Shown here: one piece after another, positions 1 to 64,000 of the stretch
How positions within the stretch are numbered: the stretch's first letter is position 1
Layout of the letters: every line of letters starts with the position of its first letter
Virus record (IMG/VR): IMGVR_UViG_3300009545_000018
Span: 186,001 to 250,000 of that record
Reading direction: 5' to 3' (one strand)
DNA: 64,000 bases
Made by a program: the position numbers and the translations under genes
Notes under the pieces: generated by a model
Database searches by the model: none
What the model was told of the DNA's origin: nothing
What the model saw: only the letters and a program-made list of their open reading frames with translations

Positions 1-7
1 TCAAGTT

Positions 8-844
8 ATGGAACCATGTTCCGACAATTTTAGTGTTTTAGAACAAAAATATAATTTAACTGGTATCGGATGTAAGATGTTATCAACAATAACATCAGCG
101 ACACCTGCTCAAAATAAAGTAATTACAGCAAATAAACTTTTAGTTTTTAAACTTTATCCGTCATATTATGGTCCCAAATATGAACAGATAGCTTTCTCCG
201 AAATTAAAGATGATAAAAGCAAAACTAAAGTATTATGCTTTTTTGAAAGAAGTGATAATGTCTATGGTAAGCAGCACAAAAATATTTGTCTTAATGGCAC
301 TAAGTCTAATTATGGAGATAAACTATCGTCTATTTTCCAAATATTTAAAGATGAAGCCTCTTTTTATTCAATTCAGAAGGATACTGATCCTGCTAGAATT
401 AAGAAAGATTTTGATGGGTTTGTGTTATTAGATGATTTTATTAATGAAAAAATTGTTAAATCTAATATGGATTTTGTAGGAATAAAGGCAGTTTCTAATT
501 ACTTTAATTATTCTTATTATAATGATTCTAATTATAAGAATCAAAAAACAGATGATTTACTAAATATTATAGACGACAAATCTGTTTATGCTAAAAGGGC
601 TATTGCAAATAAAAAGATTCTTTCTTTGAAAGAAAAACACTATATAATTCCTTTGTATGAACAATTATGTTCTGTTATTACAGATAAACAAATAAAAGAT
701 TGGTGGAATGCTCATCCTGAATTAGATTACAAAAAAATTCAAGATGAGTGTAATAAAAAATATCCATTATTAAGCTATAACATAGAGCATGTTGTAAGTA
801 TAGAACATATCGCACAATATATTAATTTCATTGATTCATTATAA
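8..844 (+). CDS. Probable rIIA-like protein, C-terminal part (likely truncated by window edge)
   Basis: Long ORF directly upstream of rIIB; rIIA-rIIB adjacency is conserved in T4-like and jumbo phages; no diagnostic motif in this fragment. Confidence 0.45.
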   Translation: MEPCSDNFSVLEQKYNLTGIGCKMLSTITSATPAQNKVITANKLLVFKLYPSYYGPKYEQIAFSEIKDDKSKTKVLCFFERSDNVYGKQHKNICLNGTKSNYGDKLSSIFQIFKDEASFYSIQKDTDPARIKKDFDGFVLLDDFINEKIVKSNMDFVGIKAVSNYFNYSYYNDSNYKNQKTDDLLNIIDDKSVYAKRAIANKKILSLKEKHYIIPLYEQLCSVITDKQIKDWWNAHPELDYKKIQDECNKKYPLLSYNIEHVVSIEHIAQYINFIDSL

Positions 845-859
845 TTTAGGAGAAATATT

Positions 860-1705
860 ATGAAAAACAAATTTTCGTGGGCTATATCAGATAGTAATGT
901 AACGGTTAATTTTGAGGGGAAAACACATATTGTTCCACTTCATGAACCCTTAGCAAAAGATTTAATTCAAGCTTTAAAAGAAAAGCGCCTGGAAGATATT
1001 CCAAATCTCATTTCAGTAGCCAAGAGAATTGAAAAAATGTCTCAAGGTGAATTTATTGTTCAAGATGGAGTTATATTGGTAGATAATATTCCAGCTCCTA
1101 AGGTGCTTAGTGATAAAATTTTGAATTTTTCAAATAGTGGTTTGCCATTCGAACCATTGCTTAATTTTGCTAAAAAGGTTCAGAAAAACCCATCTTTTAG
1201 AGCCGTAAATGAATTATATTCATTTTTGGAAAAAAATGACCATCCAATTACAGAAAGTGGAAATTTCATTGCTTATAAAAGAGTAAGGGGTGATTTTAAA
1301 GATATTCACAGCGGAACATTTGATAATTCTGTTGGGAAAACTATATCTATGCCACGAAATCAAGTTAATGAAGATCCAGATCAAACTTGTAGTCAAGGAT
1401 TACATGTTGCAAATTGGTGGTATGCTCATACACAATTTGCTAGCTCAAATTCAGATACTGATATTATGTTGGAGGTAGAAATAAATCCAGCAGATGTAGT
1501 AGCTGTACCCAATGATTATAATAATGCTAAAATGAGAGTTTGTAAGTATACAGTTTTAGGTGTTGTAAATTCGGAACATTCTAGTGATGTTCAATTAAAA
1601 TATTCAGGTGTGGCACCTTCAAATGATATATTTGAAGGTAATCCTCATTTTGAAGATGATTATCCATTTGAAGATGAACTAGATGTTGATGATTTAGAGT
1701 GGTAA
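860..1705 (+). CDS. rIIB: rIIB-like protein
   Basis: NPSFRAVNELYSFLE, ITESGNFIAYKRV, DIHSGTFDNSVG, MPRNQV, TCSQGLHV, DVVAVPNDY motifs typical of rIIB; AGGAG SD upstream. Confidence 0.85.
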   Translation: MKNKFSWAISDSNVTVNFEGKTHIVPLHEPLAKDLIQALKEKRLEDIPNLISVAKRIEKMSQGEFIVQDGVILVDNIPAPKVLSDKILNFSNSGLPFEPLLNFAKKVQKNPSFRAVNELYSFLEKNDHPITESGNFIAYKRVRGDFKDIHSGTFDNSVGKTISMPRNQVNEDPDQTCSQGLHVANWWYAHTQFASSNSDTDIMLEVEINPADVVAVPNDYNNAKMRVCKYTVLGVVNSEHSSDVQLKYSGVAPSNDIFEGNPHFEDDYPFEDELDVDDLEW

Positions 1706-1740
1706 TTAAAAATAAATTATATTGATGCCAACTAATTTAT

Positions 1741-1749
1741 TGATATAAA
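1741..1749 (+). promoter_or_regulatory. Extended -10-like element TGnTATAAA, 6 nt before the ATG at 1756
   Basis: TGATATAAA-TTATGT-ATG; one copy of a motif recurring upstream of many genes. Confidence 0.5.
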
Positions 1750-1755
1750 TTATGT

Positions 1756-2796
1756 ATGGTAATAAAGTTAGAAAACATAAATCCTAAGTTTAGAGAACAA
1801 ACTGATTTATTATTTTTTGGAAATAATCTGAATTTAGATATAAATAATTTTATTTTATTATTACATAGTAATTATATTCAACATTCAGAATATTTTTTTG
1901 ATAGATTCGTAAAATCTTGTGATATTTTTTGGGAAAATAATCAAGAACTTTGGTTTTATCGATTAAATTTTATCTTTTCTTTACAAGATAAAGGTCTTTC
2001 TAAGAAAGTTTCTTCTTTTTTAGAAAAAAGAATGTCAACCTTAATTCGTCGCAAATTTTGTATTTCTCCTAAATATGATGTGGAATTTTTACATTATTTA
2101 ACTTTATGTCAAATTAAAAAAAATAAAAATGAAGCTTTAGATTTTGCCTATAATTTTTTAGAAGAGTTGCCCTCTATATTCAAAATAGATAGTACTATTG
2201 AAGTCATAAAACATTTTATTCCTTTATTATATTCTGGAGTAGAAGATTATGCTGTAAGTATTTCTAAAAAAATAGATAATTCTTCCAAGAATTTTGTAAT
2301 ACTTAAAGCTTTAGAAAAACATGGTGTAGTTTATAATAGAAAGTATCTTATAGATTTAGCAGGCAATCTTTTAATTGAACGAGGAAATTCCGATAAAAAT
2401 AAAAGATTATTTTTTGCTTTAATTTCTGATTCAGAAATTTTGATTGGTTTAAAATCAAATTTTTCCTCTTTACATAAAAGAAAATTAATTGCATTTTTAA
2501 ATCAATGCGATCATACTTTATTAGAAGATTCTCATTTTAATAATATTAAAAATATTTTGGAATTAGATTGTTCTTTAGCGGAATCAGTAATTAAAATTTA
2601 TATTAGTAAATTATATTCACGACAATATACTCATACTAAATCTAATGCTGATAGATTAATTAGATTAATAAAGAAAGTTTCAATTATTTCTCCTAGAATA
2701 GTTTTTTCTTGTTTATCTGCTAAAAACAAAATGAGTGATATTAAATATATGCTTCCATATTTTCCAGAAGTAAAAAATATAGCGGCATTCTTATAA
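1756..2796 (+). CDS. Hypothetical helical protein ending in the recurrent C-terminal AF motif (NIAAFL)
   Basis: 346-aa ORF, no recognised family. Confidence 0.75.
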   Translation: MVIKLENINPKFREQTDLLFFGNNLNLDINNFILLLHSNYIQHSEYFFDRFVKSCDIFWENNQELWFYRLNFIFSLQDKGLSKKVSSFLEKRMSTLIRRKFCISPKYDVEFLHYLTLCQIKKNKNEALDFAYNFLEELPSIFKIDSTIEVIKHFIPLLYSGVEDYAVSISKKIDNSSKNFVILKALEKHGVVYNRKYLIDLAGNLLIERGNSDKNKRLFFALISDSEILIGLKSNFSSLHKRKLIAFLNQCDHTLLEDSHFNNIKNILELDCSLAESVIKIYISKLYSRQYTHTKSNADRLIRLIKKVSIISPRIVFSCLSAKNKMSDIKYMLPYFPEVKNIAAFL

Positions 2797-2823
2797 TTAG
2801 AAAGTTTAAATTAGGTATTTAAA

Positions 2824-3453
2824 ATGGGTTGTGATATTCATTTTTATATTGAACATTATTATAAAGATAAATGGCATTGTGTTAAGGAACCATCAGAATT
2901 TCGTCCTGAATGGGATAAAGATCCAAATATTAGATGGTATATAGGCAGAAGTTACCATTTATTTGGATTATTAGCGGGCGTTAGATCAAATGTATTACCA
3001 ACACCAATTGCTCCAAGAGGATTTCCTGAAGATGCTTCAGTTTTAGTTAAAAGAGAATTTAAAAAATGGGGTAGTGATGCACATACTCCATCATATATTC
3101 TTTTGACTGAATTATTAGATTTTGAAAATATAATAATAGATCAGCCTATCTATTTAAGCCCTCCAGAATATAAAAACTTTTTGAATAATTCTAATAATTT
3201 AGACATAAATTGTTTATATGAACGTGACGAAGATAATATTATCTCTTTTCAAGAATTAGAAAAAATAAGTAATTTATTGGCTTTTACCAATGATGATACG
3301 TACTTATATAAATATGCTAAAATTGATAATGTAAAATTACCACTTATTAGTTTTATAAATAATAATGTTATTTGGAAAGATGTAGTGCCAAAAATGAAAA
3401 AGTTAAATAAAGATCCATCTAAAGTAAGATGTGTTTTTTGGTTTGATAATTAA
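2824..3453 (+). CDS. Conserved phage hypothetical protein (MGCDIH...FWFDN type)
   Basis: Starts MGCDIH, contains RSYHLFGLLAGVR, PRGFPEDAS and HTPSY, ends VFWFDN. Confidence 0.75.
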   Translation: MGCDIHFYIEHYYKDKWHCVKEPSEFRPEWDKDPNIRWYIGRSYHLFGLLAGVRSNVLPTPIAPRGFPEDASVLVKREFKKWGSDAHTPSYILLTELLDFENIIIDQPIYLSPPEYKNFLNNSNNLDINCLYERDEDNIISFQELEKISNLLAFTNDDTYLYKYAKIDNVKLPLISFINNNVIWKDVVPKMKKLNKDPSKVRCVFWFDN

Positions 3454-4605
3454 ATGACACACCAATTATTTGATATAATTTGTAAAAAACAACCCTATTT
3501 AAAATGGGTTAAACAAAAAACCGTATTGTTAGTTCGTCATGGCAGCCACGCTTATGGAACTAATACCGAATCTTCAGATGAAGATTTTAAAGGAATTTTT
3601 ATTCCTCCCAAAAATTATTATCTGGGAACTGTCCATAGAATTGAACAGTTGGAGCTAAAAGCTCCAGATCCAGATTGTGTAATCTATGAACTTCGTAAAT
3701 TTTTTAATCTTGCTATGGACAACAATCCTAATATTATTGAAGTATTGCATACTTCTCCAGAAGATCACTTATTTGTTGACGAATTGGGCGAGATGATTTT
3801 AGATAGACGTAATGATTTTTTATCTAAAAAAGCGAAACATACGTTCTTGGGTTATAGTGTTAGTCAACTTAAGAGAATAAAAACACATAAAAAATGGTTA
3901 ATGAATCCGCCAGCAAAACCACCCACTCGTGAGCAAATGGGTCTTCCAGATTCAACATTGATTCCACAAGATCAGTTAATGGCAGTGCAAGCCGAAATTC
4001 AAAAAGAATTAGATAAAGCTCAATTTGATTTTATGGACAATTTAGATGAGCCAACTAAAATTGGCATCAGAACAATTATGTCTGAAATGTTGGCTGAATT
4101 AAAAATCACCAGTGATGATCATTGGATGGCAGCTTCTAGAAAAATTGGGCTTTCTGATAATTTCATAGAAATAATGAAGAAAGAAAGAGAGTATACTTCT
4201 AGAAAACGTGAATGGGACCAATATAATAATTGGAAAGCTAATCGCAATCCAACACGAGCAGCTTTAGAAGAAAAATATGGATTTGATTGTAAACACGCTT
4301 ATCACTTGGTTAGGCTAATTAGGATGTGTGAAGAAATTTTAACAACTGGTAAAGTTATTGTAAAGCGCCCGGATAGAGAAGAGCTTCTTTCTATTAGAAA
4401 TGGTGCTTGGTCTTATGAAAAATTAATTGATTTTGCTGAGTCCAAAGAGAAGAACTTAAATGAACTGTATAATACATGTAATGTTATTCCTAAAGTTCCT
4501 GATAAAGAATCTTTAGATAAATTATGCATTCAATTAATAGAAAAATCTATTTCTAACTATTCAATGTATTCTGTTAAAAAGAAATTTTATTCTATGATAA
4601 GATAA
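3454..4605 (+). CDS. Pol-beta superfamily nucleotidyltransferase (RlaP/YcgL-like) with helical insertion
   Basis: GSHAYGTNTESSDEDFKG (GS...DxD) motif; KHAYHLVRLIRMCEEIL C-terminal motif. Confidence 0.8.
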   Translation: MTHQLFDIICKKQPYLKWVKQKTVLLVRHGSHAYGTNTESSDEDFKGIFIPPKNYYLGTVHRIEQLELKAPDPDCVIYELRKFFNLAMDNNPNIIEVLHTSPEDHLFVDELGEMILDRRNDFLSKKAKHTFLGYSVSQLKRIKTHKKWLMNPPAKPPTREQMGLPDSTLIPQDQLMAVQAEIQKELDKAQFDFMDNLDEPTKIGIRTIMSEMLAELKITSDDHWMAASRKIGLSDNFIEIMKKEREYTSRKREWDQYNNWKANRNPTRAALEEKYGFDCKHAYHLVRLIRMCEEILTTGKVIVKRPDREELLSIRNGAWSYEKLIDFAESKEKNLNELYNTCNVIPKVPDKESLDKLCIQLIEKSISNYSMYSVKKKFYSMIR

Positions 4606-4638
4606 GAAAAATATCTCTCCGTAATAAGGCATAATTTT

Positions 4639-4989
4639 ATGAGTTATATAATCACCATCTCTCCCAAAGCCGCAATAGAGATTAAGAAAAAGTTAGTGGA
4701 ACGTAACTCTTCAAATTGTCATATAAGATTGGGAGTGAAAGGTGGTGGTTGTTCTGGATTTTCATATGTTCTTGAATATGAAGATAAAGAACCATTAGAA
4801 ACAGATCTTTTATTTTTTTCGGAAGATATTAAAATTGTAGTTGATAAAAAAAGTATTTTATATTTAAATGGCACTCAATTAGATTGGGAAAATAAATTAA
4901 TGTATACTGGATTTAAGTTTGTTAATCCATTAGAAACCTCAAAATGTGGTTGTGGACATTCTGTTAGCCTTAATAAGGAAAAATTATGA
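4639..4989 (+). CDS. iscA: A-type Fe-S carrier protein (IscA/HesB family)
   Basis: RLGVKGGGCSGFSY, IVVDKKSILYLNGTQLD, FKFVNP, CGCG. Confidence 0.92.
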   Translation: MSYIITISPKAAIEIKKKLVERNSSNCHIRLGVKGGGCSGFSYVLEYEDKEPLETDLLFFSEDIKIVVDKKSILYLNGTQLDWENKLMYTGFKFVNPLETSKCGCGHSVSLNKEKL

Positions 4990-5210
4990 TTCATGGAATT
5001 TATATAAAAAATAGACCCAAAGGTTCATGGCAATTAGTATCCATTGCTATTTCTGCTGAAGCAGTGAATCAAGATATACATAAAATAACTAAACAAGCAC
5101 AAAAAGAAGGAAAAACAGATATCCAAGTTGGTTTTCAGATTTTTGAATCTGAATATAATATTCCAGAGTTTCTTAAAGAATTAAAAGAACAAAAATTAAT
5201 CTATAATTAA
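4986..5210 (+). CDS. Hypothetical protein
   Basis: ATGA-coupled ORF, 74 aa. Confidence 0.7.
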   Translation: MIHGIYIKNRPKGSWQLVSIAISAEAVNQDIHKITKQAQKEGKTDIQVGFQIFESEYNIPEFLKELKEQKLIYN

Positions 5211-6166
5211 TGCAAATTTCACTGTTCTATCAATGGTTTAAAGACTTTAAACCACTTTATAATTATTTAGAAGAGAACCCTAATGATGTTATGTATTTTG
5301 ATAACATGTTAGAGGTGTTTATTAATAAACAAAATATTCTTAATTTAAATTCAATATTATCTACTTTTCAAAATAAAAGATATTATATTGGTAGTACTTT
5401 TAAAGAACATTTGATTCAATTTTTTGTTAAAAACGATGATGAAATTTTAGATTTAGCAATAAGTTATTTTTTAAGTTGTCAAGATAAAGAATATGCCCTC
5501 TTATTGTTAAACGAATTAAAAAAGCAAAATCATCATAAATATTTTAATTATATAGATGATTTTTTGGCTCTAGATGATTTTACTGATAATTTTGTTATAA
5601 ATAATTTTCTAAATATTATAGAAAAAAATCATAAATATATAATTCGGCAATTGCTTATCAAAAAGCAATTTATCTCCTTAAGTAACTATATACAAATTTT
5701 GGTACCATCATTATCTTCTTTTGATATTTCTTCATTATGTCAACAAATAGCTAGTATTAAATATTATGAAGGTCAGCATTTGCCAAATAATGACTATTTT
5801 TCCTTAATTCTCAAAATTTTTTACAAGTCTTCAACTTTTGATCATTATAACTTTAATTATTTGATCAGTAATTATGATAGGTTTCAATTTTCTTATTATC
5901 TAATAAACTACTATCATAATAACATTAACTTATTAAGTAAGTGGGGAACATATTTAAAATATTATTTTGAATATGATTATTTAACTTTTGAGGACATGAT
6001 TCTAGATAAAGTTGATGGATATAACTTGGTTTTATATAGTAAAATAAATTATGAATGTTCTAAAAGAAAATTTTTAGAAAAAATATTATCGCTTAAAGAT
6101 CAAGATTTATTAGCTAACTTTGTTAAATATCATAGTGAATTTCAAAAATTATTACCCTTATTGTGA
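5210..6166 (+). CDS. Hypothetical helical protein
   Basis: 318-aa ORF coupled to upstream gene (TAATG). Confidence 0.7.
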   Translation: MQISLFYQWFKDFKPLYNYLEENPNDVMYFDNMLEVFINKQNILNLNSILSTFQNKRYYIGSTFKEHLIQFFVKNDDEILDLAISYFLSCQDKEYALLLLNELKKQNHHKYFNYIDDFLALDDFTDNFVINNFLNIIEKNHKYIIRQLLIKKQFISLSNYIQILVPSLSSFDISSLCQQIASIKYYEGQHLPNNDYFSLILKIFYKSSTFDHYNFNYLISNYDRFQFSYYLINYYHNNINLLSKWGTYLKYYFEYDYLTFEDMILDKVDGYNLVLYSKINYECSKRKFLEKILSLKDQDLLANFVKYHSEFQKLLPLL

Positions 6167-6207
6167 TAAGCTTATGTAAAGACTCATGTTATATATTTAT
6201 GTGAAAC

Positions 6208-7320
6208 ATGAGTAATGCACTAAATCTTTCAGAAATAAATCAAGAAGAAGCTCTTAAGCTAGGTAAATTTTTTATTAAATCACGTCAAAACTTATTTCTC
6301 TTTGGCAGACGTGGAGTGGGTAAAACACATATAATTTTACAAGCAGCACAAGAGTGTAAGGTAAAAGTAAATTATATTAATTTAAGTGTGGTTGAAAGAC
6401 CTGATTTAGCTGGTTATCCTGATATTCATAGTAGTGGAGACGTAGTAACTTATAAATCTCCACAATTTCTTCCTAGATTATTAGAAGATGCTGATCCGGA
6501 TAGCATCATCCTATTTGATGAAGTAGATAAAGCCCCCATTGAAGTTACAGCTCCATTATTAGAAATCTTACAATTCGGTAAAGTTAACAATAATAAAGTT
6601 AATGCATTATGTTGTATTCTTACTGGAAATTTAATTAATGAGAATTCCTATTCTAATCAAATAAGTTCTGCCCTATTAGATAGGGGCGCAAAATATGTTT
6701 TATCATTTAATTTTGACAAATGGGTTGAATGGGCAAAAGATAATCAAATTAATGATTTAATTTTGGGTTTCTTAAAAAACAATATAGAATTTGCTTGTGG
6801 TAAAATTGAAGATTCTAATTATGCAAGTCCCTCTCCAAGAGGTTGGACATTAGCATCAGAAGCTTTGTTAAAAGCCAAATCATTAAAAATTTCTGATATA
6901 GAAAGTATAACTCAAATTATTTCTGGATTTGTAGGTAACGAAGCCGGTCTAAGATTTAAAATATGGTATGAGAATTTTAGAAGGTTTGAACCATATATTC
7001 ATCAATTAATTGATACTGGATCAATGTTATTCAATTTTAATGAACTATCACCTTCTGAAAAGTTAATATTTTCTATTTCAGTTTGTTATTATACTAAAAA
7101 TAAAGTATTAACAAACAATCGCAAATCCAAAAACAGATTTGCTGATTTAGAAAATTTATGTAAGTTTTTTAAATCATATGAGATGAGTGAAGAGGTCAAG
7201 GTTATGGGACTCAATAATTCATTTGACTTTAATATGATAACTAAAATGAAGCTATACGAGTGTAAAGAATTTTTTGATTTATTTAATCAAATAACTGAAA
7301 AATTACAATTCAAAAAATAA
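6208..7320 (+). CDS. AAA+ ATPase (MoxR/dynein-related-like)
   Basis: Walker A GRRGVGKT, Walker B ILFDEVDKA, SALLDR arginine-finger region, SPRGW. Confidence 0.85.
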   Translation: MSNALNLSEINQEEALKLGKFFIKSRQNLFLFGRRGVGKTHIILQAAQECKVKVNYINLSVVERPDLAGYPDIHSSGDVVTYKSPQFLPRLLEDADPDSIILFDEVDKAPIEVTAPLLEILQFGKVNNNKVNALCCILTGNLINENSYSNQISSALLDRGAKYVLSFNFDKWVEWAKDNQINDLILGFLKNNIEFACGKIEDSNYASPSPRGWTLASEALLKAKSLKISDIESITQIISGFVGNEAGLRFKIWYENFRRFEPYIHQLIDTGSMLFNFNELSPSEKLIFSISVCYYTKNKVLTNNRKSKNRFADLENLCKFFKSYEMSEEVKVMGLNNSFDFNMITKMKLYECKEFFDLFNQITEKLQFKK

Positions 7321-7376
7321 AACATTGTCCCTTGACACTTATTTTATAAAATTTACCTTATAAACATCGAGGATAA

Positions 7377-7700
7377 ATGAGCGCATTGAATCACATTAAT
7401 GATAATAATTTTGAAGCAGAAGTGATAAATTCTGAAGTACCAGTTTTAATAGAATTTGGTGCAGTGTGGTGTGGACCATGTAAAAGACAATTGCCAATAT
7501 TAGAAGAATTTGCAGAATCTAATAAAGACTCTGTAAAAGTATTATCTTTAGATATTGATGAGTCCCCAGTAGTTACTGGTAAATTTAATGTAAGAGGCGT
7601 TCCAACCCTCATGTTATTTAAAGATGGCAAAAAAGTTGGAGTTAAAGTTGGCTTAACAACCAAAGCTGGATTAGAAAATTTATTAAAGGAAAATTTATAA
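7377..7700 (+). CDS. trxA: Thioredoxin
   Basis: WCGPC active site, FNVRGVPTLMLFKDG; GGAGG SD. Confidence 0.95.
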   Translation: MSALNHINDNNFEAEVINSEVPVLIEFGAVWCGPCKRQLPILEEFAESNKDSVKVLSLDIDESPVVTGKFNVRGVPTLMLFKDGKKVGVKVGLTTKAGLENLLKENL

Positions 7701-7728
7701 ACTATTTTTAATAAGTTAAGCCAAGAGC

Positions 7729-7759
7729 AAAACCAGCTTTAAAGCTGGTTTTTTATTTT
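7729..7759 (+). terminator. Intrinsic terminator downstream of trxA
   Basis: Perfect inverted repeat AAAACCAGCTTT/AAAGCTGGTTTT running into a T tract. Confidence 0.75.
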
Positions 7760-7770
7760 GGAGTAATAGT

Positions 7771-8013
7771 ATGTGTCGTGATTGTAATATACCAAATGGA
7801 ACGTTTTTCATTGGTCAAAAAGTAAAAGTGGTAAAACCTATTAAAGGTTGGTTTGATTTTTCTATTAAACAAGAAATTCCAGTAGGAACTATTGGTTTAA
7901 TATTTAAAATTGAAAAAGTAAGTGTAGATTTAGAAGATGTAGAATATACAGTTAAATTTGTATCAGAATTTGATTATGTAAAAATAAAACATAAAGATTT
8001 AAATAATTTGTAA
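7771..8013 (+). CDS. Hypothetical small beta-rich protein
   Basis: 80-aa ORF with GGAG SD. Confidence 0.6.
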   Translation: MCRDCNIPNGTFFIGQKVKVVKPIKGWFDFSIKQEIPVGTIGLIFKIEKVSVDLEDVEYTVKFVSEFDYVKIKHKDLNNL

Positions 8014-8029
8014 GAAAGCAAAATAATAA

Positions 8030-8965
8030 ATGTCAGAAGTTATAATTGTTTGTGGTTTTCCTTCCAGTGGCAAGAGTACTGTAACTAAAAAATTAGCAGA
8101 GAAAGGTTACAGTATCTTAAATAGAGACACTGAAGGTGGAACTATTGCACAATTGCTTCCCAAGATGGAGGCTCTGTTAAATGATAATAAGAATGTCATA
8201 TTAGATAATCTATTTCCTACAGTTGAAAGTAGGAAGCCATTTATTGATTTAGCAAAAAGCAAAAATGTAAATATTAAATGTATTGTTATGAGTACAACTA
8301 TTGAAGAAGCTACTTTTAACTTTGTACAGCGTGCAATTGGCATATTAGGTGAATTTCCTACACCAGAGCTTATTAAAAAGGCTAAACACCCCAATATTTT
8401 TCCTCCTGCAGTAATGTTTAAATACAAAAAAGAATTTGAAAAACCAACTGTTGCTGAAGGTTTCTCAAGTGTAGAAATGTTTAAATTCAATAGAATTGAC
8501 GATCCTACCTTTACAAACAAGGCTTTAATTTTAGATTATGATGGTACCTTGAGAGAATGTATTGGAGGTAATGGTAAATATCCAGTTACTAAAGATCAAA
8601 TTGAAATTAAATCAAATAGAAAAGCCATTTTAGATAAATATAAATCTGAAGGTTATTTATTATTAGGAATGTCGAATCAGAGCGGAATATATAAAGGTGA
8701 TTTGAGTGATGCAGTAGCTCATGAGCTATTTCAACATACTAATAAACTATTAGGCATTGATATTGAGTATAACTTTTGCCCTCATCAATCTGCGCCAATT
8801 TCTTGTTATTGTAGAAAACCAATGCAAGGAAAATTTGTAGAGATGATGTTAAAGCATAAGCTTGATCGTAAACAATGTAAAATGGTTGGAGACTTTACGA
8901 GCGATTCCACTTTTGCGAAAAGAAGTGGCATCGAATATGTAGATCAGGCGGAGTTTTTTAAATGA
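8030..8965 (+). CDS. P-loop kinase fused to HAD-IIIA phosphatase (PNKP/GmhB-like)
   Basis: GFPSSGKST and ILNRD in the N-half; DYDGT, SNQSGI, CYCRKP, MVGD in the C-half. Confidence 0.85.
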   Translation: MSEVIIVCGFPSSGKSTVTKKLAEKGYSILNRDTEGGTIAQLLPKMEALLNDNKNVILDNLFPTVESRKPFIDLAKSKNVNIKCIVMSTTIEEATFNFVQRAIGILGEFPTPELIKKAKHPNIFPPAVMFKYKKEFEKPTVAEGFSSVEMFKFNRIDDPTFTNKALILDYDGTLRECIGGNGKYPVTKDQIEIKSNRKAILDKYKSEGYLLLGMSNQSGIYKGDLSDAVAHELFQHTNKLLGIDIEYNFCPHQSAPISCYCRKPMQGKFVEMMLKHKLDRKQCKMVGDFTSDSTFAKRSGIEYVDQAEFFK

Positions 8966-9300
8966 AAAATAAAATAATTAATCAAAAAATGAATTGTGAT
9001 ATTAGACTTACCAGCATAGAATATTGGAAAGGTAAGAATATTTTAATTCCAAAAAATTCTACTTATTCCTTAACTATTGATTATCCATTTAGTATACCAG
9101 GAATTTTTAAATTACAAACAAAAAAATCTGTAGGATTAATAGAACTATTAAAATTTATTCATAAATGCTATGAAAAACAATATAAAATAGCAGACAAAGA
9201 CGAAGATAATAGTTATTGGCACGGAATAGAAGATTTAGTTATTGAAGGTATTAATATTAATCATAAAACCAAAAAAATTACACTGTATATTGGCTCTTAA
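8962..9300 (+). CDS. Hypothetical protein
   Basis: ATGA-coupled ORF; TIDYPFS and YWHGIEDLVIE segments. Confidence 0.7.
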   Translation: MKNKIINQKMNCDIRLTSIEYWKGKNILIPKNSTYSLTIDYPFSIPGIFKLQTKKSVGLIELLKFIHKCYEKQYKIADKDEDNSYWHGIEDLVIEGININHKTKKITLYIGS

Positions 9301-9362
9301 TAACAAATATAACTAAATTTTAGATTTCTAAAAACAATTACAAAATTATTTAGGTAAATAAT

Positions 9363-9599
9363 ATGCCTGTGATAGATCCAGATTATCAAAATACATATTG
9401 GAGTATTGAGTCAACTGATAATACAGTTAGAATTTGTTTACATCAAAGATTTGATATAAATTATTATACCGGACTAGAGAAACTTGAAAATGATGAATGG
9501 ATTCATGTTACAGGCTCCAGTCGTGGTCATATGCAATCTAAAAGTAAGGCAATGCAAAGGGTTCAACATATATTAGAAACTTACACAACATTTAGTTAA
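9363..9599 (+). CDS. Hypothetical protein
   Basis: 78-aa ORF with AGGT SD. Confidence 0.6.
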   Translation: MPVIDPDYQNTYWSIESTDNTVRICLHQRFDINYYTGLEKLENDEWIHVTGSSRGHMQSKSKAMQRVQHILETYTTFS

Positions 9600-9600
9600 T

Positions 9601-9960
9601 ATGAAAAAATCTGATCAAACCACACCACTTCTTAATTTGATGTCTTTACCTGAACATTTTAAATTTATGGATAGAAAAATTATAGAGGAATTGCATATTA
9701 GACCGGCTGGCATATCCTCGATAGAACACCATAAACAAAAGCTGGGAAAACAAAAATATTGCTGGTCAGGCTTTGTAAAACATTGGGTTTGGGAAAGTGA
9801 TGCCTGGAGGGTATATGTTAGCAGTGAAGGTTCTTCTTTTGAAGTTTTAGAAAATTTATCTCCAGAAAATGCAATCGTTGCTTGGAAGGATTATTACTCT
9901 AAAGTAAAATCAGTTCCAGATTCTGTTATCGATAACTTTATGAGTAAGATGAAAAAATGA
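9601..9960 (+). CDS. Hypothetical protein
   Basis: 119-aa Trp-rich ORF within the operon. Confidence 0.65.
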   Translation: MKKSDQTTPLLNLMSLPEHFKFMDRKIIEELHIRPAGISSIEHHKQKLGKQKYCWSGFVKHWVWESDAWRVYVSSEGSSFEVLENLSPENAIVAWKDYYSKVKSVPDSVIDNFMSKMKK

Positions 9961-10199
9961 GAATTAATTGGGAAATATTTTTTGGAGCCTCTTCTCTTGT
10001 AGAAGCAATAATAGAATTTGCTTATTTGAATCATTCTTTTAAAGAATTTAAAAACAATTGTTATCCTAAAGAATGTAAAGAAGTAATTAGCAAATTAAAG
10101 CATAAGGGTTATAAAAAGAGTAGACGTTCGGCTCGAGAAGCTTTAATTCGTCGAGGATATAAAATTAAGACTAAATGGGAATTGGTATATTATGATTAA
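9957..10199 (+). CDS. Hypothetical basic protein
   Basis: ATGA-coupled ORF. Confidence 0.6.
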   Translation: MRINWEIFFGASSLVEAIIEFAYLNHSFKEFKNNCYPKECKEVISKLKHKGYKKSRRSAREALIRRGYKIKTKWELVYYD

Positions 10200-11160
10200 A
10201 ATTATATTAACAGTTGGGATACCAGCAAGCTCTAAAAGTACCTGGGCAAAAGCTGAGGTTGCTAAAGATCCAGAAGGAACCACTCGTATTAATCGAGATG
10301 ATTTAAGAAATATGATGTCTAACTATCACTTTTGTGATGCTAATGAAAAATTAGTGACAGAAGCCTCTGATGCTATACTACGTTCAGCTTTAAAGAAAGA
10401 TCGTAATATAATCTTGGATGAAACGAACCTTACGTCAAGAAACTTTGATAAGGTTTGTGATATTGTAAAGGAAATGAATATCCCTGCTATGGTGATGGAG
10501 AAAGCCTTTTATGTTGAACTAGAAGAGGCTTTACTCAGAAATTCTAAAAGAGAAGGGACCTCTAAGATTCCAGAAGATGTTATTCGTAAAATGTGGAGGA
10601 CTTCTGGTGGAAAACAACATAAATTTTATAAGCCTAAAGTTGAAGTATTTCAACCAGAAGATAAAAATGAAGTAATTTCAGCTCCATCCTACGATGTAAA
10701 TCTTCCAGATGCTATTATTTGTGATCTTGATGGTACTTGGGCATTATTCAATTCTATTGGTAAGAATGGCAAAGCTGTTATTAAACATCCTTCTGCTCAT
10801 TCTAGAAGTCCATATGATGCCTCTAAAGCTGACAAAGATGAAATTAATGAGCCCGTGCGCGACATTGTAGAAGCTTTTTATAATAAAGGCGTTAAAGTTA
10901 TATTTTGCTCGGGACGTGAAGATTGCTACCGTGTACAGACGGAGGCGCATATTAAAAAATATTCTAATATTAAATATGAATTATTTATGAGAACGACAGC
11001 TGATCAGCGTAAAGACTCTATCATTAAGAGTGAGTTATATGATAAATATATTAAGGGAAAATATAATATAAAATTTATTCTGGATGACCGGTCACAAGTG
11101 GTTTCTCTTTGGAGGTCCTTAGGGCTTACTTGCCTGCAAGTGGCGCCTGGCGACTTTTAA
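10192..11160 (+). CDS. pseT: T4-type polynucleotide 5'-kinase/3'-phosphatase
   Basis: GIPASSKST, RINRDDLR, ILDETN kinase motifs; DLDGT, SGRE, MR...D.RKDSIIKSELY, LDDR, LQVAPGDF phosphatase motifs. Confidence 0.92.
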   Translation: MIKIILTVGIPASSKSTWAKAEVAKDPEGTTRINRDDLRNMMSNYHFCDANEKLVTEASDAILRSALKKDRNIILDETNLTSRNFDKVCDIVKEMNIPAMVMEKAFYVELEEALLRNSKREGTSKIPEDVIRKMWRTSGGKQHKFYKPKVEVFQPEDKNEVISAPSYDVNLPDAIICDLDGTWALFNSIGKNGKAVIKHPSAHSRSPYDASKADKDEINEPVRDIVEAFYNKGVKVIFCSGREDCYRVQTEAHIKKYSNIKYELFMRTTADQRKDSIIKSELYDKYIKGKYNIKFILDDRSQVVSLWRSLGLTCLQVAPGDF

Positions 11161-11163
11161 TCA

Positions 11164-11673
11164 ATGTCACAGCAATTCATTATCTTCCATGATCCAGAAT
11201 ATGATTCAAATAATCAAGCCTATGGTTATTATATAACTGGCGTACTTCCCATTAACAAATTTATAGAAACTTGTCTGTTTGATACAAATGCACCTTATTC
11301 TAATCAAGGTTTTTATGTAGCTACTACAGAAAATAATAAAGTTTGTTATGAATGTATAATACAAAAAGATCCCCAAATATTAAATATTCTTAATTTTATT
11401 GTTACTGGCAATGATTATACGGCAAAAATAAAAAAGTTTGAATTGGGTATGGATGAGCTTAGGCGCATTACTCCAGTAGCTGATCCTTCTGCAAGAAGAT
11501 GCCCTATTTGTAAACAAAAGAAAGCATATAAACAATCTTTTGATGGTTATTATGGTTTTAAATGCAATGAGTGTCATATAGGTTATATTGGACCCGGACA
11601 ATTTTATTACAATGGTAAAATATATAATCCGATCCAAGCTGGGAAGATTTTCAAAATGAAGGCGTTTAAATAA
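11164..11673 (+). CDS. Hypothetical protein with Zn ribbon (CPIC...CNEC), ending KMKAFK
   Basis: Two CxxC pairs; C-terminal AF motif. Confidence 0.7.
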   Translation: MSQQFIIFHDPEYDSNNQAYGYYITGVLPINKFIETCLFDTNAPYSNQGFYVATTENNKVCYECIIQKDPQILNILNFIVTGNDYTAKIKKFELGMDELRRITPVADPSARRCPICKQKKAYKQSFDGYYGFKCNECHIGYIGPGQFYYNGKIYNPIQAGKIFKMKAFK

Positions 11674-12909
11674 ATGAAGCTTTTAGTTCAAGAATTCTTA
11701 GAGACAAACTCTTTTTACGATCTACAAATTAAGCATGGTGTTTATGCTACATTTTCTAAATCAGGACATAAATTCTCTTTAAACTATGATCAAATTGAGG
11801 CTAAAGAGAACGATCCATTAGCTCAAGAGTGTAGAGGACTAATCTTGTCTACTGGAAAAATTTTAATCGGAACCATTGATGAAAATGGTAAACCTAATAG
11901 AGCAAATTTAATTCCTGGAGTTACTTCTATAGTTGCTTTTCCTATGAAAAGATTTTTTAATCATGGACAGGGATCTGCTGCCCAAATAGATTGGTCAGAT
12001 CCCAATTTACAGGTTTTGGAAAAGCTTGATGGGACTTTATGCATTTTATATCATGATGTATATTTAGATGAATGGTGTGTTGCTACTCGTTCGGTGCCTG
12101 ATGCTGATATTATGTTAGATAATAATCTTTATACATTTAGGACTTTATTTGAAAAAGCATTAAAAGAAACTTCAGATTTGTCTTTTCAACACTATTGTAT
12201 GAAACTAAATCCGACCTCAACTTATTGCTTTGAATTAACTACTCCTCTAAATAGAATTGTAGTTAAATATGAAGATTATCGTCTTACATTACTCTCAATT
12301 AGAGACAACGTATATGATTTAAAAGAAAACCCTATCTCTAATTCTGTCTGCAATTCATTGTTTGGAGTCCCATCTGTACAGTCTTATTCTTTATCTGATA
12401 TAAATAAAATTGTTGATTGGGTCTCTTCTTTAAATCCCTTGGAACATGAAGGTGTAGTTGTTTTAGACTCTAATTTTAATAGAATAAAAGTTAAAAATGC
12501 TAATTATGTAGCTTTCAATAAAGCAAGAGATATATTAGGTTCATCTGAAAGAAATTGTTTAGAATTAATTCTTTCTGAAAAAGATGATGATGTAATGGCA
12601 TCATTACCACAAGAAATTGTAGATAATCTTTTAAAAATTAAATCTAATGTTGTTAAAATGTTTAAGGACTATGATTTACAATATCAAAATCTTTTACTTG
12701 AAAGTAATGCAATTAATGTTGGAGATAAGAAAACTTTTGCTATTACTTTACAATCCAAAAAAGATTTATGGCAAACTCCTTTCTTTCATATGTATGCTGG
12801 TAAGAGCAAAAATATGAAAGATTTTATTGCAAAATCAAGAAAAGAAGGGACTTGGACTAATAGTTTATTGGATAATATTTTAGATATTTCTAAAAAATAT
12901 AGTGAGTAA
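11674..12909 (+). CDS. RNA ligase 1 (T4 Rnl1-like)
   Basis: QECRGLI, FPMKRFFN, motif I EKLDGT, CFELTTP, EGVVV, RIKVK; adjacent to PNK. Confidence 0.88.
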   Translation: MKLLVQEFLETNSFYDLQIKHGVYATFSKSGHKFSLNYDQIEAKENDPLAQECRGLILSTGKILIGTIDENGKPNRANLIPGVTSIVAFPMKRFFNHGQGSAAQIDWSDPNLQVLEKLDGTLCILYHDVYLDEWCVATRSVPDADIMLDNNLYTFRTLFEKALKETSDLSFQHYCMKLNPTSTYCFELTTPLNRIVVKYEDYRLTLLSIRDNVYDLKENPISNSVCNSLFGVPSVQSYSLSDINKIVDWVSSLNPLEHEGVVVLDSNFNRIKVKNANYVAFNKARDILGSSERNCLELILSEKDDDVMASLPQEIVDNLLKIKSNVVKMFKDYDLQYQNLLLESNAINVGDKKTFAITLQSKKDLWQTPFFHMYAGKSKNMKDFIAKSRKEGTWTNSLLDNILDISKKYSE

Positions 12910-12956
12910 TCATAATATTATAGTGCATTGAATTACAATAATGATATATAATATGT

Positions 12957-13697
12957 ATGAACAAACTTTTGTTTGAAAGTGATTTTAGCTCAGACTCTTT
13001 AAGATGGATTAAAATTAGAGAAGAGAAAAAATTAAATAATTTTTCTAATAAAGAATCCTTTGATGATTTAAAGGTTACGATTTTAGAGCATCTACAAGAA
13101 GAAATTATAATGGCTAAGGATACTGCATTAGCGTATTTTTTTGCTTGTGACTTTTTATATAAAATATATAAAATGCAAAAAGTGATTTTAGATAATGGAG
13201 ACGCAAAATATGCTTTTTTATTTGCTCAAAACATTAAACATTGTGATGTAAAAGCATTACAAAATTTAGTTTTAAGTTCAAAAAAAACCAAGTATATTTG
13301 TAAATTTGCTTGTTTTGTTAAGAATGCAGATTTACTTTCTTTAGAAAAAGTAATTTTAAAATCTAAAAATGTTAAATATGCTCATATGTATTTAAAACAT
13401 GTGAAAAATGCGAATGTTGCTAAGTTTAAAAAAATAATTTTTAATTCAAAAAAACCCAGATATTTATATGAATTAGCTAGGCATTTAAAGGATCCAAAAG
13501 AAATATCTAAAATTGAAGATTTAATTATTGAATCCAAATCTTTTACTTACATGAGATTATTTGCAGAAAAAATAAAAACAGCTAATGTTGATAAAATAGA
13601 GACGGCAGTATTACAATTAGATAATACTTTAGAAATTCAAAAATTTGCCAAATATGTAAAGAAATCTAAAATGAAAAAATTCTTAATTGTTAGTTAA
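12957..13697 (+). CDS. Alpha-helical tandem-repeat protein (about 28-aa repeats)
   Basis: At least five repeats of the form xKYxxxFAxxvKxAdvxxlexxilxSKx. Confidence 0.75.
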   Translation: MNKLLFESDFSSDSLRWIKIREEKKLNNFSNKESFDDLKVTILEHLQEEIIMAKDTALAYFFACDFLYKIYKMQKVILDNGDAKYAFLFAQNIKHCDVKALQNLVLSSKKTKYICKFACFVKNADLLSLEKVILKSKNVKYAHMYLKHVKNANVAKFKKIIFNSKKPRYLYELARHLKDPKEISKIEDLIIESKSFTYMRLFAEKIKTANVDKIETAVLQLDNTLEIQKFAKYVKKSKMKKFLIVS

Positions 13698-14257
13698 TGA
13701 CAATCATATTTTTTACAGAAATTTTCAATATCGGTTTCTGTAATTTTATCGGCACCCATATCTATTATAGGGTACATTAAAGTATCAGGTTCATCTGTGT
13801 GTTCTAATCCAACTAAATGACCTAATTCATGTTCTACGACAACCTGATAATTATTCATGGTCATTCTAGTGGGCACTAATTTAATATATGGAATCATTCC
13901 ATAATTTTTACAAAACCCCAAAATACTAGGTCTACCTGATGTGATATCTAAAGCAATAATTTCTGGATCAATAGAATCTACTTTAAGAATTAAAATTCCT
14001 TTTTGAAGATCTACCTCTCTTTTTGTAGGTAAATTTATAATGGTAAATTTAACTTTACCATGAGTAGCTTCTTGCCAATCAAGAGCCGCATTAGAAATCA
14101 TTTTTATTTCTTGTTCATTAAATTTAAAATCTAAATATAAAATTGAATTAAATTCAGTTGGTTGTGTATATAATTCTTTATGTTGAATTAAAATAAATAC
14201 TTCTTTACAAAATATCGCCAAAATAATAATTAATAATATCTTATAGAAAATTTTCAA
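13694..14257 (-). CDS. Membrane-anchored metzincin (matrixin-like) Zn protease
   Basis: HELGHLVGLEH zinc motif, LMYP Met-turn, N-terminal hydrophobic segment. Confidence 0.88.
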   Translation of the reverse strand: MKIFYKILLIIILAIFCKEVFILIQHKELYTQPTEFNSILYLDFKFNEQEIKMISNAALDWQEATHGKVKFTIINLPTKREVDLQKGILILKVDSIDPEIIALDITSGRPSILGFCKNYGMIPYIKLVPTRMTMNNYQVVVEHELGHLVGLEHTDEPDTLMYPIIDMGADKITETDIENFCKKYDCH

Positions 14258-15023
14258 ATTTATCCTTCTTTCGTTTTAAAAAGAAAAATGCGTTATCATA
14301 AAGGTAGTGATATATTTTATCAATCTCTATTTGCTTATATAAGCAAATAACATATCCCTTTCCTTGATTTCTTAATTTTACATTAATATTATTATTTAAT
14401 AGTATTTTGTAAATTTCTTTTATAAATAACTCTGATCCTGAATATAAACTCCAAGATTTATTTTTCTTACCAATATACATACAGCCATCACCATCAAATA
14501 CTCCCCTAATAAAATCTTTGTGAAACTCTTTATTTATTAGTGGAAATTGTAAAATTAAACTTTTCTTAGGTACACAACCTAAATTTGATAAATCTTGACA
14601 CAACTTCCTACTACTAAATCGCACTTTACAATATTTATCATTTTTAATAACTTTAATTTTTTGGTTTGATTTTAATTCTTTTTTTAATTCTTCTAAATGA
14701 TTTAAATCTTTAACTGATAATTCAAATATTAATTCATCAGAGCTATTATAACAGTCTGCCATACAAAATCCCAACCAATATGCCTTATTAGCATTATCAA
14801 TTATTTCAAAATAATCTTCGTTCAAATCGAATTTTTTTGTTGCAAATTTACTACAAGCCAATGAACAGTATTTTCCTTGACCCCTTTTTTCATAAGCTAA
14901 ATTTTTTAAATAAAATGGATTCTTACATTTTAGGCAATATCGTAATCGTATATTTTTATTACACTCTTGTGAACAATATTTATTCAAATTTTTATGAAAA
15001 ATTCCACAATAACACTGCCTCAT
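14241..15023 (-). CDS. Free-standing LAGLIDADG homing endonuclease with N-terminal Cys-rich domain
   Basis: AYWLGFCMADC and FIRGVFDGDG motifs; N-terminal CxC/CSxxC clusters. Confidence 0.88.
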   Translation of the reverse strand: MRQCYCGIFHKNLNKYCSQECNKNIRLRYCLKCKNPFYLKNLAYEKRGQGKYCSLACSKFATKKFDLNEDYFEIIDNANKAYWLGFCMADCYNSSDELIFELSVKDLNHLEELKKELKSNQKIKVIKNDKYCKVRFSSRKLCQDLSNLGCVPKKSLILQFPLINKEFHKDFIRGVFDGDGCMYIGKKNKSWSLYSGSELFIKEIYKILLNNNINVKLRNQGKGYVICLYKQIEIDKIYHYLYDNAFFFLKRKKDKFENFL

Positions 15024-15064
15024 ATCACTGATATATAAATATTAGTAGAACACTACATTTAATT

Positions 15065-15712
15065 ATGAAATACCCACGAACTTATCATTTAACATTTTCA
15101 CCCGGCTGTACAAATGATGATAAAAAATTAGAAAAAAATGATTATTTTTTAAATACAAATCTTATTGTATCTGAAAAATTAGATGGTAGTAATTTGTGTT
15201 TTACAAAAAATGATTGTTTTGCAAGAAGCCATGGATCATCTCCAAAACACAAATCTTTTGACTTAGCAAAATCATATCATTCACAAATTGGATCTCAAAT
15301 ACCTGACAATTTATTTATATTTATGGAATATACTTTTGCAAAACACTCTATTTATTACAATAGCTTAGATAGTTATTTTCATGTTTTTGCTATATATAAT
15401 GAATTAACTAATAACTGGTTATCGTGGGAAGATGTAAAAAACATTTCAGTAAACTTAGGATTAATAACTGTCCCTGTGTTGTATGAAGGCAAGCTTTCTA
15501 CAGAAAAATCTTTAATAGAATTAAGTAGCAATTTTATGAGACAAAAGTCAGTGTATGGTCAAGAAATAGAGGGATTAGTATTTTCTACTACTAATGAGTT
15601 CTCTAATGATGATTTTTGGAAAAATAAAGCAAAAATAGTTAGAGCTAATCATGTTCAAACTTCTGAACATTGGAAAGACCAGGTAATCATTAAGAATAAA
15701 TTGCTTTCCTAA
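15065..15712 (+). CDS. Second ATP-dependent RNA ligase (short Rnl2/PF09414-like)
   Basis: KYPRTYHL, SEKLDGSN, FHVFAI, EGLV, KAKIVRANHVQ. Confidence 0.85.
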   Translation: MKYPRTYHLTFSPGCTNDDKKLEKNDYFLNTNLIVSEKLDGSNLCFTKNDCFARSHGSSPKHKSFDLAKSYHSQIGSQIPDNLFIFMEYTFAKHSIYYNSLDSYFHVFAIYNELTNNWLSWEDVKNISVNLGLITVPVLYEGKLSTEKSLIELSSNFMRQKSVYGQEIEGLVFSTTNEFSNDDFWKNKAKIVRANHVQTSEHWKDQVIIKNKLLS

Positions 15713-15787
15713 ACCATTTGCTTATTATAAATAATTTTCATGTGAATATCCAGATATTGCGTAGAGGGGAAACAAAAGGAAATTACA

Positions 15788-16027
15788 ATGAGGCGTTTTC
15801 ATTTCGAAAGAATAAAAGACGTAAGTGGTACGAGTGGTTGTGGAAATGTAGCTGATGGTGTGTTATTTGACGATGGACAGGTAGTTGTTCATTGGTTAGG
15901 TTGCCATTCTAGCATAAATGTATATCATTCATTGGAAGATGTAGAGTGGATACATGGTCATCAAGGTAGTACTAGAATAGTATTTGATGATCCAGAAAAG
16001 AGTTTAGATAAAGGTAATGAAAGTTAA
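15788..16027 (+). CDS. Conserved phage hypothetical protein
   Basis: RRFHFER.KDVSG.SGCG.VADGV.FDDG.VVVHW pattern. Confidence 0.75.
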   Translation: MRRFHFERIKDVSGTSGCGNVADGVLFDDGQVVVHWLGCHSSINVYHSLEDVEWIHGHQGSTRIVFDDPEKSLDKGNES

Positions 16028-16080
16028 ATTTTTAATAATTAAAAAAATAACGTTAAAATTACAAATAAATGTAAAGTATT

Positions 16081-16803
16081 GTGATGAATAATACAGAATA
16101 TCGTACTATCATTATTGGTGATATTCATGGTTGTTTAACAGAGTTTAATAATCTTTTAGATAAATTAAATTACAATCCCAATACAGATAGGGTTATTTTA
16201 TTGGGAGATCTAATTGATCGAGGACCCGACTCTATTGGTGTACTTAGAACAGCCAGACAATTGAATTTAGAATGTGTTATGGGCAACCATGAACATAAAT
16301 TCTTAAAATGGTATAAGTCTTTTGGTACTAAAGTTAATTTTTATGATGAAAAAGATTATTATAAACAATTAACGCAAGAAGATATTGATTATATTTTCAA
16401 AATGCCGAGCTATATACAAGTTAATAATTTTATTATTGTACATGCAGGCGTAAAGCCAAATTTATCTATTGATAAACAAAGTAAAGACGACTTGTTATAT
16501 TTAAGGTATACTGATAAAAATAGAAAATTTATCTCATTAAAGAAAGTTTTTACTTTAGGCAAAGAAGCAACTGATGCCCATTTTTGGACAGAATTTTGGA
16601 AAGGTCCGGAATCAATTGTATATGGTCACAATGTAAATTCTTTAGAAACTCCTTTAATTGAAGAAGTTTTACCTGGAATTTTTTGTTATGGAATCGATAC
16701 AGGCTGTTGTTTTGGTGGTAAATTAACTGCTTTTATTTTAGAAACAAAAGAAATTATACAAATTAAATCTGAAAAAATATATTATCAGAGTGGTTTTAGT
16801 TGA
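16081..16803 (+). CDS. Calcineurin-like metallophosphoesterase (ApaH/PrpE-like)
   Basis: GDIHG, GDLIDRG, GNHE, VHAG, YGH, GIDTGC. Confidence 0.92.
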   Translation: MMNNTEYRTIIIGDIHGCLTEFNNLLDKLNYNPNTDRVILLGDLIDRGPDSIGVLRTARQLNLECVMGNHEHKFLKWYKSFGTKVNFYDEKDYYKQLTQEDIDYIFKMPSYIQVNNFIIVHAGVKPNLSIDKQSKDDLLYLRYTDKNRKFISLKKVFTLGKEATDAHFWTEFWKGPESIVYGHNVNSLETPLIEEVLPGIFCYGIDTGCCFGGKLTAFILETKEIIQIKSEKIYYQSGFS

Positions 16804-16809
16804 GGTTAA

Positions 16810-17328
16810 ATGAAAGTAAGCAAATCATTAAAAGATATTAGTGAGTATTTGAAGCAAATAGAATATATTACAGAAAAAGTAAATTTTATAAAAAAAGAAA
16901 TTCCTGATATTAAAGTAAAACTTTATACAAATTGTATTTCTTTTTATCCTAGATTTGTGGCTGAATCTGTTAATCAAAATTATACTGGATTAGATTTTCA
17001 TAAACGTTATGATACATTATCAGTAAGCCCATATCAAACAGTTGATTTTTCTTTTAACAATAAAATTGAAAAAGTAAAAATACATTCTAATCCAGGAACA
17101 AGTAGATTGGTGTATATTACTCGTAGATATGATAATAAATCTGGCATTATGTTATATCAGTTAAATTTTTCAAAGATGACAATTAATTTTGAAAGAAATC
17201 AATTTAACAATTCGATGTTAAATAATTGTCGATTAGAAATTTTAAGTTTTATGAATAAACATTCAAATATTACAGTAAACACTAAGCATTTGGATCCTAA
17301 ATTAAAAAACTTAATGGCATTTACATAA
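16810..17328 (+). CDS. Hypothetical protein ending LKNLMAFT
   Basis: GAGG SD; C-terminal AF motif. Confidence 0.7.
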   Translation: MKVSKSLKDISEYLKQIEYITEKVNFIKKEIPDIKVKLYTNCISFYPRFVAESVNQNYTGLDFHKRYDTLSVSPYQTVDFSFNNKIEKVKIHSNPGTSRLVYITRRYDNKSGIMLYQLNFSKMTINFERNQFNNSMLNNCRLEILSFMNKHSNITVNTKHLDPKLKNLMAFT

Positions 17329-17336
17329 AGGATAAT

Positions 17337-17498
17337 ATGATTTTTTTGGTTTGTAAATTGTGTAATGGTGAATGTAATATTATAGCTAATGAAAGGGCTA
17401 TACATAAAAAGATTAAATGTAATAAATGTGGTTTCTCTAATGTTATAGAAAGAAAAGAGCCAGAAATTGTGATTATAAAAAAGAGAGTTATTACATGA
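17337..17498 (+). CDS. Small Zn-ribbon protein (53 aa, absent from ORF track)
   Basis: AAGGA SD; MIFLVCKLCNGEC...IKCNKCGFSN; its TGA overlaps the next ATG. Confidence 0.65.
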   Translation: MIFLVCKLCNGECNIIANERAIHKKIKCNKCGFSNVIERKEPEIVIIKKRVIT

Positions 17499-18277
17499 AA
17501 TATTTAACTTTAGGTTCTTGTTTAAAACAAGAAGAATCTTATATGGTAGATTTTGTTAAATTGCATCGTCATCTTGGGGTTGAAAAATTTGTATTTTTTG
17601 ATAGAGAATATTCTCCACTTACAAAACTTTTAGGTAATGAACCTGATATTGAAATTATTCATTTTCCTGATATTCCACAAAATATTCATGCTGAAGGATG
17701 GGCGCAGCTAATTAAGTATAATCAAGGTAAAACTAAATGGTTAGCTTTGATTGATGCAGACCAAGTTTTAGTTCCAGTCAAAAAAAATGATATTAAAGAA
17801 GTTCTTAAAGATTATGAATCTTACGCTAGTTTACAATGCAACTGGCATACCTTTGGCTCTTCTGGAAGAATAGAAAAAGGTGAGGGATCTGTATATGAAA
17901 GATTTTTAATGAGAGCTAAAAGCCAAGAAGGAGTTAATAATCATACTCAATTTATCTGTCAACCAGATAGAACCTTGGCAGTAAGGACACATGACCCTCA
18001 TCATCCTAGGTTGGCTCAACATGAAGTATCTGTTAATACAAATCATGTTATGATTAATAATAGTCCTTTTAATATACCCCCGCTTCATGACTCGATGTAT
18101 GTAGCTCATTATATTAGCAAATCAAAAGAAGAATGGGCTATCAAAAATGCTAAAGGCAGGGCAGATATTTTTGGCGATAAAATGCCTTTTGATTTATTTG
18201 ATAAGCATGATGAATTTTGCAATGTTGAAAAAGAAGATCGTGTCTTAGATCTTTGGAAAGCAGCTAATAATATCTAA
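17495..18277 (+). CDS. Glycosyltransferase (GT92/GT2-like)
   Basis: LHRHLGVEKFVFFD, WLALIDADQVLVP (DxD), LQCNWHTFGSSG, AHYISKSKEE. Confidence 0.8.
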   Translation: MKYLTLGSCLKQEESYMVDFVKLHRHLGVEKFVFFDREYSPLTKLLGNEPDIEIIHFPDIPQNIHAEGWAQLIKYNQGKTKWLALIDADQVLVPVKKNDIKEVLKDYESYASLQCNWHTFGSSGRIEKGEGSVYERFLMRAKSQEGVNNHTQFICQPDRTLAVRTHDPHHPRLAQHEVSVNTNHVMINNSPFNIPPLHDSMYVAHYISKSKEEWAIKNAKGRADIFGDKMPFDLFDKHDEFCNVEKEDRVLDLWKAANNI

Positions 18278-18317
18278 TATAATTAGGGGGACATATTTCT
18301 TCCCTTAAGGATAATAT

Positions 18318-18776
18318 ATGATTTATATTGCTCATAGGGCAAATTGCAATGGACCCAATCCATCTAAAGAAAATCACCCAGATTATATTAAAGAAGCATT
18401 AAAAAATGGTTATCATGCTGAAATTGATGTTTGGTTTGTTGGAAATCAATTTATTTTAGGACATGATTCTCCACAATATGAAGTTGATAGATCATTTTTA
18501 TCTAACAATAAAATTTGGGTTCATGCTAAAAATATCGAAACCTTACATATGCTTGCTTCTTTAGGTAATTTAATACATTATTTCTTTCATAATACAGATG
18601 ATGCCACTATAACATCTAAAGGGTGGCTTTGGACTTATCCTGGTAAGTTAGTGGGACATGCTAAAAGTATAGTTGTAATGCCAGAGAGAAATAAAATTCA
18701 ACCAAGCAATTTATATTTTTCTGGTGGTATTTGTACAGATTTTCCAGAAAAATATAAGAATTTAAATCATAAATAA
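18318..18776 (+). CDS. PI-PLC/GDPD-like phosphodiesterase
   Basis: IAHRAN, EIDVW, LGHD, VHAKN, GICTDF. Confidence 0.75.
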   Translation: MIYIAHRANCNGPNPSKENHPDYIKEALKNGYHAEIDVWFVGNQFILGHDSPQYEVDRSFLSNNKIWVHAKNIETLHMLASLGNLIHYFFHNTDDATITSKGWLWTYPGKLVGHAKSIVVMPERNKIQPSNLYFSGGICTDFPEKYKNLNHK

Positions 18777-18826
18777 TTTACTCATTTAAATTGATAAGAA
18801 TATTGTCATATTAAGTATGAGGAAAC

Positions 18827-20218
18827 ATGATTAAAGGTTTGTTTTTCGATTATGATGGAACTCTTTGTCACTTAGTAGAAGCTCACTATGTGTCATTAAA
18901 TCAAGCTATTATTGAATTAGCGGGTGAAAAATTTATAATTTCAAAAGAAGAGCAAGATAAAATATTTAATGGCTTATCTACTAAAACCAAATTAAAAATG
19001 TTGGTTGAAAAAAAGAACTTGCCATCAGAACTAATTGAAGAGATTAATAATTTAAAACAAAAATATACAATTGATTTTATTGAAAATAATATTTTTGAAA
19101 ATATAAATCTAAAACAAGATTTAGAAAGATTAAAATCAGAAGGATATTTAATATATTGTGTGTCAAATGCAATGTATCAAACCGTAGAACTCGGTTTAAA
19201 AAAACTTGGCATATATAACGTTTTTGATCACATTATTGGTAATGATAATATTAAAAGACAAAAACCAGCACCCGATATTTATTTACAAAGCTTTTTACAT
19301 GCATCTTTAGATCCTAAAGAGTGTTTAATCATTGAAGATAGTGGGCATGGTAGGGAGGCAGCCCAGCGTTCAGGAGCTTATGTTTGTACAGTGGATTCTG
19401 AACAAGATACTACTTATGATCATATTAAAAATACTATTAATAAAATAACGCCTAAAAATAAAAAATGGATTGATAATAAATTAACTATTGTATTACCAAT
19501 GGCTGGATTAGGTTCTAGATTTAGTATTATGGGTTTTACATTACCTAAACCATTAATTAATGTTAATGGTAAGCCTATGATACAAACCGTTGTAGAAAAT
19601 CTAAATACTGAGGCTCAATATGTTTTTATTGTTCAAAAGGCTCATTATGAACAATATAATTTAGGTTACTTATTACCATTAATTGCAAAAAATTGTAAAA
19701 TAGTTCAATTGGATGGTTTAACAGAAGGTGCAGCTTGTTCAGTTTTAAAAGGTAAAGAATTTATAGATAATGATAATCATTTATTTATTATTAATTCTGA
19801 TCAATTTTTAAATTGGAATAGTTTTGATTTTTTTAATAAAATGTTAACATCAAAAGCTGATGGTGGCATTTTAACTTTTAAAAAAGAAAATGATCCTAAA
19901 TGGAGTTATGTTAAATTAAATGAAGATAATTGTATAATACAAGTTAAAGAAAAGCAACCAATAAGTAATATGGCAACTATTGGTGGATATTATTTTAATA
20001 AAGGAAGTGATTTTGTTGAGGCGGCTGAAAAAATGATTGAAAATAATGATAGAACTAATAATGAATTTTATGTTGCACCAGTTTACAATTATTTAATTGA
20101 TCAAAATAAAATAGTTATTCCTTATGAAATTCCTACTGATGCTTTTTGGGGATTAGGCACACCAGAAGATTATAATATATTTTTAAATATGATTAATGAG
20201 AGAAAGCTTATAATTTAA
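18827..20218 (+). CDS. HAD phosphatase fused to GT-A nucleotidyltransferase
   Basis: DYDGT, KPAPDIY, IEDS; then PMAGLGSRF, LPKPLI, TEGAACSV, NSDQ, EFYVAPVYN, LGTPED. Confidence 0.85.
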   Translation: MIKGLFFDYDGTLCHLVEAHYVSLNQAIIELAGEKFIISKEEQDKIFNGLSTKTKLKMLVEKKNLPSELIEEINNLKQKYTIDFIENNIFENINLKQDLERLKSEGYLIYCVSNAMYQTVELGLKKLGIYNVFDHIIGNDNIKRQKPAPDIYLQSFLHASLDPKECLIIEDSGHGREAAQRSGAYVCTVDSEQDTTYDHIKNTINKITPKNKKWIDNKLTIVLPMAGLGSRFSIMGFTLPKPLINVNGKPMIQTVVENLNTEAQYVFIVQKAHYEQYNLGYLLPLIAKNCKIVQLDGLTEGAACSVLKGKEFIDNDNHLFIINSDQFLNWNSFDFFNKMLTSKADGGILTFKKENDPKWSYVKLNEDNCIIQVKEKQPISNMATIGGYYFNKGSDFVEAAEKMIENNDRTNNEFYVAPVYNYLIDQNKIVIPYEIPTDAFWGLGTPEDYNIFLNMINERKLII

Positions 20219-20233
20219 ATAATTTGGTGTTAA

Positions 20234-21724
20234 ATGAGTATAATTAAAACAATTATTGATTTTTATGGATCCGATTTTATGAGATTCAAAAAAGTATTAG
20301 ATATTGGCTGTGGGCATGGTGATATTAGTGGAGCCTTATGTAGATTAGGTAGTGATGTTACTTGTGTTGATGCTAGACAAGATTATTTAAAGATAATTTC
20401 AAAAAAATATTCTAGTATTAAAGTAGTTAAAGCAGATTTAGATGGAACTTGGCCATTTATTGGTAAAAAATTTGATTTAATTATTGATGTTGGGCTTTTA
20501 TGTCATTTGAGAGATTATGAGGCTCACCTAAAAGCTATTTGTCAATCTACTACACATTTAGTATTGGAAAGTGCCGTTTGTGACTCTAATGACGCTTATA
20601 GGTGCGTTTCTGTTGCCGAGAACCCTAAACTTAGTAATCTTTCAGCAAATGGATTAGGATGCCGCCCCAGTGCCTTAGCAATTGAAAGAATATTAAAAGA
20701 ATGTGGTATGAATTTTAAAAGAATTGATAATTCTAAATGTAATTCTGGAAAAAATATTTATGATTGGATCGAATCTAATGATGAAAGTATTGATTTAAAC
20801 AAAAGAAGAATTTGGTTTGCTATTAAATCTACCACTGCAAGTAAACTTAACTCTGTAAATTTTATTAATAAATCTTCAGTTCCACCTCCACCAATAAAAG
20901 GTTTTGTGCCTATACTTAAAGACAGTAAAGTACCTGTAACTCATTCTAATACTATTAGTGCTAGCCCCAAACAATTAAATCCACAACATAAAATATTAAA
21001 GGTTGCTATTTGCTTATCTGGACACATGAGGACATTTGAAAATAACTTTCAAAGTTTCAAAGATAATATTCTATCTAAATATGATTGTGATGTATTTATT
21101 CATACTTGGGATATTATGGGTTCATCATTTAGATTTACTGATAATAAATTACATTTAGTAAATACACAAAAATATTTAGAGAAAATAGAATTATTTTATA
21201 ACCCTAAAAAAATCGTTATTGAGCCTTTTAGATTGTTTGATTTAACACCACTTATGAAACAAAGAGCGGTTCATGGCAGAGATGCAGGCGGAACAATTAG
21301 TATGTATTATAAAATTGAGGCTTGTAATAATCTTAAAAAAGAATATGAAAAAGAAAATAATATGACTTATGATTGTGTTATTAGATACAGATCTGACCTA
21401 CATTTAGATCAACCTTTTCCATTAACTACTGGCACTGACTTATCAGCTATACATGTTCCTATGTATGGAAATTTTGGTGGAATTAATGATCAATTAGCTT
21501 TTGGTAATTCTGCCTTAATGGATATATATTGCTCGCTATATTCTAATATTGAAAACTTATTACAAAATGGCGCCAATTTAAATCCAGAGAAACTTTTAAT
21601 GGCTCACGTTAATTCCTATAATATTCCAATTATTAAAGATTATATTAAATATAGTATTAGAAGGGCTAATGGTATGGTACAAGATAATATGTTGTTAGAG
21701 CGGGCATTGGGATTCATTAAATGA
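20234..21724 (+). CDS. Class I SAM methyltransferase fused to a putative glycan-modifying domain
   Basis: VLDIGCGHG, CVDAR, GLLCHL; low-complexity Pro linker; then VAICLSGHMRTF...YDCVIRYRSDL...NDQLAFG. Confidence 0.75.
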   Translation: MSIIKTIIDFYGSDFMRFKKVLDIGCGHGDISGALCRLGSDVTCVDARQDYLKIISKKYSSIKVVKADLDGTWPFIGKKFDLIIDVGLLCHLRDYEAHLKAICQSTTHLVLESAVCDSNDAYRCVSVAENPKLSNLSANGLGCRPSALAIERILKECGMNFKRIDNSKCNSGKNIYDWIESNDESIDLNKRRIWFAIKSTTASKLNSVNFINKSSVPPPPIKGFVPILKDSKVPVTHSNTISASPKQLNPQHKILKVAICLSGHMRTFENNFQSFKDNILSKYDCDVFIHTWDIMGSSFRFTDNKLHLVNTQKYLEKIELFYNPKKIVIEPFRLFDLTPLMKQRAVHGRDAGGTISMYYKIEACNNLKKEYEKENNMTYDCVIRYRSDLHLDQPFPLTTGTDLSAIHVPMYGNFGGINDQLAFGNSALMDIYCSLYSNIENLLQNGANLNPEKLLMAHVNSYNIPIIKDYIKYSIRRANGMVQDNMLLERALGFIK

Positions 21725-22407
21725 AAATAGCAATTTGCTTATCAGGTCATTTAAGAAAATTTGAAAACACTTTTCCTTCTTTAGAAAAATATTTTCTTAG
21801 TCGATATGATTGTGACATTTTTATTCACACTTGGGATAAATTAGGATATCAATCCAGATTTAAACATGATTCAAGCATTAATAATACTGAACATAAGTTA
21901 GATATAATTAATTTATCATATAAGCCCAAGAAAATAGTTATAGAATCAAGTGATTTTATTGAAACTTTAAGAAAAGAATCTGTTTCGTATGCACCATACT
22001 TATTAAATGAGCCAAAGCCACCACATCATATGGCTTCTATGTTTTATAAAATCTTTGCATGTAATGAACTTAGAAAATATTATCAATTAGAAAATAAAAT
22101 AGAATATGATTGGATTATTAGATGTAGAAGTGATTTATTATTTCATGGTAATATTAATCTTCCAAATTTAGATATTGAAAATAAAATATTTATACCGCGT
22201 TCTATTTTTCATCCACAATGGTATAATGATCAATTTGCTATTGCTTCCCCAAATAACATGGATATATATGCATCTTCTTATTTTGATATTCCAGAATATT
22301 TTAAAATAAAAGAAGAATATTTTCCGGAAAAATTTATGATGTGGACCCTTAATCGTAAAGGTTTTTCGGCAGAAGTTTGTGACGGTCATTTTAGTATTTT
22401 AAGGTAA
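21721..22407 (+). CDS. Stand-alone paralogue of the SG(H)xR / DxxIRxRxD / NDQxA domain, putative glycosyltransferase-like
   Basis: KIAICLSGHLRKF, DIFIHTWD, YDWIIRCRSDL, NDQFAIA, PEKFM; clearly homologous to the C-half of the upstream gene. Confidence 0.7.
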   Translation: MKIAICLSGHLRKFENTFPSLEKYFLSRYDCDIFIHTWDKLGYQSRFKHDSSINNTEHKLDIINLSYKPKKIVIESSDFIETLRKESVSYAPYLLNEPKPPHHMASMFYKIFACNELRKYYQLENKIEYDWIIRCRSDLLFHGNINLPNLDIENKIFIPRSIFHPQWYNDQFAIASPNNMDIYASSYFDIPEYFKIKEEYFPEKFMMWTLNRKGFSAEVCDGHFSILR

Positions 22408-22424
22408 TTTTATTATATTACACT

Positions 22425-22958
22425 ATGGGAAATAAAGGTCGTTTTAATATTTTAAAAAAAATAGCTCAAGGTGCTATTAATCAAATGGTTACTGATGAGG
22501 TAAATAAAAATAAATCAGTAGCAGGATCTCCTACTTCCTTTACAGCCACAAATGCTTATCCTACTATAATTCAAGGTTTTGGTGCCAATAATATTTCTTG
22601 GATTAATGGATTGTCTAACGTATTAAATGATGCACTTTATTATACTAGTAATGGTCAAATTGATTTAAACTGGATGAAATCTAATAATTTTAATGCAGGT
22701 TCATCACAAGTTCCCTCTGAAGATTTAAAAAAAATTATAGCTTTTTGTAAAGCGGTTTACAATTATTTATATACTAATTTGGGACAAAATTTTACCCATT
22801 TGTTACCTAAAGACCAAATATTAGAAAAAGTTAAAATTTTAACTAATAATCAATCTTTAATTAATTTACCAACTGTAACTAATAATGGTCAATTAAGAAC
22901 CAAAATTGGTGGTAATTTAAAAACAATTATTCAAAATTATTTATTGCAAATAAAATAA
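22425..22958 (+). CDS. Hypothetical N/Q-rich protein, possible virion protein
   Basis: 177-aa ORF; N-terminal ILKKIAQ. Confidence 0.7.
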   Translation: MGNKGRFNILKKIAQGAINQMVTDEVNKNKSVAGSPTSFTATNAYPTIIQGFGANNISWINGLSNVLNDALYYTSNGQIDLNWMKSNNFNAGSSQVPSEDLKKIIAFCKAVYNYLYTNLGQNFTHLLPKDQILEKVKILTNNQSLINLPTVTNNGQLRTKIGGNLKTIIQNYLLQIK

Positions 22959-22979
22959 GTCAGTTATAGAGACTATAAA

Positions 22980-23765
22980 ATGTCTAATAATACTCTTAAA
23001 GACCGCATTGAGTCTTATCAAAAAACTACAAATTATACCCTGCTTAACAAAGTTCCGCTAATAATTAATGTTAATGGTAAAAATTTTTCAAAAATTACTT
23101 CATTATTAGAAAAGCCTTATGATAGTAATTTTGCTGAATGTATGTTTTCTACTGGATTAAGATTATGTAATGATATTGAAGGTATCGTTTTTGGTTATCA
23201 ACATAACGATGAAATTACTTTAATTATGCGTAATAATCAAAATGATGATACTATTCCTTGGTTTGATAATAATCTACAAAAAATTTGTTCAGTTACCTCT
23301 GCTATTGCAACCATGCATTTTAATGAATGTGCTTCTGAAATTAAAATGAATATGTTGGGAGATCCAATATTTACATGTGAAATATTTCCAGTACCTACAG
23401 TTGCAGAGGCTATTAATACTATGGTGTTTAAGCAACAACAAAATTTTCTTAGTTCTCTTCATTTTGCTTGTTTATACGAATTATTAAAAACTCATGATAA
23501 ACACACTATTAAAGAAATGTTATCTGGATTAAGTTCTGATGAAAAAATTGACTTATTAAAACAAGAAGCTAAAATAGATTTTAATAATTATCCATTACCA
23601 TTTAAACGAGGAATAGGTTATTATAAGGTTCCTAAAATAGTAGATGGTAAAATGAAAGCTAAATGGTTTCTTAATTCGGAATTGCCAATTTTTACTAGAG
23701 ATCAATCTTTTTTAAATAATATTTTAAAAAATGGGATGGATATTTTTAGAGAAAATGGTTTGTAA
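22980..23765 (+). CDS. Thg1-like (3'-5' polymerase fold) protein, first catalytic Asp apparently replaced by Asn
   Basis: LKDRIESYQ, IINVNGKNFSKIT (canonical xDGxxFxxxT), YQHNDEITL, WFDNNLQKICSV, FKRG. Confidence 0.8.
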   Translation: MSNNTLKDRIESYQKTTNYTLLNKVPLIINVNGKNFSKITSLLEKPYDSNFAECMFSTGLRLCNDIEGIVFGYQHNDEITLIMRNNQNDDTIPWFDNNLQKICSVTSAIATMHFNECASEIKMNMLGDPIFTCEIFPVPTVAEAINTMVFKQQQNFLSSLHFACLYELLKTHDKHTIKEMLSGLSSDEKIDLLKQEAKIDFNNYPLPFKRGIGYYKVPKIVDGKMKAKWFLNSELPIFTRDQSFLNNILKNGMDIFRENGL

Positions 23766-23784
23766 AATTTAAAAATAGTTTGAC

Positions 23785-23814
23785 TTGACGAAACTTTACC
23801 AGAGGTTATATTAT
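23785..23814 (+). promoter_or_regulatory. Sigma70-like promoter for the tRNA-Thr/tmRNA cluster
   Basis: TTGACG at 23785-23790; TATATT at 16-nt or TATTAT at 18-nt spacing; tRNA starts at 23841. Confidence 0.6.
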
Positions 23815-23840
23815 AGGCATAACAAAACATTTTTAAATAC

Positions 23841-23914
23841 GCTGATTTAGTATAGTGGTATTACCCCGCCCTTGTAACGCGGTCACAACAGTTCGATTCT
23901 GTTAATCAGCTCCA
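23841..23914 (+). tRNA. tRNA-Thr(UGU)
   Basis: Cloverleaf: GCTGATT/AATCAGC acceptor, anticodon loop CT-TGT-AA (C31:C39 mismatch), TTCGATT T-loop, encoded CCA. Confidence 0.9.
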
Positions 23915-23981
23915 ATAGATATTGAGAATAAAGAGTAATGAAATGTAACATTATTCTCAACATTTCAGCAATATCTAATAC

Positions 23982-24056
23982 GCTGTGGTAATTCAGTGAT
24001 AGAATCCCTGCATGGTAAGCAGGTTGTCGCGGGTTTGATTCCCGCCCACAGCTCCA
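23982..24056 (+). tRNA. tRNA-Thr(GGU)
   Basis: GCTGTGG/CCACAGC acceptor, CCTGC-ATGGTAA-GCAGG anticodon arm, GCGGG-TTTGATT-CCCGC T arm, CCA. Confidence 0.9.
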
Positions 24057-24074
24057 AATATTATAGGAATTATA

Positions 24075-24260
24075 ATGAATTATGTATGTTCAAATTGCGG
24101 ACATATTTGTGGTAAAGACACTCGTATGGGTGTTGATTATTATTTAATATGTAGTTGTAGTTCTAATAAAATTTGGATTGATGATGGTAGAGGCGGATAT
24201 TATTCATATTTGAATGATGCTCACCCAATACCTGCTAATCAATTTAAAAGCAGAAGTTAA
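24075..24260 (+). CDS. Small Cys-rich (Zn-binding) protein
   Basis: AGGA SD; CSNCGHIC...CSC. Confidence 0.6.
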   Translation: MNYVCSNCGHICGKDTRMGVDYYLICSCSSNKIWIDDGRGGYYSYLNDAHPIPANQFKSRS

Positions 24261-24279
24261 ATTCTGTTGTTACGAATAT

Positions 24280-24633
24280 GGGATCGACATAGTTTCGACG
24301 TGGTTTGAAGTATTGAATTGCAAGTCCCTAATTATTGTCAAAGGGTAATATAAACAATAAACGTTCAAATGCAAACGACAATAGCATTGCTCCATTAGCA
24401 CAAGTTGCTTGATGGATACCTTGAGATGAGATATTTTTGGTAATCAAAAAGGTATTAACCCACTAAAAATAGTTCTTAAATTATCTATGGATTTAAGAAT
24501 AAAATAAACATTAGATAGCCTGTAAAGCAAATTTTACAAATGTTGTTAATTACATTCTTAATTAACTAAACTTGTGAATGATTTTCAATATGAATTATCA
24601 CGGATTCCGGGGCAGTACCGGACGATTCCACCA
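24280..24633 (+). ncRNA. ssrA: tmRNA, one-piece; tag (A)ANDNSIAPLAQVA
   Basis: 5' GGGATCG pairs with 3' CGATTCC-ACCA giving a G3:U70 Ala determinant; TTCGAC 5' motif; tag ORF GCAAACGAC...GCT TGA at 24371-24412; T arm TCCGG-GGCAGTA-CCGGA. Confidence 0.92.
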
Positions 24634-24650
24634 AATAAGTAAATATCATC

Positions 24651-24944
24651 ATGATTAAAATTGTAGATTGGTTGCAACCATTAATAGATTGGTTTTGGGA
24701 TAATAGAAAAACCATTTTATTACAAGCAGAATCTAATACAGAAACTCTTGGAGACTATTTTGGTTACAATATTTATTATCCTAAATATGGCGGCATTCCA
24801 GAAGAAATTTATAAACAATTATCCGCAAAGCATTTAAGTACTTTAAATGTATGGACCGTTTATTTATTACAAACGACAAAAAACAAAAAAGAATTTAGTC
24901 AATCATTAATGAATGAATTAACCAATTATACTGTTATTGTTTAA
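24651..24944 (+). CDS. Hypothetical protein
   Basis: 97-aa ORF. Confidence 0.6.
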   Translation: MIKIVDWLQPLIDWFWDNRKTILLQAESNTETLGDYFGYNIYYPKYGGIPEEIYKQLSAKHLSTLNVWTVYLLQTTKNKKEFSQSLMNELTNYTVIV

Positions 24945-25542
24945 ATATATTTTTAAAAGTATCAAAGAAATTATTATTTGAAGTATCAATAGGTTCAGGA
25001 TCACTAGATAATTCTTTAATAGTATTTTCAAAAGTATTATCATTCATATATTTGTTAAAATAAAAATTCATTAATTTAACGTAATCAGCTTCAGATGCAG
25101 TATAGTAATAAGCTAATTTGAGTAAATGAGCAAAGGCGGCAGGATTACCAGACTCAACAGCGGACCATGCACTTTTAAATCTATTTGTTAGTTTTTCAAG
25201 ATAAAAGAACGCGCCTTCTTCTATATTTTCAAATGATCTAAACCAAGCTCCAGGATTTTCAGGATCTAAAACGACACGTGTTCCATTAATAATTTCCCAA
25301 ACTCCAGTTAAGGCACAATACTCAATAGTTTTATTAGGATCATCTATTGCTTTTATATTTCCCAAATTAAAATTCCAACAAGATTGTCCTTCTCCCGTTT
25401 CCACTCCCCATTGAGAATATAAAACGCCAATTTGTTCTTTTTTTGGAAATGAACCAAACTTATTTTTCCAGGCTATAGTTACTGATTTAATATAATCATT
25501 TTTAGTAAATTTTGTTTTTATGGCAGGGACTCTTTTTAACAT
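24934..25542 (-). CDS. GH73/glucosaminidase-like peptidoglycan hydrolase
   Basis: SQWGVETG (catalytic Glu), NFNLGNIK, FRSFENIEEG...Y, YYTA..Y. Confidence 0.72.
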   Translation of the reverse strand: MLKRVPAIKTKFTKNDYIKSVTIAWKNKFGSFPKKEQIGVLYSQWGVETGEGQSCWNFNLGNIKAIDDPNKTIEYCALTGVWEIINGTRVVLDPENPGAWFRSFENIEEGAFFYLEKLTNRFKSAWSAVESGNPAAFAHLLKLAYYYTASEADYVKLMNFYFNKYMNDNTFENTIKELSSDPEPIDTSNNNFFDTFKNIFKQ

Positions 25543-25563
25543 TGCAACCTCTTCATTAAAGAT

Positions 25564-25788
25564 ATGGAAATATTAACTGACATTTTTTATGATGAAAATG
25601 GTTTAGCAAAAATATTCTATATAGAGCCAGTGTTTGGGTGCTCTAATGTTAAATTAGCAACAGGTGTTTATTATTTATATAATGAGCCTTATTATAATAG
25701 AAAAGTGTATTTTCTGTTAGGAAAACAAATTAATTGTAGCTCTAACGAAGAATTTGAAAAAATTTTAAAGCTTAAAGCTTTTATGTAA
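25564..25788 (+). CDS. Small hypothetical protein ending SNEEFEKILKLKAFM
   Basis: 74-aa ORF; C-terminal AF motif. Confidence 0.7.
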   Translation: MEILTDIFYDENGLAKIFYIEPVFGCSNVKLATGVYYLYNEPYYNRKVYFLLGKQINCSSNEEFEKILKLKAFM

Positions 25789-25819
25789 TATTGTTATATA
25801 TAAATTAGGAGAAAATTAA

Positions 25820-26401
25820 ATGTTATAGAACGATCTAATCAAAGATATGCAAAACTGCTTACAAACACAAGGGCAGTCTATTTATCAGCACGGGCTCTCA
25901 GTAAAAGAGCATTATTTTGATTTATTATTTATGTTAAAAGAAAATACCGCACTTCCAGGATGGAGGTTACCAGAATGGTTTTTTCAATATCGAGAACAAA
26001 TATTAAATATATTATTGCCCGAAGATATTGTTAAAGAATATCTTATATTTCATGATTGCGGCAAACCTTATTGTTTACTAATTGATGAAGAAGGTGGTAG
26101 ACATTTTCCAAATCATGCAGATAAATCTTATGATATTTGGTTAAAAGTGGGCGGCAATATACAAGCAGCTAAACTTATGAAAATGGATATGTTAATTCAT
26201 AAAATGAAGGCTGTAGATATTGACCAATTTATAAAAAATCCAGAAGCTATTACACTACTTTTAAGTGGATTAGCTGAGACACACTCTAACGCTAAAATGT
26301 TTGGAGGAATAGAATCAGAATCATTTAAGATTAAGTGGAATCAAATTAACAAACGTGGTAAGGTTATTTGTAACAAATTATTTAATACAAAGGAAAAATA
26401 A
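25820..26401 (+). CDS. HD-domain protein with in-frame amber at codon 3 (ORF track starts it at 25847)
   Basis: AGGAG (25807-11), 8 nt, then ATG TTA TAG AAC GAT CTA ATC AAA GAT ATG in frame with the 184-aa ORF; QHG...FHDCGKP...HFPNHA HD motifs. Confidence 0.75.
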
Positions 26402-26746
26402 ATGTCGTAGATTCAATCAAATGATAAATTATATGTTGTGACTCGTGAAGATATTTCAAAAGGATATCAAGGAGTGCAAGGTATACACGCAGCAATTCAG
26501 TTTGCAATTGAACATCCTCAACTTAATAAAGAATGGTTTGAGAAATCTAATTATTTAGGATTTCTATCTGTAAATAATGAAAAAGATTTATTAGATTTGT
26601 CTCAAAAAGCATTAGAACTAGGAATTGAGTTGTCTATATTTAGAGAGCCAGATATAGATAATGCAGTAACTGCAATAGCCTTGGCGCCAGGCAAGAAAAG
26701 TAAAAAACTTTGCAGCAAACTAAATTTAGCTATGAAAGAAAAATAA
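26402..26746 (+). CDS. PTH2-fold (peptidyl-tRNA hydrolase 2/PTRHD1-like) protein with in-frame amber at codon 3 (ORF track starts it at 26438)
   Basis: AAGGA SD and TAA-ATG coupling; ATG TCG TAG ATT CAA TCA AAT GAT AAA TTA TAT GTT GTG; KLYVVTREDI...QGIHAA...FREPDI...VTAIALAP. Confidence 0.8.
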
Positions 26747-26752
26747 ATTTAT

Positions 26753-26874
26753 GCGTCAGTAGCTCAATTAAAGTGAAAGTAGTACATTAACGTGATGTAT
26801 AATAAATGAGTATCTTAAGACCGAGCAGTCCATATTTAATGGAAAGGATGCAAGTGCAAATCTTGCCTGGCGCC
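26753..26874 (+). tRNA. tRNA-like RNA (UUU, Lys-like) with a 57-nt D-loop
   Basis: GCGTCAG/CTGGCGC acceptor, D-stem GCTC (26762-65)/GAGC (26823-26), anticodon loop TA-TTT-AA, GCAAG-TGCAAAT-CTTGC T arm; no encoded CCA. Confidence 0.65.
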
Positions 26875-26880
26875 CTATAT

Positions 26881-26954
26881 TCTCCTGTAAGTTCAGCGGT
26901 TAGAACTATGCTCCCTAAAAGCATTGGTCGTAGGTTCGAATCCTACCAGGAGAG
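26881..26954 (+). tRNA. Amber suppressor tRNA (CUA) #1, U1-A72/G73 body
   Basis: TCTCCTG/CAGGAGA acceptor, ATGCT-CCCTAAA-AGCAT anticodon arm (CTA at 26915-17), GTAGG-TTCGAAT-CCTAC T arm; C33; followed by CAA, not CCA. Confidence 0.8.
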
Positions 26955-26959
26955 CAAAT

Positions 26960-27035
26960 GGTTTGTTAGCTCAGTGATTAGAGCAGAGGATTCTAAAACC
27001 TTTGGTCGTGAGTTTGAATCTCACACAAACCACCA
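26960..27035 (+). tRNA. Amber suppressor tRNA (CUA) #2
   Basis: GGTTTGT/ACAAACC acceptor, GCTC/GAGC D-stem, loop TT-CTA-AA (26993-95), GTGAG-TTTGAAT-CTCAC T arm, A73 and encoded CCA. Confidence 0.85.
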
Positions 27036-27545
27036 ATGAAAAAGTTGCTATTAGAAATAGAATTGATACCAGCATCTTCATGGTATAGCAACGTCAGATC
27101 AAACGTAACTAAAAAGCAATGGGATATTATTAGAAATAAAGTTTATTCTGAAGCCTATAATCTTTGTCAAATATGTGGTGAGCAAGGAAACAAGCACCCA
27201 GTTGAATGTCATGAAATGTGGGAATTTGATGATTTTAAATTAATACAAAAATTAATAGGAATGATAGCATTATGTCCAATGTGTCACGCTACTAAACATT
27301 ATGGTTTATCAAAAATACAAGGTAAAGAAGAGATAATTTTTAATCATTTTATAAAAATTAATAATATTGACAAGGTAGCGGTAAAGCACTACATTGATTC
27401 TGTTTTTAAAATTTGGGAAACACGTAGCCAAAAAGAATGGGAATTAGATATTTCCATATTAAAAAACTATGGAGTAGATATTTATGAATCCAATAATTCA
27501 AAAAAAGATAGAGTTGTTAAAAAATCAACAACAAAAAATAGATGA
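27036..27545 (+). CDS. HNH-type (treble-clef) nuclease-like protein
   Basis: IELIPASSWYSNVRS, CQICG, ECHEMW, IALCPMCH. Confidence 0.78.
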   Translation: MKKLLLEIELIPASSWYSNVRSNVTKKQWDIIRNKVYSEAYNLCQICGEQGNKHPVECHEMWEFDDFKLIQKLIGMIALCPMCHATKHYGLSKIQGKEEIIFNHFIKINNIDKVAVKHYIDSVFKIWETRSQKEWELDISILKNYGVDIYESNNSKKDRVVKKSTTKNR

Positions 27546-27885
27546 AGAAAAAGCAAAACAAGAACAAATTAGACGACAAATTGAATTGAAAAAAATAGAA
27601 AGCAAAGTCCCAGAAGCCAAAATTTGGGTCGAAAACTTTTTATTTGATTTAATAGCCAAAGAAGATTTAAAAATAGATGATTTAAATAAACATAGATATA
27701 GAGATGAACATCTGCCTAAGGAATTAGAGTTGTTTCATATCCCTGATAATATTCCTATCGAATCTATAGTTAAAGCAATTAAAACTTTTAGTGGTCTTTA
27801 TGTAAGAGAATCTTGGCAACCTGCCACACATGATATTGATGGTCCTAGTTATCCAGCATATATGGCATATTATGTTAGATGGTAA
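27484..27885 (+). CDS. Hypothetical protein with N-terminal coiled coil
   Basis: GGAG SD; 133 aa. Confidence 0.65.
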   Translation: MNPIIQKKIELLKNQQQKIDEEKAKQEQIRRQIELKKIESKVPEAKIWVENFLFDLIAKEDLKIDDLNKHRYRDEHLPKELELFHIPDNIPIESIVKAIKTFSGLYVRESWQPATHDIDGPSYPAYMAYYVRW

Positions 27886-27888
27886 AAT

Positions 27889-28161
27889 ATGAAAAAACCC
27901 AGCCCAATTAAAACTATAATATTTAGTGCGCGACAAATTAATGATTATATAATTAATCTTTATAATGTCAATGGTGACCAATTTTGGGATTGGTTTTATA
28001 GTGAATGTCGATGGGGAGAAACTAATTTATTATCACTATCAGAGGCAGATAATGAATATGGCTTTGAAGAGCCACTTTCAAGTTATTTTAAATTAATTAA
28101 ATCAGAATTTTCTGATCAAGTTGATGATGAAGAGTGTTTGGAGATCAAAAATGATCTTTAA
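27889..28161 (+). CDS. Hypothetical protein
   Basis: 90-aa ORF. Confidence 0.6.
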   Translation: MKKPSPIKTIIFSARQINDYIINLYNVNGDQFWDWFYSECRWGETNLLSLSEADNEYGFEEPLSSYFKLIKSEFSDQVDDEECLEIKNDL

Positions 28162-28199
28162 AATAATTTATTTTTGTATATAAGGAACATTAAATAAGA

Positions 28200-28718
28200 A
28201 TGATTACTAAGAATAGAGTTAATTTTCAAATAAAAGTGTTGCAAGTTAGATTGATTGATAGTAATGGAGATAATGTTGGAATAATTTCAACACAAGAAGC
28301 TCTAAAAAAAGCCAGAGAACAAAACTTAGATCTTGTTGAAATTAACTCTAAATCATTGCCGCCGGTTTGTAAAATTATTGATTATGGTAAGTTTAAGTAT
28401 GATGAAAAAAAGAAACAAAACGAAGCTAAAAAGAATCATAAAGTTCAAGAATTAAAAGAAATTACTTTTCGCCCTACTACTGATGAGAATGATTTAAATC
28501 ATAAATTGGCTTCTGCACGGAGTTTTCTTGAAGAAGGCGACAAAGTAAAATTTACTATTAGATTTAGAGGTAGAGAAATTGTTCATCCAGAAGTAGGTAG
28601 AGATAGAATTCTTTGGTTATTAGAACAATTAAAGGACATAATTGCAGTACCTCCTCCAATTTCAATGGAAGGGAAATTCATGTCGGTTGTAGTAATGCCA
28701 AGTAAAAAAGGTAACTAA
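28200..28718 (+). CDS. infC: Translation initiation factor IF-3
   Basis: RVNFQI..VRLID, ALKKAREQNLDLVEI, PPVCKIIDYGKFKY, KEITFRP, GDKVKFTIRFRGRE. Confidence 0.95.
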   Translation: MITKNRVNFQIKVLQVRLIDSNGDNVGIISTQEALKKAREQNLDLVEINSKSLPPVCKIIDYGKFKYDEKKKQNEAKKNHKVQELKEITFRPTTDENDLNHKLASARSFLEEGDKVKFTIRFRGREIVHPEVGRDRILWLLEQLKDIIAVPPPISMEGKFMSVVVMPSKKGN

Positions 28719-28734
28719 TGTTATATTAACTTGT

Positions 28735-29466
28735 ATGCAAGTTAAATCAGGTATTATTCTGGCTGGTGGCACTGGTTCAAGATTGGCTCCATTAAACTCT
28801 CTATTTAATAAACATTTAGTTCCAGTTTATAACAAATTTATTATAGATTATCCTCTGGATACATTAAAAAATTTGGGCGTAACAGATCTGACAATCGTTT
28901 TAGGAGGAGCTCATTTTAGTCAAGTGGTTTCTCACGTAAAAGATGGCAGTCATCTTGATATGACCGTAAATTATGTTTATCAAGACAAGCCTATGGGTAT
29001 TGCTCAAGCTGTTAATTTATGTAAAAAATTTGTTAATGAAGATTTTGTTGTAATTCTTGGTGATAACATTTTTGAAAAACCTGTAAAATTAAATCCTGAA
29101 CAATTAGAAGGTGCACAAATTGTTTTGCATAGTCATCCAGAATTGTATCGTTTTGGGGTGGCAGGAATTGATTCTAATAAAGACGTTAAACTTTTAGTAG
29201 AAAAACCAAAGCAACTCTCTAATGATTTGGATCACTATGCAGTAACTGGTTGTTATAAATTTGATTATAATTTTTTTAACTATTTCGATAATTTAAAACC
29301 AAGCCCTCGTGGTGAATATGAAATTGTTGATATTATTAAAAAATATTTAGAAGATGGAAAGCTTCATTATACCTTTGTAGAAGGTATGTGGAGTGATGCT
29401 GGTACCCATGAATCTATTAATTTTGTTAATAATTTCTTTTATAACAAACAAAATGGATCGTTATAA
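28735..29466 (+). CDS. rfbA: Glucose-1-phosphate thymidylyltransferase (RmlA-like)
   Basis: GIILAGGTGSRLAP, KHLVPVY, YVYQDKPMGIAQA, ILGDNIF, VEKP, PSPRGEYEI, WSDAGT. Confidence 0.92.
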   Translation: MQVKSGIILAGGTGSRLAPLNSLFNKHLVPVYNKFIIDYPLDTLKNLGVTDLTIVLGGAHFSQVVSHVKDGSHLDMTVNYVYQDKPMGIAQAVNLCKKFVNEDFVVILGDNIFEKPVKLNPEQLEGAQIVLHSHPELYRFGVAGIDSNKDVKLLVEKPKQLSNDLDHYAVTGCYKFDYNFFNYFDNLKPSPRGEYEIVDIIKKYLEDGKLHYTFVEGMWSDAGTHESINFVNNFFYNKQNGSL

Positions 29467-29500
29467 TAACATTCGTGATTGTTATTTTTATTGAGGTAAT

Positions 29501-30313
29501 ATGAAAATTTTAACTTTGGGTAAAGGCTTTGTAAGTGACCATTTACCTTATTTATCCATTTTGGATAGATTAACTCCAGATCCTAAACAAATAGAAAAAA
29601 TTATAGACAGAGATAAGCCAGACATATTAATTAATTGTATTGGGCGTTGTGGTAACCCAAATGTGGATCAGTGTGAGTTAATTAAGCATGAAACATATAC
29701 TGCTAATACAATTATTCCAGCTATAGTTGCTGAGGCTTGTTATAAGCACAGTATTCATTTTATCCACATCGGCTCTGGTTGTATTTTTTATGGAACCTCA
29801 CCTTCTGGTGAGGCTGGTTGGAAAGAAAATGATTTTGCAAATCCAGAATCATATTACAGCAAGACTAAGTATGCGGCAGATTTATTAATTGGAAGTTTAC
29901 CTAATACTTCTATTTTAAGAGTGCGAATGCCAATTTCGGATAAAAATCATCCAAGAAATTTGCTTAACAAACTCAGAAAATATAACAAATTAATTGATAT
30001 TCCAAACTCTATGACATTTATGTCAGATTTTGTAAAGTGTATCGATTGGTGTGCAAATAACCATAAAACTGGTATGTATCATGTAACTAATCCGGGAACA
30101 TTAACTGCCGCCCAAATTATGAGTGAATATAAAAATTATGTTCCAGAACATAATTTTGAAATAATTAATGAATCTCAATTAGGATCATTAACTGTAGCTA
30201 AACGTTCTAATTGTATACTTAATTCAGATAAGTTAAAAGCTGATGGTTTTCATATGACATCAGCAGAAGATGCTCTTAAAGCATGTATGAAAAATTATAT
30301 GAGAAATATTTAA
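29501..30313 (+). CDS. NDP-4-keto-6-deoxyglucose 3,5-epimerase/4-reductase (UER1/NRS-ER-like, RmlD superfamily)
   Basis: GRCGNPNVDQCE, HIGSGCIF, SYYSKTK (YxxxK), LRVRMPI, RNLLNKL, IPNSMT. Confidence 0.8.
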   Translation: MKILTLGKGFVSDHLPYLSILDRLTPDPKQIEKIIDRDKPDILINCIGRCGNPNVDQCELIKHETYTANTIIPAIVAEACYKHSIHFIHIGSGCIFYGTSPSGEAGWKENDFANPESYYSKTKYAADLLIGSLPNTSILRVRMPISDKNHPRNLLNKLRKYNKLIDIPNSMTFMSDFVKCIDWCANNHKTGMYHVTNPGTLTAAQIMSEYKNYVPEHNFEIINESQLGSLTVAKRSNCILNSDKLKADGFHMTSAEDALKACMKNYMRNI

Positions 30314-30324
30314 TTGGAGATTTT

Positions 30325-30519
30325 ATGTCTAGCAAAAATGTAATTATTGATTTAAAAAGCAGAAAAGATAAAGATGGTGCCACTTTTTATGTAGGCAAAG
30401 TTGAGGCTCCAGTTTTAATTGATTGTTCAAAGGGTGTAGTGTTTTTAGTTTTTGTATCTGATAAAGGTGAAGAACAATTACAAATAGCTCCAATGGATGA
30501 AAAAAATTCCGGGGATTAA
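30325..30519 (+). CDS. Small beta-rich hypothetical protein
   Basis: GGAG SD before ATG 30325; RKDKDGATFYVGK. Confidence 0.65.
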   Translation: MSSKNVIIDLKSRKDKDGATFYVGKVEAPVLIDCSKGVVFLVFVSDKGEEQLQIAPMDEKNSGD

Positions 30520-30526
30520 ATATTGT

Positions 30527-30820
30527 ATGACTCAACATTTTGAAGAATTATGGGAAAAATGTGAAAAACTCCACCAAGAAGCGGAAACTTCTATTTCTGC
30601 ATCTTTAATGGAACTAGATTTAAAATTCAAACTTTATAAAAATATTAATGATCAAGAATTTACAAAAGAAGAAGCTGAAGCAATAAAATCTCGCATTTTG
30701 GGCGAGATTTTATTAACTATTACTAATATATCTTTAGTTGACAATATCAACGTATTTAAAGCGCTTACAGAAGCACTTCAATTTAGAAGCATTGAAATTT
30801 ACACAGAAAAGTATAAATAA
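30527..30820 (+). CDS. Hypothetical helical protein (possibly MazG-like fold)
   Basis: FEELWEKCE...LGEILL...NINVFKAL. Confidence 0.55.
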   Translation: MTQHFEELWEKCEKLHQEAETSISASLMELDLKFKLYKNINDQEFTKEEAEAIKSRILGEILLTITNISLVDNINVFKALTEALQFRSIEIYTEKYK

Positions 30821-31177
30821 TTACGCTACTTGCTTAATTGCATAACTAGCACCTGGTAACATATTTCTGCTAGCTAAATTCTCTACTGTTTTTTGAATAG
30901 CTTTGAATGCGGCATCAGAAGCTTTACCTGGTACAAATTGTACTTTAACAACACCATCAAAAGCGGCATCATTAGATGGATGAACTTCTAAAACACCTAC
31001 TAAAGCTCTAACAGCTGGAGGTAAGGCGCCTAAGATAGTTTCAGCTTCTTTAACATTTGGGTGAACTGGAGCTGGAAGTTCTTGTGCGGGAGCTTGTGCT
31101 TGGGCAAGTTTGATAAGAATTTTTTGTTGATTCTCAGCAATCTTTAATAATTTTTTTAGTACTTCTTGGTCACTCAT
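30821..31177 (-). CDS. Hypothetical protein with shared N-terminal leader
   Basis: GAGGA SD before ATG 31177; VLKKLLKIAENQQKILIKLAQ. Confidence 0.7.
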   Translation of the reverse strand: MSDQEVLKKLLKIAENQQKILIKLAQAQAPAQELPAPVHPNVKEAETILGALPPAVRALVGVLEVHPSNDAAFDGVVKVQFVPGKASDAAFKAIQKTVENLASRNMLPGASYAIKQVA

Positions 31178-31192
31178 GTAGATATTCCTCAA

Positions 31193-31543
31193 TTAAAGGG
31201 TAGTTTTTACATCCAAATCAAACGATTTAGATTTAAGATTAGGGTCTGATTGAAATTTAGTTGTTAAAAATGCCTTAACATCATCAACAACACTCTCTGA
31301 TAATGGTGTTTTAGTGGCAGGTGATAATGTAATCATAATCTTAAAATTATTCTGATCTATTTGCTCTAAAGTGTGATTTTCTTTAGCAAATACTCCATTA
31401 TTAACCAAAAATAAGGCAATGGAATTTTTAATAAAATTACTTAAATATTCCATATCATTATTTAATTGAGACAATTTTATTATTGTCTTTTGTTGCAATT
31501 CGGCAATTTTTATAAGTTTTTTTAAGATATTTTGATTATTCAT
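31193..31543 (-). CDS. Hypothetical protein with shared N-terminal leader
   Basis: AAGGA SD; ILKKLIKIAELQQKTIIKLSQ. Confidence 0.7.
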   Translation of the reverse strand: MNNQNILKKLIKIAELQQKTIIKLSQLNNDMEYLSNFIKNSIALFLVNNGVFAKENHTLEQIDQNNFKIMITLSPATKTPLSESVVDDVKAFLTTKFQSDPNLKSKSFDLDVKTTL

Positions 31544-31544
31544 A

Positions 31545-31988
31545 TTATCCTTTTAGAACTTGCTGTAATAAATAAACAGCCTCTTCTCTTTTGCTAGAAA
31601 TTGACATAATCATATCATCTAGTCCTAATGTTAGCTTATCTTCATCATCAAAACAATTATAAGCGTCCCTGGACAATTTAATAAAATCTTTCTCAGCTGC
31701 TAAGGACATTTCCACTGGAGAGCCTTCCAGATTATTATATTTTGACAGAACCCTGTTTAACAGTTCATTTTGAAACTCATAGTCCAAACAGTCATTACCA
31801 ATAAGTCCTAAAAATTTCTCAGCCGCTTCATCTAAATTTTCTAATACAGATTTATAAAGTCTTTCAAATAATAAATGATCACCATAAAAACTAGCGCCTT
31901 TGGTAGTCCAATGATTATTTTGATGTATAATAGCTAAACTTTTAAGGGTAGCAATATACAAAGCTGCAACTTTATTACATTTATCCAT
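31545..31988 (-). CDS. Dps/ferritin-like protein
   Basis: HQNNHWTTKGASFYGDHLLFERLY, LDEAAEK, EEAVYLL. Confidence 0.8.
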   Translation of the reverse strand: MDKCNKVAALYIATLKSLAIIHQNNHWTTKGASFYGDHLLFERLYKSVLENLDEAAEKFLGLIGNDCLDYEFQNELLNRVLSKYNNLEGSPVEMSLAAEKDFIKLSRDAYNCFDDEDKLTLGLDDMIMSISSKREEAVYLLQQVLKG

Positions 31989-32036
31989 ATTTACTTCTTT
32001 AAAGAAAATTCAAAAAGATATGTTTTTATTAGTATC

Positions 32037-32633
32037 TTAAAGTAAAATTGTTTCTTTTAAACCATATTGATCAACTTCTTGGGCATAAACTTTATTATTA
32101 GAGCTATAAATATTGCCTAATTGCATTGAATAATTATAAAACTGCGGTTCTTTTTCAGTTAAAGGATTGTTACTTATTATATAACCATATGCTCCACCAT
32201 ATGATTTATGCCAACTTTCATTGTTAAATAATGAAACAAAACTAATTTCTAAATTATCTTGCAAATCTTCCTTTTCCATATTTGGGGTTAACCCGCCCCC
32301 TACAATAACTAAATTAAACTTATTAATAAATTCTATTATAATTGCATTTGGCTTCAAATTAATCCACGTTCTTATTTTTTCTGGAAGCGTAATATCTAAC
32401 AAGGCTCTTAAATCAAATTCTCCTACATTAAATATCCATTTACTATTAAACAAATCTATTCTTTTATTTAATTCTTCTATCCTTTGATAAGGATATAATA
32501 AATTACCATTTATAATAATAAAATCATAATTAGATTCCATCTCTTTAATCTTATCAAAGATATTAACTTTGTCATAAATTGGTCCAACAACTAAAACTTT
32601 ATTTTGACATTTTTTAATCGTAAGAATACCCAT
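32037..32633 (-). CDS. Degenerate metallophosphoesterase-fold protein (metal ligands lost)
   Basis: VVGPIYD, INGNLLY, NVGEFD, IVGGG, MQLG occupy the positions of GDIHG, GDxIDRG, GNHE, VHAG, IDTG. Confidence 0.55.
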   Translation of the reverse strand: MGILTIKKCQNKVLVVGPIYDKVNIFDKIKEMESNYDFIIINGNLLYPYQRIEELNKRIDLFNSKWIFNVGEFDLRALLDITLPEKIRTWINLKPNAIIIEFINKFNLVIVGGGLTPNMEKEDLQDNLEISFVSLFNNESWHKSYGGAYGYIISNNPLTEKEPQFYNYSMQLGNIYSSNNKVYAQEVDQYGLKETILL

Positions 32634-32757
32634 AGTTAAAGAAGATATAACTATGTCAAAATTTTATCTTTCGTTAATAATTGTAAAAAATTAAACGAAC
32701 TTTTTCTCGACATCTGTTGAGGGGATCTATAGGGGAATAGGTGTTATATACGATCAC

Positions 32758-33105
32758 ATGAAGAAAACTAAAACCATTAAGTCATTTTTCTTTAAAGGTT
32801 ATACTCATAATGAGACTGTTAATATAATTAACAAAGAACTTCCTATAAGTTTAAAATATAATGAAGATTTAATTGATAGAATACATTTTAAATATCCAAT
32901 ATTAAACAAAACTGAAATTACTATAATAGTCAAATTGATATTCGAGTCTATAAGAGAATTAATGATATTAGGAAAAATACTTAATTTTAATAATTTATTT
33001 TTTGATACAAAATTTCATTTCTTTAAATATAGAAAAGAAGGTCGTATATTACCTGCACTAAAAGTAAAAATATCTACTCCACCACCTATGAGGAAAAATG
33101 TTTGA
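32758..33105 (+). CDS. Divergent HU/IHF-like protein
   Basis: LIDRIH...LNKTEITIIVKLIFESIRELMILGKILNFNNLF resembles the HU/IHF helical core. Confidence 0.5.
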   Translation: MKKTKTIKSFFFKGYTHNETVNIINKELPISLKYNEDLIDRIHFKYPILNKTEITIIVKLIFESIRELMILGKILNFNNLFFDTKFHFFKYRKEGRILPALKVKISTPPPMRKNV

Positions 33106-33415
33106 TTTTAATGATTTAGATAATAATGAACCTATTGACAATATTAAATTTAATATTACAGATATTAAAGATAAAATTCCAACTCATAGTTCTAAAAAAT
33201 TATGTGAAATGATTGTTGTTGCAAGATATTTTGGTTTACATTCAGATTTAGATACATATTGTATGGAAGAATTAGCCTCTAGAAGATTGAATGGTGATTC
33301 TTTTGATTTTGAATCATATATTGAGGAATCTACTAAAGAACTTCCAGTTTTAGATTTTTCTCCCAGTGGTTTTGATATAAGACAAGTATTAAATCAAGCA
33401 ATGAGTATTAAATGA
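33098..33415 (+). CDS. Hypothetical protein
   Basis: GAGG SD; 105 aa. Confidence 0.7.
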   Translation: MFDFNDLDNNEPIDNIKFNITDIKDKIPTHSSKKLCEMIVVARYFGLHSDLDTYCMEELASRRLNGDSFDFESYIEESTKELPVLDFSPSGFDIRQVLNQAMSIK

Positions 33416-33948
33416 ATTTGAAATTAACTTCAACTATAATTGAACATATTTTTTGCAGTTTGTTAATGATAAAATCTGATTTTATCAAAACTGTAGGTGC
33501 TAAATCTCTTTTAGATAAAGATTTTTTATTAGATCAAACTCTTAATTTAAATGATAGTGTTAATAACTTTTATAATAAAGTTTGGTCTTGTCAATCCGAG
33601 ATTTCTGGTAAAAAGATATTTTTATTAGTAGCAGATTGTAGTTTAGAAAAAGATATTAAAGAATATAGTTTAATAGTTAAATTAGAAGATGCCCCTATTT
33701 ATGGTTGTTATTTAGTTTTGAATGAAAATTATAATTCAGATGCTTTAATTGCCTGTACTTTAGACGGTAAAAATTGGATGGAATGCAATACCTATTTGCA
33801 AGCCACCTTTTTAGCTGGGATGGAACAAATAAAGGAATTAAATAGTAATTGGAATAAAGTTATTAATTATGAGCAAGAATTTAATTTATTAAAGTCATTT
33901 TTATCATTCCACAATTCTATATATGGAGAAATTACTGATGAGAGGTAA
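33412..33948 (+). CDS. Hypothetical protein
   Basis: ATGA-coupled, 178 aa. Confidence 0.7.
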   Translation: MNLKLTSTIIEHIFCSLLMIKSDFIKTVGAKSLLDKDFLLDQTLNLNDSVNNFYNKVWSCQSEISGKKIFLLVADCSLEKDIKEYSLIVKLEDAPIYGCYLVLNENYNSDALIACTLDGKNWMECNTYLQATFLAGMEQIKELNSNWNKVINYEQEFNLLKSFLSFHNSIYGEITDER

Positions 33949-34399
33949 AAAAATAGATAATGAATTTTTAACTGAATTCATAACCTTTTGTTCTAGTAAT
34001 AATAAATGTTTACCGCAAGAAATAATCAATGAAGCTAAAAAAGAAATTGAAATTATTGAGCAAAAAATTAAAGAAGTGGAATCTTTGAAGATAAAAAGAT
34101 CAAAACTTCTTGATGTTATTACTATATTTAATTCGGAGAAAAAAATTGTAAAACAAGATGATTTAAATCTATTACAATATTTTAATATTGAAAATCAACA
34201 TATTTGCAAATTTATTTGTGATTTATTAACTGATAATAGTTTTAAAATTAATGAGATTAAATCAGATATTTTTTCTCAAAATGATATTTTATATTGTATT
34301 AAACAATTATTAGAGTATAAAGTAATATATAAAGTTGATGATTGTATTTTGCGCGGAATAAAATATAATGAATATTATAAAGTGGTTTTAGGAAAGTAA
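33938..34399 (+). CDS. Hypothetical protein, coiled coil plus possible winged helix
   Basis: GGAG SD before ATG 33938. Confidence 0.65.
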   Translation: MRGKKIDNEFLTEFITFCSSNNKCLPQEIINEAKKEIEIIEQKIKEVESLKIKRSKLLDVITIFNSEKKIVKQDDLNLLQYFNIENQHICKFICDLLTDNSFKINEIKSDIFSQNDILYCIKQLLEYKVIYKVDDCILRGIKYNEYYKVVLGK

Positions 34400-34740
34400 T
34401 GCTTGTTGCTATCTTAGGAAATAAAGATAAAATATGTTTATTAGATTGTAAGTCTAAAATTAATAATATGTATTATGCTATTTGTGGTAAAGACTATGAA
34501 AAACAAACTCATACATTATTTTCTTTAGATCAACAAATTGATAATATATGTTCTATGTGTAAAAAACATATAAAAGATTTGTATGGATCAAATGATAATG
34601 CGTTATATTATAATATACAACAACAAAATATAATTAATTCTCATGGAGAATATCAGATATTTTTATCAAAAACTAAAAGAAAATTAAATTTATTTAATAT
34701 TTCCATTAATAAAATAAAAAGGATTTATGAATCAAGATAA
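34399..34740 (+). CDS. Hypothetical protein
   Basis: TAATG-coupled, 113 aa. Confidence 0.55.
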   Translation: MLVAILGNKDKICLLDCKSKINNMYYAICGKDYEKQTHTLFSLDQQIDNICSMCKKHIKDLYGSNDNALYYNIQQQNIINSHGEYQIFLSKTKRKLNLFNISINKIKRIYESR

Positions 34741-35077
34741 TGTTAGTAAAAGAGATTTTTGGAAATTTGTTAATTCTAAGTCTCATAATATTCATTACTA
34801 TCATATTGGATCTATAATAAATATATTATTTGAAGAAATTGCTGAAGATTTAAAAAATGAAAAATTAATTAAGATTCATAATTTTGGAGAAATTTCTTTA
34901 CAAAAAACTAAACCAAAAAAATATTTCGATGTTAGATATCAACAGGTCATGCAATCAACAGGTTCTAAAATATTAAAATTTTCAGTAGCTTCTTTATTAA
35001 GAAAAAAGTTATTTTCTTTTTTAGATCTTGACAAAACATTCCAGGATGCTTACGATGAAGAGGAAAAGAAAACCTAG
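34727..35077 (+). CDS. HU/IHF-family DNA-binding protein
   Basis: SKRDF, INILFEEIAEDL, IKIHNFGEI, KFSVASLLR; the only accepted gene I saw ending in TAG. Confidence 0.72.
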   Translation: MNQDNVSKRDFWKFVNSKSHNIHYYHIGSIINILFEEIAEDLKNEKLIKIHNFGEISLQKTKPKKYFDVRYQQVMQSTGSKILKFSVASLLRKKLFSFLDLDKTFQDAYDEEEKKT

Positions 35078-35450
35078 ACCAATATTTTTTGTTTGTACAG
35101 GAATTAATAGTACAATAAATGAATTGAAAACAAAAGCTATTCAAGCATCGTCTATAGACGATGCTGTTATTTTATTTGATAATGAATTTGGATTCAAACC
35201 TAAAGATGTTTTAGGTCCATTTTATAAAAAACAAACTAAAGTATTAGAAAATACTATGTCAATTAAAATGTCTACTAAATGGGAAAATGCAGAATATAAT
35301 GGTTGGAATGTAAAAGCAAACTTTTTGCATGAGCCTAAAAATAAAGCTTTTCTACTATTTAATAGTAGAGTTGATGGAGAAAATTTACAAAAACCACAAG
35401 GTATTACTATTGTACCAATTTATGATTTAAGGATATTAAATGTTAAGTAA
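35055..35450 (+). CDS. Hypothetical protein
   Basis: Likely start MKRKRKPRP; 131 aa. Confidence 0.65.
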   Translation: MKRKRKPRPIFFVCTGINSTINELKTKAIQASSIDDAVILFDNEFGFKPKDVLGPFYKKQTKVLENTMSIKMSTKWENAEYNGWNVKANFLHEPKNKAFLLFNSRVDGENLQKPQGITIVPIYDLRILNVK

Positions 35451-35799
35451 ATCGTTTATTAAAAAAATTAAAGAAACTTTAATTAAAGAAAGAAAAGGTC
35501 TTTTATCAAAAACTCAAGTAGATTCTGATATAGAATCAGTGGATCTGGATGGTGATGAGACTGATGAAATTCAAGGCGCTATGTTAATTGAAATGCAAAA
35601 TAGAATAGCTTCTCGACACGCTGAGAAAATTTCTCAGATTGATAATGCGTTGCAAAGAATAGAAGATTCTAGCTATGGTATTTGTGATGATTGTGAAGGA
35701 GATATTCCTGAAAAAAGATTAACTGCAAATCCTTATTTTTTAACATGTGTATCTTGTGCTGAAGACAGAGAGTTAGAATTAAAGCAAAAAAGGAATTAA
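35440..35799 (+). CDS. dksA: DksA/TraR family RNA polymerase-binding factor
   Basis: Coiled coil with DGDETDE, IDNALQRIEDSSYGICDDC, IPEKRL, TCVSC. Confidence 0.9.
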   Translation: MLSKSFIKKIKETLIKERKGLLSKTQVDSDIESVDLDGDETDEIQGAMLIEMQNRIASRHAEKISQIDNALQRIEDSSYGICDDCEGDIPEKRLTANPYFLTCVSCAEDRELELKQKRN

Positions 35800-35801
35800 A
35801 T

Positions 35802-36389
35802 TTGAATACAATCATAACCGAAACTACTGAGCACGGTGAAGTTCCGATTGACATTTATCAAAAATTATCTAACGATAGAATTTTATTTTTGACAGATTTT
35901 ATAGATGATAAGGTTGCAACTGACATTTCAGCTACTCTCTTATTAAAAGATGCAGAAAATCCTAACGCTAAAATAACTATTTTTATAAATTCTGAAGGGG
36001 GTGATATTAGAGCTGTTTTTATGATTTATGATACTATGAATATGATCTCTTCTGAGATAGAAGTTATTTGTTTTGGAAGTGCTATGAATGAATCTGTTAT
36101 CTTATTAGTTGGAGGATCTCCAGGTAAACGATATGCAACTAAAAATTCTATAATAGCTGTAGGACAATTAATTGCTCAATGGGCAAAAAAATCTAATATG
36201 GTTGACGCTACCAAAACTTTAAATCAAGTTACTAAAGATAATAAAAGAATGATGGAAATCTTAGCTAAACATAGTAATAAGAAGATAACACAAATAATTA
36301 AAGATTTTGATAGGATTGTGTTTTTAGAGCCTGCAAAAGCTGCTAAATATGGGTTTATTGATGGTATAATTAAATTTGGAAAAAAATAA
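35802..36389 (+). CDS. ClpP-fold subunit lacking the catalytic triad (ClpR-like)
   Basis: DIYQKL..DRILFL, FINSEGG; Ser to Asn (GSAMNES), His to Gly (IAVGQL), Asp to Ile (DRIVFL); TTG start. Confidence 0.8.
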   Translation: MNTIITETTEHGEVPIDIYQKLSNDRILFLTDFIDDKVATDISATLLLKDAENPNAKITIFINSEGGDIRAVFMIYDTMNMISSEIEVICFGSAMNESVILLVGGSPGKRYATKNSIIAVGQLIAQWAKKSNMVDATKTLNQVTKDNKRMMEILAKHSNKKITQIIKDFDRIVFLEPAKAAKYGFIDGIIKFGKK

Positions 36390-36981
36390 GGATTTAATGA
36401 AAAAAATAGAAGAGCATTCTCATAAAGAACTTGAATCTAATTCTCCTCATTATTATGATACTTATATAAAAGCTGCTAAGAGTAGAGTGGTTTTCTTTTC
36501 TGATGTTGTCACTAAAAAAACAGCGGCAGATTTAGTTGCAATGTTATTATATTATGACAATATAAGTCATGAAGATATATTTTTGTATATTAATTCGCCT
36601 GGCGGAGATGCTTCTGGATTATCATGTATTTATGATATCATTCAGATGATTAAATCACCAGTACGTACTATTTGTATGGGAAGAGCTTATTCGGCAGGTG
36701 CTATTTTATTAGCAGCTGGAACTAAGGGAAAGCGTTATGCATTTAAAAATTCTCAAATCATGATTCATGGTATTCAATGTATTTTTCCAATGCCAGGAGA
36801 AGATATTGCTAACTCTAAAAATTATTTTTCTTTTTTAAAGGACAATGATGATAAAGTTATGAAAATTTTAGCAAAACACACTAATCATCCTTTAAGTAAA
36901 TTGAAAAAGGATTGTGAACAAGATTTGTGGTTAACTGCTCCAGAAGCGCTAAAATATGGAATTATTGATGATATTCTTTGA
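36376..36981 (+). CDS. clpP: ClpP protease with intact Ser-His-Asp triad
   Basis: YINSPGG, CMGRAYSAGAILL, IMIHG, QDLWLTAPEALKYGIID. Confidence 0.92.
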   Translation: MEKNKDLMKKIEEHSHKELESNSPHYYDTYIKAAKSRVVFFSDVVTKKTAADLVAMLLYYDNISHEDIFLYINSPGGDASGLSCIYDIIQMIKSPVRTICMGRAYSAGAILLAAGTKGKRYAFKNSQIMIHGIQCIFPMPGEDIANSKNYFSFLKDNDDKVMKILAKHTNHPLSKLKKDCEQDLWLTAPEALKYGIIDDIL

Positions 36982-37010
36982 TAATATCAATAATTACCTA
37001 TTCTTTAGTA

Positions 37011-38369
37011 ATGAAGAAAATTGCCAGAAAACCATCTACCGATCCAGCCCAAGAGAAATTAAGGCAAGCAAAATCTCTATGGAATAAAGATGTTTCGCTT
37101 TTTATTACAGATTTAATAAATTTAAAAAAAACGATGAATGGATGGCCATCCAAATTTCATATGGAAAGATCTTATATTAAGGATCCAATTCCAGCTGATC
37201 CACATTCTATTTTAGGGGTTTTAGCATCTGATTTTCAAGAGTTAGCACAAAAGGGCAACTCAATTATTCAAGAGCAACTTGAATATTCTAAAAATAGAAG
37301 AAAAAAACAACCAAAACAAAATATTATCTCTACTCAACCATCTTCGACAATTGATTTATCTCAACAACTTTCTGCTGCTAGTTTAAATTTCAACTTAATT
37401 GCAGAAGGATCAAATACTGTAAGTAGATTTTTTTCTCGTTTAAAAGGACCTTGGTTTGGTGATTCTTCTGAAGTTAGAATAAGAAAATACAGGCTTTCTA
37501 TGCTAAGAGCTTGTACTATTTTAGAAAAAGACTTAGAAAAGTTTGAAGCTACTATCGTAGGTTCTTCTGGAGAAAGTATTTTTGTAGGAAGTAAATTATT
37601 ACATCAAATTGAAAATCATTTAAAATTTGTATTAGAATCCTTAAATGCAGTTTCTTTATTAGAAAACAATGTAACTAATTCTATACCTGAAAGTTCTATT
37701 AATAATGAAATAGATCAGGCAACCAAAGCAATTACTGATTTTCGTAAAAATTATGCTAATTTTAATGATTTAGATGCTTTGTTAGTTAAACAATTTTCTA
37801 GTTTAATTTTAAAGTTTTTAGCAGATGATTCTGTAAAAGAGGCATTGGCTCCAGAAATACTTAATATTTACAGATTAATAATATCTGATATTAATAATAA
37901 GAGAGGAACCTCTTTTGATAATCTTTCAGATATTATAAATAAAAAAGCTAATTTGCACGTCATTGCGCAAAATTTATTAGATAAATGGGTTGGTAAATTA
38001 AATCATAATATTAATCCATTTGATAAAACTTCGGCATTAAGATTAGATGCCGCACGTTTAGCTAGAGATGCCATTAAGTTGCTTGATAAATTAATGAATT
38101 CTTTAGAAAAAGAATTAGATGCTAACCAAATTAAATCACTGCTATCAGAAATTAGTAATAAAATAATTATGATTAAAGCAACAATGAAACCTCTTGAAGC
38201 CACCATTCAAGGTAAATTATTTGATCGTACTTTTGTAGATTTATTACAAGATAATAGATTATCAGGTTATGATTCAAAATTAGATAAAAAAACAAAAGAA
38301 AAACTTGAAAAGATGATTCAAACCAAAAAATTTAAAGATTTAACAGAGATGTATTCTAAAAAGGGATAA
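37011..38369 (+). CDS. Large helical hypothetical protein
   Basis: 452 aa from the likely start MKKIARKP. Confidence 0.7.
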   Translation: MKKIARKPSTDPAQEKLRQAKSLWNKDVSLFITDLINLKKTMNGWPSKFHMERSYIKDPIPADPHSILGVLASDFQELAQKGNSIIQEQLEYSKNRRKKQPKQNIISTQPSSTIDLSQQLSAASLNFNLIAEGSNTVSRFFSRLKGPWFGDSSEVRIRKYRLSMLRACTILEKDLEKFEATIVGSSGESIFVGSKLLHQIENHLKFVLESLNAVSLLENNVTNSIPESSINNEIDQATKAITDFRKNYANFNDLDALLVKQFSSLILKFLADDSVKEALAPEILNIYRLIISDINNKRGTSFDNLSDIINKKANLHVIAQNLLDKWVGKLNHNINPFDKTSALRLDAARLARDAIKLLDKLMNSLEKELDANQIKSLLSEISNKIIMIKATMKPLEATIQGKLFDRTFVDLLQDNRLSGYDSKLDKKTKEKLEKMIQTKKFKDLTEMYSKKG

Positions 38370-38370
38370 T

Positions 38371-38724
38371 ATGAAAAATACATATGTATTTATTAATAAT
38401 AATATTTTCCCTTCTTTATTAGCAGAATCAGCTCAAGAACAAGAACAAGGATTAATGTTCATTGAGCCGCCAGCACCAATTATGACATTTGCTTACAATA
38501 CACCTCGTGTTAATAAATTTTGGATGAAAAATACCAAAGCCCCTCTTGATATTATTTTTTGTTGTAATGGTAAAGTTATTGATATTTGTTATGGAGAGCC
38601 ATTTTCAACTAAAATATTAGGTCCAGATAAAAGTTCAGATTTAGTTATTGAAGTACCTTCAGGAACTGCGGCTATAGCAGATATTAAAATCGGTCATTTA
38701 GCAGGATTAATTTCAAATATTTAA
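38371..38724 (+). CDS. DUF192-like protein
   Basis: QEQGLMF, FWMKNTKAPLDIIF, VIEVPSG. Confidence 0.8.
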   Translation: MKNTYVFINNNIFPSLLAESAQEQEQGLMFIEPPAPIMTFAYNTPRVNKFWMKNTKAPLDIIFCCNGKVIDICYGEPFSTKILGPDKSSDLVIEVPSGTAAIADIKIGHLAGLISNI

Positions 38725-38787
38725 TATTTTTAAAATTACAAGCACTTGCTTTTATTTTATAAAAATCTATCATAACTTAGATTTTCC

Positions 38788-39786
38788 ATGGAAACTATAG
38801 ATAAAATTAATTCATTTAATAAAACATTACAGTCGTTTAAAATTAAAGCAATTTGCGTTGCTTATAAACATATAGACAACTATTTCTATTATGATATTAA
38901 ATTAAATCCTAGCACTAAAGTTAAAGATTTAACAAAATATCTTGATGAAATTTCTTTAAGTTTACAGGCGCCGTGTAAACCTAGCATTAAAGTTATACAT
39001 AATAAAGGTATAATAAGATTAGAGTTTGCCCAAGTGAGAGCTTCAAGCCTTAATTTATTTGACTTATTTACTAATACAAATATCCCAAGAGGAGACTTAA
39101 TTTGTTTATTAGGTCAAACAGTTGATGGTAGAAAAATGTGGATGGATTTAACACAAAATCCACACTTAATTGTATCAGGTACTACCGGTTCAGGTAAAAG
39201 TTGTTTATTGCATAACATTATTGCTAATGTATTTAATTATTCTGGAGCAAAACTTTTTTTAATGGACCCAAAGAATATTGAATTTTCAGAGTATGATAGA
39301 AGAATTAAAGATAAAGTGAATGTAGTTTATTCTTATGAAGAATCTTTATTTATGTTAGATAATTTATTAGAAATAATGGAAACAAGGTATTCTCTTCTTA
39401 GAAAAGGTAAAAACATTACAGATTTTCCATATATATTGCTTATTGTAGATGAATTTGCAGATTTAATTATGCAGGATAATGAAGATCAATTTTATAATAA
39501 ACTTTGTCGTTTAGCTCAAAAATGTCGGGCAGCTCGAATTCATATAATTTTATCTACACAAAGACCTTCCGTTAATATTATTAACGGAACAATTAAAGCT
39601 AATTTTCCTGCAAGAATAGCCTGTCGAGTTGCCAGCCAAGTTGACTCAAAAGTAATATTAGATACTGGTGGTGCTGAAAACTTATTAGGACAAGGAGATG
39701 CTCTCATTAGAGATAATTTTAGACAACTTGAAAGATTTCAAATAGCATATACTACTCCAAACGAAGTGTGTAATTATTATGCATAA
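38788..39786 (+). CDS. FtsK/SpoIIIE-like ATPase
   Basis: PHLIVSGTTGSGKS, MDPKNIEF, IVDEFADL, LAQKCRAARIHIILSTQRPS, ENLLGQGDAL. Confidence 0.92.
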   Translation: METIDKINSFNKTLQSFKIKAICVAYKHIDNYFYYDIKLNPSTKVKDLTKYLDEISLSLQAPCKPSIKVIHNKGIIRLEFAQVRASSLNLFDLFTNTNIPRGDLICLLGQTVDGRKMWMDLTQNPHLIVSGTTGSGKSCLLHNIIANVFNYSGAKLFLMDPKNIEFSEYDRRIKDKVNVVYSYEESLFMLDNLLEIMETRYSLLRKGKNITDFPYILLIVDEFADLIMQDNEDQFYNKLCRLAQKCRAARIHIILSTQRPSVNIINGTIKANFPARIACRVASQVDSKVILDTGGAENLLGQGDALIRDNFRQLERFQIAYTTPNEVCNYYA

Positions 39787-41086
39787 TGATTTAAACGATG
39801 TTGATATTTTAATAAATAAATTTTTAGTTGACAGACAATTGGGGCTTGTTACTCTACATAAACTTTATTTTAAAAATGATAATTATAAATCTTATCGAGT
39901 TTTTATTGAAGAATTGTTTTATGAATTACAAAATACTTGCAAAGTATTTATTAGTAAAAATAATTGTACAGAAGGTTTAGAAGATTATTTATTTTATGCC
40001 GCTAATGATTTTTGTAAAAAACAAAACCCTCCTTTGGTCAAAAAAAGTAAAGATTTTATCTGTCCTGGTTGCTTATTTCTAGGAAAGCAAAATTTATTAA
40101 TTAATCAATCCGATTTAATTTGCCAGGAATGTCTTGATTGTTATAAAAAAACAGATGATCCAAAATGGATAAAATTTTTTACTACATTTAAAAAGCATGC
40201 TAAAATTGGATTTAGGTGTATTGATTGTAGTAGATTTATACCCCAACCTTTTTCTAAATCTACAGATATAATCTGCCCATATATAGATTGTTTATTTGTT
40301 GGATCATCAAACGATCTAAAAAAAATGATTCATCCAAATTCAGATTCTAAAATAGAAAATTTTAAAACAATTAAAGAAAATTTTCATTTAAATAATGAAA
40401 TAAATGTATTAGATAATACTGAAATTTCAGAAGAGATGAAGTTAAAAATTAAAACTATTACAGAAGTAATAGATCAGCAAATAAGCGCTATTCATTGGGA
40501 TAGTTTTAATTTTAATGTTAAGCATAAGTTATTTGCATATCAAGCTTTTAAAAAAATAATAGAACAATGTCCTATAGAAATGTCTTCATATTTATTAGAA
40601 AAATCTCGTTCAGGAGGGTTTCAACATAAACTATTTCAAGAATATGTTTCTATTTTAGAATCAAATTTACCACTTATTTATAAAAAAAATAATGAAGTGT
40701 TTAGTATTCAGAGTTTGCTTGATTCTAAATTATCATTATTTGATGGAATTTCTTCTTTTGAAGGACAAATTAATAACAAAGGGGTTATTAAAAATAATAC
40801 GCAGGAAATATATATTGGTGGTAGAAAAGCTTCTTATGTTAAACCTTTTTATATTGGTAAGTTATTAAATGTGGTATTATCAGATACTGATGAGCCAATT
40901 ATGCATTTAGTTGAGAGTTATAGTTTTTCTAGAATAAAATTAACTAGTATTCCAAAATCTTTAAAAGTTAAAGTCTCACATTTAAGAATTGCGCCTCATT
41001 ATCAAATGGGAGCAATGGTGTATATTAATAGAGCTAGGACTCATATTATAGATGAAGTAAATTATCTATTAAAAAATCAAATATGA
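39779..41086 (+). CDS. Hypothetical protein with multiple CxxC Zn fingers
   Basis: CPGC, CQEC, CIDC, CPYIDC. Confidence 0.7.
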   Translation: MHNDLNDVDILINKFLVDRQLGLVTLHKLYFKNDNYKSYRVFIEELFYELQNTCKVFISKNNCTEGLEDYLFYAANDFCKKQNPPLVKKSKDFICPGCLFLGKQNLLINQSDLICQECLDCYKKTDDPKWIKFFTTFKKHAKIGFRCIDCSRFIPQPFSKSTDIICPYIDCLFVGSSNDLKKMIHPNSDSKIENFKTIKENFHLNNEINVLDNTEISEEMKLKIKTITEVIDQQISAIHWDSFNFNVKHKLFAYQAFKKIIEQCPIEMSSYLLEKSRSGGFQHKLFQEYVSILESNLPLIYKKNNEVFSIQSLLDSKLSLFDGISSFEGQINNKGVIKNNTQEIYIGGRKASYVKPFYIGKLLNVVLSDTDEPIMHLVESYSFSRIKLTSIPKSLKVKVSHLRIAPHYQMGAMVYINRARTHIIDEVNYLLKNQI

Positions 41087-41508
41087 AAAAATTTTCTTTA
41101 CCAAAGATTAAAATAAAAATTTCTAGCTCTTTTCCTGTACGTACATTATGTAAATATTGTTTGACCGGTCCAACTTATTATTTTCGTGTTTCAAAAAAGA
41201 AAATTAAAAGAAAACCAGATAATCAAATAAATTATAAACATTATTCGACACGTTTAGAGCCTGATGATTTTATTATAACTTGTCGTAGTTTAAAAATAAA
41301 AGATGTATCATATTCAACAAATTTTATTGCATATAATCCAAAGATACATAGACAAAGAAAATTATTAAGATCAATAAATGTTGATGATATTTTATATTGC
41401 GAATGTTCTTTAACTAATTGGGCATTTAATGTTTCTTCTTCTAAAGGTAGAAAAGAAATTGAACAACGAAAATCTAAAATAACATTTGATAAAAAATTTA
41501 CATATTAA
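41083..41508 (+). CDS. Basic hypothetical protein with split Zn site
   Basis: CKYC ... CEC. Confidence 0.65.
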   Translation: MKKFSLPKIKIKISSSFPVRTLCKYCLTGPTYYFRVSKKKIKRKPDNQINYKHYSTRLEPDDFIITCRSLKIKDVSYSTNFIAYNPKIHRQRKLLRSINVDDILYCECSLTNWAFNVSSSKGRKEIEQRKSKITFDKKFTY

Positions 41509-41905
41509 TTTTATGTAATTTTTCTTTCACTTGTGATTCTATTAGTTTAAAGTTATCTGCAAGTTCTTCAAATAATTTCCATTGTTTATTTATTAATAAA
41601 TAACATGAATAGTAAGATGATTGAGCAATTATATCATAATATTCTTTAGAAGAATATTTTAAATGATTGGGGGCGAAAGTATTAGAAAAAAATATCCAAT
41701 CACCTATATTTTGATAAATAGAAAAATTATGTTGAAGTTTAGCTTCAGCATATAATAATGTGATACTATTTTTTGATAAATCAAAAGTGTTGGATTTATA
41801 TTTATCATATATACTGATGATATAGGCTCTAGTGTCTCTTTGACAATCTATGTCTGATAATATTTCGTTGAAAAAAGAATTTATATTATTATACGAAACA
41901 AACAT
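41498..41905 (-). CDS. Hypothetical protein (likely start MFVSYNN)
   Basis: TRAYIISI, LLYAEAK, QNIGDWIFF, AQSSYYSCY; the longer track ORF runs into topA. Confidence 0.65.
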   Translation of the reverse strand: MFVSYNNINSFFNEILSDIDCQRDTRAYIISIYDKYKSNTFDLSKNSITLLYAEAKLQHNFSIYQNIGDWIFFSNTFAPNHLKYSSKEYYDIIAQSSYYSCYLLINKQWKLFEELADNFKLIESQVKEKLHKINM

Positions 41906-41963
41906 AATTAAATAATTTAATATTAGTACATACAATATATTTAGTAAATAGGTAATTAGCAAT

Positions 41964-43757
41964 ATGAAAAATTCAAAAACTCTTATAATTGTAGAATCTC
42001 CTGCCAAAGGACAAAAAATACAAGAATATCTTGGTAAAGATTATATAGTAATGGCAAGTAAAGGTCATATAACAGATTTGGCTAAAGGAGGAAAACATGG
42101 GCTTGGTGTGGATATTAATAATGATTTTAAGCCTCACTATGTTTTATCTGACGATAAAATAGATATTTTAGATGCTTTATTGGCTGCTTCTAAAAAAGTA
42201 GATCGTATTTTTGTAGCTAGTGATCCCGATAGAGAAGGTGAAGCTATAGCTTGGCATTTGGCTACTAGATTGGCAGATACTGGAAAACCTATTAAAAGAA
42301 TGGTTTTTAATAAGATAAAAAAAGATTTATTACAAAAAGCTGTTACAGAAACTCGTGATATTGATATGAATCTTTTTCATTCTCAGGAGGCTAGAAGAAT
42401 ACTAGATAGACTAGTAGGATTTAAGGCATCTCCATTTTTAATGAACTTTTTTGGAGCCAAATTATCAGCTGGTAGAGTACAATCTGTTGTTACTAAAATG
42501 GTAATTGATAGAGAGAGAGAGATTGAAAATTTTATTCCAGAAGAATTTTGGACAATTCAAGTTAATCTTACAGATAATGATGGTAAAAAGTTTACAACAA
42601 AATATATTAATAAAATTTTAGATTTAAATACCGCTAATAATACTAAAAATCTTCTTGATGAAGAAGAATACATTATATTAAATGTTTTGGCAGAGGAAGA
42701 AAGAAAGTCACCACAGGCACCATTAGTTACGTCAACATTACAAAGATTTATGTCTAAAACAGAAGGTTTTAACGCTGAAAGAACTATGAAGGCAGCTCAG
42801 TCATTATATGAGAATGGATATATTTCTTATATTAGAACTGATTCTGTTAGAGTTTCTGATGAAGATATTTTCGCTGTTCGAGATTGGTTAACTCAAAATA
42901 AAATGGGAGTTCCACAAAAACCAAATGTCTTTAAAAATAAAGATTCTGTTCAGGATGCTCATGAATGTATACATCCAACAGACTTATCGTTACAGCCCAA
43001 TGAAGATAATTATGCCATTATTGATACTGATGAAAAGTTAGTTTATAAAGCTGTCTGGAACGCTTTTGTAGCTAGTCAAATGTTGCCAGCCATATATGAT
43101 ACACTTACTGTTATTGCTCATCCCAAATCTAATTCTAACTTAAAAGTTAAGGCAACTGGAAAATCATTGAAATCAGAAGGGTTTTTAAAATTATTTGTTT
43201 CTGCTGATGATGATAAAGAGATCTCTAAGATAGAGATACCAAATCTTAAAGAAGGTGCCGTTGTGTTTCTTAAAGAGAAAAAAGATTTAAAGATGGAGAA
43301 AAAAGCAACGCAGCCTCCGCCTAGATTTTCTGAAGATAAACTAATTAAAGAATTAGTTAACAAAAATATTGGCAGACCAGCTACTTATGCAGAATTGTTA
43401 TCAAAAATTTGCTCTAGGAATTATGTCGAAAAAAAGGGAAATGTATTCCATGCTACTGATCTAGGTAAAAAGATCACAGATGTATTGACTCAATATTTTT
43501 CATTTATGGATTATAATTATACAGCAAAAATGGAGCTTCAGTTAGATGAAATTGAAAATGGAAAAGTAGATCATATTGTGATGTTAAAGAAATTTTACCC
43601 AGAATTTAAAGAACAATTAGATAAAGCTTATCTTAATCAAGGTGGTTTTTTATGTGAAAAATGTGGATCGCCCATGATAACAAGAGATACAAAAGGTGGG
43701 AAATTTTTAGCATGTTCTTCTTATCCTAAATGTTATAATACTAGAAATATACAATAA
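41964..43757 (+). CDS. topA: DNA topoisomerase I (type IA)
   Basis: LIIVESPAK, ASDPDREGEAIAWHL, SAGRVQS, LYENGYISYIRTDS, QDAHECI, IGRPATY, C-terminal Zn ribbon. Confidence 0.96.
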   Translation: MKNSKTLIIVESPAKGQKIQEYLGKDYIVMASKGHITDLAKGGKHGLGVDINNDFKPHYVLSDDKIDILDALLAASKKVDRIFVASDPDREGEAIAWHLATRLADTGKPIKRMVFNKIKKDLLQKAVTETRDIDMNLFHSQEARRILDRLVGFKASPFLMNFFGAKLSAGRVQSVVTKMVIDREREIENFIPEEFWTIQVNLTDNDGKKFTTKYINKILDLNTANNTKNLLDEEEYIILNVLAEEERKSPQAPLVTSTLQRFMSKTEGFNAERTMKAAQSLYENGYISYIRTDSVRVSDEDIFAVRDWLTQNKMGVPQKPNVFKNKDSVQDAHECIHPTDLSLQPNEDNYAIIDTDEKLVYKAVWNAFVASQMLPAIYDTLTVIAHPKSNSNLKVKATGKSLKSEGFLKLFVSADDDKEISKIEIPNLKEGAVVFLKEKKDLKMEKKATQPPPRFSEDKLIKELVNKNIGRPATYAELLSKICSRNYVEKKGNVFHATDLGKKITDVLTQYFSFMDYNYTAKMELQLDEIENGKVDHIVMLKKFYPEFKEQLDKAYLNQGGFLCEKCGSPMITRDTKGGKFLACSSYPKCYNTRNIQ

Positions 43758-43773
43758 TAAAGAAGTTTATATA

Positions 43774-45135
43774 ATGAATAAAAATCAAATAACGGAATTC
43801 TTAACTAAGAGCACTATAGAATCTCAAGAAAATCTAACAAAGGAAATGTTAGAAGAAATTCTATCACCTTTAGATCAAGAAATGATCTATAAGTGTGGGG
43901 CTCATCTGGTTCGACCAAGGGAAAGCTTTTTAGAACTAATGAATTGGGTTGAAATTCAGTTTAAGAATAACTTAAAAGACATTGAAAACTTAAATAAGTT
44001 TGTTCATAATAGAATTATAATTGATGGACAATTTATTGCTTTTGCCAAACAATATGGAATAAAAATAACTTGTTTATATAAAGATTCAATTATTTCTTGG
44101 AAAACTGATAGTGGGCACGAAAAATTTTTCGCACAGGGCGTTTTTAAAATTGAATATAATAATTGTGAATTTATTCATGCAGCTTTGTTTCATAAAGGAA
44201 ATCAAAATGAAGATGAAGTAAGTTTCTTTATTTTAACTTCCTCTAATAATTTTAATGGCTATCTAGAATTAAGAAATAAATTTGATGAATGGGTTCAAGA
44301 AAGAGATCGTGGTAACCTTAATATTAAAGTAATAGATGGAGAAGATATTCCATATACTAAAGATTATGGTTGGGAAGATTTATTTTTACCTGATAATATT
44401 AAAACAGAAATTAAATCTATAGTAGAGAATTTCTTAAATTCTAAAGATTTTTATGAAAAAAATAAAATTCCATGGAAACGTGGCTTGCTGTTATATGGTA
44501 AGCCAGGTAATGGTAAAACTTCTTTAATTAGAACAATTATATCAAAATATAATTTTAAGCCAGTTACTATTTCATCTAATGCAAACGATGATACGGTACG
44601 AGAAGCCTTTTCTTATGCTGAAGAACAAAGTCCAGCTTTATTATATTTTGAAGATTTAGACTCATTATTTGATAAGGTGGACGTTTCTTCATTTTTAAAT
44701 TTGATGGATGGTATTGCTGCCAAAAATGGACTATTTGTTATAGCTACGGCTAATGAGGTTCATAAATTAAAAGCCTCTATTACAGACCGACCTTCAAGAT
44801 TTGACAGAAAATATGAGATACCGTTACCAAATCAGAAAATGGCTCATATATATCTTAAAAAGTGGTTTGGAAAATTATTTGACGACTCTTACTATAAAGA
44901 GTTATCATTAATTTCAGAAAAATATAATTTTTCATATGTTTATTTAAAAGAACTTTATATATCTGCAATGTATGAGGCTCTTTCTAGAAATAGAAAAGCC
45001 CCTACTAAAGCAGATGTAAAAAAAGCACTACTGTGCTTAATTAAGGATAAAAATATTTTGAATAATAAAATGTTTAATACTTCAAAATATTTAGAGCAGA
45101 AAGTTAAAAATAGGTTAGTTGATATTTATGAATAA
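43774..45135 (+). CDS. Soluble AAA+ ATPase (FtsH/Cdc48/BCS1-like clade)
   Basis: KRGLLLYGKPGNGKT, LYFEDLDS, FLNLMDG, ATAN, DRPSRFDRK. Confidence 0.88.
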   Translation: MNKNQITEFLTKSTIESQENLTKEMLEEILSPLDQEMIYKCGAHLVRPRESFLELMNWVEIQFKNNLKDIENLNKFVHNRIIIDGQFIAFAKQYGIKITCLYKDSIISWKTDSGHEKFFAQGVFKIEYNNCEFIHAALFHKGNQNEDEVSFFILTSSNNFNGYLELRNKFDEWVQERDRGNLNIKVIDGEDIPYTKDYGWEDLFLPDNIKTEIKSIVENFLNSKDFYEKNKIPWKRGLLLYGKPGNGKTSLIRTIISKYNFKPVTISSNANDDTVREAFSYAEEQSPALLYFEDLDSLFDKVDVSSFLNLMDGIAAKNGLFVIATANEVHKLKASITDRPSRFDRKYEIPLPNQKMAHIYLKKWFGKLFDDSYYKELSLISEKYNFSYVYLKELYISAMYEALSRNRKAPTKADVKKALLCLIKDKNILNNKMFNTSKYLEQKVKNRLVDIYE

Positions 45136-45451
45136 AGATAACAAAAGTAAGAAACCCTTTAAAAGAGATTTGAAGGGAGGTGAGTCTGTTAATCCAAGTA
45201 AGTTTGCACATATTAAACCATTGCAAGCTCGTCCATTAGAAGTTAGAGTTTATAACAATAATTTTGATAGGGCATTAAAAGCATTTAGAGCTTTAGTTCA
45301 AAAAGAAAGAGTTCTATCTGCTTATAAAGATAAGCAGACTTATGAAAAGCCTTCTGATAAGCGTAGAAGAAAAAAGAATGAGTCAATTAGAAAAATGAAA
45401 GAATTAGAATTTAAAAATAAGAATTTTTTCAAAAATGACTTTTTAGATTAA
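45119..45451 (+). CDS. rpsU: Ribosomal protein bS21 with N-terminal extension
   Basis: VYNNNFDRALKAFR...YEKPSDKRRRKKNESIRK. Confidence 0.85.
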   Translation: MIFMNKDNKSKKPFKRDLKGGESVNPSKFAHIKPLQARPLEVRVYNNNFDRALKAFRALVQKERVLSAYKDKQTYEKPSDKRRRKKNESIRKMKELEFKNKNFFKNDFLD

Positions 45452-45463
45452 AACTGGAAAATA

Positions 45464-46036
45464 ATGAACAATATAAAGATTTATAAAAACAAGTTAAGAA
45501 ATATAAAAGATAATTATCAACCTCCTGTTCCACAATATCAAGAGCTAAATATAGAGCCTATGGAATATAAAAGTGGTATTGTTCCACCTAATACTCCTAT
45601 GATTAAATCTCAAGATGTTGCAAATAGAAATAGACAATTTTCTATAAGAGAAGATAATGTATCTCAAGTAGTATTACCTAATATCAATAAAGTTCCACAA
45701 CAAACCTGGAGTTCTCTTGATGGGGAAATTATTGATGATGTTTTTGATCAATCACATAAAATGATTGATAATAATTTTTATATTGAGGAAGTTGACCCAA
45801 CAAAAGAAGATAATGATCAGAGTTTTATTTCAATTGTTAATGATTTAAAAAATGATCATTATCTTCTTTTTCTTTATGGAGAGGCTATATGTTCAGGTCC
45901 AGTAGAAGAGATTGAAACTGAAGCCCGCGCGCTCATTTTTGGTGAGCACGTATTATGTAATGGTGAACCAATCTCAGAAGAAAATATAGTTGTTTTGAAA
46001 AAAATACAGATTAAAGTTGGAGTATTTTTACAATAA
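45464..46036 (+). CDS. Hypothetical protein
   Basis: 190 aa. Confidence 0.7.
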   Translation: MNNIKIYKNKLRNIKDNYQPPVPQYQELNIEPMEYKSGIVPPNTPMIKSQDVANRNRQFSIREDNVSQVVLPNINKVPQQTWSSLDGEIIDDVFDQSHKMIDNNFYIEEVDPTKEDNDQSFISIVNDLKNDHYLLFLYGEAICSGPVEEIETEARALIFGEHVLCNGEPISEENIVVLKKIQIKVGVFLQ

Positions 46037-46047
46037 GGAGTGTTGGA

Positions 46048-46785
46048 GTGTCAGATTCTAGAAAAGCAACTGATGTATTATTATCGATAGAACAAAAATT
46101 AGAAAAATTAATTGAATTATTACAAAATAATAATTTATCCGATAAAATATTATCAAATAAACTTAATACTGTGATAAGTTCATTATCGGAGAAGAAAAAT
46201 TCATCTCCAATATTTACAGCTGAAGCAGTTAATATATCTGTACCTTCAACAGTTCCTGTTGTTGCCGAAGAGGCATTACATATTAATGATACTCCAGCAA
46301 GTAATGGATTTAGCAGAACATCAAGATCAGAAACTTTTGCGGGAGATAATTCTTATTTCAAAAAAATTGACAAGAAAGAAAAGTCTACAAAAATGCCTAT
46401 ACAAATTCCTAAAGGAGATTATGTAGAGGTAATTGTTCCAACACAAACAAATGAAGTTCAACAAACAAAGGTTGTAACATCAACACCTGCGACAAAACTA
46501 AATACTAGTAACGTAGTTTCTGTTGTTCAAAGGGTAGTTGATAAAAATGGAAAATCATTATTTTTAGCTGATGTAGAAATAATTAATAAAGATGATTTGC
46601 AGGTTATTCAAAAATTAAAGACAAATGCTACTGGTAAGTGGATGTGTTCTCTTCCGATAGGACAATATAGTGTTCTTATTAAAAAAAGAGATCATATTAC
46701 AAAGCAAATAGTAGAAATAGGTCAAAATTTAGAAGTTAATGGGAGTTCTAATCCATTGGAGCTTCCAATGGCTATAATTAAATAA
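46048..46785 (+). CDS. Hypothetical protein with C-terminal prealbumin/CarboxypepD-like beta domain
   Basis: GTG start after GGAG; QRVVDKNGKSLFLADVEI...KTNATGKW...PIGQY. Confidence 0.65.
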   Translation: MSDSRKATDVLLSIEQKLEKLIELLQNNNLSDKILSNKLNTVISSLSEKKNSSPIFTAEAVNISVPSTVPVVAEEALHINDTPASNGFSRTSRSETFAGDNSYFKKIDKKEKSTKMPIQIPKGDYVEVIVPTQTNEVQQTKVVTSTPATKLNTSNVVSVVQRVVDKNGKSLFLADVEIINKDDLQVIQKLKTNATGKWMCSLPIGQYSVLIKKRDHITKQIVEIGQNLEVNGSSNPLELPMAIIK

Positions 46786-46830
46786 ATATTCTATATTAAA
46801 TGCTCTGATATATAAAAGTTAGGAAATATC

Positions 46831-47508
46831 ATGAGCAAAGAAAAATTCCAGACTATTGTGGCTGATCCGGCTTGGTCGTTTTTAGATTCTCTTAAAATGT
46901 CAGATGTCGCTCGAGGGGCGCAAGCCAATTACAATACCATGACAATTTCTAGGATTAAAGAGCTGCCTGTTAAACAGGTTTCGGATCCTAATGGAGCCCT
47001 CCTAGTTTTATGGGTTCCTTCTTCTTTACTGCAAGAAGGATTAGATGTTATGAAAAGTTGGGGATTTATTCATAAACAAACTTATATTTGGGTAAAGCAT
47101 AAAAAAGAGCCATTATTATCTTTATTGAAAAAATTTGTTATTCAAGTTAATAATAACGGTTTTAAAAAAACAATATTAGATATTTCTAAATCATTTAATT
47201 TAAATGATACTTTAGCTTTTGGTATGGGTCGTCTATTTAGACAAACTCATGAAATTGCTTTAGTGGGAATTAATAACAAAAATATTTATAAATTATTAAA
47301 AAATAAATCTCAACGATCAGTATCTTTAGATGTAAACATGAAGCATTCTAAAAAACCAGATCATCTCCAAAATTCATTGGAAATTATGTTTCCTGATACC
47401 AATAAATTAGAGCTTTTTGCTAGAAGAAAAAAAGATGGTTGGACTTGTATTGGAAATGAAGTTTGCAATGGAGAGGATATTTTTATATCTCTCTCAAAAT
47501 TATTATAA
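46831..47508 (+). CDS. MT-A70 family N6-adenine methyltransferase
   Basis: TIVADPAW (DPPW-like), LVLWV, FRQTHE, HSKKP, LELFARR...GWTCIGNE. Confidence 0.9.
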   Translation: MSKEKFQTIVADPAWSFLDSLKMSDVARGAQANYNTMTISRIKELPVKQVSDPNGALLVLWVPSSLLQEGLDVMKSWGFIHKQTYIWVKHKKEPLLSLLKKFVIQVNNNGFKKTILDISKSFNLNDTLAFGMGRLFRQTHEIALVGINNKNIYKLLKNKSQRSVSLDVNMKHSKKPDHLQNSLEIMFPDTNKLELFARRKKDGWTCIGNEVCNGEDIFISLSKLL

Positions 47509-47554
47509 ATTATAGACACTTGACTTTTAAATTTTAAGGATTTAACCATATATT

Positions 47555-48067
47555 ATGTCGAGAAAAACTTTATTATTAAGTGCTGGATATGAAGTAATAT
47601 CTTTTATTCCAGAGAGAAAAATGTTTAAGCTTCTTTTTAAGGATAAAGTAGAAGTTGTATCTGCATGGGATATTAATATTAGTTGGGGACCAGATAAAAT
47701 TAAACACCCTTCAATAATAAGATTAAAGAATCCTGTTAAAAGACATTATTATAATTCTAATTTTAGTCGTAAAGCTTTAGTTAAAAGAGATAGATCTACG
47801 TGCCAATATTGTGGCAGAAAGCTTACTGCATCTCAAGTAACTATTGATCACGTTGTACCAAGAGCCCAGGGAGGCATTACTTCTTTCACTAATTGTGTAG
47901 TTTGTTGTCAAATATGTAATAATAAAAAGGCAGATAATACTCCAGATCAAGCAAACATGACTTTGTTAAAAAAACCAACACATCCTTCATTTTCTTCAGC
48001 GTATTATGTGGCAGATCCACAAGATTATTGGCATCAGGATTGGGATGATTTTTTAGGAAGAACTTAA
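47555..48067 (+). CDS. HNH endonuclease
   Basis: RDRSTCQYCG, TIDHVVPRAQGG, NCVVCCQICNNKK. Confidence 0.92.
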   Translation: MSRKTLLLSAGYEVISFIPERKMFKLLFKDKVEVVSAWDINISWGPDKIKHPSIIRLKNPVKRHYYNSNFSRKALVKRDRSTCQYCGRKLTASQVTIDHVVPRAQGGITSFTNCVVCCQICNNKKADNTPDQANMTLLKKPTHPSFSSAYYVADPQDYWHQDWDDFLGRT

Positions 48068-48197
48068 TGTAACTTATTAATAATAAACGAATATTTATAA
48101 TATTTTAATGAATACAGTTTAATTTAATGAATTAATGTCTTAATATCATTCAATATTTACGAATACTAATTAGTCTCTTTGATATATAGGACTGATC

Positions 48198-48425
48198 ATG
48201 AGCCAAGAAAGCTGTAACTGTATAGTATGTGCTAATGAATTTAATGTAGATGAACTAGAGAGCATTGCTGCGTCTAGTTATTTTAAGATTTGTCAATCTT
48301 GCCTTAATAAATCTGATCCTACTGATGATTATCGTCAAGCACGTGAAATTGTAGAAGCTTATTTTTCTGATCCAAAAAAGCTATTTAAAGAGGCTCAATT
48401 AATTCTTGATACTTTGAAAAAATAA
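48198..48425 (+). CDS. Small Zn-finger protein
   Basis: CIVC ... CQSC. Confidence 0.7.
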   Translation: MSQESCNCIVCANEFNVDELESIAASSYFKICQSCLNKSDPTDDYRQAREIVEAYFSDPKKLFKEAQLILDTLKK

Positions 48426-48574
48426 TTATAATAAATCTATTATAATAACATACTCTTCTTCATCTAATTCTTCTTCATGTTTTATAGGATAATAAATATC
48501 TTCTATATATAATGGAATTTGTTTAAATTCTTCATCTTTATTTTTTCGTAAATGAATGGATAGATTGGAAGCAT
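48426..48574 (-). pseudogene. Small ORF apparently broken by a 1-nt shift in an A6 run
   Basis: MLPIYPFIYEK in one frame, NKDEEFKQIPLYIED...IIIDLL* in another; span 149 nt. Confidence 0.35.
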
Positions 48575-48602
48575 ATTATTAATATTCTAATATTAATAAG
48601 TT

Positions 48603-48809
48603 ATGCTATGTATTGGTTGTAGAAAATTAGTTTTTCAATATACAAATAAAAATTGTTTACGTTGTCATGGATCTGTAAATAATTCCATTTACACAATTTG
48701 TGAAAATTGTTCGTTAACTTCTAAACAGTGTGCTGCTTGTTTAAAAAAAATTCAAAATTCAGCCTCGATAAAACATTATTTTGCTGGTTGCAATGCTTGT
48801 AAACGATAA
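48603..48809 (+). CDS. Cys-rich small protein
   Basis: CxxC x4 plus a terminal CNAC. Confidence 0.7.
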   Translation: MLCIGCRKLVFQYTNKNCLRCHGSVNNSIYTICENCSLTSKQCAACLKKIQNSASIKHYFAGCNACKR

Positions 48810-48836
48810 AAATAAGGTGTGATATATAAATATTGT

Positions 48837-49367
48837 ATGATTATTACGAATAATGAAGCCGCCCTACGTGTAAAATGTAAAGATGTTTTACCTGAGGAAG
48901 CGGGAGAATTAATTGATCTTTTAGAAAGAGAATTAACTAATGCTAATCGTTTAGGTAAAAGTGGTATTGGTTTAGCTGCACCACAAATAGGTATAGCTAA
49001 AAAAATTGCTATAATTAGATTAGGTAATAAAGATTTAAATATTAATTTAGTTAATCCAATCATTAATAATGCTTATGATTCTAGAATTTTTAGACAAGAG
49101 GGATGTTTATCTTTTCCGGGTAGGGTAGAAGACACTACTAGATTTAATGAAATTCATATGACTAATAATTATATTTATCCTCAAAATTTAATTATAACAG
49201 GATTATTATCTGTAGTTTGTCAACATGAAATTGATCATTTAAATGAATCATTGTTTATGGATCATATTTTACCACAGAATAAAAAAAATAAGGTAGGACC
49301 AAATGATCAATGTATTTGTGGGTCAGGTAAAAAGTATAAGAAATGTTGTCGAGGATTAAATGAATAA
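48837..49367 (+). CDS. def: Peptide deformylase with C-terminal SEC-C motif
   Basis: GIGLAAPQIG, EGCLS, QHEIDH; KVGPNDQCICGSGKKYKKCC. Confidence 0.93.
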   Translation: MIITNNEAALRVKCKDVLPEEAGELIDLLERELTNANRLGKSGIGLAAPQIGIAKKIAIIRLGNKDLNINLVNPIINNAYDSRIFRQEGCLSFPGRVEDTTRFNEIHMTNNYIYPQNLIITGLLSVVCQHEIDHLNESLFMDHILPQNKKNKVGPNDQCICGSGKKYKKCCRGLNE

Positions 49368-49602
49368 ATCAGATATTACTAGCGATGTTTTAATCGCTGA
49401 TGCTTTATTAAGAGTACAAGCATTACAAAATCTTCTTATTAAAAAGGGTCTTATTTCGAATGATGAGTTTCAAGAAGAAATAAAATTAGTGTCTCGCACC
49501 ATTCTTAAATCAGTTTTAGAAAAAGCAAATGTAACTGATAATCTAGATCGTTTAATTGAGGACTTAGAAAATATAAATAATAAAAAATCTACAGATAATT
49601 AA
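49360..49602 (+). CDS. Hypothetical protein
   Basis: GAGG SD; LLIKKGLIS. Confidence 0.65.
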   Translation: MNKSDITSDVLIADALLRVQALQNLLIKKGLISNDEFQEEIKLVSRTILKSVLEKANVTDNLDRLIEDLENINNKKSTDN

Positions 49603-49910
49603 TGTTGTTTTTAACATCAGAAGATGAATTAATTTTACAAGAAAAATTACAAGTATTGTATTTTTATGCATCATGGATGCCTTATCATAAAAAAATGCAA
49701 ACTATGATTTTTAAGGTAGCAAAAAAATATCCAGATATAGATTTTTTTGCTATAGATGTGGATTATTTTAAATCCTTTATTAAAAGATTCTCAGTAGAGT
49801 CAATCCCAACTGTTTTGATATTAAATAATGGAAAAGAAATAAAAAGAATAAATGGATTAGTTTTAACTTCAGCTTTCAAGAGCGCTTTTGCTGATATATG
49901 TAAAAATTAA
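49602..49910 (+). CDS. Thioredoxin-fold protein lacking CxxC
   Basis: LYFYASWMPYH, AIDVD, VESIPTVLILNNGKEI. Confidence 0.75.
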   Translation: MLFLTSEDELILQEKLQVLYFYASWMPYHKKMQTMIFKVAKKYPDIDFFAIDVDYFKSFIKRFSVESIPTVLILNNGKEIKRINGLVLTSAFKSAFADICKN

Positions 49911-49932
49911 TACCATTGTACTAGGAGATTTT

Positions 49933-50202
49933 ATGGAAGTTAAGGAATCAAAATCTGAAAAAAACAAAACTGTTGCAGCCAAAATTTGGGAAGAAATTAA
50001 AGATAAACAAATAAATATGTTTGCTTTACCCAATCAAACAATAAGTAATTATTGTACTCCTACTGCTATAGAGCCTAGTAAATGTTATTTAACATATACA
50101 GTTACTGCACTTTTACCAGCCTTAGAGGCTTCTTTAGGTGATAAGTATAAGGTTGAAATGGCTGGTAGATTTTTAACCGTTTCTTATGCCAATTCAATAT
50201 AA
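49933..50202 (+). CDS. Hypothetical protein
   Basis: AGGAG SD before ATG 49933. Confidence 0.7.
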   Translation: MEVKESKSEKNKTVAAKIWEEIKDKQINMFALPNQTISNYCTPTAIEPSKCYLTYTVTALLPALEASLGDKYKVEMAGRFLTVSYANSI

Positions 50203-50211
50203 AGGATTATT

Positions 50212-50664
50212 ATGCCATTTGATGAAGAGGATGAGGAAGTTATAACTCCCAAAAAATCTGGATTAAAAAAAATTAGCTCTCAAAAATCTATTTTTGAAGG
50301 AATGGCTAAAAAGCCTAATCAGAAAGACTTTGAAAAACAAGTAAAAAATAGTCAAGAAAAATTATCAGGATATAAGGCTGAAGCGGCTGAATTATCTAAA
50401 AAATATATTGGACTTTTACAAGATAAAACTTTAAAACAAAATAAAAGTTTATTTACTCGTCAAATGGAGCAAGAGTTAATTGCTGCTATGATTCAACTAG
50501 CAGTGACTATTAATAATGATCCTGATGAGCAAGAAGGTATGGGATCATTAAGTTGGATTACATTATTATTAAAAGTTTGTTTATCTCAAAATATGAAAAT
50601 AAATGAATTAGAATATAAAGTTTCTAAATTAGAGTCATTTGACAATGTTAAGCATAATGGATAA
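50212..50664 (+). CDS. Hypothetical protein
   Basis: AAGGA SD; 150 aa. Confidence 0.7.
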   Translation: MPFDEEDEEVITPKKSGLKKISSQKSIFEGMAKKPNQKDFEKQVKNSQEKLSGYKAEAAELSKKYIGLLQDKTLKQNKSLFTRQMEQELIAAMIQLAVTINNDPDEQEGMGSLSWITLLLKVCLSQNMKINELEYKVSKLESFDNVKHNG

Positions 50665-50670
50665 ATTATT

Positions 50671-50850
50671 ATGATATCTAAGCAGATGTTATTATCCCTT
50701 ATAGCTGAAGAAAAAGAAAATTATAGTAAATATTCTCAATCATGCGCGAATTATCAAACAGTGGAAGATCCGATAGTGAATGCCAGACATCTTGGGAGGA
50801 TGGAGGTTTTATTGAAACTTTTACAGGAAAAGAGTTTTATCAAAACCTAA
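50671..50850 (+). CDS. Small hypothetical protein (59 aa, absent from ORF track), overlapping the next gene
   Basis: MISKQMLLSLIAEEKENYSKY...KSFIKT fills the gap after 50664. Confidence 0.45.
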   Translation: MISKQMLLSLIAEEKENYSKYSQSCANYQTVEDPIVNARHLGRMEVLLKLLQEKSFIKT

Positions 50851-51377
50851 TCAATCAAGCCAGTCACGTTGCACTTTCTCAAGTTCTTAAATTATACAAT
50901 ATAAAAATTATTACTGGTAGTAATAAAATTACTTGCCCTCTTAAAAACCATAAAGGGGGAAAAGAGCGCACACCTTCTTTTCAAATATTTTTACATACTA
51001 ATACTTTTTATTGTTATGGTTGTGCCTCACATGGGAATAGCGTAGATTTTGTATCTAAAATGGATGGTATATCTAAAATTAATGCCGCCCAAAAAATATT
51101 ATCTTTATTTCAAATAAATTATGACGAGTCTTCAGTTTTAAACAACCAAGATTTAGATGTTAGATTGGATTTGGTAATAAAATTTTCTGAATCTGTTAGA
51201 AAATTTCGACATACTCATTTTGATAAAAATTCAGAAGTATTTATTGAAAAAATTTGTGAGGTATATGATCAGGTATATAATAAACACAAATTATATAATG
51301 ATAATGAAAGTTTAGAATCAGCTATAGATAAATTTATTTATATAATTAACTCATATACACCATGCTACAAACTATAA
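50742..51377 (+). CDS. Stand-alone CHC2 zinc finger (DnaG primase N-terminal-like)
   Basis: CPLKNH...ERTPSF...FYCYGC..HGNSVDFV; no TOPRIM domain. Confidence 0.82.
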   Translation: MRELSNSGRSDSECQTSWEDGGFIETFTGKEFYQNLINQASHVALSQVLKLYNIKIITGSNKITCPLKNHKGGKERTPSFQIFLHTNTFYCYGCASHGNSVDFVSKMDGISKINAAQKILSLFQINYDESSVLNNQDLDVRLDLVIKFSESVRKFRHTHFDKNSEVFIEKICEVYDQVYNKHKLYNDNESLESAIDKFIYIINSYTPCYKL

Positions 51378-52561
51378 TTTTAGGCGATATTCATCTCGGT
51401 AAGGGATTGTCATATGGCAAAACATCTTTAGGATCTATTGTTAATAGTAGAGTAACTGATCAGTCTAATTTATTAGATTGGACATTAGAGCAGGCTATTA
51501 CTAATAATGTTGATGATATTATTATTACTGGAGATGTATTTGAAGATCCAAAGCCACACCCAACACTTATTGCTATATTTTTTTCTTGGCTTAAAAAATG
51601 TGAAATTAACAATGTTTTCGTACATATTATTTTAGGTAATCATGATATGTTGCGAAGTGGTTCAATGTTTACGTCTTGTTTGGATGTTGTTAGTGAAGCA
51701 GATCTTTCAAACGTAACTGTTTATAAAAATATAAATACTATATTTATAGGAACAACGGCATTTACTTTAATGCCATTTAGAGATAGAAAATCTTTTAGCA
51801 CTAATTCTAATGCTGAAGCTATGAGTCTTCTGAAGGACTCATTGGTTTATGAGTTGGCAGGAATACCTACTACTTATAAAAAAGTAATAATTGGACACTT
51901 AGCAATTGAAGGTTCTATTCCTGTTGGTGATGAAATTGATGATGTATCTAATGAACTTTTTTGTCCTTTAAATATGTTTGAAGGTTATGATTTTGTTTGG
52001 ATGGGGCATGTTCATAAACCACAAGTAATGCAAAAGAAATCTCCTTATATTGCACATATTGGCAGTATGGATATTTCTAATTTTGGAGAAACAGATCATA
52101 GTAAGAATATTATAATCTTTGATTGTGTATCACAAGATAGTAATTTTAATAATATTGAAATACCAACTAGACCACTAAAAAAAATCACAGTTACAGTACC
52201 TAAAGATACTTTAGATCCAACACAATATGTTTTAGATGAAATTAAAAATAGTGGAGATGATTTTGATAAATCAATAGTAAAAGTAGAGGTGTCATTAGCT
52301 GATTCTGATTTAGAATCAATTAATAAATCTAAGATTGAAAAATCTCTTTTAGATCTTGGCGTATTTAATATTTCATCTATTTCTCAATCAAAAAAAGTAT
52401 CTGTAATAAAAAGAGATATATCAAACAATATTGATACTAAAATGGATGTTAATACAGCCATTAAAGCTTATGCTGAAAAATATATTAGTTCAGATAAAAA
52501 AAGTGCTTTTATAGATTTATCTATGCGTCTTGTAAAAAAATATAAGGATTCAGAAAAGTGA
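51362..52561 (+). CDS. sbcD: SbcD/Mre11 nuclease
   Basis: GDIHLG, TGDVFE, LGNHD, GHL, MGHVHKPQ, HIGSM. Confidence 0.92.
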   Translation: MLQTIILGDIHLGKGLSYGKTSLGSIVNSRVTDQSNLLDWTLEQAITNNVDDIIITGDVFEDPKPHPTLIAIFFSWLKKCEINNVFVHIILGNHDMLRSGSMFTSCLDVVSEADLSNVTVYKNINTIFIGTTAFTLMPFRDRKSFSTNSNAEAMSLLKDSLVYELAGIPTTYKKVIIGHLAIEGSIPVGDEIDDVSNELFCPLNMFEGYDFVWMGHVHKPQVMQKKSPYIAHIGSMDISNFGETDHSKNIIIFDCVSQDSNFNNIEIPTRPLKKITVTVPKDTLDPTQYVLDEIKNSGDDFDKSIVKVEVSLADSDLESINKSKIEKSLLDLGVFNISSISQSKKVSVIKRDISNNIDTKMDVNTAIKAYAEKYISSDKKSAFIDLSMRLVKKYKDSEK

Positions 52562-54792
52562 AACCGCTTAGATTATATATAGAAAACTTTATGTGCCATG
52601 GCTCTAGTTTTATAGATTTTAGAGAATTTAATTCTGCTCTTATTGTAGGTAAAGTAGATAATAATGAATTATATTCAAATGGTGTTGGGAAAACAACTAT
52701 TTTTAAAGCCATAGAATATGTGTTATTTAACCAAGCCGATGTTAATTTAGAAAAAATAATTAGAGATGGTTGTGATAGTTGTTGTGTTACATTAGATTTT
52801 ATGGTAAATAATGTAGAGTATAGAATATCTAGAAGACGCACAAGAAAAAGTACAGACTTTTCTCTATATGAAAGAACGCCCGAAATTGGCGTAGAAACTG
52901 ATGTATATCATCAACTAATTGATAACTCTAATGTAATTTATAAGCCTTTATCTATTGATAAAGATAATAAATTTTGGAAAGATAAATCTGGAAGCAGGGC
53001 ATCTGATACAGAAAAAGATGTTGATAAATTAATTAAAGTTAATTATAAATCTTTTAGAAGCACTATTCATTTTATACAAAATGATTTTGGTGGATTAGCT
53101 ACAGCAACACCTGAAAAAAGAAAAGGTATTTTAAAAGATGCTTTAAATATTATAGTTTATTCTAAGTTAGAAAAATTAGCAAAAGAAGAATATTCTATTT
53201 TATCAAAAGAAATTGATAAATCTAAAATAATTATAGATACGTTAGGCACGCCTCTTAAAGATATAAAATTGCTTGAAAATCAAATTATAAGTTTGGATGA
53301 TTTGATTGCGCAAAAAACCGAATCATTGAATGAAGTACAATTTGAAATAGATAATTTAAATAAACAAATAAATAATCAAACAAATGTTCTTTCTAATTTA
53401 GAATCTAAATTTTCAAATCTTCTTTTAAAAAGAAAGACTTTAGAATCTGAAAAATCAAAATTAGAAATTTCTGTAAAAGAATATACTTCTAAAAAAAATA
53501 ATGCAATAAATGCGGCAAATGATCTTATTAAAGAGATTAACATTCTTAAGGAACAACAATCTAAATTAATTGAAATAGATTTTTCACAGATTGATATTTT
53601 AACAGATTTATTAACAAATAAAAAACATAAAATAACAGAATTGAATTTAATTATTCAACAATCATTAGCCAAATGTGAAGAGTTGAAAGTTCCATTACCA
53701 AATGATAGTATTTGTAAACATTGTCGTCAAATATTAACCGAAAAACACAAAATAGAGTGTCAAAAGCAAATAAATAATGAATTAGATTTAACAAATATTT
53801 TAATAAAAAACTCTCAAAAAGAAATACAACAAATTAATATAGATGTTCAAAAAGATCAACAAACTATTAATTCATTAAATTTATCTAAAAAGCAATTAGA
53901 AAATATCAATACTAATATTTCTTCTAAAAATAAAGAAATACAAGATAAAAAAGTACTTTATAATGAATACTTAGAGTTGCTTAATAAATTTATTTCTGAA
54001 TTAGCAGAAAAAAATGAAGAAATAATAAAATCTGAAGAAGAGTTAAAAAAATCTTCTATGAACGAAGCTGCTATAGTAAAAAATATAATATCAAATCTAA
54101 AAGTAAAACTTACTGAGACTAATAGTAACATTAATTCTCTATCTAAAGAGATAACTCAAGCCACTAGCAGTAAGGCTATTATTCTACATAATGTAGAACA
54201 AAAAAACAAAGATTCTTTAAAGATTAAAGAAATTCAATCTGAACTTTATAAACTTCAACAAGAATCAGAAATGTATCCTGAAGTAATACAAGCATTTTCT
54301 ACTACTGGAATACCTAATCTTATAATTCAAAATGTTTTAGATGATTTACAAATAGAAGCTAATAATTTATTAGCTCAATTAAAGCCAGGACTTCAATTAT
54401 CTTTCTTTGTTGAAAAAACAGTAGAGAAAACCAAAGATGTAACAGATACTTTAGAAATTAATTATCATATTAATGGTAAAGAGCGATATTATGAGCAACT
54501 TTCTGGAGCCCAAAAAATAGCTATTACTTTTAGCTTAAAATTGGGTCTTTCATTTTTGTTACAAAAAATAATTGGTACAGATATTAAATTTTTAATGTTA
54601 GATGAAATAGATCAATCTTTAGATAAAGCAAGCGTTGATGCTTTCGCAGATATTGTAAAGTTTTTTCAAAAAGATTTTACAATATTAGTTATTACTCATA
54701 ATGATAGATTAAAAGATAAATTTTTGCATGCCATTCTCGTTGAACAAGATATAAATATGGTATCAAGCGCGTCGGTGGTTTCATCTTGGTAA
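52558..54792 (+). CDS. sbcC: SbcC/Rad50 ATPase
   Basis: NGVGKTT, coiled coil with CKHC hook, LSGAQK, LMLDE, LVITH. Confidence 0.93.
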   Translation: MKPLRLYIENFMCHGSSFIDFREFNSALIVGKVDNNELYSNGVGKTTIFKAIEYVLFNQADVNLEKIIRDGCDSCCVTLDFMVNNVEYRISRRRTRKSTDFSLYERTPEIGVETDVYHQLIDNSNVIYKPLSIDKDNKFWKDKSGSRASDTEKDVDKLIKVNYKSFRSTIHFIQNDFGGLATATPEKRKGILKDALNIIVYSKLEKLAKEEYSILSKEIDKSKIIIDTLGTPLKDIKLLENQIISLDDLIAQKTESLNEVQFEIDNLNKQINNQTNVLSNLESKFSNLLLKRKTLESEKSKLEISVKEYTSKKNNAINAANDLIKEINILKEQQSKLIEIDFSQIDILTDLLTNKKHKITELNLIIQQSLAKCEELKVPLPNDSICKHCRQILTEKHKIECQKQINNELDLTNILIKNSQKEIQQINIDVQKDQQTINSLNLSKKQLENINTNISSKNKEIQDKKVLYNEYLELLNKFISELAEKNEEIIKSEEELKKSSMNEAAIVKNIISNLKVKLTETNSNINSLSKEITQATSSKAIILHNVEQKNKDSLKIKEIQSELYKLQQESEMYPEVIQAFSTTGIPNLIIQNVLDDLQIEANNLLAQLKPGLQLSFFVEKTVEKTKDVTDTLEINYHINGKERYYEQLSGAQKIAITFSLKLGLSFLLQKIIGTDIKFLMLDEIDQSLDKASVDAFADIVKFFQKDFTILVITHNDRLKDKFLHAILVEQDINMVSSASVVSSW

Positions 54793-54802
54793 GGAATATT
54801 TT

Positions 54803-55399
54803 ATGATTAAAATAGCTATTTCTGGTAAGGCGAATTCAGGAAAAAATACTTTATCTAAATTGTTAATAAAAGAAATTCAAAGAAGAGATCCTAATTTTGA
54901 TTATTACGTGCAGCAAATAGCTTTTGCTGATCCTATAAAAAAAATTGTTAAAACAATGTTTCCAAATGTGAAGAAAAAACATTTGTTTGGTTCTTCAAAG
55001 TTTAGAAATGAAATAATACCTAATGCTTATAAAAATGGAATACCTTTAACAATAAGACAAGCCCTTATTGATATTGGAACTTCTGCTAGAGAATATAATG
55101 ATAATATTTGGATTGATCATTTAAAAGAAACACTTTTATTTGATTCAAATTATGAAATTGAAGGTTCAATATTTATAGTTCCTGATTTAAGATTTAAAAA
55201 TGAATTTGATTTTTTAAAAGAGCTAAAATTCTTTTTTGTTAGAATTAACAGAAAAGAATCGCAATTGATTGATCATGTTAGTGAATCATTACAAGACCAA
55301 ATAACAGATTCAAATTTTGATTATGTAATATCTAATAATGGATCATTAAATGATTTAAAAAATGAAGCTTTTAATGTAGTAAATAAATTAAATAAATAA
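54803..55399 (+). CDS. Deoxynucleoside monophosphate kinase (T4 gp1-like)
   Basis: ISGKANSGKNT, AFADPIK, RQALIDIG, PDLRFKNE, HVSE, NNGSL. Confidence 0.88.
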   Translation: MIKIAISGKANSGKNTLSKLLIKEIQRRDPNFDYYVQQIAFADPIKKIVKTMFPNVKKKHLFGSSKFRNEIIPNAYKNGIPLTIRQALIDIGTSAREYNDNIWIDHLKETLLFDSNYEIEGSIFIVPDLRFKNEFDFLKELKFFFVRINRKESQLIDHVSESLQDQITDSNFDYVISNNGSLNDLKNEAFNVVNKLNK

Positions 55400-55424
55400 T
55401 AAGTATAATTTGGCATATCAATAA

Positions 55425-55742
55425 ATGTCAGATGTAGATATTTTAAAGTCACAGTTTGTTGTTAAATACCATGAAATGGGTCCCTATAAATTCTATAGGT
55501 TCCTGATGGTTTATGCTTTAAATAAACTTATTTTGATAGAAAAAGATGATTATAAAGGTATTTTACCTAATTTAGAATTTATAGAATACCATGATAAGTT
55601 CATAATTTTGTATAGGAGAGAAGGCGAAGATGTTTACTTAGAATTAGCTAAGCTATTCAGAAAAATCGCTCATAAAATATATAGAGTTATGTTGAAGAAA
55701 AAAATGACTCCTCCTAGCACAAAATTTTTAACATTGGTTTAA
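55425..55742 (+). CDS. Hypothetical protein
   Basis: 105 aa. Confidence 0.7.
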   Translation: MSDVDILKSQFVVKYHEMGPYKFYRFLMVYALNKLILIEKDDYKGILPNLEFIEYHDKFIILYRREGEDVYLELAKLFRKIAHKIYRVMLKKKMTPPSTKFLTLV

Positions 55743-56726
55743 ATGGCAGTTATAAGCATCACTATCACAGCATCAGAAGAACAAGTAGTATCAGGTATAC
55801 CTAGAAATATTGCTTTATCTTCCAATATTACATCTACTATATTTTATACTTTAAATGGAGAAGATCCTACAATTTTATCTGATATTTATATTACACCTAT
55901 TTTAATACCAAATTCTACATTATCTATTACACTTAAAGTTTTAGCCACTAATGGTACAGATTATTCTCCAATCATTACTGAAATTTATCAAACAAATATT
56001 TTAGATAATGCTAGATTAGCACATTCTACTACAGATCAACCAACTGGATCTCAAGCAGATCCTTTATATCCATTTGGAACCGATGAGTCTCAGCCCGTTG
56101 GAATGTTTGTAAATACAGCTGGTATTACAGTAGACAATTCTATATTACCAACTTATTCTAATGCTTTTAACGCTGACGGTTATCCAGCAGCATTTACAAA
56201 TGAGCCATATACTATTGAAAATTACAGTATTATTTACAGTACTAAAAATGCTCAAGGACAACAAGGACCAGGTATTGGTACATTGCCAGGAAATGTAACT
56301 ATAGATGTTCCAGCTTCTCCACCACAAGAATCTGATCAGTTTAGCAATATGTTTGATCCTAGAGCTTTAGTTATTTTTCAGGATTTTTCTAAAGAAAATC
56401 CTGAAGACCCACCTATTATTAATAGACAATTTTTTACTTTAGATAATCCAGAACGTTCACGTGATGGTAATGCTTTTTATACTACAGCAATGGATGCCCC
56501 CGCCGCAACAGGCTCCTTTTTAAGGTCTCATTATAATCCAAGAGATGGTACTATAACTTATTATTATTTAGATACATCTACTAACAGATGGATCATTTCA
56601 AAAACCCCTTATAAACCAACAGGCACATGGGATGGTAATTTGGCAGGCGTAGTAAGTGGCGGTAAATCAAATGGTTCTCATTATGTCTATGAATGGGTGC
56701 CGTTTCAAAGAAGAGTTTTATTTTAA
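55743..56726 (+). CDS. Probable structural/surface protein with N-terminal Fn3-associated (IFYTLNGEDPT) domain
   Basis: IFYTLNGEDPT..S..Y..PI..LKVLA motif; Pro/Thr/Asn-rich. Confidence 0.65.
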   Translation: MAVISITITASEEQVVSGIPRNIALSSNITSTIFYTLNGEDPTILSDIYITPILIPNSTLSITLKVLATNGTDYSPIITEIYQTNILDNARLAHSTTDQPTGSQADPLYPFGTDESQPVGMFVNTAGITVDNSILPTYSNAFNADGYPAAFTNEPYTIENYSIIYSTKNAQGQQGPGIGTLPGNVTIDVPASPPQESDQFSNMFDPRALVIFQDFSKENPEDPPIINRQFFTLDNPERSRDGNAFYTTAMDAPAATGSFLRSHYNPRDGTITYYYLDTSTNRWIISKTPYKPTGTWDGNLAGVVSGGKSNGSHYVYEWVPFQRRVLF

Positions 56727-56798
56727 AAATTGTAAATATTTGTAATCATTTGTAAGATGTTATATAAATCCGTATCACATAAAACAAAATGAATTATA

Positions 56799-57590
56799 AT
56801 GTCAGATAAAATAAAAGATTTACGGTTGTCGGTTTCTAAAACTAAAACATATTTAGATTGTCAAGCTAGATATAAATTCTCATATGTTTTAAAGTTGCCT
56901 CAAAAAGATAATACTTATACAATTTTTGGCAAATTTTGCCATAAGGTTTTAGAAGATTTTCATTTAACTTATATTAATGGTTCACAAGAAAAATACAATG
57001 TAACTATGTCTAAAGCATTTAAAGATGCTTTAACTGAATATAAAGATAAAATGACACCAGAAATGAAAAAGGAATGTTGGGACATTATAAATCAATATTT
57101 AAAAATTGTAACATATGATAAGAAAAATAATGTTTCTGCAAATGTTTTATCTTGTGAAAAAAGATTTGAATTTGAATGCGCTCCCAATCTTATTTTAAAT
57201 GGTATGATTGACAGAATTCAATTAGATGATGATGGTATTATTCACGTGGGCGACTATAAAACAATTAAAAATAAAAAATATTTAAAAAATAACGATCTAC
57301 AATTGCTGACATATGCGTATTATCTTTTTTCACAAGAATATCCTGATGCTGATAAAGTCAGGTGCTCTTATATCTTATTAAGACATGATTTTGAATATGT
57401 TACGTATGAATTTACTAAAGAAGAAGCTATGAAAGCAAGAGATTTATATGTAGATTATAGTCAAAGAATTTTAAGTGAAACAGAGTATAATCCTACTGTT
57501 TCAGCACTTTGTGCTTATTGTCCATATTTAAATTTATGTGAGCCTGGACAGAAAAAAGCAAATATATTTAATGGTGAAGTAACTTGGTAA
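56799..57590 (+). CDS. PD-(D/E)XK nuclease (RecB/Cas4-like, 1+3 Cys)
   Basis: DCQARYKF, GMIDRI, DYKT, QLLTYA, CAYCPYLNLC. Confidence 0.88.
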   Translation: MSDKIKDLRLSVSKTKTYLDCQARYKFSYVLKLPQKDNTYTIFGKFCHKVLEDFHLTYINGSQEKYNVTMSKAFKDALTEYKDKMTPEMKKECWDIINQYLKIVTYDKKNNVSANVLSCEKRFEFECAPNLILNGMIDRIQLDDDGIIHVGDYKTIKNKKYLKNNDLQLLTYAYYLFSQEYPDADKVRCSYILLRHDFEYVTYEFTKEEAMKARDLYVDYSQRILSETEYNPTVSALCAYCPYLNLCEPGQKKANIFNGEVTW

Positions 57591-57600
57591 TGAGGAAAAA

Positions 57601-58848
57601 ATGCAAATTGAAATAAAAGAATTGGAACCATGTAAATTATTAGTTAGTTATGAGGCAGATGCCGATCAAATACTAAATAAACGCGGAGAAGTTATTAATG
57701 TTTTTAAAAAAGCTCCAGTACCAGGTTTTCGTCCTGGTAAAGCTAGTGTGGAGGCAATTAAAAAACATTATCGAGATCAAATTGAATCTTCTTTAAAAAG
57801 GGCTTTAGCAGAAGATGCGTATCATAATACTTTATTTGAAAAAAAGATTAAACCACATGGTGCTCCTAAATTTACCACAGCAATGTTGAGTGATGGTAAA
57901 TTTACTTGTGAATTTGAAGTGTTAACTAAACCTATTTTTGATTTAGCTCCATTTAAAGGAATAAATATTCCTCGCCCCGCCAATGTGCAAAACCCCGTAG
58001 AAATCACAGAAAGTATTTTACAAGACTTGCGTGTTCGTGGTGGAGAAATTGTACCATATACTGAAAATGATTTTGTTCAGGAAGGTGATAATATTATTTT
58101 AGATTATACTGGAATGATAGATGGTGAAAAACAAGATTCTCTTTCGGCTGAAGGTGAAATGTTAACAGTTGGTCTTAGTAAATTAAAAGAGTTTGATGAT
58201 AATTTGTTAGGGATGAGCATTGGCGATACTCGTAAATTTAATATAGTAGTTCCTGAACATGGATTACCTTCTTTAAAGGGTAAAACTATTAATTTTACAG
58301 TTACTTTAACTATGGGGTCTAAGAATTTACTATGTCCATTAGACGATCAATTAGCAATTAAATTTGGAAAAAATTCTTTTTCTGAATTAAAAGAGTACGT
58401 TAATGGATTAGCTATTAGTAAAGCAGAAGATGATAGAAGAACTGCCTTATTAGAGTCTATTGTTAATCGTATTGTAGATGATAATAAGTTTGAAGTTCCA
58501 CATTGGGCTTCTTTATCTGAAGCGCAATATTTGGCACATAAATCTAATGTTAATTGGGATACAAGTATTGATGAAGATAAAGAAAGATTTTTAGCTCTTG
58601 CGGAAAAAAATTGCAAACTTGCTCTAATTCTTGATAAGATTAGAGAAGAAGAGCCGGAAGCCCAAATAAGTGATCAAGAAGTTTTTGATATGATTAAACA
58701 AAATATTGCTAAATCAAAATCAGATAAATCTCCAGATGAAATAATTAAAGAACATTCAAAAACAGGATATTTACAAATTCTGTTTTCAAGAATTAAAGAT
58801 GAACATACATTAGATTTTATTGTTAAATCAATAAATATTATAGAATAA
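57601..58848 (+). CDS. tig: Trigger factor
   Basis: VPGFRPGKA ribosome-binding loop; FKBP domain (VQEGDNIILDYTG, FDDNLLGMSIGD); C-terminal helical domain. Confidence 0.92.
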   Translation: MQIEIKELEPCKLLVSYEADADQILNKRGEVINVFKKAPVPGFRPGKASVEAIKKHYRDQIESSLKRALAEDAYHNTLFEKKIKPHGAPKFTTAMLSDGKFTCEFEVLTKPIFDLAPFKGINIPRPANVQNPVEITESILQDLRVRGGEIVPYTENDFVQEGDNIILDYTGMIDGEKQDSLSAEGEMLTVGLSKLKEFDDNLLGMSIGDTRKFNIVVPEHGLPSLKGKTINFTVTLTMGSKNLLCPLDDQLAIKFGKNSFSELKEYVNGLAISKAEDDRRTALLESIVNRIVDDNKFEVPHWASLSEAQYLAHKSNVNWDTSIDEDKERFLALAEKNCKLALILDKIREEEPEAQISDQEVFDMIKQNIAKSKSDKSPDEIIKEHSKTGYLQILFSRIKDEHTLDFIVKSINIIE

Positions 58849-58861
58849 AGGAAAATGAATA

Positions 58862-59167
58862 ATGAGTAATGAAGTAATATTTCCAGAAAAATATGCAAAA
58901 GTATTAAAAGAACTTCCAGAATTTAAAGACACAGCAGATGCGGCTTCTGCTGAAGAATTAAAGAAAATTATTGTTACTTGTGAAGGTAACATTTATACCA
59001 CCGAAAAAGCAAAAGAAGATGATACTAAGCTTAATGGGGCTAAAGAGTTAGTAAAAGAATACTCTGCTCCGTATCGAGACGCTATTAAAGTACAGACCAC
59101 TAAAATTAAATATGCTTTGTTTTTGCTTGAGGGTAAGGGGGAAGACCTAGATCATAAGGAAGATTGA
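58862..59167 (+). CDS. Hypothetical protein
   Basis: 101 aa; AAGGA SD. Confidence 0.7.
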   Translation: MSNEVIFPEKYAKVLKELPEFKDTADAASAEELKKIIVTCEGNIYTTEKAKEDDTKLNGAKELVKEYSAPYRDAIKVQTTKIKYALFLLEGKGEDLDHKED

Positions 59168-59172
59168 TTTAA

Positions 59173-59451
59173 ATGAAAACTGAAAGATATACAGTTCAAG
59201 CCTGTTGCGGTAAAACATCAGTTATTTTAAAAACTGATACTCCGCTAACTATTGAACATTTAAGGAAATTAGTGGAATTAGGATTTAATGAATCCAAACA
59301 TTTTACACAAGCTGGTATATTATATGCCGATAATTCGGACTTTATATTGTCAGGACCTTTAGGATCTGATCGCCTACAAATTAAATGTAAAAAATCGGGA
59401 TGTGAAGAAAAAATACCAGATTTGGAGGCGCAACTAGAAAAAATAGGATAA
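59173..59451 (+). CDS. Hypothetical protein (ACCG motif)
   Basis: 92 aa. Confidence 0.65.
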   Translation: MKTERYTVQACCGKTSVILKTDTPLTIEHLRKLVELGFNESKHFTQAGILYADNSDFILSGPLGSDRLQIKCKKSGCEEKIPDLEAQLEKIG

Positions 59452-59454
59452 AAC

Positions 59455-60117
59455 ATGCCAAATAAGGTAGGTTCCATCAATAATCTTCGTAAGAAAGTAA
59501 CTAAAACTCACGAACTTATTGCAGTTTCCTATCATGAGGCTGGTCATACTATTTTTGGACTATTAAATTTTATGAAGATTGGATCTGTATCTGTCTTTAA
59601 TAATTCTAAGAGTTCTAGAGGTGAAGGTACTACTAATTATGAAGCGCCTTTTGATGATTCTATTGAAGATCCAATTTTATTAAATTATTGGATAAAATCT
59701 GAGATTGGTTTATGTTATGCTGGCACATGTGCCGAACGTATTTATTTTAAAATTATTTCAGGATCAGATAAATTACCTAAATTTTTAAAAGATGGTTCCG
59801 AAGATGATATAGCTTCGGCTTCATTTATTTTTAGAAGATATAATCTCGCTCCAGCTGGAAAAAAGAGATATGCTTTAAAACAAAAGATGTTAAAAGAAAC
59901 TGCAATAATTTTAAAAAAATATTGGGATGATATTACAATTATTTCTCATGCTCTCTTTGATAAAAAGAGAATTTATTACAATGATATAAAGAATTTACTG
60001 TGCAAGAAATCTTCTAACAAAAATTTTTGGAAAGAGCAATTTAAAATAATTGATTATATTTCTGATAATGCAGGGCTTCTTGAACATAAAGAATTAAGAA
60101 AATTAATGTCACTATAA
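59455..60117 (+). CDS. Stand-alone peptidase M41 (FtsH protease domain)-like
   Basis: SYHEAGH, YAGTCAE, GSEDD; no AAA or TM domain. Confidence 0.8.
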   Translation: MPNKVGSINNLRKKVTKTHELIAVSYHEAGHTIFGLLNFMKIGSVSVFNNSKSSRGEGTTNYEAPFDDSIEDPILLNYWIKSEIGLCYAGTCAERIYFKIISGSDKLPKFLKDGSEDDIASASFIFRRYNLAPAGKKRYALKQKMLKETAIILKKYWDDITIISHALFDKKRIYYNDIKNLLCKKSSNKNFWKEQFKIIDYISDNAGLLEHKELRKLMSL

Positions 60118-60137
60118 ATTGTATTCCCTGATAATCA

Positions 60138-60170
60138 CACAACATCTATATTTAGATGTTAGTGCTTTTT
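60138..60170 (+). terminator. Probable intrinsic terminator before dnaE
   Basis: CACAACATCTA-TATT-TAGATGTT(A)GTG hairpin followed by CTTTTT. Confidence 0.55.
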
Positions 60171-60218
60171 ATAAGCCTGATGTGATGTATTAAAATACAC
60201 AACAATAAGGAAAGTACT

Positions 60219-63200
60219 ATGACTGATTTTGTATCTTTGCATAATCAAACTGATTATTCTATATTAGATTCTACTATTGCCACTAAAGATCTTTTTAAAC
60301 GAGCTAAAGAGCTTGGACAACAAGCGATAGCCATTACTGATCATGGAACTTTGGCAGCAGCTTGGGATGCTCTAAAGGCTTCCAGAGAAACTGGTGTTAA
60401 GCTTATTATGGGGTGTGAATGTTATTTTGTTAATGATGCAAAAAATTTGGAAGGTAAGTTTAGACATATAATTCTATTAGCTAAAAATGCGATAGGTTAT
60501 AGAAACTTATTAACTATTAATAAAAAAGGTTTTGATCAAGGTTCTTTTATTGGTAAAAGAGTGTATCCATTAGTCGATTGGAATTTGTTAGAACAATACA
60601 AAGATGGATTAATTTGTCTAACTGCATGCGGTAATGGAATTGTGTCGCAACTTTTGAATACTGGTAAAATGGATGAGGCAGAAAAAACACTATTAAAATT
60701 AAAAGATTTATTTGGAGATAATTTGGGAATTGAAATTCAACCAAATAATATGAAGCGTGGTGGTAATATTTACAATGATGAGATTGATCAGTTTTTTCTT
60801 AATAGACAATTAATACTCTTGGGAAAAAAACATAATATTAAAATTGTTCCGGCTTGTAATTCTCATTATTTAACAAAGCAAGATCATGAGGTTCATGATG
60901 TATTGTTAGCTATTGGATCTCATCAGCCTGTTTTTTCTAACTTTAGATTAAAATATCCTGTATCAGATTTTTATTTAAAATCGGGCGAGGAAGTAGAATC
61001 ATTTTTTGCCAGAAATTATGATGCTATGTATGGAACTGGTTTTGCAAAAAGTTTATGTGACAATACTATTTATTTTGCAAATATGTGTGAAATGCCAGAT
61101 TGGATTGATCCAAAATATTCTAATCCTTCTGGTAAAGAGTTACCAGTTTTTCCAATTACGGAGGAAGAAGATTATTCTGATTTTCTTATATGGAAAAATA
61201 ATCAAACCGATGAAATTAAAATCTTACAAGATGATAACTTATATTTAAGATTTAGGTGTGCACAGGCATATGCAGTTAAAATATTAAATCTAAGTCCAGA
61301 AGATAAAAAAATATATGATGATCGTATTGCTGAAGAAATTGATGTACTAGAATTTCATGGATTTTCTAGTTACATGTTAATTGTAGCAGATTATATTAAT
61401 TGGGCACGAAAAAATGATATTGCAGTGGGTGAGGGGAGAGGATCAGTCGGTGGATCTTTAATTGCTTACTTATTAGGAATTCATCAAGCAGATCCTATTA
61501 AATATAATTTAATTTTTGCTAGATTTCATAATAAAGAAAAATCTAGCTTTCCAGACATTGATACAGATTTCGCCCCTTCTGGTCGGGCATTAGTACAAGA
61601 ATATTTGCGTAAAAAATATGGCGAAGATCATGTAGCTCATGTTTCTAACGTTAATACTATCACGCCCAAAGTATATGCCCGGGACATTTCAAGATCTTGT
61701 GAACTCGGTGGCTCTAGAGAAGATGCAATAAAGATTGGCAATGATGTTGCTGATTGTTTGCCGGGAGATATCAAATCTATTGAAGAAGCCTTAATTAAGG
61801 TTCCATTATTTACAGAATATGTAAAAAAATATCCACAATTTGAAAAATACAAAAGTATTTGTGGTAAGTTTAGAGCTTGGTCTACACATGCGGGTGGTAT
61901 TATTATATCTGCTAGACCATTAACTGGACTTGTACCATTACGTCGAGATAAAGATGGCTCTTTAGCCTTAGAATATGATAAAGAAAAAGCAGAAGAGAAT
62001 GGTTTGGTCAAGATGGATACATTAGGATTATCTACTCTTGATATTATTGGTCAAACAATTAAACTTATTAAAGCAACAGGAAAAGATATTACTCCATTGG
62101 AGGCTTTGAGTTATGATAGTTATGATGAAAAATCTTATGATTTAGTTTCCAAAGGCGATACGTTTTGTGTTTTTCAATTGGGAACTTCTGGCGGAACTAT
62201 TGATTTATGTAGAAAAATAAAACCGAAATCCATTAATGATATTAGCTATATTAATTCATTAGCTCGTCCTTCTGCTAGGGATATGCGTGAGGATTTTATT
62301 TCTACCAAAGATGGAAAAAAGCCATTTAGTTTATTGCATCCAAACTTAGCTAGAGCATTTAATAATACTTTTGGTTTTGGTTTGTATGAAGAGAGTTTAA
62401 TGTATCTTGCCCAAGATATAGCTGGGTGGACTTTGCACTCTGCCGATCGTTTAAGAAAACTTACTAAAGAAAAAGGAAAGAATCCCAAAAGGGCTCAACA
62501 ATGGAGACTAGAGTTTATTACTGATTCAGTTAAGAATGGTGTAAATGAAGAAATAGCAAAACGTATTTGGGATGAAGTAGTAGAGAAATTTCAGGGTTAT
62601 GGTTTTAATCAATCGCATTCCGTTTTATATTCTATGACTAGTTATAAGACTGCTTATCTGAAGGCACATTATCCAATTGAATTTTTGCTAGCTAATTTAA
62701 TGGCTGAAGTTAAATCTAATGCCCCTGATGCTAAAGCTAATATTGAAAAAATTAAAAAAGAAATTAGACAACATAAAGTAAAAATTATTGCACCTGATAT
62801 TAATAAGTCCTTGTTATCTTATACTATGGAAGGTGAAGATAAATTAATTACTGGATTAGATGCTCTTAAATATGTAGGCGAAGATGCCATTAATGATATT
62901 ATTTTAAAAAGACCCTTTCATTCTTTTCTAGATTTTATGTCTAGAGTTGATTCTAAAAAGGTTAGAGCCAATACTATTCAAGCTTTAGCCGCATCAGGGT
63001 GCTTGGATGCTTTTAAAATTTCTAGAAAACATATGTTTTTATATTGTTCAGATTATCGTAAAAAACTTCAGGTTTGGATGAAAAAACATGATCCTACTAA
63101 AGAAGAATTTATTTATCCATGGACTTCTGAAGAAGATTGGACTATACCAGAAAAATATGCATTAGAAACATATTATTTAAATGAATCATTCGTGTGTAAG

Positions 63201-63761
63201 CCGCATGAAGCTTATAAAAATTTCTTTAATACAGATCATAAAACAATAAGAGATATTAAAAAAGCTGGAAATAAAACACAACTAGATCCTATTAATTGTA
63301 TTGTTAGGAGCTTTTTTGAGTTTAAAGTTAAAAAAGAAACTTCTAAATATTATGGTCAATCTATGATTAAAGCTATTATTGAAGATAAAAATGGAGAACA
63401 ATGTTCTTGTACTATTTTTCCAGATAGATGGGCTGATGTACAAAGACGCATTAAGGAAGTAAATAGTAAAGCGGTATTTGATGCGGGTATTGCATTAAGT
63501 TTTACTGGGACTACAAATATTTATGAAGATGATATTGGTGTTATTTTAAATGGACTATTTAATGTAGCAACTCCCCCTTCTGTTCCTTCTGATTTAAAAC
63601 CTAAAAAAATAAACTTAAAACTTGCTAAAGCTAAAAATGGGATATCTACTGAGGAAAATATTATTGAGAATCCCACGGATCTCTCTAATTTATTAGAGAA
63701 AATTGAAGATGCCTTGTATGATGAAGGTTTAATAGATTTAGATGAAGAGACAAATGATTAA
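60219..63761 (+). CDS. dnaE: DNA polymerase III alpha subunit
   Basis: PHP LHNQTDYS and ITDHG, GRGSVGGS, FPDIDTDF, HAGG, KMDTLGL, GYGFNQSH, OB fold; no intein seen. Confidence 0.96.
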   Translation: MTDFVSLHNQTDYSILDSTIATKDLFKRAKELGQQAIAITDHGTLAAAWDALKASRETGVKLIMGCECYFVNDAKNLEGKFRHIILLAKNAIGYRNLLTINKKGFDQGSFIGKRVYPLVDWNLLEQYKDGLICLTACGNGIVSQLLNTGKMDEAEKTLLKLKDLFGDNLGIEIQPNNMKRGGNIYNDEIDQFFLNRQLILLGKKHNIKIVPACNSHYLTKQDHEVHDVLLAIGSHQPVFSNFRLKYPVSDFYLKSGEEVESFFARNYDAMYGTGFAKSLCDNTIYFANMCEMPDWIDPKYSNPSGKELPVFPITEEEDYSDFLIWKNNQTDEIKILQDDNLYLRFRCAQAYAVKILNLSPEDKKIYDDRIAEEIDVLEFHGFSSYMLIVADYINWARKNDIAVGEGRGSVGGSLIAYLLGIHQADPIKYNLIFARFHNKEKSSFPDIDTDFAPSGRALVQEYLRKKYGEDHVAHVSNVNTITPKVYARDISRSCELGGSREDAIKIGNDVADCLPGDIKSIEEALIKVPLFTEYVKKYPQFEKYKSICGKFRAWSTHAGGIIISARPLTGLVPLRRDKDGSLALEYDKEKAEENGLVKMDTLGLSTLDIIGQTIKLIKATGKDITPLEALSYDSYDEKSYDLVSKGDTFCVFQLGTSGGTIDLCRKIKPKSINDISYINSLARPSARDMREDFISTKDGKKPFSLLHPNLARAFNNTFGFGLYEESLMYLAQDIAGWTLHSADRLRKLTKEKGKNPKRAQQWRLEFITDSVKNGVNEEIAKRIWDEVVEKFQGYGFNQSHSVLYSMTSYKTAYLKAHYPIEFLLANLMAEVKSNAPDAKANIEKIKKEIRQHKVKIIAPDINKSLLSYTMEGEDKLITGLDALKYVGEDAINDIILKRPFHSFLDFMSRVDSKKVRANTIQALAASGCLDAFKISRKHMFLYCSDYRKKLQVWMKKHDPTKEEFIYPWTSEEDWTIPEKYALETYYLNESFVCKPHEAYKNFFNTDHKTIRDIKKAGNKTQLDPINCIVRSFFEFKVKKETSKYYGQSMIKAIIEDKNGEQCSCTIFPDRWADVQRRIKEVNSKAVFDAGIALSFTGTTNIYEDDIGVILNGLFNVATPPSVPSDLKPKKINLKLAKAKNGISTEENIIENPTDLSNLLEKIEDALYDEGLIDLDEETND

Positions 63762-63848
63762 TTTTATTTAATTATCATAAATATGCAAATATCTCATTTT
63801 GTTTTCTAATCTATCAATTAGGTGATATAAAAGATATCAAAGGAAGTT

Positions 63849-64000
63849 ATGAAGACAATAAAATTAGCAGATTGGTGTGAAAAAACAGGTGTAAAATATT
63901 TGACGGCTTGGCGTTGGTTCAAAACAGACAAAATGCCAGTAAGAGCTTATCAAACTGATTCTGGTACTATCTTAGTTGAGGATGATGATCAACCAATAGT
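63849..64000 (+). mobile_element. IS607 TnpA-like N-terminal HTH (3'-truncated by window)
   Basis: AGGA SD; MKTIKLADWCEKTGVKYLTAWRWFKTDKMPVRAYQTDSGTILV. Confidence 0.55.

Follow-up and report, generated by a model that had tools for sequence, protein, structure and literature searches.

A conserved tRNA of soil huge phages with a fifth, structured arm inside its D-loop

Oversize tRNA genes have been reported from Lak megaphages and other huge phages, where conserved introns in some tRNAs were described as enigmatic (Devoto et al., bioRxiv 10.1101/356790). Those inserts were placed in or near the anticodon loop by eukaryote-mode tRNAscan. In class II tRNAs (Leu, Ser, bacterial Tyr, Sec), a simple hairpin of 3-7 bp replaces the variable loop (positions 44-48) and projects from the core, and in Ser and Sec tRNAs this arm acts as a handle for specific enzymes. 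Archaeal and red-algal tRNA genes can carry introns at noncanonical positions including the D-loop, and these are defined by a bulge-helix-bulge motif and cut by EndA-family endonucleases (PMC4090602). Phage tRNAs of normal size have been proposed to escape anticodon nucleases through changes in the anticodon loop (PMC10264068), and a T5 tRNA-Lys neutralizes PARIS (PMC11464382). Jumbo phages carry PTH2, Thg1, ligase and PNK as a counter to tRNA cleavage (PMC7824862). Phage T4 encodes the stable RNAs rnaC (species 1, 139 nt) and rnaD (species 2, 119 nt), of unknown function, in its tRNA gene cluster. Bacterial YrlA, the tRNA-like partner of Ro/Rsr, is linked to RNA repair, is circularly permuted relative to tRNA and has the Ro-binding stem in place of the anticodon arm.

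Here we examined a 122-nt RNA in a window of 64,000 nucleotides, positions 186,001 to 250,000 of IMG/VR record IMGVR_UViG_3300009545_000018, which belongs to a complete phage genome of 447,763 bp. The original prediction had described a tRNA-like RNA with a 57-nt D-loop containing its own hairpin, and every feature that it listed was found in the sequence, so that the observation is confirmed. The parts of the locus, in window coordinates, are as follows.

25820-26401, plus strand: conserved neighbor C1 (phrog_14850), probably HD-type, with an in-frame TAG at codon 3 (25826-25828)
26402-26746, plus strand: Pth2-like peptidyl-tRNA hydrolase gene (Pfam PF01981, E 1.2e-8) with an in-frame TAG at codon 3 (26408-26410), ending 6 nt before the element
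26753-26759, plus strand: 5' strand of the acceptor stem, pairing with 26867-26873 (7 bp including one U.G)
26760-26765, plus strand: U8, A9 and the 5' strand of the D-stem (GCTC, 26762-26765, pairing with 26823-26826)
26766-26770, plus strand: 5' part of the D-loop (A14, A15, U16, U17, A18); the whole D-loop, 26766-26822, is 57 nt
26771-26818, plus strand: inserted fifth arm of about 48 nt, with a base helix (26771-26774 with 26813-26816), GAA (26775-26777) facing AGUA (26809-26812), an upper helix (26783-26787 with 26795-26799) and the heptaloop TAACGTG (26788-26794)
26819-26826, plus strand: 3' part of the D-loop (G19, A, C, C) and 3' strand of the D-stem (GAGC)
26828-26844, plus strand: anticodon arm, stem 26828-26832 with 26840-26844 (the top pair is a G.A mismatch, the other 4 are Watson-Crick) and loop U32-A33-U34-U35-U36-A37-A38 (TATTTAA, 26833-26839)
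26845-26849, plus strand: variable loop AGGAT (G46, U48)
26850-26866, plus strand: T arm, stem GCAAG/CTTGC and loop UGCAAAU with G55
[quoted passage not shown]
26881-27035, plus strand: two amber-suppressor tRNA(CUA) genes (ARAGORN and Rfam), 6 nt downstream and probably in the same transcription unit

The Rfam tRNA model (RF00005) matches 26753-26874 end to end (model positions 1-71) at 38.7 bits against a cut-off of 29 (E 1.2e-6), with 54 nt inserted in the D-loop. ARAGORN missed the element with and without its intron option, and the fast filters of the Rfam scans lost it in both the whole window and the whole genome. The expectation in the original prediction that standard finders would miss it was thus right. 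Based on the single sequence alone, the case is only modest: the minimum free energy structure is the five-arm cloverleaf, but with z = -2.1, and 2 of 200 shuffles fold as well. A 5-bp hairpin around NAACGTG occurs once in the genome, against 1.4 expected in shuffles. An independent assembly of the source run, a DNA run and the only run listed, reproduces the stretch without a single difference.

The decisive evidence is comparative. We identified 23 distinct homologues in huge-phage and metagenome contigs, one copy per genome, scoring 105-132 bits against the family model, whereas the next-best hits in those genomes are ordinary tRNAs at 43 bits or less. Other searches returned no members: exact 16-17-mer scans of viral contigs with the 5' half and the T arm gave only chance matches, BLAST against named phages found only suppressor tRNAs of Xanthomonas phage XacN1, and a scan of bacterial and archaeal genomes gave two chance matches. 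In an alignment of 19 homologues (20 rows including one canonical tRNA), 92.4% of cells are paired against 28-45% for slid structures, 23 of 30 pairs show double changes, and 0 of 500 shuffles reach the observed values. Double compensatory changes are present in 5 of 7 acceptor pairs, 5 of 5 anticodon pairs, 3 of 5 T-stem pairs, and all pairs of the base helix (4 of 4) and upper helix (5 of 5) of the arm, the upper helix being 100% paired. The D-stem is invariant or changes together with position 46. The tertiary core is likewise maintained: U8 and A14 are invariant, 15:48 is A:U in 12 and G:G in 7 members, and 13-22/46 is C-G/G in 13 and A.A/A in 6.

The homologues also refine the structure of the insert. 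They support a 5-bp helix and a 7-nt loop rather than the 8 bp with an ACG triloop of the original prediction, and they reveal the base helix and the GAA/AGUA internal loop, which resembles a loop-E/bulged-G motif. The heptaloop, (G/U)AACGUG, is 97% identical among the 19 members, but 15 of these were found with a pattern that required AACGTG, and four members found without that requirement have other arm tops. Its apparent strict invariance is thus partly an artifact of the search pattern. In deeper relatives the distal part and the length of the arm vary, from 46 to 66 nt.

The arm is inserted between A18 and G19. A18 and the following G and A (26819-26820) are invariant in the 19 members, and the T-loop is UGCRAAU in all 19. 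The element thus departs from the canonical elbow of G18-G19 with Psi55-C56 and from a D-loop of 7-11 nt. However, its elbow pair, A18:G55 instead of G18:Psi55, is a common variant in normal-size phage tRNAs: 72 of 90 with G55 have AG at positions 18-19, while of those with U55, 103 of 113 have GG and none has AG. The same T-loop is common in normal-size phage tRNAs and goes with A18. G55 was therefore rejected as a mark of a nonproteinogenic tRNA.

The anticodon loop departs from the canonical form as well. It keeps the frame U-A33-N-N-U-A-A, while positions 34-35 differ between phages (UUU here; GUU, GAU, GCU, UAU or UCU elsewhere), so that the label tRNA-Lys holds only for this phage. A33 is present in the focal RNA and most members. 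Four of the 19 aligned members have 8-nt loops, and two members (L154 and L371) have a normal U33, indicating that A33 is not essential to the family. The anticodon arm is the fastest-evolving paired part (39% pairwise identity) yet stays paired. Normal-size phage tRNAs with A33 exist, with CUU, UGU and GUU, and all five GUU tRNAs in the G55 sample lack U33. At the ends of the RNA, U is at position -1 in 18 of 23 members, the discriminator is U or C in 22 of 23 (one mis-parsed), and CCA follows it in 11 of 23, where chance would give about 0.4.

The Pth2-like gene lies upstream of the element in 15 of 17 loci, and ARAGORN finds a tRNA(CUA) 3-10 nt after it in 12 of 23 members; eight or more members are not followed by a suppressor tRNA. 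The surrounding island contains two PNK-like genes, an RNA ligase, RlaP, Thg1-like and Pth2-like genes, and a metallophosphatase is also in the window. A structure model of C1 gave only weak matches (E 0.25 or worse) to HD domains and to the body of tRNA nucleotidyltransferases. A shared motif just upstream of the element is not a promoter but the conserved C terminus and stop codon of the Pth2-like gene. A 14-nt inverted repeat between 26683-26696 and the 3' end of the RNA is present only in the focal phage and was rejected as a functional element, and the arm's hairpin is not a repeated operator, since the genome has only one copy. Descent from tRNA-Cys or any single canonical tRNA was also rejected, because the best canonical matches to the model differ from genome to genome.

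Compared with the systems introduced above, this locus shares with Lak phages the recoding of TAG, a large tRNA set and a conserved extra segment of tens of nucleotides, with no splicing mechanism known in either case. Here, however, the segment lies between positions 18 and 19, has its own covarying two-helix structure, no allele without it was found, and the phages come from soil or rhizosphere rather than the gut. By contrast with class II tRNAs, the variable loop is 5 nt and the arm emerges from the D-loop at the elbow. As in the archaeal and red-algal genes, an intervening sequence interrupts the D-loop, but neither a bulge-helix-bulge nor an EndA-type enzyme was found, and the host domain is bacterial, since the phage carries a tmRNA. 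Like the proposed nuclease-evading phage tRNAs, the element is an extra phage copy of a Lys(UUU)-type tRNA with a substitution next to the known PrrC cut site and lies among tRNA-repair genes; those tRNAs keep U33 and none has an added arm. T4 rnaC and rnaD are of similar length and adjacent to tRNA genes, and rnaC has a tRNA-like T arm and acceptor (a weak tRNA-Sec model match), but no relationship is detectable: the family model gives 5 bits for rnaC and nothing for rnaD, and they do not fit the tRNA model end to end. The phage genome has a weak TROVE-like ORF, but the YrlA model RF02553 does not match the element, its only hit (22 bits against 69) lying on the two suppressor tRNAs.

Our preferred interpretation, which remains tentative, is that this is a functional, single-copy gene for a five-armed tRNA with an otherwise normal L-shaped body. 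The RNA would be made together with the downstream suppressor tRNAs and trimmed like a tRNA, and the arm would stay in the mature RNA and project from the elbow. The anticodon loop is built like that of a tRNA reading codons that start with A (U36-A37-A38; UUU is Lys in this phage), except that A replaces the universal U33; the phage's own canonical tRNA-Lys has C32 and U33, where the element has U32 and A33. Canonical tRNA-Lys(UUU) genes coexist with the element in both complete genomes (G000 and G005), and the island is full of tRNA-repair genes. We therefore think that it may be a spare or decoy Lys-type tRNA that host tRNA-cutting defenses cannot process, namely PrrC-, RloC-, PARIS- or colicin-E5-like anticodon nucleases that cut at or next to U33, and possibly elbow-reading enzymes. 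The arm would act as a shield or as a handle for a phage factor. The analysis establishes the structure, its conservation, the tRNA-type ends, the makeup of the anticodon loop and the genomic context, whereas expression, retention of the arm, charging of the RNA and resistance to nucleases are inferred from sequence alone. Several points count against this interpretation. A33 removes the U-turn nucleotide used in decoding, which together with the 8-nt loops argues against efficient ribosomal use, and the C or U discriminator is not the A73/G73 usual for Lys, Asn, Ile or Arg tRNAs, so that charging by the matching synthetase is uncertain. On structural reasoning, an arm at the elbow may clash with ribosomal and EF-Tu-state contacts. 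Nuclease evasion does not explain the conserved motifs inside the arm, and no partner protein was identified, the neighboring genes being generic. The interpretation in the original prediction is thus partly supported: of its three options, a nuclease-resistant or decoy tRNA-Lys fits best, although only at the level of sequence.

A less likely possibility is that the element is a nondecoding tRNA-shaped RNA, serving as a protein-binding scaffold or as a processing or regulatory element of the suppressor-tRNA operon, in line with the regulatory mimic also proposed originally. It could, for example, recruit a phage factor through the arm, or time suppressor maturation and hence the switch to reading TAG. 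The element directly precedes tRNA(CUA) in at least 12 of 23 loci, and the two genes upstream are gated by a TAG at codon 3. A33, the 8-nt loop variants and the freely varying positions 34-35 suggest that the anticodon is not used for decoding, internal loops of the GAA/AGUA type often bind proteins, and T4 likewise has stable RNAs next to its tRNA genes. However, related huge phages have the Pth2-like gene and suppressor tRNAs without this RNA, so suppression does not need it. In addition, positions 34-35 always form sensible anticodons (G or U at 34) with U36-A37-A38 kept, and the encoded CCA and conserved tRNA core point to a tRNA-type life cycle.

It is unlikely, though not refuted, that the arm is an intron, with the 122-nt form as a precursor. 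In this view, a phage or host endonuclease would cut at the base of the arm and the phage PNK and RNA ligase would join the halves into a tRNA of about 74 nt with a D-loop of about 9 nt (A-A-U-U-A-G-A-C-C). Removing 26771-26818 would leave a D-loop very like those of normal-size A18:G55 phage tRNAs, such as AGGAGACA. The PNK and RNA-ligase genes cited in the original prediction are indeed in the window, although on their own they are a tRNA-repair kit. The variable length of the arm in deeper relatives, other oversize tRNA genes in this genome and the Lak introns are also compatible with this possibility. Yet every member found carries the arm, and no arm-less orthologue was found in the syntenic position or elsewhere in the 9 related genomes searched; only unrelated normal-size A33/G55 tRNAs turned up. 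The junction is a 5 x ~6-nt internal loop joining the D-stem to the arm's own base helix, without a 3-4-3 bulge-helix-bulge motif. An EndA-type endonuclease (PF01974) is absent from the complete genome, while the control search detects it in four archaea. The insert, at about 48-57 nt, is far too small for a group I intron, whose catalytic core exceeds 200 nt, and Rfam gave no match other than tRNA at E up to 10. The interior of the arm (heptaloop, GAA/AGUA) is more conserved than the acceptor or anticodon stems, which fits a working part of the RNA. Protein-dependent tRNA splicing is not known in bacteria or their phages.

A more doubtful and purely speculative idea is an orthogonal or nonribosomal aminoacyl carrier, whose amino acid identity would be set by the arm and the pyrimidine discriminator rather than by the anticodon, so that anticodon switches would redirect one amino acid to different A-starting codons or to a nonribosomal acceptor. 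The anticodon changes between close relatives while the acceptor, T arm and arm stay constant, the U/C discriminator does not match the identity sets of Lys, Asn, Ile or Arg, and staphylococcal nonproteinogenic tRNA-Gly also lack G18, G19, U55 and C56 (PMC4574755). However, the A18:G55 elbow is common in ordinary phage tRNAs with all kinds of anticodons and matching discriminators, and no dedicated synthetase or transferase is linked to the locus. Finally, a decayed tRNA gene hit by an insertion, the outcome set beforehand as refuting the original prediction, would fit the modest single-sequence fold and the loss of U33, G18 and U55 but is refuted for practical purposes by the compensatory changes in all six helices and in the tertiary pairs across the homologues, the single copy per genome in a conserved position, the encoded CCA and the absence of any other copy of the arm in the genome.

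In conclusion, we report here a tRNA with a fifth, independently folded arm inserted at the elbow between nucleotides 18 and 19 and conserved by covariation across many phages, an unusual natural design given that tRNA architecture is among the most conserved in biology. Because standard tRNA finders miss it, such genes are probably under-annotated. The element gives the question of whether oversize tRNA genes reflect introns or expansions a concrete test case with clear predictions, a 122-nt or a roughly 74-nt product, and the accompanying A18:G55 covariation in phage tRNAs is a clean natural experiment on the tRNA elbow. It is possible, although we consider it unlikely on present evidence, that the arm is a docking handle recognized by a dedicated phage factor, in an orthogonal fifth-arm tRNA system that keeps translation (or a nonribosomal aminoacyl transfer) running while host tRNAs are being destroyed, or else that it is removed by a so far unknown protein-dependent splicing pathway of a bacterial virus using the phage's PNK and ligase; either would be a new piece of tRNA biology. 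The element sits at the meeting point of stop-codon recoding, tRNA repair and host tRNA-cutting defenses in huge phages, and it could show a new way for viruses to protect or disguise a tRNA.

The window (bases 186001-250000) belongs to a 447,763-bp IMG/VR virus record with 31% G+C that is estimated to be 100% complete, and the same record appears as a rhizosphere metagenome contig. It is a huge phage that reads TAG as sense. It carries two tRNA(CUA) genes, 37-39 tRNA genes in all, and a tmRNA. Related huge phages (locus L189, positions 1194-1266, and G005, a second complete genome) carry a predicted tRNA with anticodon UUA (ochre-suppressor type) in addition to tRNA(CUA). Around the RNA studied here lies a translation and RNA-repair island that also contains two tRNA-Thr genes and an IF3 gene, and in which the following features were located in window coordinates.

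3454-4605, 8030-8965, 10192-11160, 15065-15712, 16081-16803 and 22980-23765: an RNA-repair set comprising an RlaP-type nucleotidyltransferase, two PNK-like proteins (one with a PNKP phosphatase domain), an RNA ligase (PF09414), a metallophosphatase and a Thg1-like 3'-5' polymerase
14241-15023 and 27036-27545: a LAGLIDADG-type gene and an HNH-type endonuclease gene
24280-24633: the tmRNA (Rfam, 51.4 bits; relatives L127, L128 and L129 have one in the same island at 100-115 bits)
25820-26746: the two genes just upstream of the RNA, C1 (phrog_14850) and a Pth2-like hydrolase, with in-frame TAG codons at 25826-25828 and 26408-26410
26753-26874: the tRNA-like RNA with the D-loop insertion

The original prediction of a tRNA-like RNA with an oversized, hairpin-containing D-loop held, as every element that it listed is present at the positions it gave. 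The Rfam tRNA model aligns 26753-26874 end to end at 38.7 bits (cut-off 29), with 54 nt inserted in the D-loop. ARAGORN misses the gene even in intron mode, and the Rfam fast filters lost it in scans of the whole window and of the whole genome. The minimum-energy fold of the single sequence is the five-arm cloverleaf, but only at z = -2.1, and the inner hairpin alone is not beyond chance in this genome (1 seen against 1.4 expected). The single sequence would therefore not settle the matter. Logan's independent assembly of the source run reproduces the region exactly.

Searches with short exact words returned no homologue. By contrast, retrieval of loci encoding relatives of the upstream Pth2-like protein gave 25 huge-phage loci, three of which (L126, L127 and L140) hold a full-length, 61-67% identical copy of the RNA, insert included, in the same position. 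A gapped pattern built from these found three more in viral contigs and gave 20 hits in metagenome contigs, all of them true members, which made 19 distinct sequences for the alignment and the family covariance model. Because this pattern required AACGTG, a further scan was performed without it and added the loci L117, L370, L371 and L372, for 23 in total. Each genome searched has exactly one copy, at 105-132 bits, and the next-best matches are ordinary tRNAs at 43 bits or less. Four related huge phages that share the Pth2-like gene and suppressor tRNAs lack the RNA, and no member was found in the prokaryote genome collection.

RNAalifold on seven sequences already returned the cloverleaf plus two helices inside the D-loop. 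On the model-based alignment of 19 members, which included one additional row for a canonical tRNA, we counted pairs for a structure that we specified. Of all cells, 92.4% form standard pairs, compared to 28-45% when partners are slid by 1-3 columns, and 23 of 30 pairs show changes on both sides. The covariation score is 0.645, against 0.07-0.13 for slid partners, and none of 500 shuffles reaches any observed measure. Both insert helices covary at every pair (4 of 4 and 5 of 5), and the upper one is 100% paired. Similarly, the core behaves as in real tRNAs: U8 and A14 are invariant, the Levitt pair is A15:U48 in 12 and G15:G48 in 7 members with no exceptions, and the 13-22 pair with base 46 is C-G/G in 13 and A.A/A in 6. 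The molecule is therefore under selection to fold as an L-shaped tRNA.

From the D stem outward, the insert begins after A14-R15-U16-N17-A18 with a 4-bp base helix. Directly next to this helix, GAA on the 5' strand faces AGUA on the 3' strand, an arrangement that resembles a loop-E / bulged-G motif, although this resemblance is based on the sequence pattern alone. A few unpaired bases, a 5-bp helix and the heptaloop (G/U)AACGUG follow, and after the arm come 2-4 nt and an invariant G-A. Among the four members found without the heptaloop requirement, L371 has GAACGUA, L117 has a 9-bp helix with a different loop, L370 has a 66-nt arm and L372 has a 46-nt arm. What is conserved at depth is the presence, position and base of the arm, whereas the heptaloop defines a large subfamily. 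The heptaloop is truly shared by the four sequences found independently of it, namely, the focal RNA, L126, L127 and L140.

The T loop is UGCRAAU in all members, that is, with G at position 55. A scan for normal-size tRNA genes with this loop hit at least 119 viral contigs (among loci L203-L326), and these are ordinary-looking tRNAs with many anticodons and mostly with U33. Their D-loops carry AG where G18-G19 normally sit: AG occurs in 72 of 90 G55 tRNAs, whereas among U55 tRNAs from the same loci 103 of 113 have GG and none has AG, a clean covariation of the elbow pair 18:55. G18:Psi55 is thus replaced by A18:G55 in a widespread type of phage tRNA. The family studied here is that type with the arm inserted between A18, which is invariant, and G19, the invariant G after the arm (26770 and 26819 in the window, with G55 at 26856). 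An early idea of ours, that G55 marks a non-proteinogenic tRNA, is ruled out by these data, although staphylococcal cell-wall tRNA-Gly also lack G18, G19, U55 and C56 (PMC4574755).

The anticodon stem is the least conserved paired region (39% pairwise identity) but remains 95% paired, and the loop frame is U32-A33-N34-N35-U36-A37-A38. Positions 34-36 read UUU in the focal phage and most others, GUU in L157, GAU in L154, L167 and L371 and within the 8-nt loops of L140, L168 and L173, GCU in L169, UAU in L176 and UCU in L183. All of these are sensible anticodons for codons starting with A, and L154 and L371 have a fully canonical loop with U33. Within the closely related L140 group the acceptor and T arms are identical while the anticodon arm differs, which points either to rapid retargeting or to an arms race. 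A33 is rare, and essentially no tRNA in the unbiased part of the G55 sample has it. A dedicated scan did find normal-size A33 tRNAs with CUU and UGU (L203/L205 and L204) and with GUU. All five phage tRNA(GUU) genes in the G55 sample (L206, L207, L238, L257 and L323) lack U33, two having A33, two C33 and one G33, which may relate to nucleases that need a pyrimidine at position 33.

The ends of the RNA are of tRNA type. The base before the 5' end is U in 18 of 23 members, the discriminator is a pyrimidine, and CCA follows it in 11 of 23, where chance would give about 0.4. Members without CCA are those followed after 3-10 nt by a tRNA(CUA), and in L176 the RNA starts directly after another tRNA's CCA. 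The upstream genes C1, probably HD-type on weak fold evidence only, and Pth2-like accompany the RNA in 12 and 15 of 17 loci, respectively. The HNH gene and IF3 follow it, and the HNH gene follows the suppressor tRNAs in 11 of 17 loci. C1 and the Pth2-like gene each have an in-frame TAG at codon 3, and in C1 an early TAG (codons 3-9) is present in all eight homologues examined, so that translation of both genes appears to depend on amber suppression. The family phrog_14850 (270 positions) matches C1 over positions 90-270 and, weakly, the Pth2-like protein over positions 6-74, which suggests that the two are fused in other phages. A perfect 14-nt inverted repeat between the end of the Pth2-like gene (26683-26696) and the 3' end of the RNA (26861-26874; T-stem 3' strand plus acceptor 3' strand) is absent from all 15 homologous loci checked and is probably coincidental.

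The interpretation given in the original prediction, which offered a spliced D-loop intron, a nuclease-resistant or decoy tRNA-Lys, or a regulatory tRNA mimic, is supported only in part, with the second of these fitting best. Both complete genomes with a UUU-type member also encode canonical tRNA-Lys(UUU) and tRNA-Lys(CUU), and the RNA is therefore an extra, not the only decoder. The extra copy differs from the canonical one exactly at positions 32-33, next to the bond that PrrC cuts, and it also differs at the elbow. It lives among genes that jumbo phages are thought to use against tRNA-cutting defences (PMC7824862), and phage tRNAs with anticodon-loop changes have been proposed, and in one case shown, to defeat such defences (PMC10264068, PMC11464382). 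Our best, though tentative, explanation is therefore a nuclease-proof spare or decoy tRNA of the Lys type, retargeted to other A-starting codons in other phages, in which the arm would shield the elbow or recruit a phage factor. Whereas the fold, its conservation, the tRNA-type ends and the genomic context follow from the comparisons presented here, retention of the arm, charging of the RNA and evasion of nucleases are inferred. In addition, A33 and an elbow arm should hamper ribosomal use, the pyrimidine discriminator does not fit the expected synthetases, and nothing in this explanation accounts for the internal motifs of the arm.

A non-decoding scaffold or regulator of the suppressor operon is less likely but remains possible. 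It is also possible, but unlikely on the sequence evidence, that the arm is an intron. Deletion of 26771-26818 would leave a D-loop much like that of the normal-size A18:G55 tRNAs, a PNK and a ligase are at hand, the distal part of the arm varies, and conserved "enigmatic introns" were reported in Lak megaphage tRNAs (10.1101/356790). This genome has four further oversize or aberrant tRNA-like genes outside the window, at genome positions 112231-112367, 110552-110688, 110692-110785 and 86090-86206. One is a long-variable-arm tRNA with about 54 nt in the anticodon loop that itself contains a T-arm-like hairpin, one has a 44-nt insert, one is a 94-nt tRNA-like RNA with a UGCAAAU T loop and an 8-bp hairpin in place of the anticodon arm, and one has a long anticodon stem and a long variable region. 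However, no arm-less orthologue was found in nine related genomes, the junction is not a bulge-helix-bulge, and no EndA-type endonuclease is encoded in the genome. The arm is too small for a self-splicing intron and no intron model matches it, and its interior is among the best conserved parts of the molecule. An orthogonal or non-ribosomal carrier is not excluded but is improbable, and a pseudogene is excluded for practical purposes.

By comparison to known RNAs, the molecule conforms to tRNA in model score, stems and tertiary core, but departs from it in U33, G18/U55 and D-loop size. By the features tested, it is not a tRNA containing a BHB-type or group I intron. It is not YrlA, although a 534-aa ORF elsewhere in the genome (100007-100765, outside the window) gives two sub-threshold matches to the TROVE (Ro60) domain (18.9 and 17.4 bits) and may be a Ro-like protein, whose RNA partner would be a tRNA-like Y RNA. 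It has no detectable relationship to T4 rnaC and rnaD, the classical unexplained stable RNAs of a phage tRNA cluster. We found no description of a D-loop arm, or of the A18:G55 type, in the literature that we were able to search, which does not exclude a description elsewhere. We regard the RNA as a tRNA within the loosely described phenomenon of oversize tRNA genes in huge phages.

What the first reader, a model, noticed from the sequence alone, without database searches (positions are those of the whole stretch)
26881..27035. Two different amber-suppressor tRNA bodies side by side
Seen: #1 has U1-A72, C2-G71, G73, C33 and an extra base before the D-stem; its body resembles E. coli tRNA-Asn/Gln-type acceptors and it lacks encoded CCA. 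#2 has G1-C72, G2-C71, U3-A70, A73, canonical U33, an A31:A39 mismatch and encoded CCA. In #2 the G19:C56 tertiary pair appears as A19:U56 (D-loop AGTGATTA, T-loop TTTGAAT), a compensatory change that suggests selection on structure. Inference: different synthetases may charge them, so UAG could be decoded as two amino acids or with two efficiencies.
Basis: partly seen in the sequence, partly recalled or inferred. Interest (0 to 1): 0.7.

Follow-up and report, generated by a model that had tools for sequence, protein, structure and literature searches.

The report
Amber suppressor tRNAs gating neighbour genes
Two genuine stop-codon-reading (amber suppressor) tRNA genes of a 448-kb soil phage lie next to two tRNA-maintenance genes that each carry a conserved UAG stop just after the start codon, so the tRNAs probably switch those neighbours on and do not recode the whole genome.

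Summary
They belong to two lineages conserved in dozens of related huge phages, with many compensatory stem changes and an invariant anticodon.

The genome (447,763 bp, rhizosphere virus record) uses the standard code. TAG ends about 14 long ORFs and no long ORF is interrupted by TAG.

The new result is their likely target. The two genes directly upstream each begin with a ribosome-binding site, ATG, one codon, then TAG, then conserved coding sequence.
- One is an HD-domain protein like the C-terminal part of tRNA nucleotidyltransferases (25820-26401).
- The other is a Pth2-type peptidyl-tRNA hydrolase (26402-26746).

The same leader occurs in 52 of 73 distinct Pth2-like phage genes, with 30 different leaders and TAG invariant. 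It co-occurs with a tRNA(CUA) within 4 kb (47/52 against 4/21). It is also present in published huge phages and in cultured Xanthomonas phage XacN1, whose authors found no targets for its two suppressor tRNAs.

Best reading: a self-contained, suppression-gated cassette. The inserted amino acid is unresolved; one site hints at Gln. Nothing has been tested experimentally.

The parts
26881..26954 (+). tRNA(CUA) #1, lineage A: U1-A72, G73, C33, no encoded CCA
   Evidence: ARAGORN. Rfam tRNA 58.4 bits. Cloverleaf minimum-free-energy fold. Lineage alignment has compensatory changes in 12 of 14 pairs. C33 is also present in L068 and L098.
26960..27035 (+). tRNA(CUA) #2, lineage B: G1-C72, A73, CCA encoded, A19:U56 covariation
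   Evidence: ARAGORN. Rfam tRNA 63.9 bits. Lineage alignment of 15 sequences has compensatory changes in 14 of 19 pairs. The best full-length E. coli match is tRNA-Lys at 72% identity.
26402..26746 (+). Pth2-type peptidyl-tRNA hydrolase gene with amber leader: ATG 26402, TCG, TAG 26408-26410, conserved coding sequence from ATT 26411, stop TAA 26744-26746; AAGGA ribosome-binding site at 26390-26394
   Evidence: Sequence read directly. Pfam PTH2 31.8 bits against a cut-off of 23. phrog_1866 aligns from residue 2 of the post-TAG product. AlphaFold2 pLDDT 96.8, and the first beta strand (KLYVVTR) lies upstream of the first canonical start codon. Foldseek matches archaeal Pth2 structures at E about 1e-7 and TM 0.7-0.8. 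The leader is conserved in relatives.
25820..26401 (+). HD-domain gene (like the C-terminal domain of tRNA nucleotidyltransferases) with amber leader: ATG 25820, TTA, TAG 25826-25828, then six conserved codons, an internal ATG at 25847, stop TAA 26399-26401; AGGAG at 25807-25811
   Evidence: Sequence read directly. The leader is found in 17-18 of 22 distinct homologues. TAG-less homologues L027 and L033 translate the same L-I-x-D-M N-terminus from a plain ATG. AlphaFold2 pLDDT 93.5, with residues 2-9 after the TAG forming a confident helix. The best structure and sequence matches are the C-terminal HD part of CC-adding and A-adding enzymes.
26753..26874 (+). Third tRNA-like gene with a 54-nt insertion in the D loop; anticodon loop UAUUUAA
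   Evidence: Rfam tRNA 38.7 bits against a gathering score of 29 in a focused search. ARAGORN and the whole-window Rfam run missed it.
24280..24633 (+). Phage tmRNA, part of the conserved translation module
   Evidence: Rfam tmRNA 51.4 bits against a gathering score of 47. ARAGORN calls tmRNAs with tag peptides at the same place in relatives.
23841..24056 (+). Two tRNA-Thr genes (UGU, GGU) that open the conserved module
   Evidence: ARAGORN and Rfam. The same Thr cluster occurs in relatives.
27036..27545 (+). HNH endonuclease gene that starts at the base after the CCA of tRNA #2
   Evidence: phrog_5200 at E 1e-52. ORF list.
27469..27885 (+). Possible third leader: ATG GAG TAG (27475-27477) ATA TTT ATG (27484), followed by a 133-aa ORF of unknown function
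   Evidence: The pattern is seen in the window and in L010. It is ambiguous, because an ATG follows two codons after the TAG and no ribosome-binding site was detected.
28200..28718 (+). Phage translation initiation factor IF-3 gene (context)
   Evidence: Pfam IF3_N at 104 bits and IF3_C at 94 bits.

Best explanation
Both genes encode functional amber-suppressor tRNAs of a huge phage that otherwise uses the standard genetic code.

Their conserved clients are the two genes immediately upstream:
- a stand-alone HD domain of the kind found at the C-terminus of tRNA nucleotidyltransferases;
- a Pth2-type peptidyl-tRNA hydrolase.

Each client starts with a ribosome-binding site, AUG, one to four codons, and then an in-frame UAG before the conserved protein sequence. 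Full-length protein can therefore be made only when a CUA tRNA has been transcribed, processed, given its CCA end, charged, and can beat release factor 1 at that codon. The four genes together form a self-contained, suppression-gated cassette.

The phage's own RF2 reads UAA and UGA but not UAG. Together with the rarity of TAG as a phage stop, this keeps the rest of phage translation safe.

Shown by computation: the tRNA structures and their conservation; the invariant in-frame TAG; its linkage to tRNA(CUA); the folds of the two proteins; use of the standard code.

Inferred:
- that these tRNAs read those UAGs;
- that at least one inserts Gln;
- that the genes are co-transcribed;
- the purpose. 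My guess is that production of two enzymes acting on tRNA 3' ends is scaled to, or timed by, suppressor activity. These enzymes could clear peptidyl-tRNA and damaged tRNA ends that arise when UAG read-through sends ribosomes past host stop codons. The phage tmRNA lies 2 kb upstream.
For: (1) The tRNAs are real and under selection. Rfam scores are 58.4 and 63.9 bits. The two lineages show compensatory changes in 12/14 and 14/19 pairs with an invariant CUA. They occupy the same syntenic slot in about 22 of 27 related loci.

(2) The genome is not recoded. Stops of ORFs of 150 codons or more are TAA 219, TGA 81, TAG 14. TAG-terminated ORFs are followed by another stop after a median of 6.5 codons.

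(3) Pth2-like gene. The conserved N-terminus, including the first beta strand, lies between the TAG and the first canonical start codon. The codon after the TAG is often GTT, AAC, AGC or ACA, which are not start codons.

(4) 52 of 73 distinct Pth2-like genes carry an ATG-(1-4 codons)-TAG leader. There are 30 different leaders and none has TAA or TGA in place of TAG. 47/52 gated genes have a tRNA(CUA) within 4 kb, against 4/21 ungated (odds ratio 40, p = 6e-9). Ungated loci with 16 and 19 tRNAs have no CUA tRNA.

(5) HD gene. 17-18 of 22 homologues are gated. The ribosome-binding site precedes the leader ATG, not the internal ATG. TAG-less homologues translate the same N-terminus.

(6) Genome-wide, such leaders with a strict ribosome-binding site number TAG 3 of 11, TAA 0 of 39, TGA 1 of 16. 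Two of the three TAG cases are these two genes.

(7) The same cassette occurs in unrelated arrangements. L007 has tRNA(CUA), then gated Pth2, then gated HD. L006 has tRNA(CUA), then gated canonical Pth2, then HD. LR756500, LR756501 and LR756504 also have it.

(8) XacN1 ORF364 is an HD-Pth2 fusion preceded by AGAGGA, then ATG AAG TAG.

(9) RF2 with SPF and GGQ motifs is the only class-I release factor hit in the genome. The phage has two PolyA_pol nucleotidyltransferases that could add CCA to tRNA #1. No terminator-like site lies on the + strand between the Pth2 stop and the tRNAs.
Against: There is no expression, processing, charging or proteomic data. Only one DNA run holds this sequence, and no RNA run was listed.

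The association statistic is inflated by shared ancestry, although leader and flanking codons have diverged.

In the HD gene, and in XacN1 ORF364, an in-frame ATG lies 4-7 codons after the TAG. A shorter protein could be made there without read-through.

Some exceptions to the linkage exist.
- L028 has a gated HD gene, an ungated Pth2 gene and no tRNA(CUA) nearby.
- L003 and L004 have a tRNA(CUA) beside an ungated Pth2 gene.
- Five gated loci show no tRNA(CUA) within 4 kb.

Other open points:
- C33 in tRNA #1 departs from the near-universal U33.
- The biological purpose of the gate is guesswork.
- The inserted amino acid is unknown.
Confidence: 0.65

Rival explanations
1. The main job of the suppressors is global. 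They read through UAG stops of host or competing-phage genes as part of takeover or interference. The two leaders are only a secondary feedback device or a by-product.
For: Suppressor tRNAs occur beside tmRNA in several phages, and with an ungated Pth2 gene in L003 and L004. Phage RF2 and TAG-poor phage stops would protect the phage from its own suppressors. A Pth2 enzyme and a tmRNA are what one would want for clearing up after read-through.
Against: No host is known, so host UAG usage cannot be examined. The tight and invariant placement of TAG in two neighbouring genes shows direct selection on cis targets. This rival is compatible with the gate and does not replace it.
Confidence: 0.25
2. 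The ATG-x-TAG elements are tiny upstream reading frames used for translational coupling or re-initiation. The real start is the codon after the TAG (often AUU) or a later start. The neighbouring tRNA(CUA) genes are coincidental.
For: 32 of 52 codons after the TAG are AUU, AUC, AUA, AUG or CUG, which can initiate weakly. The HD gene always has an ATG 4-7 codons later. Mycobacteriophages Catera and Myrna have ATG TAG GTG or GTG TAG GTG, where GTG can start. The phage encodes IF-3, which governs the use of non-canonical starts.
Against: 20 of 52 have GUU, GUA, AAC, AGC, ACA, AAA, GAA, AAG or ACC after the TAG, which are not start codons. For coupling, any stop codon would serve. TAA makes up 70% of this phage's stops, yet none of 30 Pth2 leaders or 17 HD leaders has TAA or TGA. 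The link to tRNA(CUA) is strong and specific to that anticodon. The ribosome-binding site sits before the leader ATG.
Confidence: 0.1
3. The phage uses genetic code 15 (TAG = Gln) for a block of late genes, as in Lak, crAss-like and other recoded phages. The tRNAs serve that recoding.
For: The toolkit matches published TAG-recoded phages: tRNA(CUA), RF2, low GC (31%), and TAG depleted as a stop. Some relatives have extra internal TAGs in the Pth2 gene (L081, L121, LR756501).
Against: Removing TAG as a stop barely lengthens ORFs anywhere in the 448 kb. Only one pair of ORFs of 100 codons or more is separated by a single TAG, and these look like two genes. About 14-16 long ORFs end in TAG followed by a nearby second stop.
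Confidence: 0.03
4. The tRNA-like genes are decaying copies or have a role outside translation, such as integration sites, primers or decoys for host nucleases. ARAGORN's label 'tRNA-Pyl' might alternatively be literally true.
For: tRNA #1 has C33, lacks CCA and has an extra base. tRNA #2 has an A31:A39 mismatch. ARAGORN labels both as Pyl.
Against: The stems are maintained by compensatory changes and the anticodon never varies. C33 recurs in other phages. The shape is an ordinary cloverleaf, unlike tRNA-Pyl. The PylS model hits only the phage LysRS, at 23-30 bits against a cut-off of 178.
Confidence: 0.03

Closest known systems
The two adjacent tRNA-Sup(CUA) genes of Xanthomonas jumbo phage XacN1 (Yoshikawa et al. 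2018, PMC5852040)
   Same: XacN1 also has two neighbouring CUA tRNAs with different acceptor stems (one A73, one G73) and a tmRNA about 1 kb away, in a jumbo phage that uses the standard code. The tRNA pair aligns with the window's at 68% identity.
   Different: The order of the A73 and G73 types is reversed, and the flanking genes are unrelated. The authors read through the 18 TAG stops and found no targets. Here a candidate target was found 200 kb away in XacN1: ORF364, an HD-Pth2 fusion with ATG AAG TAG twelve bases before its annotated start.
The 'code change module' of stop-codon-recoded phages (Borges et al., bioRxiv 10.1101/2021.08.26.457843)
   Same: In both, a phage-encoded suppressor tRNA and a release factor that spares the suppressed codon are written in standard code. 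Both are proposed to unlock genes that carry in-frame stops. That work also notes standard-code relatives that have acquired a suppressor tRNA.
   Different: In the published cases many structural and lysis genes carry in-frame stops. Here the genome is standard-code, and the only conserved in-frame TAGs lie at codons 3-7 of two tRNA-maintenance genes adjacent to the tRNAs. The arrangement is old and widespread, not a brief intermediate.
Autoregulation of E. coli prfB (RF2) through an early in-frame UGA (established knowledge, not tested here)
   Same: In both, a translation-factor gene carries an early in-frame stop codon whose fate reports the balance between termination and an alternative event.
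   Different: prfB escapes by a +1 frameshift and senses its own product. Here the escape would be read-through by a dedicated tRNA encoded next door, and the products are not release factors. The phage RF2 gene itself is a single uninterrupted ORF.
Lambda bar minigenes and host Pth (established knowledge, not tested here)
   Same: Both involve a two- to four-codon reading frame ending in a stop. Such frames are known to shed peptidyl-tRNA that Pth must recycle. Here such a frame heads a peptidyl-tRNA hydrolase gene.
   Different: The bar minigenes are free-standing and toxic when Pth is limiting. Here the mini-frame is in frame with, and fused to, the hydrolase coding sequence, and its stop is always UAG.
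supE-type tRNA-Gln amber suppressors (established knowledge)
   Same: tRNA #1 shares U1:A72, G73 and C34-U35 with bacterial tRNA-Gln. One internal TAG in a relative aligns with Gln.
   Different: Positions 2:71 and 3:70 are C-G and U-A, not G-C and G-C. The body does not score as Gln, or as any other isotype, against the clade's own tRNAs.

Membership tests
tRNA (Rfam RF00005) | Covariance-model score at or above the gathering threshold, with all four arms present | tested here: met
   58.4 and 63.9 bits against a gathering score of 29, with full model coverage 1-71. ARAGORN agrees.
Amber suppressor tRNA | Anticodon CUA at positions 34-36 of a seven-base loop | tested here: met
   The loops are CCCUAAA and UUCUAAA. 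CUA is invariant in 26 related sequences.
Amber suppressor tRNA | Structure maintained by selection (compensatory changes) | tested here: met
   12 of 14 and 14 of 19 predicted pairs show changes on both sides that keep the pair.
Amber suppressor tRNA | Processed, CCA-tailed, aminoacylated, and decoding UAG on the ribosome | not testable with these tools
   No RNA run was listed. The phage does encode two PolyA_pol-family nucleotidyltransferases.
Amber suppressor tRNA | In-frame UAG codons present in genes that must be translated | tested here: met
   Conserved TAG at codon 3 of both upstream genes. The pattern is widespread and linked to tRNA(CUA).
tRNA-Pyl (ARAGORN's label) | A PylS synthetase in the genome | tested here: not met
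   TIGR02367 hits only the phage LysRS, at 23-30 bits against a cut-off of 178.
tRNA-Pyl (ARAGORN's label) | Atypical shape: six-pair anticodon stem, three-base variable loop, very small D loop | tested here: not met
   Both have five-pair anticodon stems, five-base variable loops and 8-nt D loops.
TAG-recoded (code 15) phage | Many genes interrupted by in-frame TAG, with coding density rising when TAG is read as sense | tested here: not met
   Summed ORF length is almost unchanged without TAG as a stop. One adjacent-ORF pair is separated by TAG and looks like two genes.
TAG-recoded (code 15) phage | Accessory toolkit: tRNA(CUA), RF2, low GC, TAG rare as a stop | tested here: met
tRNA-Gln-derived (supE-like) suppressor | Gln acceptor identity: U1:A72, G73, G2:C71, G3:C70 | tested here: not met
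   tRNA #1 has U1:A72 and G73, but C2:G71 and U3:A70. tRNA #2 has none of these.
tRNA-Gln-derived (supE-like) suppressor | TAG aligns with Gln in homologous proteins | tested here: inconclusive
   L081 has TAG where 38 of 72 homologues have Q. Two other internal TAGs fall in variable E/D/K/T columns.
Pth2 peptidyl-tRNA hydrolase (Pfam PF01981) | Profile match above the curated cut-off, and the Pth2 fold over the full length | tested here: met
   31.8 bits against a cut-off of 23. Foldseek matches MJ0051, AF2095, Bit1 and SsoPth2 at E 1e-7 to 4e-6, TM 0.7-0.8, over 108-120 aligned columns.
Pth2 peptidyl-tRNA hydrolase (Pfam PF01981) | Hydrolysis of peptidyl-tRNA | not testable with these tools
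HD domain of class II tRNA nucleotidyltransferases | H...HD...H...D metal-binding motifs | tested here: met
   Invariant H, HDCGKP, HFPNH, DMxIH and AExHxNA across nine homologues. The FHDxGKP block aligns to 3WFP.
HD domain of class II tRNA nucleotidyltransferases | Fold and sequence membership | tested here: inconclusive
   The best matches are the C-terminal parts of CC-adding and A-adding enzymes, but they are weak: Foldseek E 1e-3 to 2e-2, TM by query 0.55-0.65, profile E 0.016. Pfam gives no hit.

The most novel reading that the evidence does not exclude
Huge phages from many lineages carry a previously undescribed 'amber-gated tRNA-maintenance cassette'. It consists of one or two dedicated CUA tRNAs, a Pth2 hydrolase gene and an HD gene of the tRNA-nucleotidyltransferase-tail type. 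In XacN1 the two protein genes are fused. Translation of these genes requires read-through of a UAG placed two to six codons after the start. The cassette would act as a molecular sensor of the cell's suppression-versus-RF1 balance. It may also be the ancestral foothold from which full TAG recoding (code 15) evolved, and it would explain the orphan suppressor tRNAs of standard-code jumbo phages.
Probability: 0.55. Interest if true: 0.85.

Novelty: new variant of a known kind. Interest (0 to 1): 0.78.

Why it matters
Suppressor tRNAs in phages that do not use an altered code have been a loose end. The XacN1 authors stated that they could find no target genes.

This analysis gives a concrete and testable answer. 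The targets are not C-terminal extensions. They are start-proximal UAG codons in two genes that standard gene callers mis-start.

If this holds, several things follow.
- It would be a compact natural example of gene expression gated by a cis-encoded tRNA.
- It links stop-codon suppression to the enzymes that clean up tRNA 3' ends.
- It offers a plausible first step on the road from standard code to TAG recoding.
- It supplies ready-made parts (leader plus tRNA) for synthetic control of translation.
- It flags a systematic annotation error: truncated or missed starts for Pth2-like and HD genes in huge-phage genomes.

XacN1 is in culture, so the idea can be tested at the bench.

Tried and rejected
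1. Genome-wide TAG recoding. ORF statistics under four stop-codon schemes, adjacent-ORF counts and coding potential after stops all argue against it.

2. Assigning an isotype by similarity. None of these gave an answer:
- nearest neighbours among 389 labelled tRNAs from this phage and its relatives;
- a profile classifier;
- BLAST against E. coli.
Only tRNA #2 gave a weak full-length match, to tRNA-Lys.

3. A link between the phage LysRS and the A73-type suppressor.
- LysRS is present in G000, G001, G002 and G006 (G006 has only a G73-type tRNA near its Pth2 gene).
- It is absent from G007-G010, which have A73 types.
- Its presence follows kinship, so no link.

4. A phage GlnRS or GluRS: none found.

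5. Homology between the genes flanking the XacN1 suppressors and the window's HD and Pth2 genes: none.

6. An unfiltered BLAST screen for in-frame TAGs across loci was swamped by conserved non-coding frames and had to be filtered.

7. The first tally of ATG-x-stop leaders, without a ribosome-binding-site requirement, showed no TAG excess: 12/129 against 41/467 and 16/204. Only the strict version separates them.

8. Expression data: one DNA run (rhizosphere metagenome) and no RNA run.

9. The T4-type capsid family found nothing, so the phage's wider classification was not pursued.

10. Mycobacteriophage Catera and Myrna look similar, but the tRNA-like genes are atypical and a GTG follows the TAG. 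They were left as a lead.
Full report
**What is at the coordinates.**
- ARAGORN finds four tRNAs in the window. Two have anticodon CUA, at 26881-26955 and 26960-27035.
- Rfam's tRNA model scores them at 58.4 and 63.9 bits against a threshold of 29, with full-length alignments.
- tRNA #1 has U1-A72, C2-G71, G73, an extra base before the D stem, C33 and no encoded CCA.
- tRNA #2 has G1-C72, G2-C71, U3-A70, A73, U33, an A31:A39 mismatch, encoded CCA, and A19 with U56.
- ARAGORN's label 'tRNA-Pyl' reflects only the anticodon. The shape is ordinary, and a PylS model hits nothing but the phage LysRS, far below its cut-off.

**The genome.**
- The window is bases 186001-250000 of a single 447,763-bp virus record, rated complete by CheckV, with 31% GC.
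- The only public run holding it is a rhizosphere metagenome.
- The record carries 37 tRNAs and a tmRNA at window 24280-24633.
- Genes in the window include IF-3, trigger factor, topoisomerase I and DNA polymerase III alpha.
- Elsewhere it encodes an RF2 with SPF and GGQ motifs, the only class-I release factor hit.
- It also encodes a full-length LysRS and two PolyA_pol-family nucleotidyltransferases.

**The phage is not TAG-recoded.**
- Treating TAG as sense barely changes ORF lengths in any 20-kb bin.
- Long ORFs end in TAA 219 times, TGA 81 times and TAG 14 times.
- ORFs ending in TAG are followed by another in-frame stop after a median of 6.5 codons, as for TAA and TGA.
- The single pair of 100-codon ORFs separated by one TAG looks like two adjacent genes.
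- TAG is about 0.83 times as frequent as TGA as a trinucleotide, but about 0.17 times as frequent as a stop. That is what one expects if suppressors are active.

**The tRNAs are conserved in two lineages.**
- A search with the neighbouring 184-aa protein found 25 related IMG/VR loci, on contigs of up to 481 kb.
- Most share one module: a tRNA-Thr cluster, tmRNA, the HD-like gene, the Pth2-like gene, one or two tRNA(CUA) genes, then tRNA-Arg(CCU).
- Where two CUA tRNAs occur, the first has G73, often with U1:A72. The second has G1:C72 and mostly A73.
- Alignments show compensatory changes in 12 of 14 pairs for lineage A and 14 of 19 for lineage B, with an invariant anticodon.
- A19 with U56 occurs in exactly two lineage-B sequences. 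The other 13 have G19 with C56.
- C33 is absent from the closest relative but recurs in L068 and L098.

**Amino-acid identity is unresolved.**
- In the clade's own labelled tRNAs, textbook acceptor rules hold. U1:A72 occurs mainly in Asn (10/13) and Gln (12/15), with only isolated cases elsewhere.
- The suppressor bodies nevertheless match no isotype.
- The phage has no GlnRS- or GluRS-type enzyme.
- Its LysRS tracks close kinship, not the A73-type tRNA.
- The one useful clue is an internal TAG in relative L081, in the motif HALR-x-F, where 38 of 72 homologues have Gln.

**The unexpected result: start-proximal TAGs in the two upstream genes.**
- The ORF listing starts the Pth2-like gene at GTG 26438.
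- The conserved protein sequence runs upstream of that GTG to a TAG at 26408-26410.
- That TAG is preceded by TCG, by ATG at 26402, and by AAGGA at 26390-26394.
- The AlphaFold2 model of the post-TAG product is confident (pLDDT 96.8). Its first beta strand is encoded upstream of the GTG.
- The fold matches archaeal and human Pth2 over its full length, and phrog_1866 aligns from residue 2.
- The HD-like gene has the same layout: AGGAG, ATG 25820, TTA, TAG 25826-25828, six conserved codons, then the ATG at 25847 that the ORF finder takes as the start.
- Relatives L027 and L033 lack the TAG and translate the same L-I-x-D-M N-terminus from a plain ATG.
- That N-terminal segment is a confident helix in the model.
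- The HD protein's best structural and sequence matches are the C-terminal HD part of CC-adding and A-adding tRNA nucleotidyltransferases. These matches are weak.

**How general and how specific the leader is.**
- A profile search gave 80 more loci.
- Of 73 distinct Pth2-like genes, 52 carry ATG-(1-4 codons)-TAG directly before the conserved sequence.
- There are 30 different leaders, and none has TAA or TGA in place of TAG.
- 47 of the 52 have a tRNA(CUA) within 4 kb, against 4 of 21 ungated genes (odds ratio 40, p = 6e-9).
- Ungated loci with 16 and 19 tRNAs have no CUA tRNA.
- The p-value overstates independence, because many sequences are related.
- Of 22 distinct HD homologues, 17-18 are gated.
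- In this genome, leaders with a strict ribosome-binding site number TAG 3 of 11, TAA 0 of 39 and TGA 1 of 16. Two of the three TAG cases are these two genes.
- A third possible leader at 27469-27477 is ambiguous.

**The cassette in other phages.**
- L007 has tRNA(CUA), then gated Pth2, then gated HD.
- L006 has tRNA(CUA), then a gated canonical Pth2, then HD.
- The published huge phages LR756500, LR756501 (735 kb, two CUA tRNAs, a second internal TAG) and LR756504 also have gated Pth2 genes.
- In cultured phage XacN1, the authors reported two CUA suppressors with no identifiable targets.
- XacN1 ORF364 is a fusion of the HD and Pth2 domains. AGAGGA and ATG AAG TAG lie twelve bases before its annotated start.
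- The fusion argues that the two proteins work together.

**Interpretation.**
- The simplest account is that the CUA tRNAs read these UAGs. The two enzymes are then made only when suppression works.
- A coupling or re-initiation role for the mini-frames does not explain three things: why the stop is always TAG in a phage that prefers TAA, why 20 of 52 following codons cannot initiate, and why the leader travels with tRNA(CUA).
- It remains possible for the HD gene and for XacN1 ORF364, where an ATG follows.
- The purpose of the gate is inferred only.
- A Pth2, an enzyme of the tRNA 3'-end type, a tmRNA and an RF2 together look like a kit for handling the side effects of read-through. Equally, the gate could be a timer or a sensor of RF1 activity.
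- Compared with the model of Borges et al., this is a minimal form: standard code, two clients, in cis. It is evidently long-lived.

**Limits.**
- There is no RNA, protein or biochemical evidence.
- The host is unknown.
- Co-transcription rests only on the absence of a terminator-like site.
- I found no paper describing the leader, but the library searched is incomplete.

Noticed in passing
window 26753-26874 (+): A third tRNA-like gene lies between the Pth2-like stop and tRNA(CUA) #1. It scores 38.7 bits on Rfam tRNA, has a 54-nt insertion in the D loop and an anticodon loop UAUUUAA (UUU with A33). ARAGORN and the whole-window Rfam run both missed it.
   Followed up: partly
window 24280-24633 (+): A phage tmRNA (Rfam 51.4 bits) lies 2 kb upstream of the suppressors. 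Relatives have one at the same place, with tags such as ANDNAFAPLALAA. A tmRNA also lies near tRNA(CUA) in XacN1, L004 and L007.
   Followed up: partly
G000:C1:76679-78298 (outside the window): The phage encodes a full-length class II lysyl-tRNA synthetase (TIGR00499, 503.8 bits). It is present in four close relatives and absent from ten other large relatives. There is no link to the A73-type suppressor.
   Followed up: yes
G000:C1:425360-426439 (outside the window): The phage RF2 gene has SPF and GGQ motifs and is a single uninterrupted ORF, without the frameshift site of bacterial prfB. It is the only class-I release factor hit in the genome.
   Followed up: partly
G000:C1:1-40000 and 430000-447763 (outside the window): Both ends of the record have higher GC (0.37-0.42 against 0.26-0.31) and very few ORFs of 150 codons under any stop-codon scheme. 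The first ORF is a 5'-truncated sulfatase-like gene. IMG/VR flags related records as 'provirus'. The ends could be host flank, an assembly chimera, or a region of many small genes.
   Followed up: partly
L148 958-1809 = AP018399.1 243735-244595 (XacN1 ORF364): In XacN1 the HD-like and Pth2-like domains are fused into one protein annotated as hypothetical. ATG AAG TAG and a ribosome-binding site lie just upstream of the annotated start.
   Followed up: yes
L065 4983-5687 (Catera) and L066 4974-5537 (Myrna): In these cluster C mycobacteriophages, ATG TAG GTG or GTG TAG GTG lies directly before the annotated peptidyl-tRNA hydrolase gene. An atypical tRNA-like gene lies 130-250 nt downstream. ARAGORN reads it as CUA, while GenBank annotates it as tRNA-Arg or tRNA-Ser. 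It scores below the Rfam tRNA threshold.
   Followed up: partly
L063 4985-5400 (LR756501, the 735-kb phage): Its Pth2-like gene has the leader TAG and a second in-frame TAG inside the conserved body. Two tRNA(CUA) genes lie 2 kb downstream. This suggests wider TAG read-through in that phage.
   Followed up: no
window 27036-27545 (+): An HNH endonuclease gene starts at the base after the CCA of tRNA #2. This may be a homing endonuclease lodged beside the tRNA genes.
   Followed up: no
G000:C1:116454-117011 (outside the window): An HNH-like ORF next to tRNA-Ile has one in-frame TAG (71 + 106 codons). It is either a decaying homing endonuclease or another read-through client.
   Followed up: no
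G000:C1:108213-108302 and 60656-60744 (outside the window): Several of the phage's tRNAs are odd. One 90-nt gene is read with a four-base anticodon (gttt, Asn or Lys). A tRNA-Gln(UUG) of 89 nt has an insertion. The genome has no plain tRNA-Asn and no tRNA-Ser.
   Followed up: no
window 23982-24056 (+): tRNA-Thr(GGU) shows the same A19 with U56 replacement (D loop AGUGAUA, T loop UUUGAUU) as tRNA(CUA) #2.
   Followed up: no
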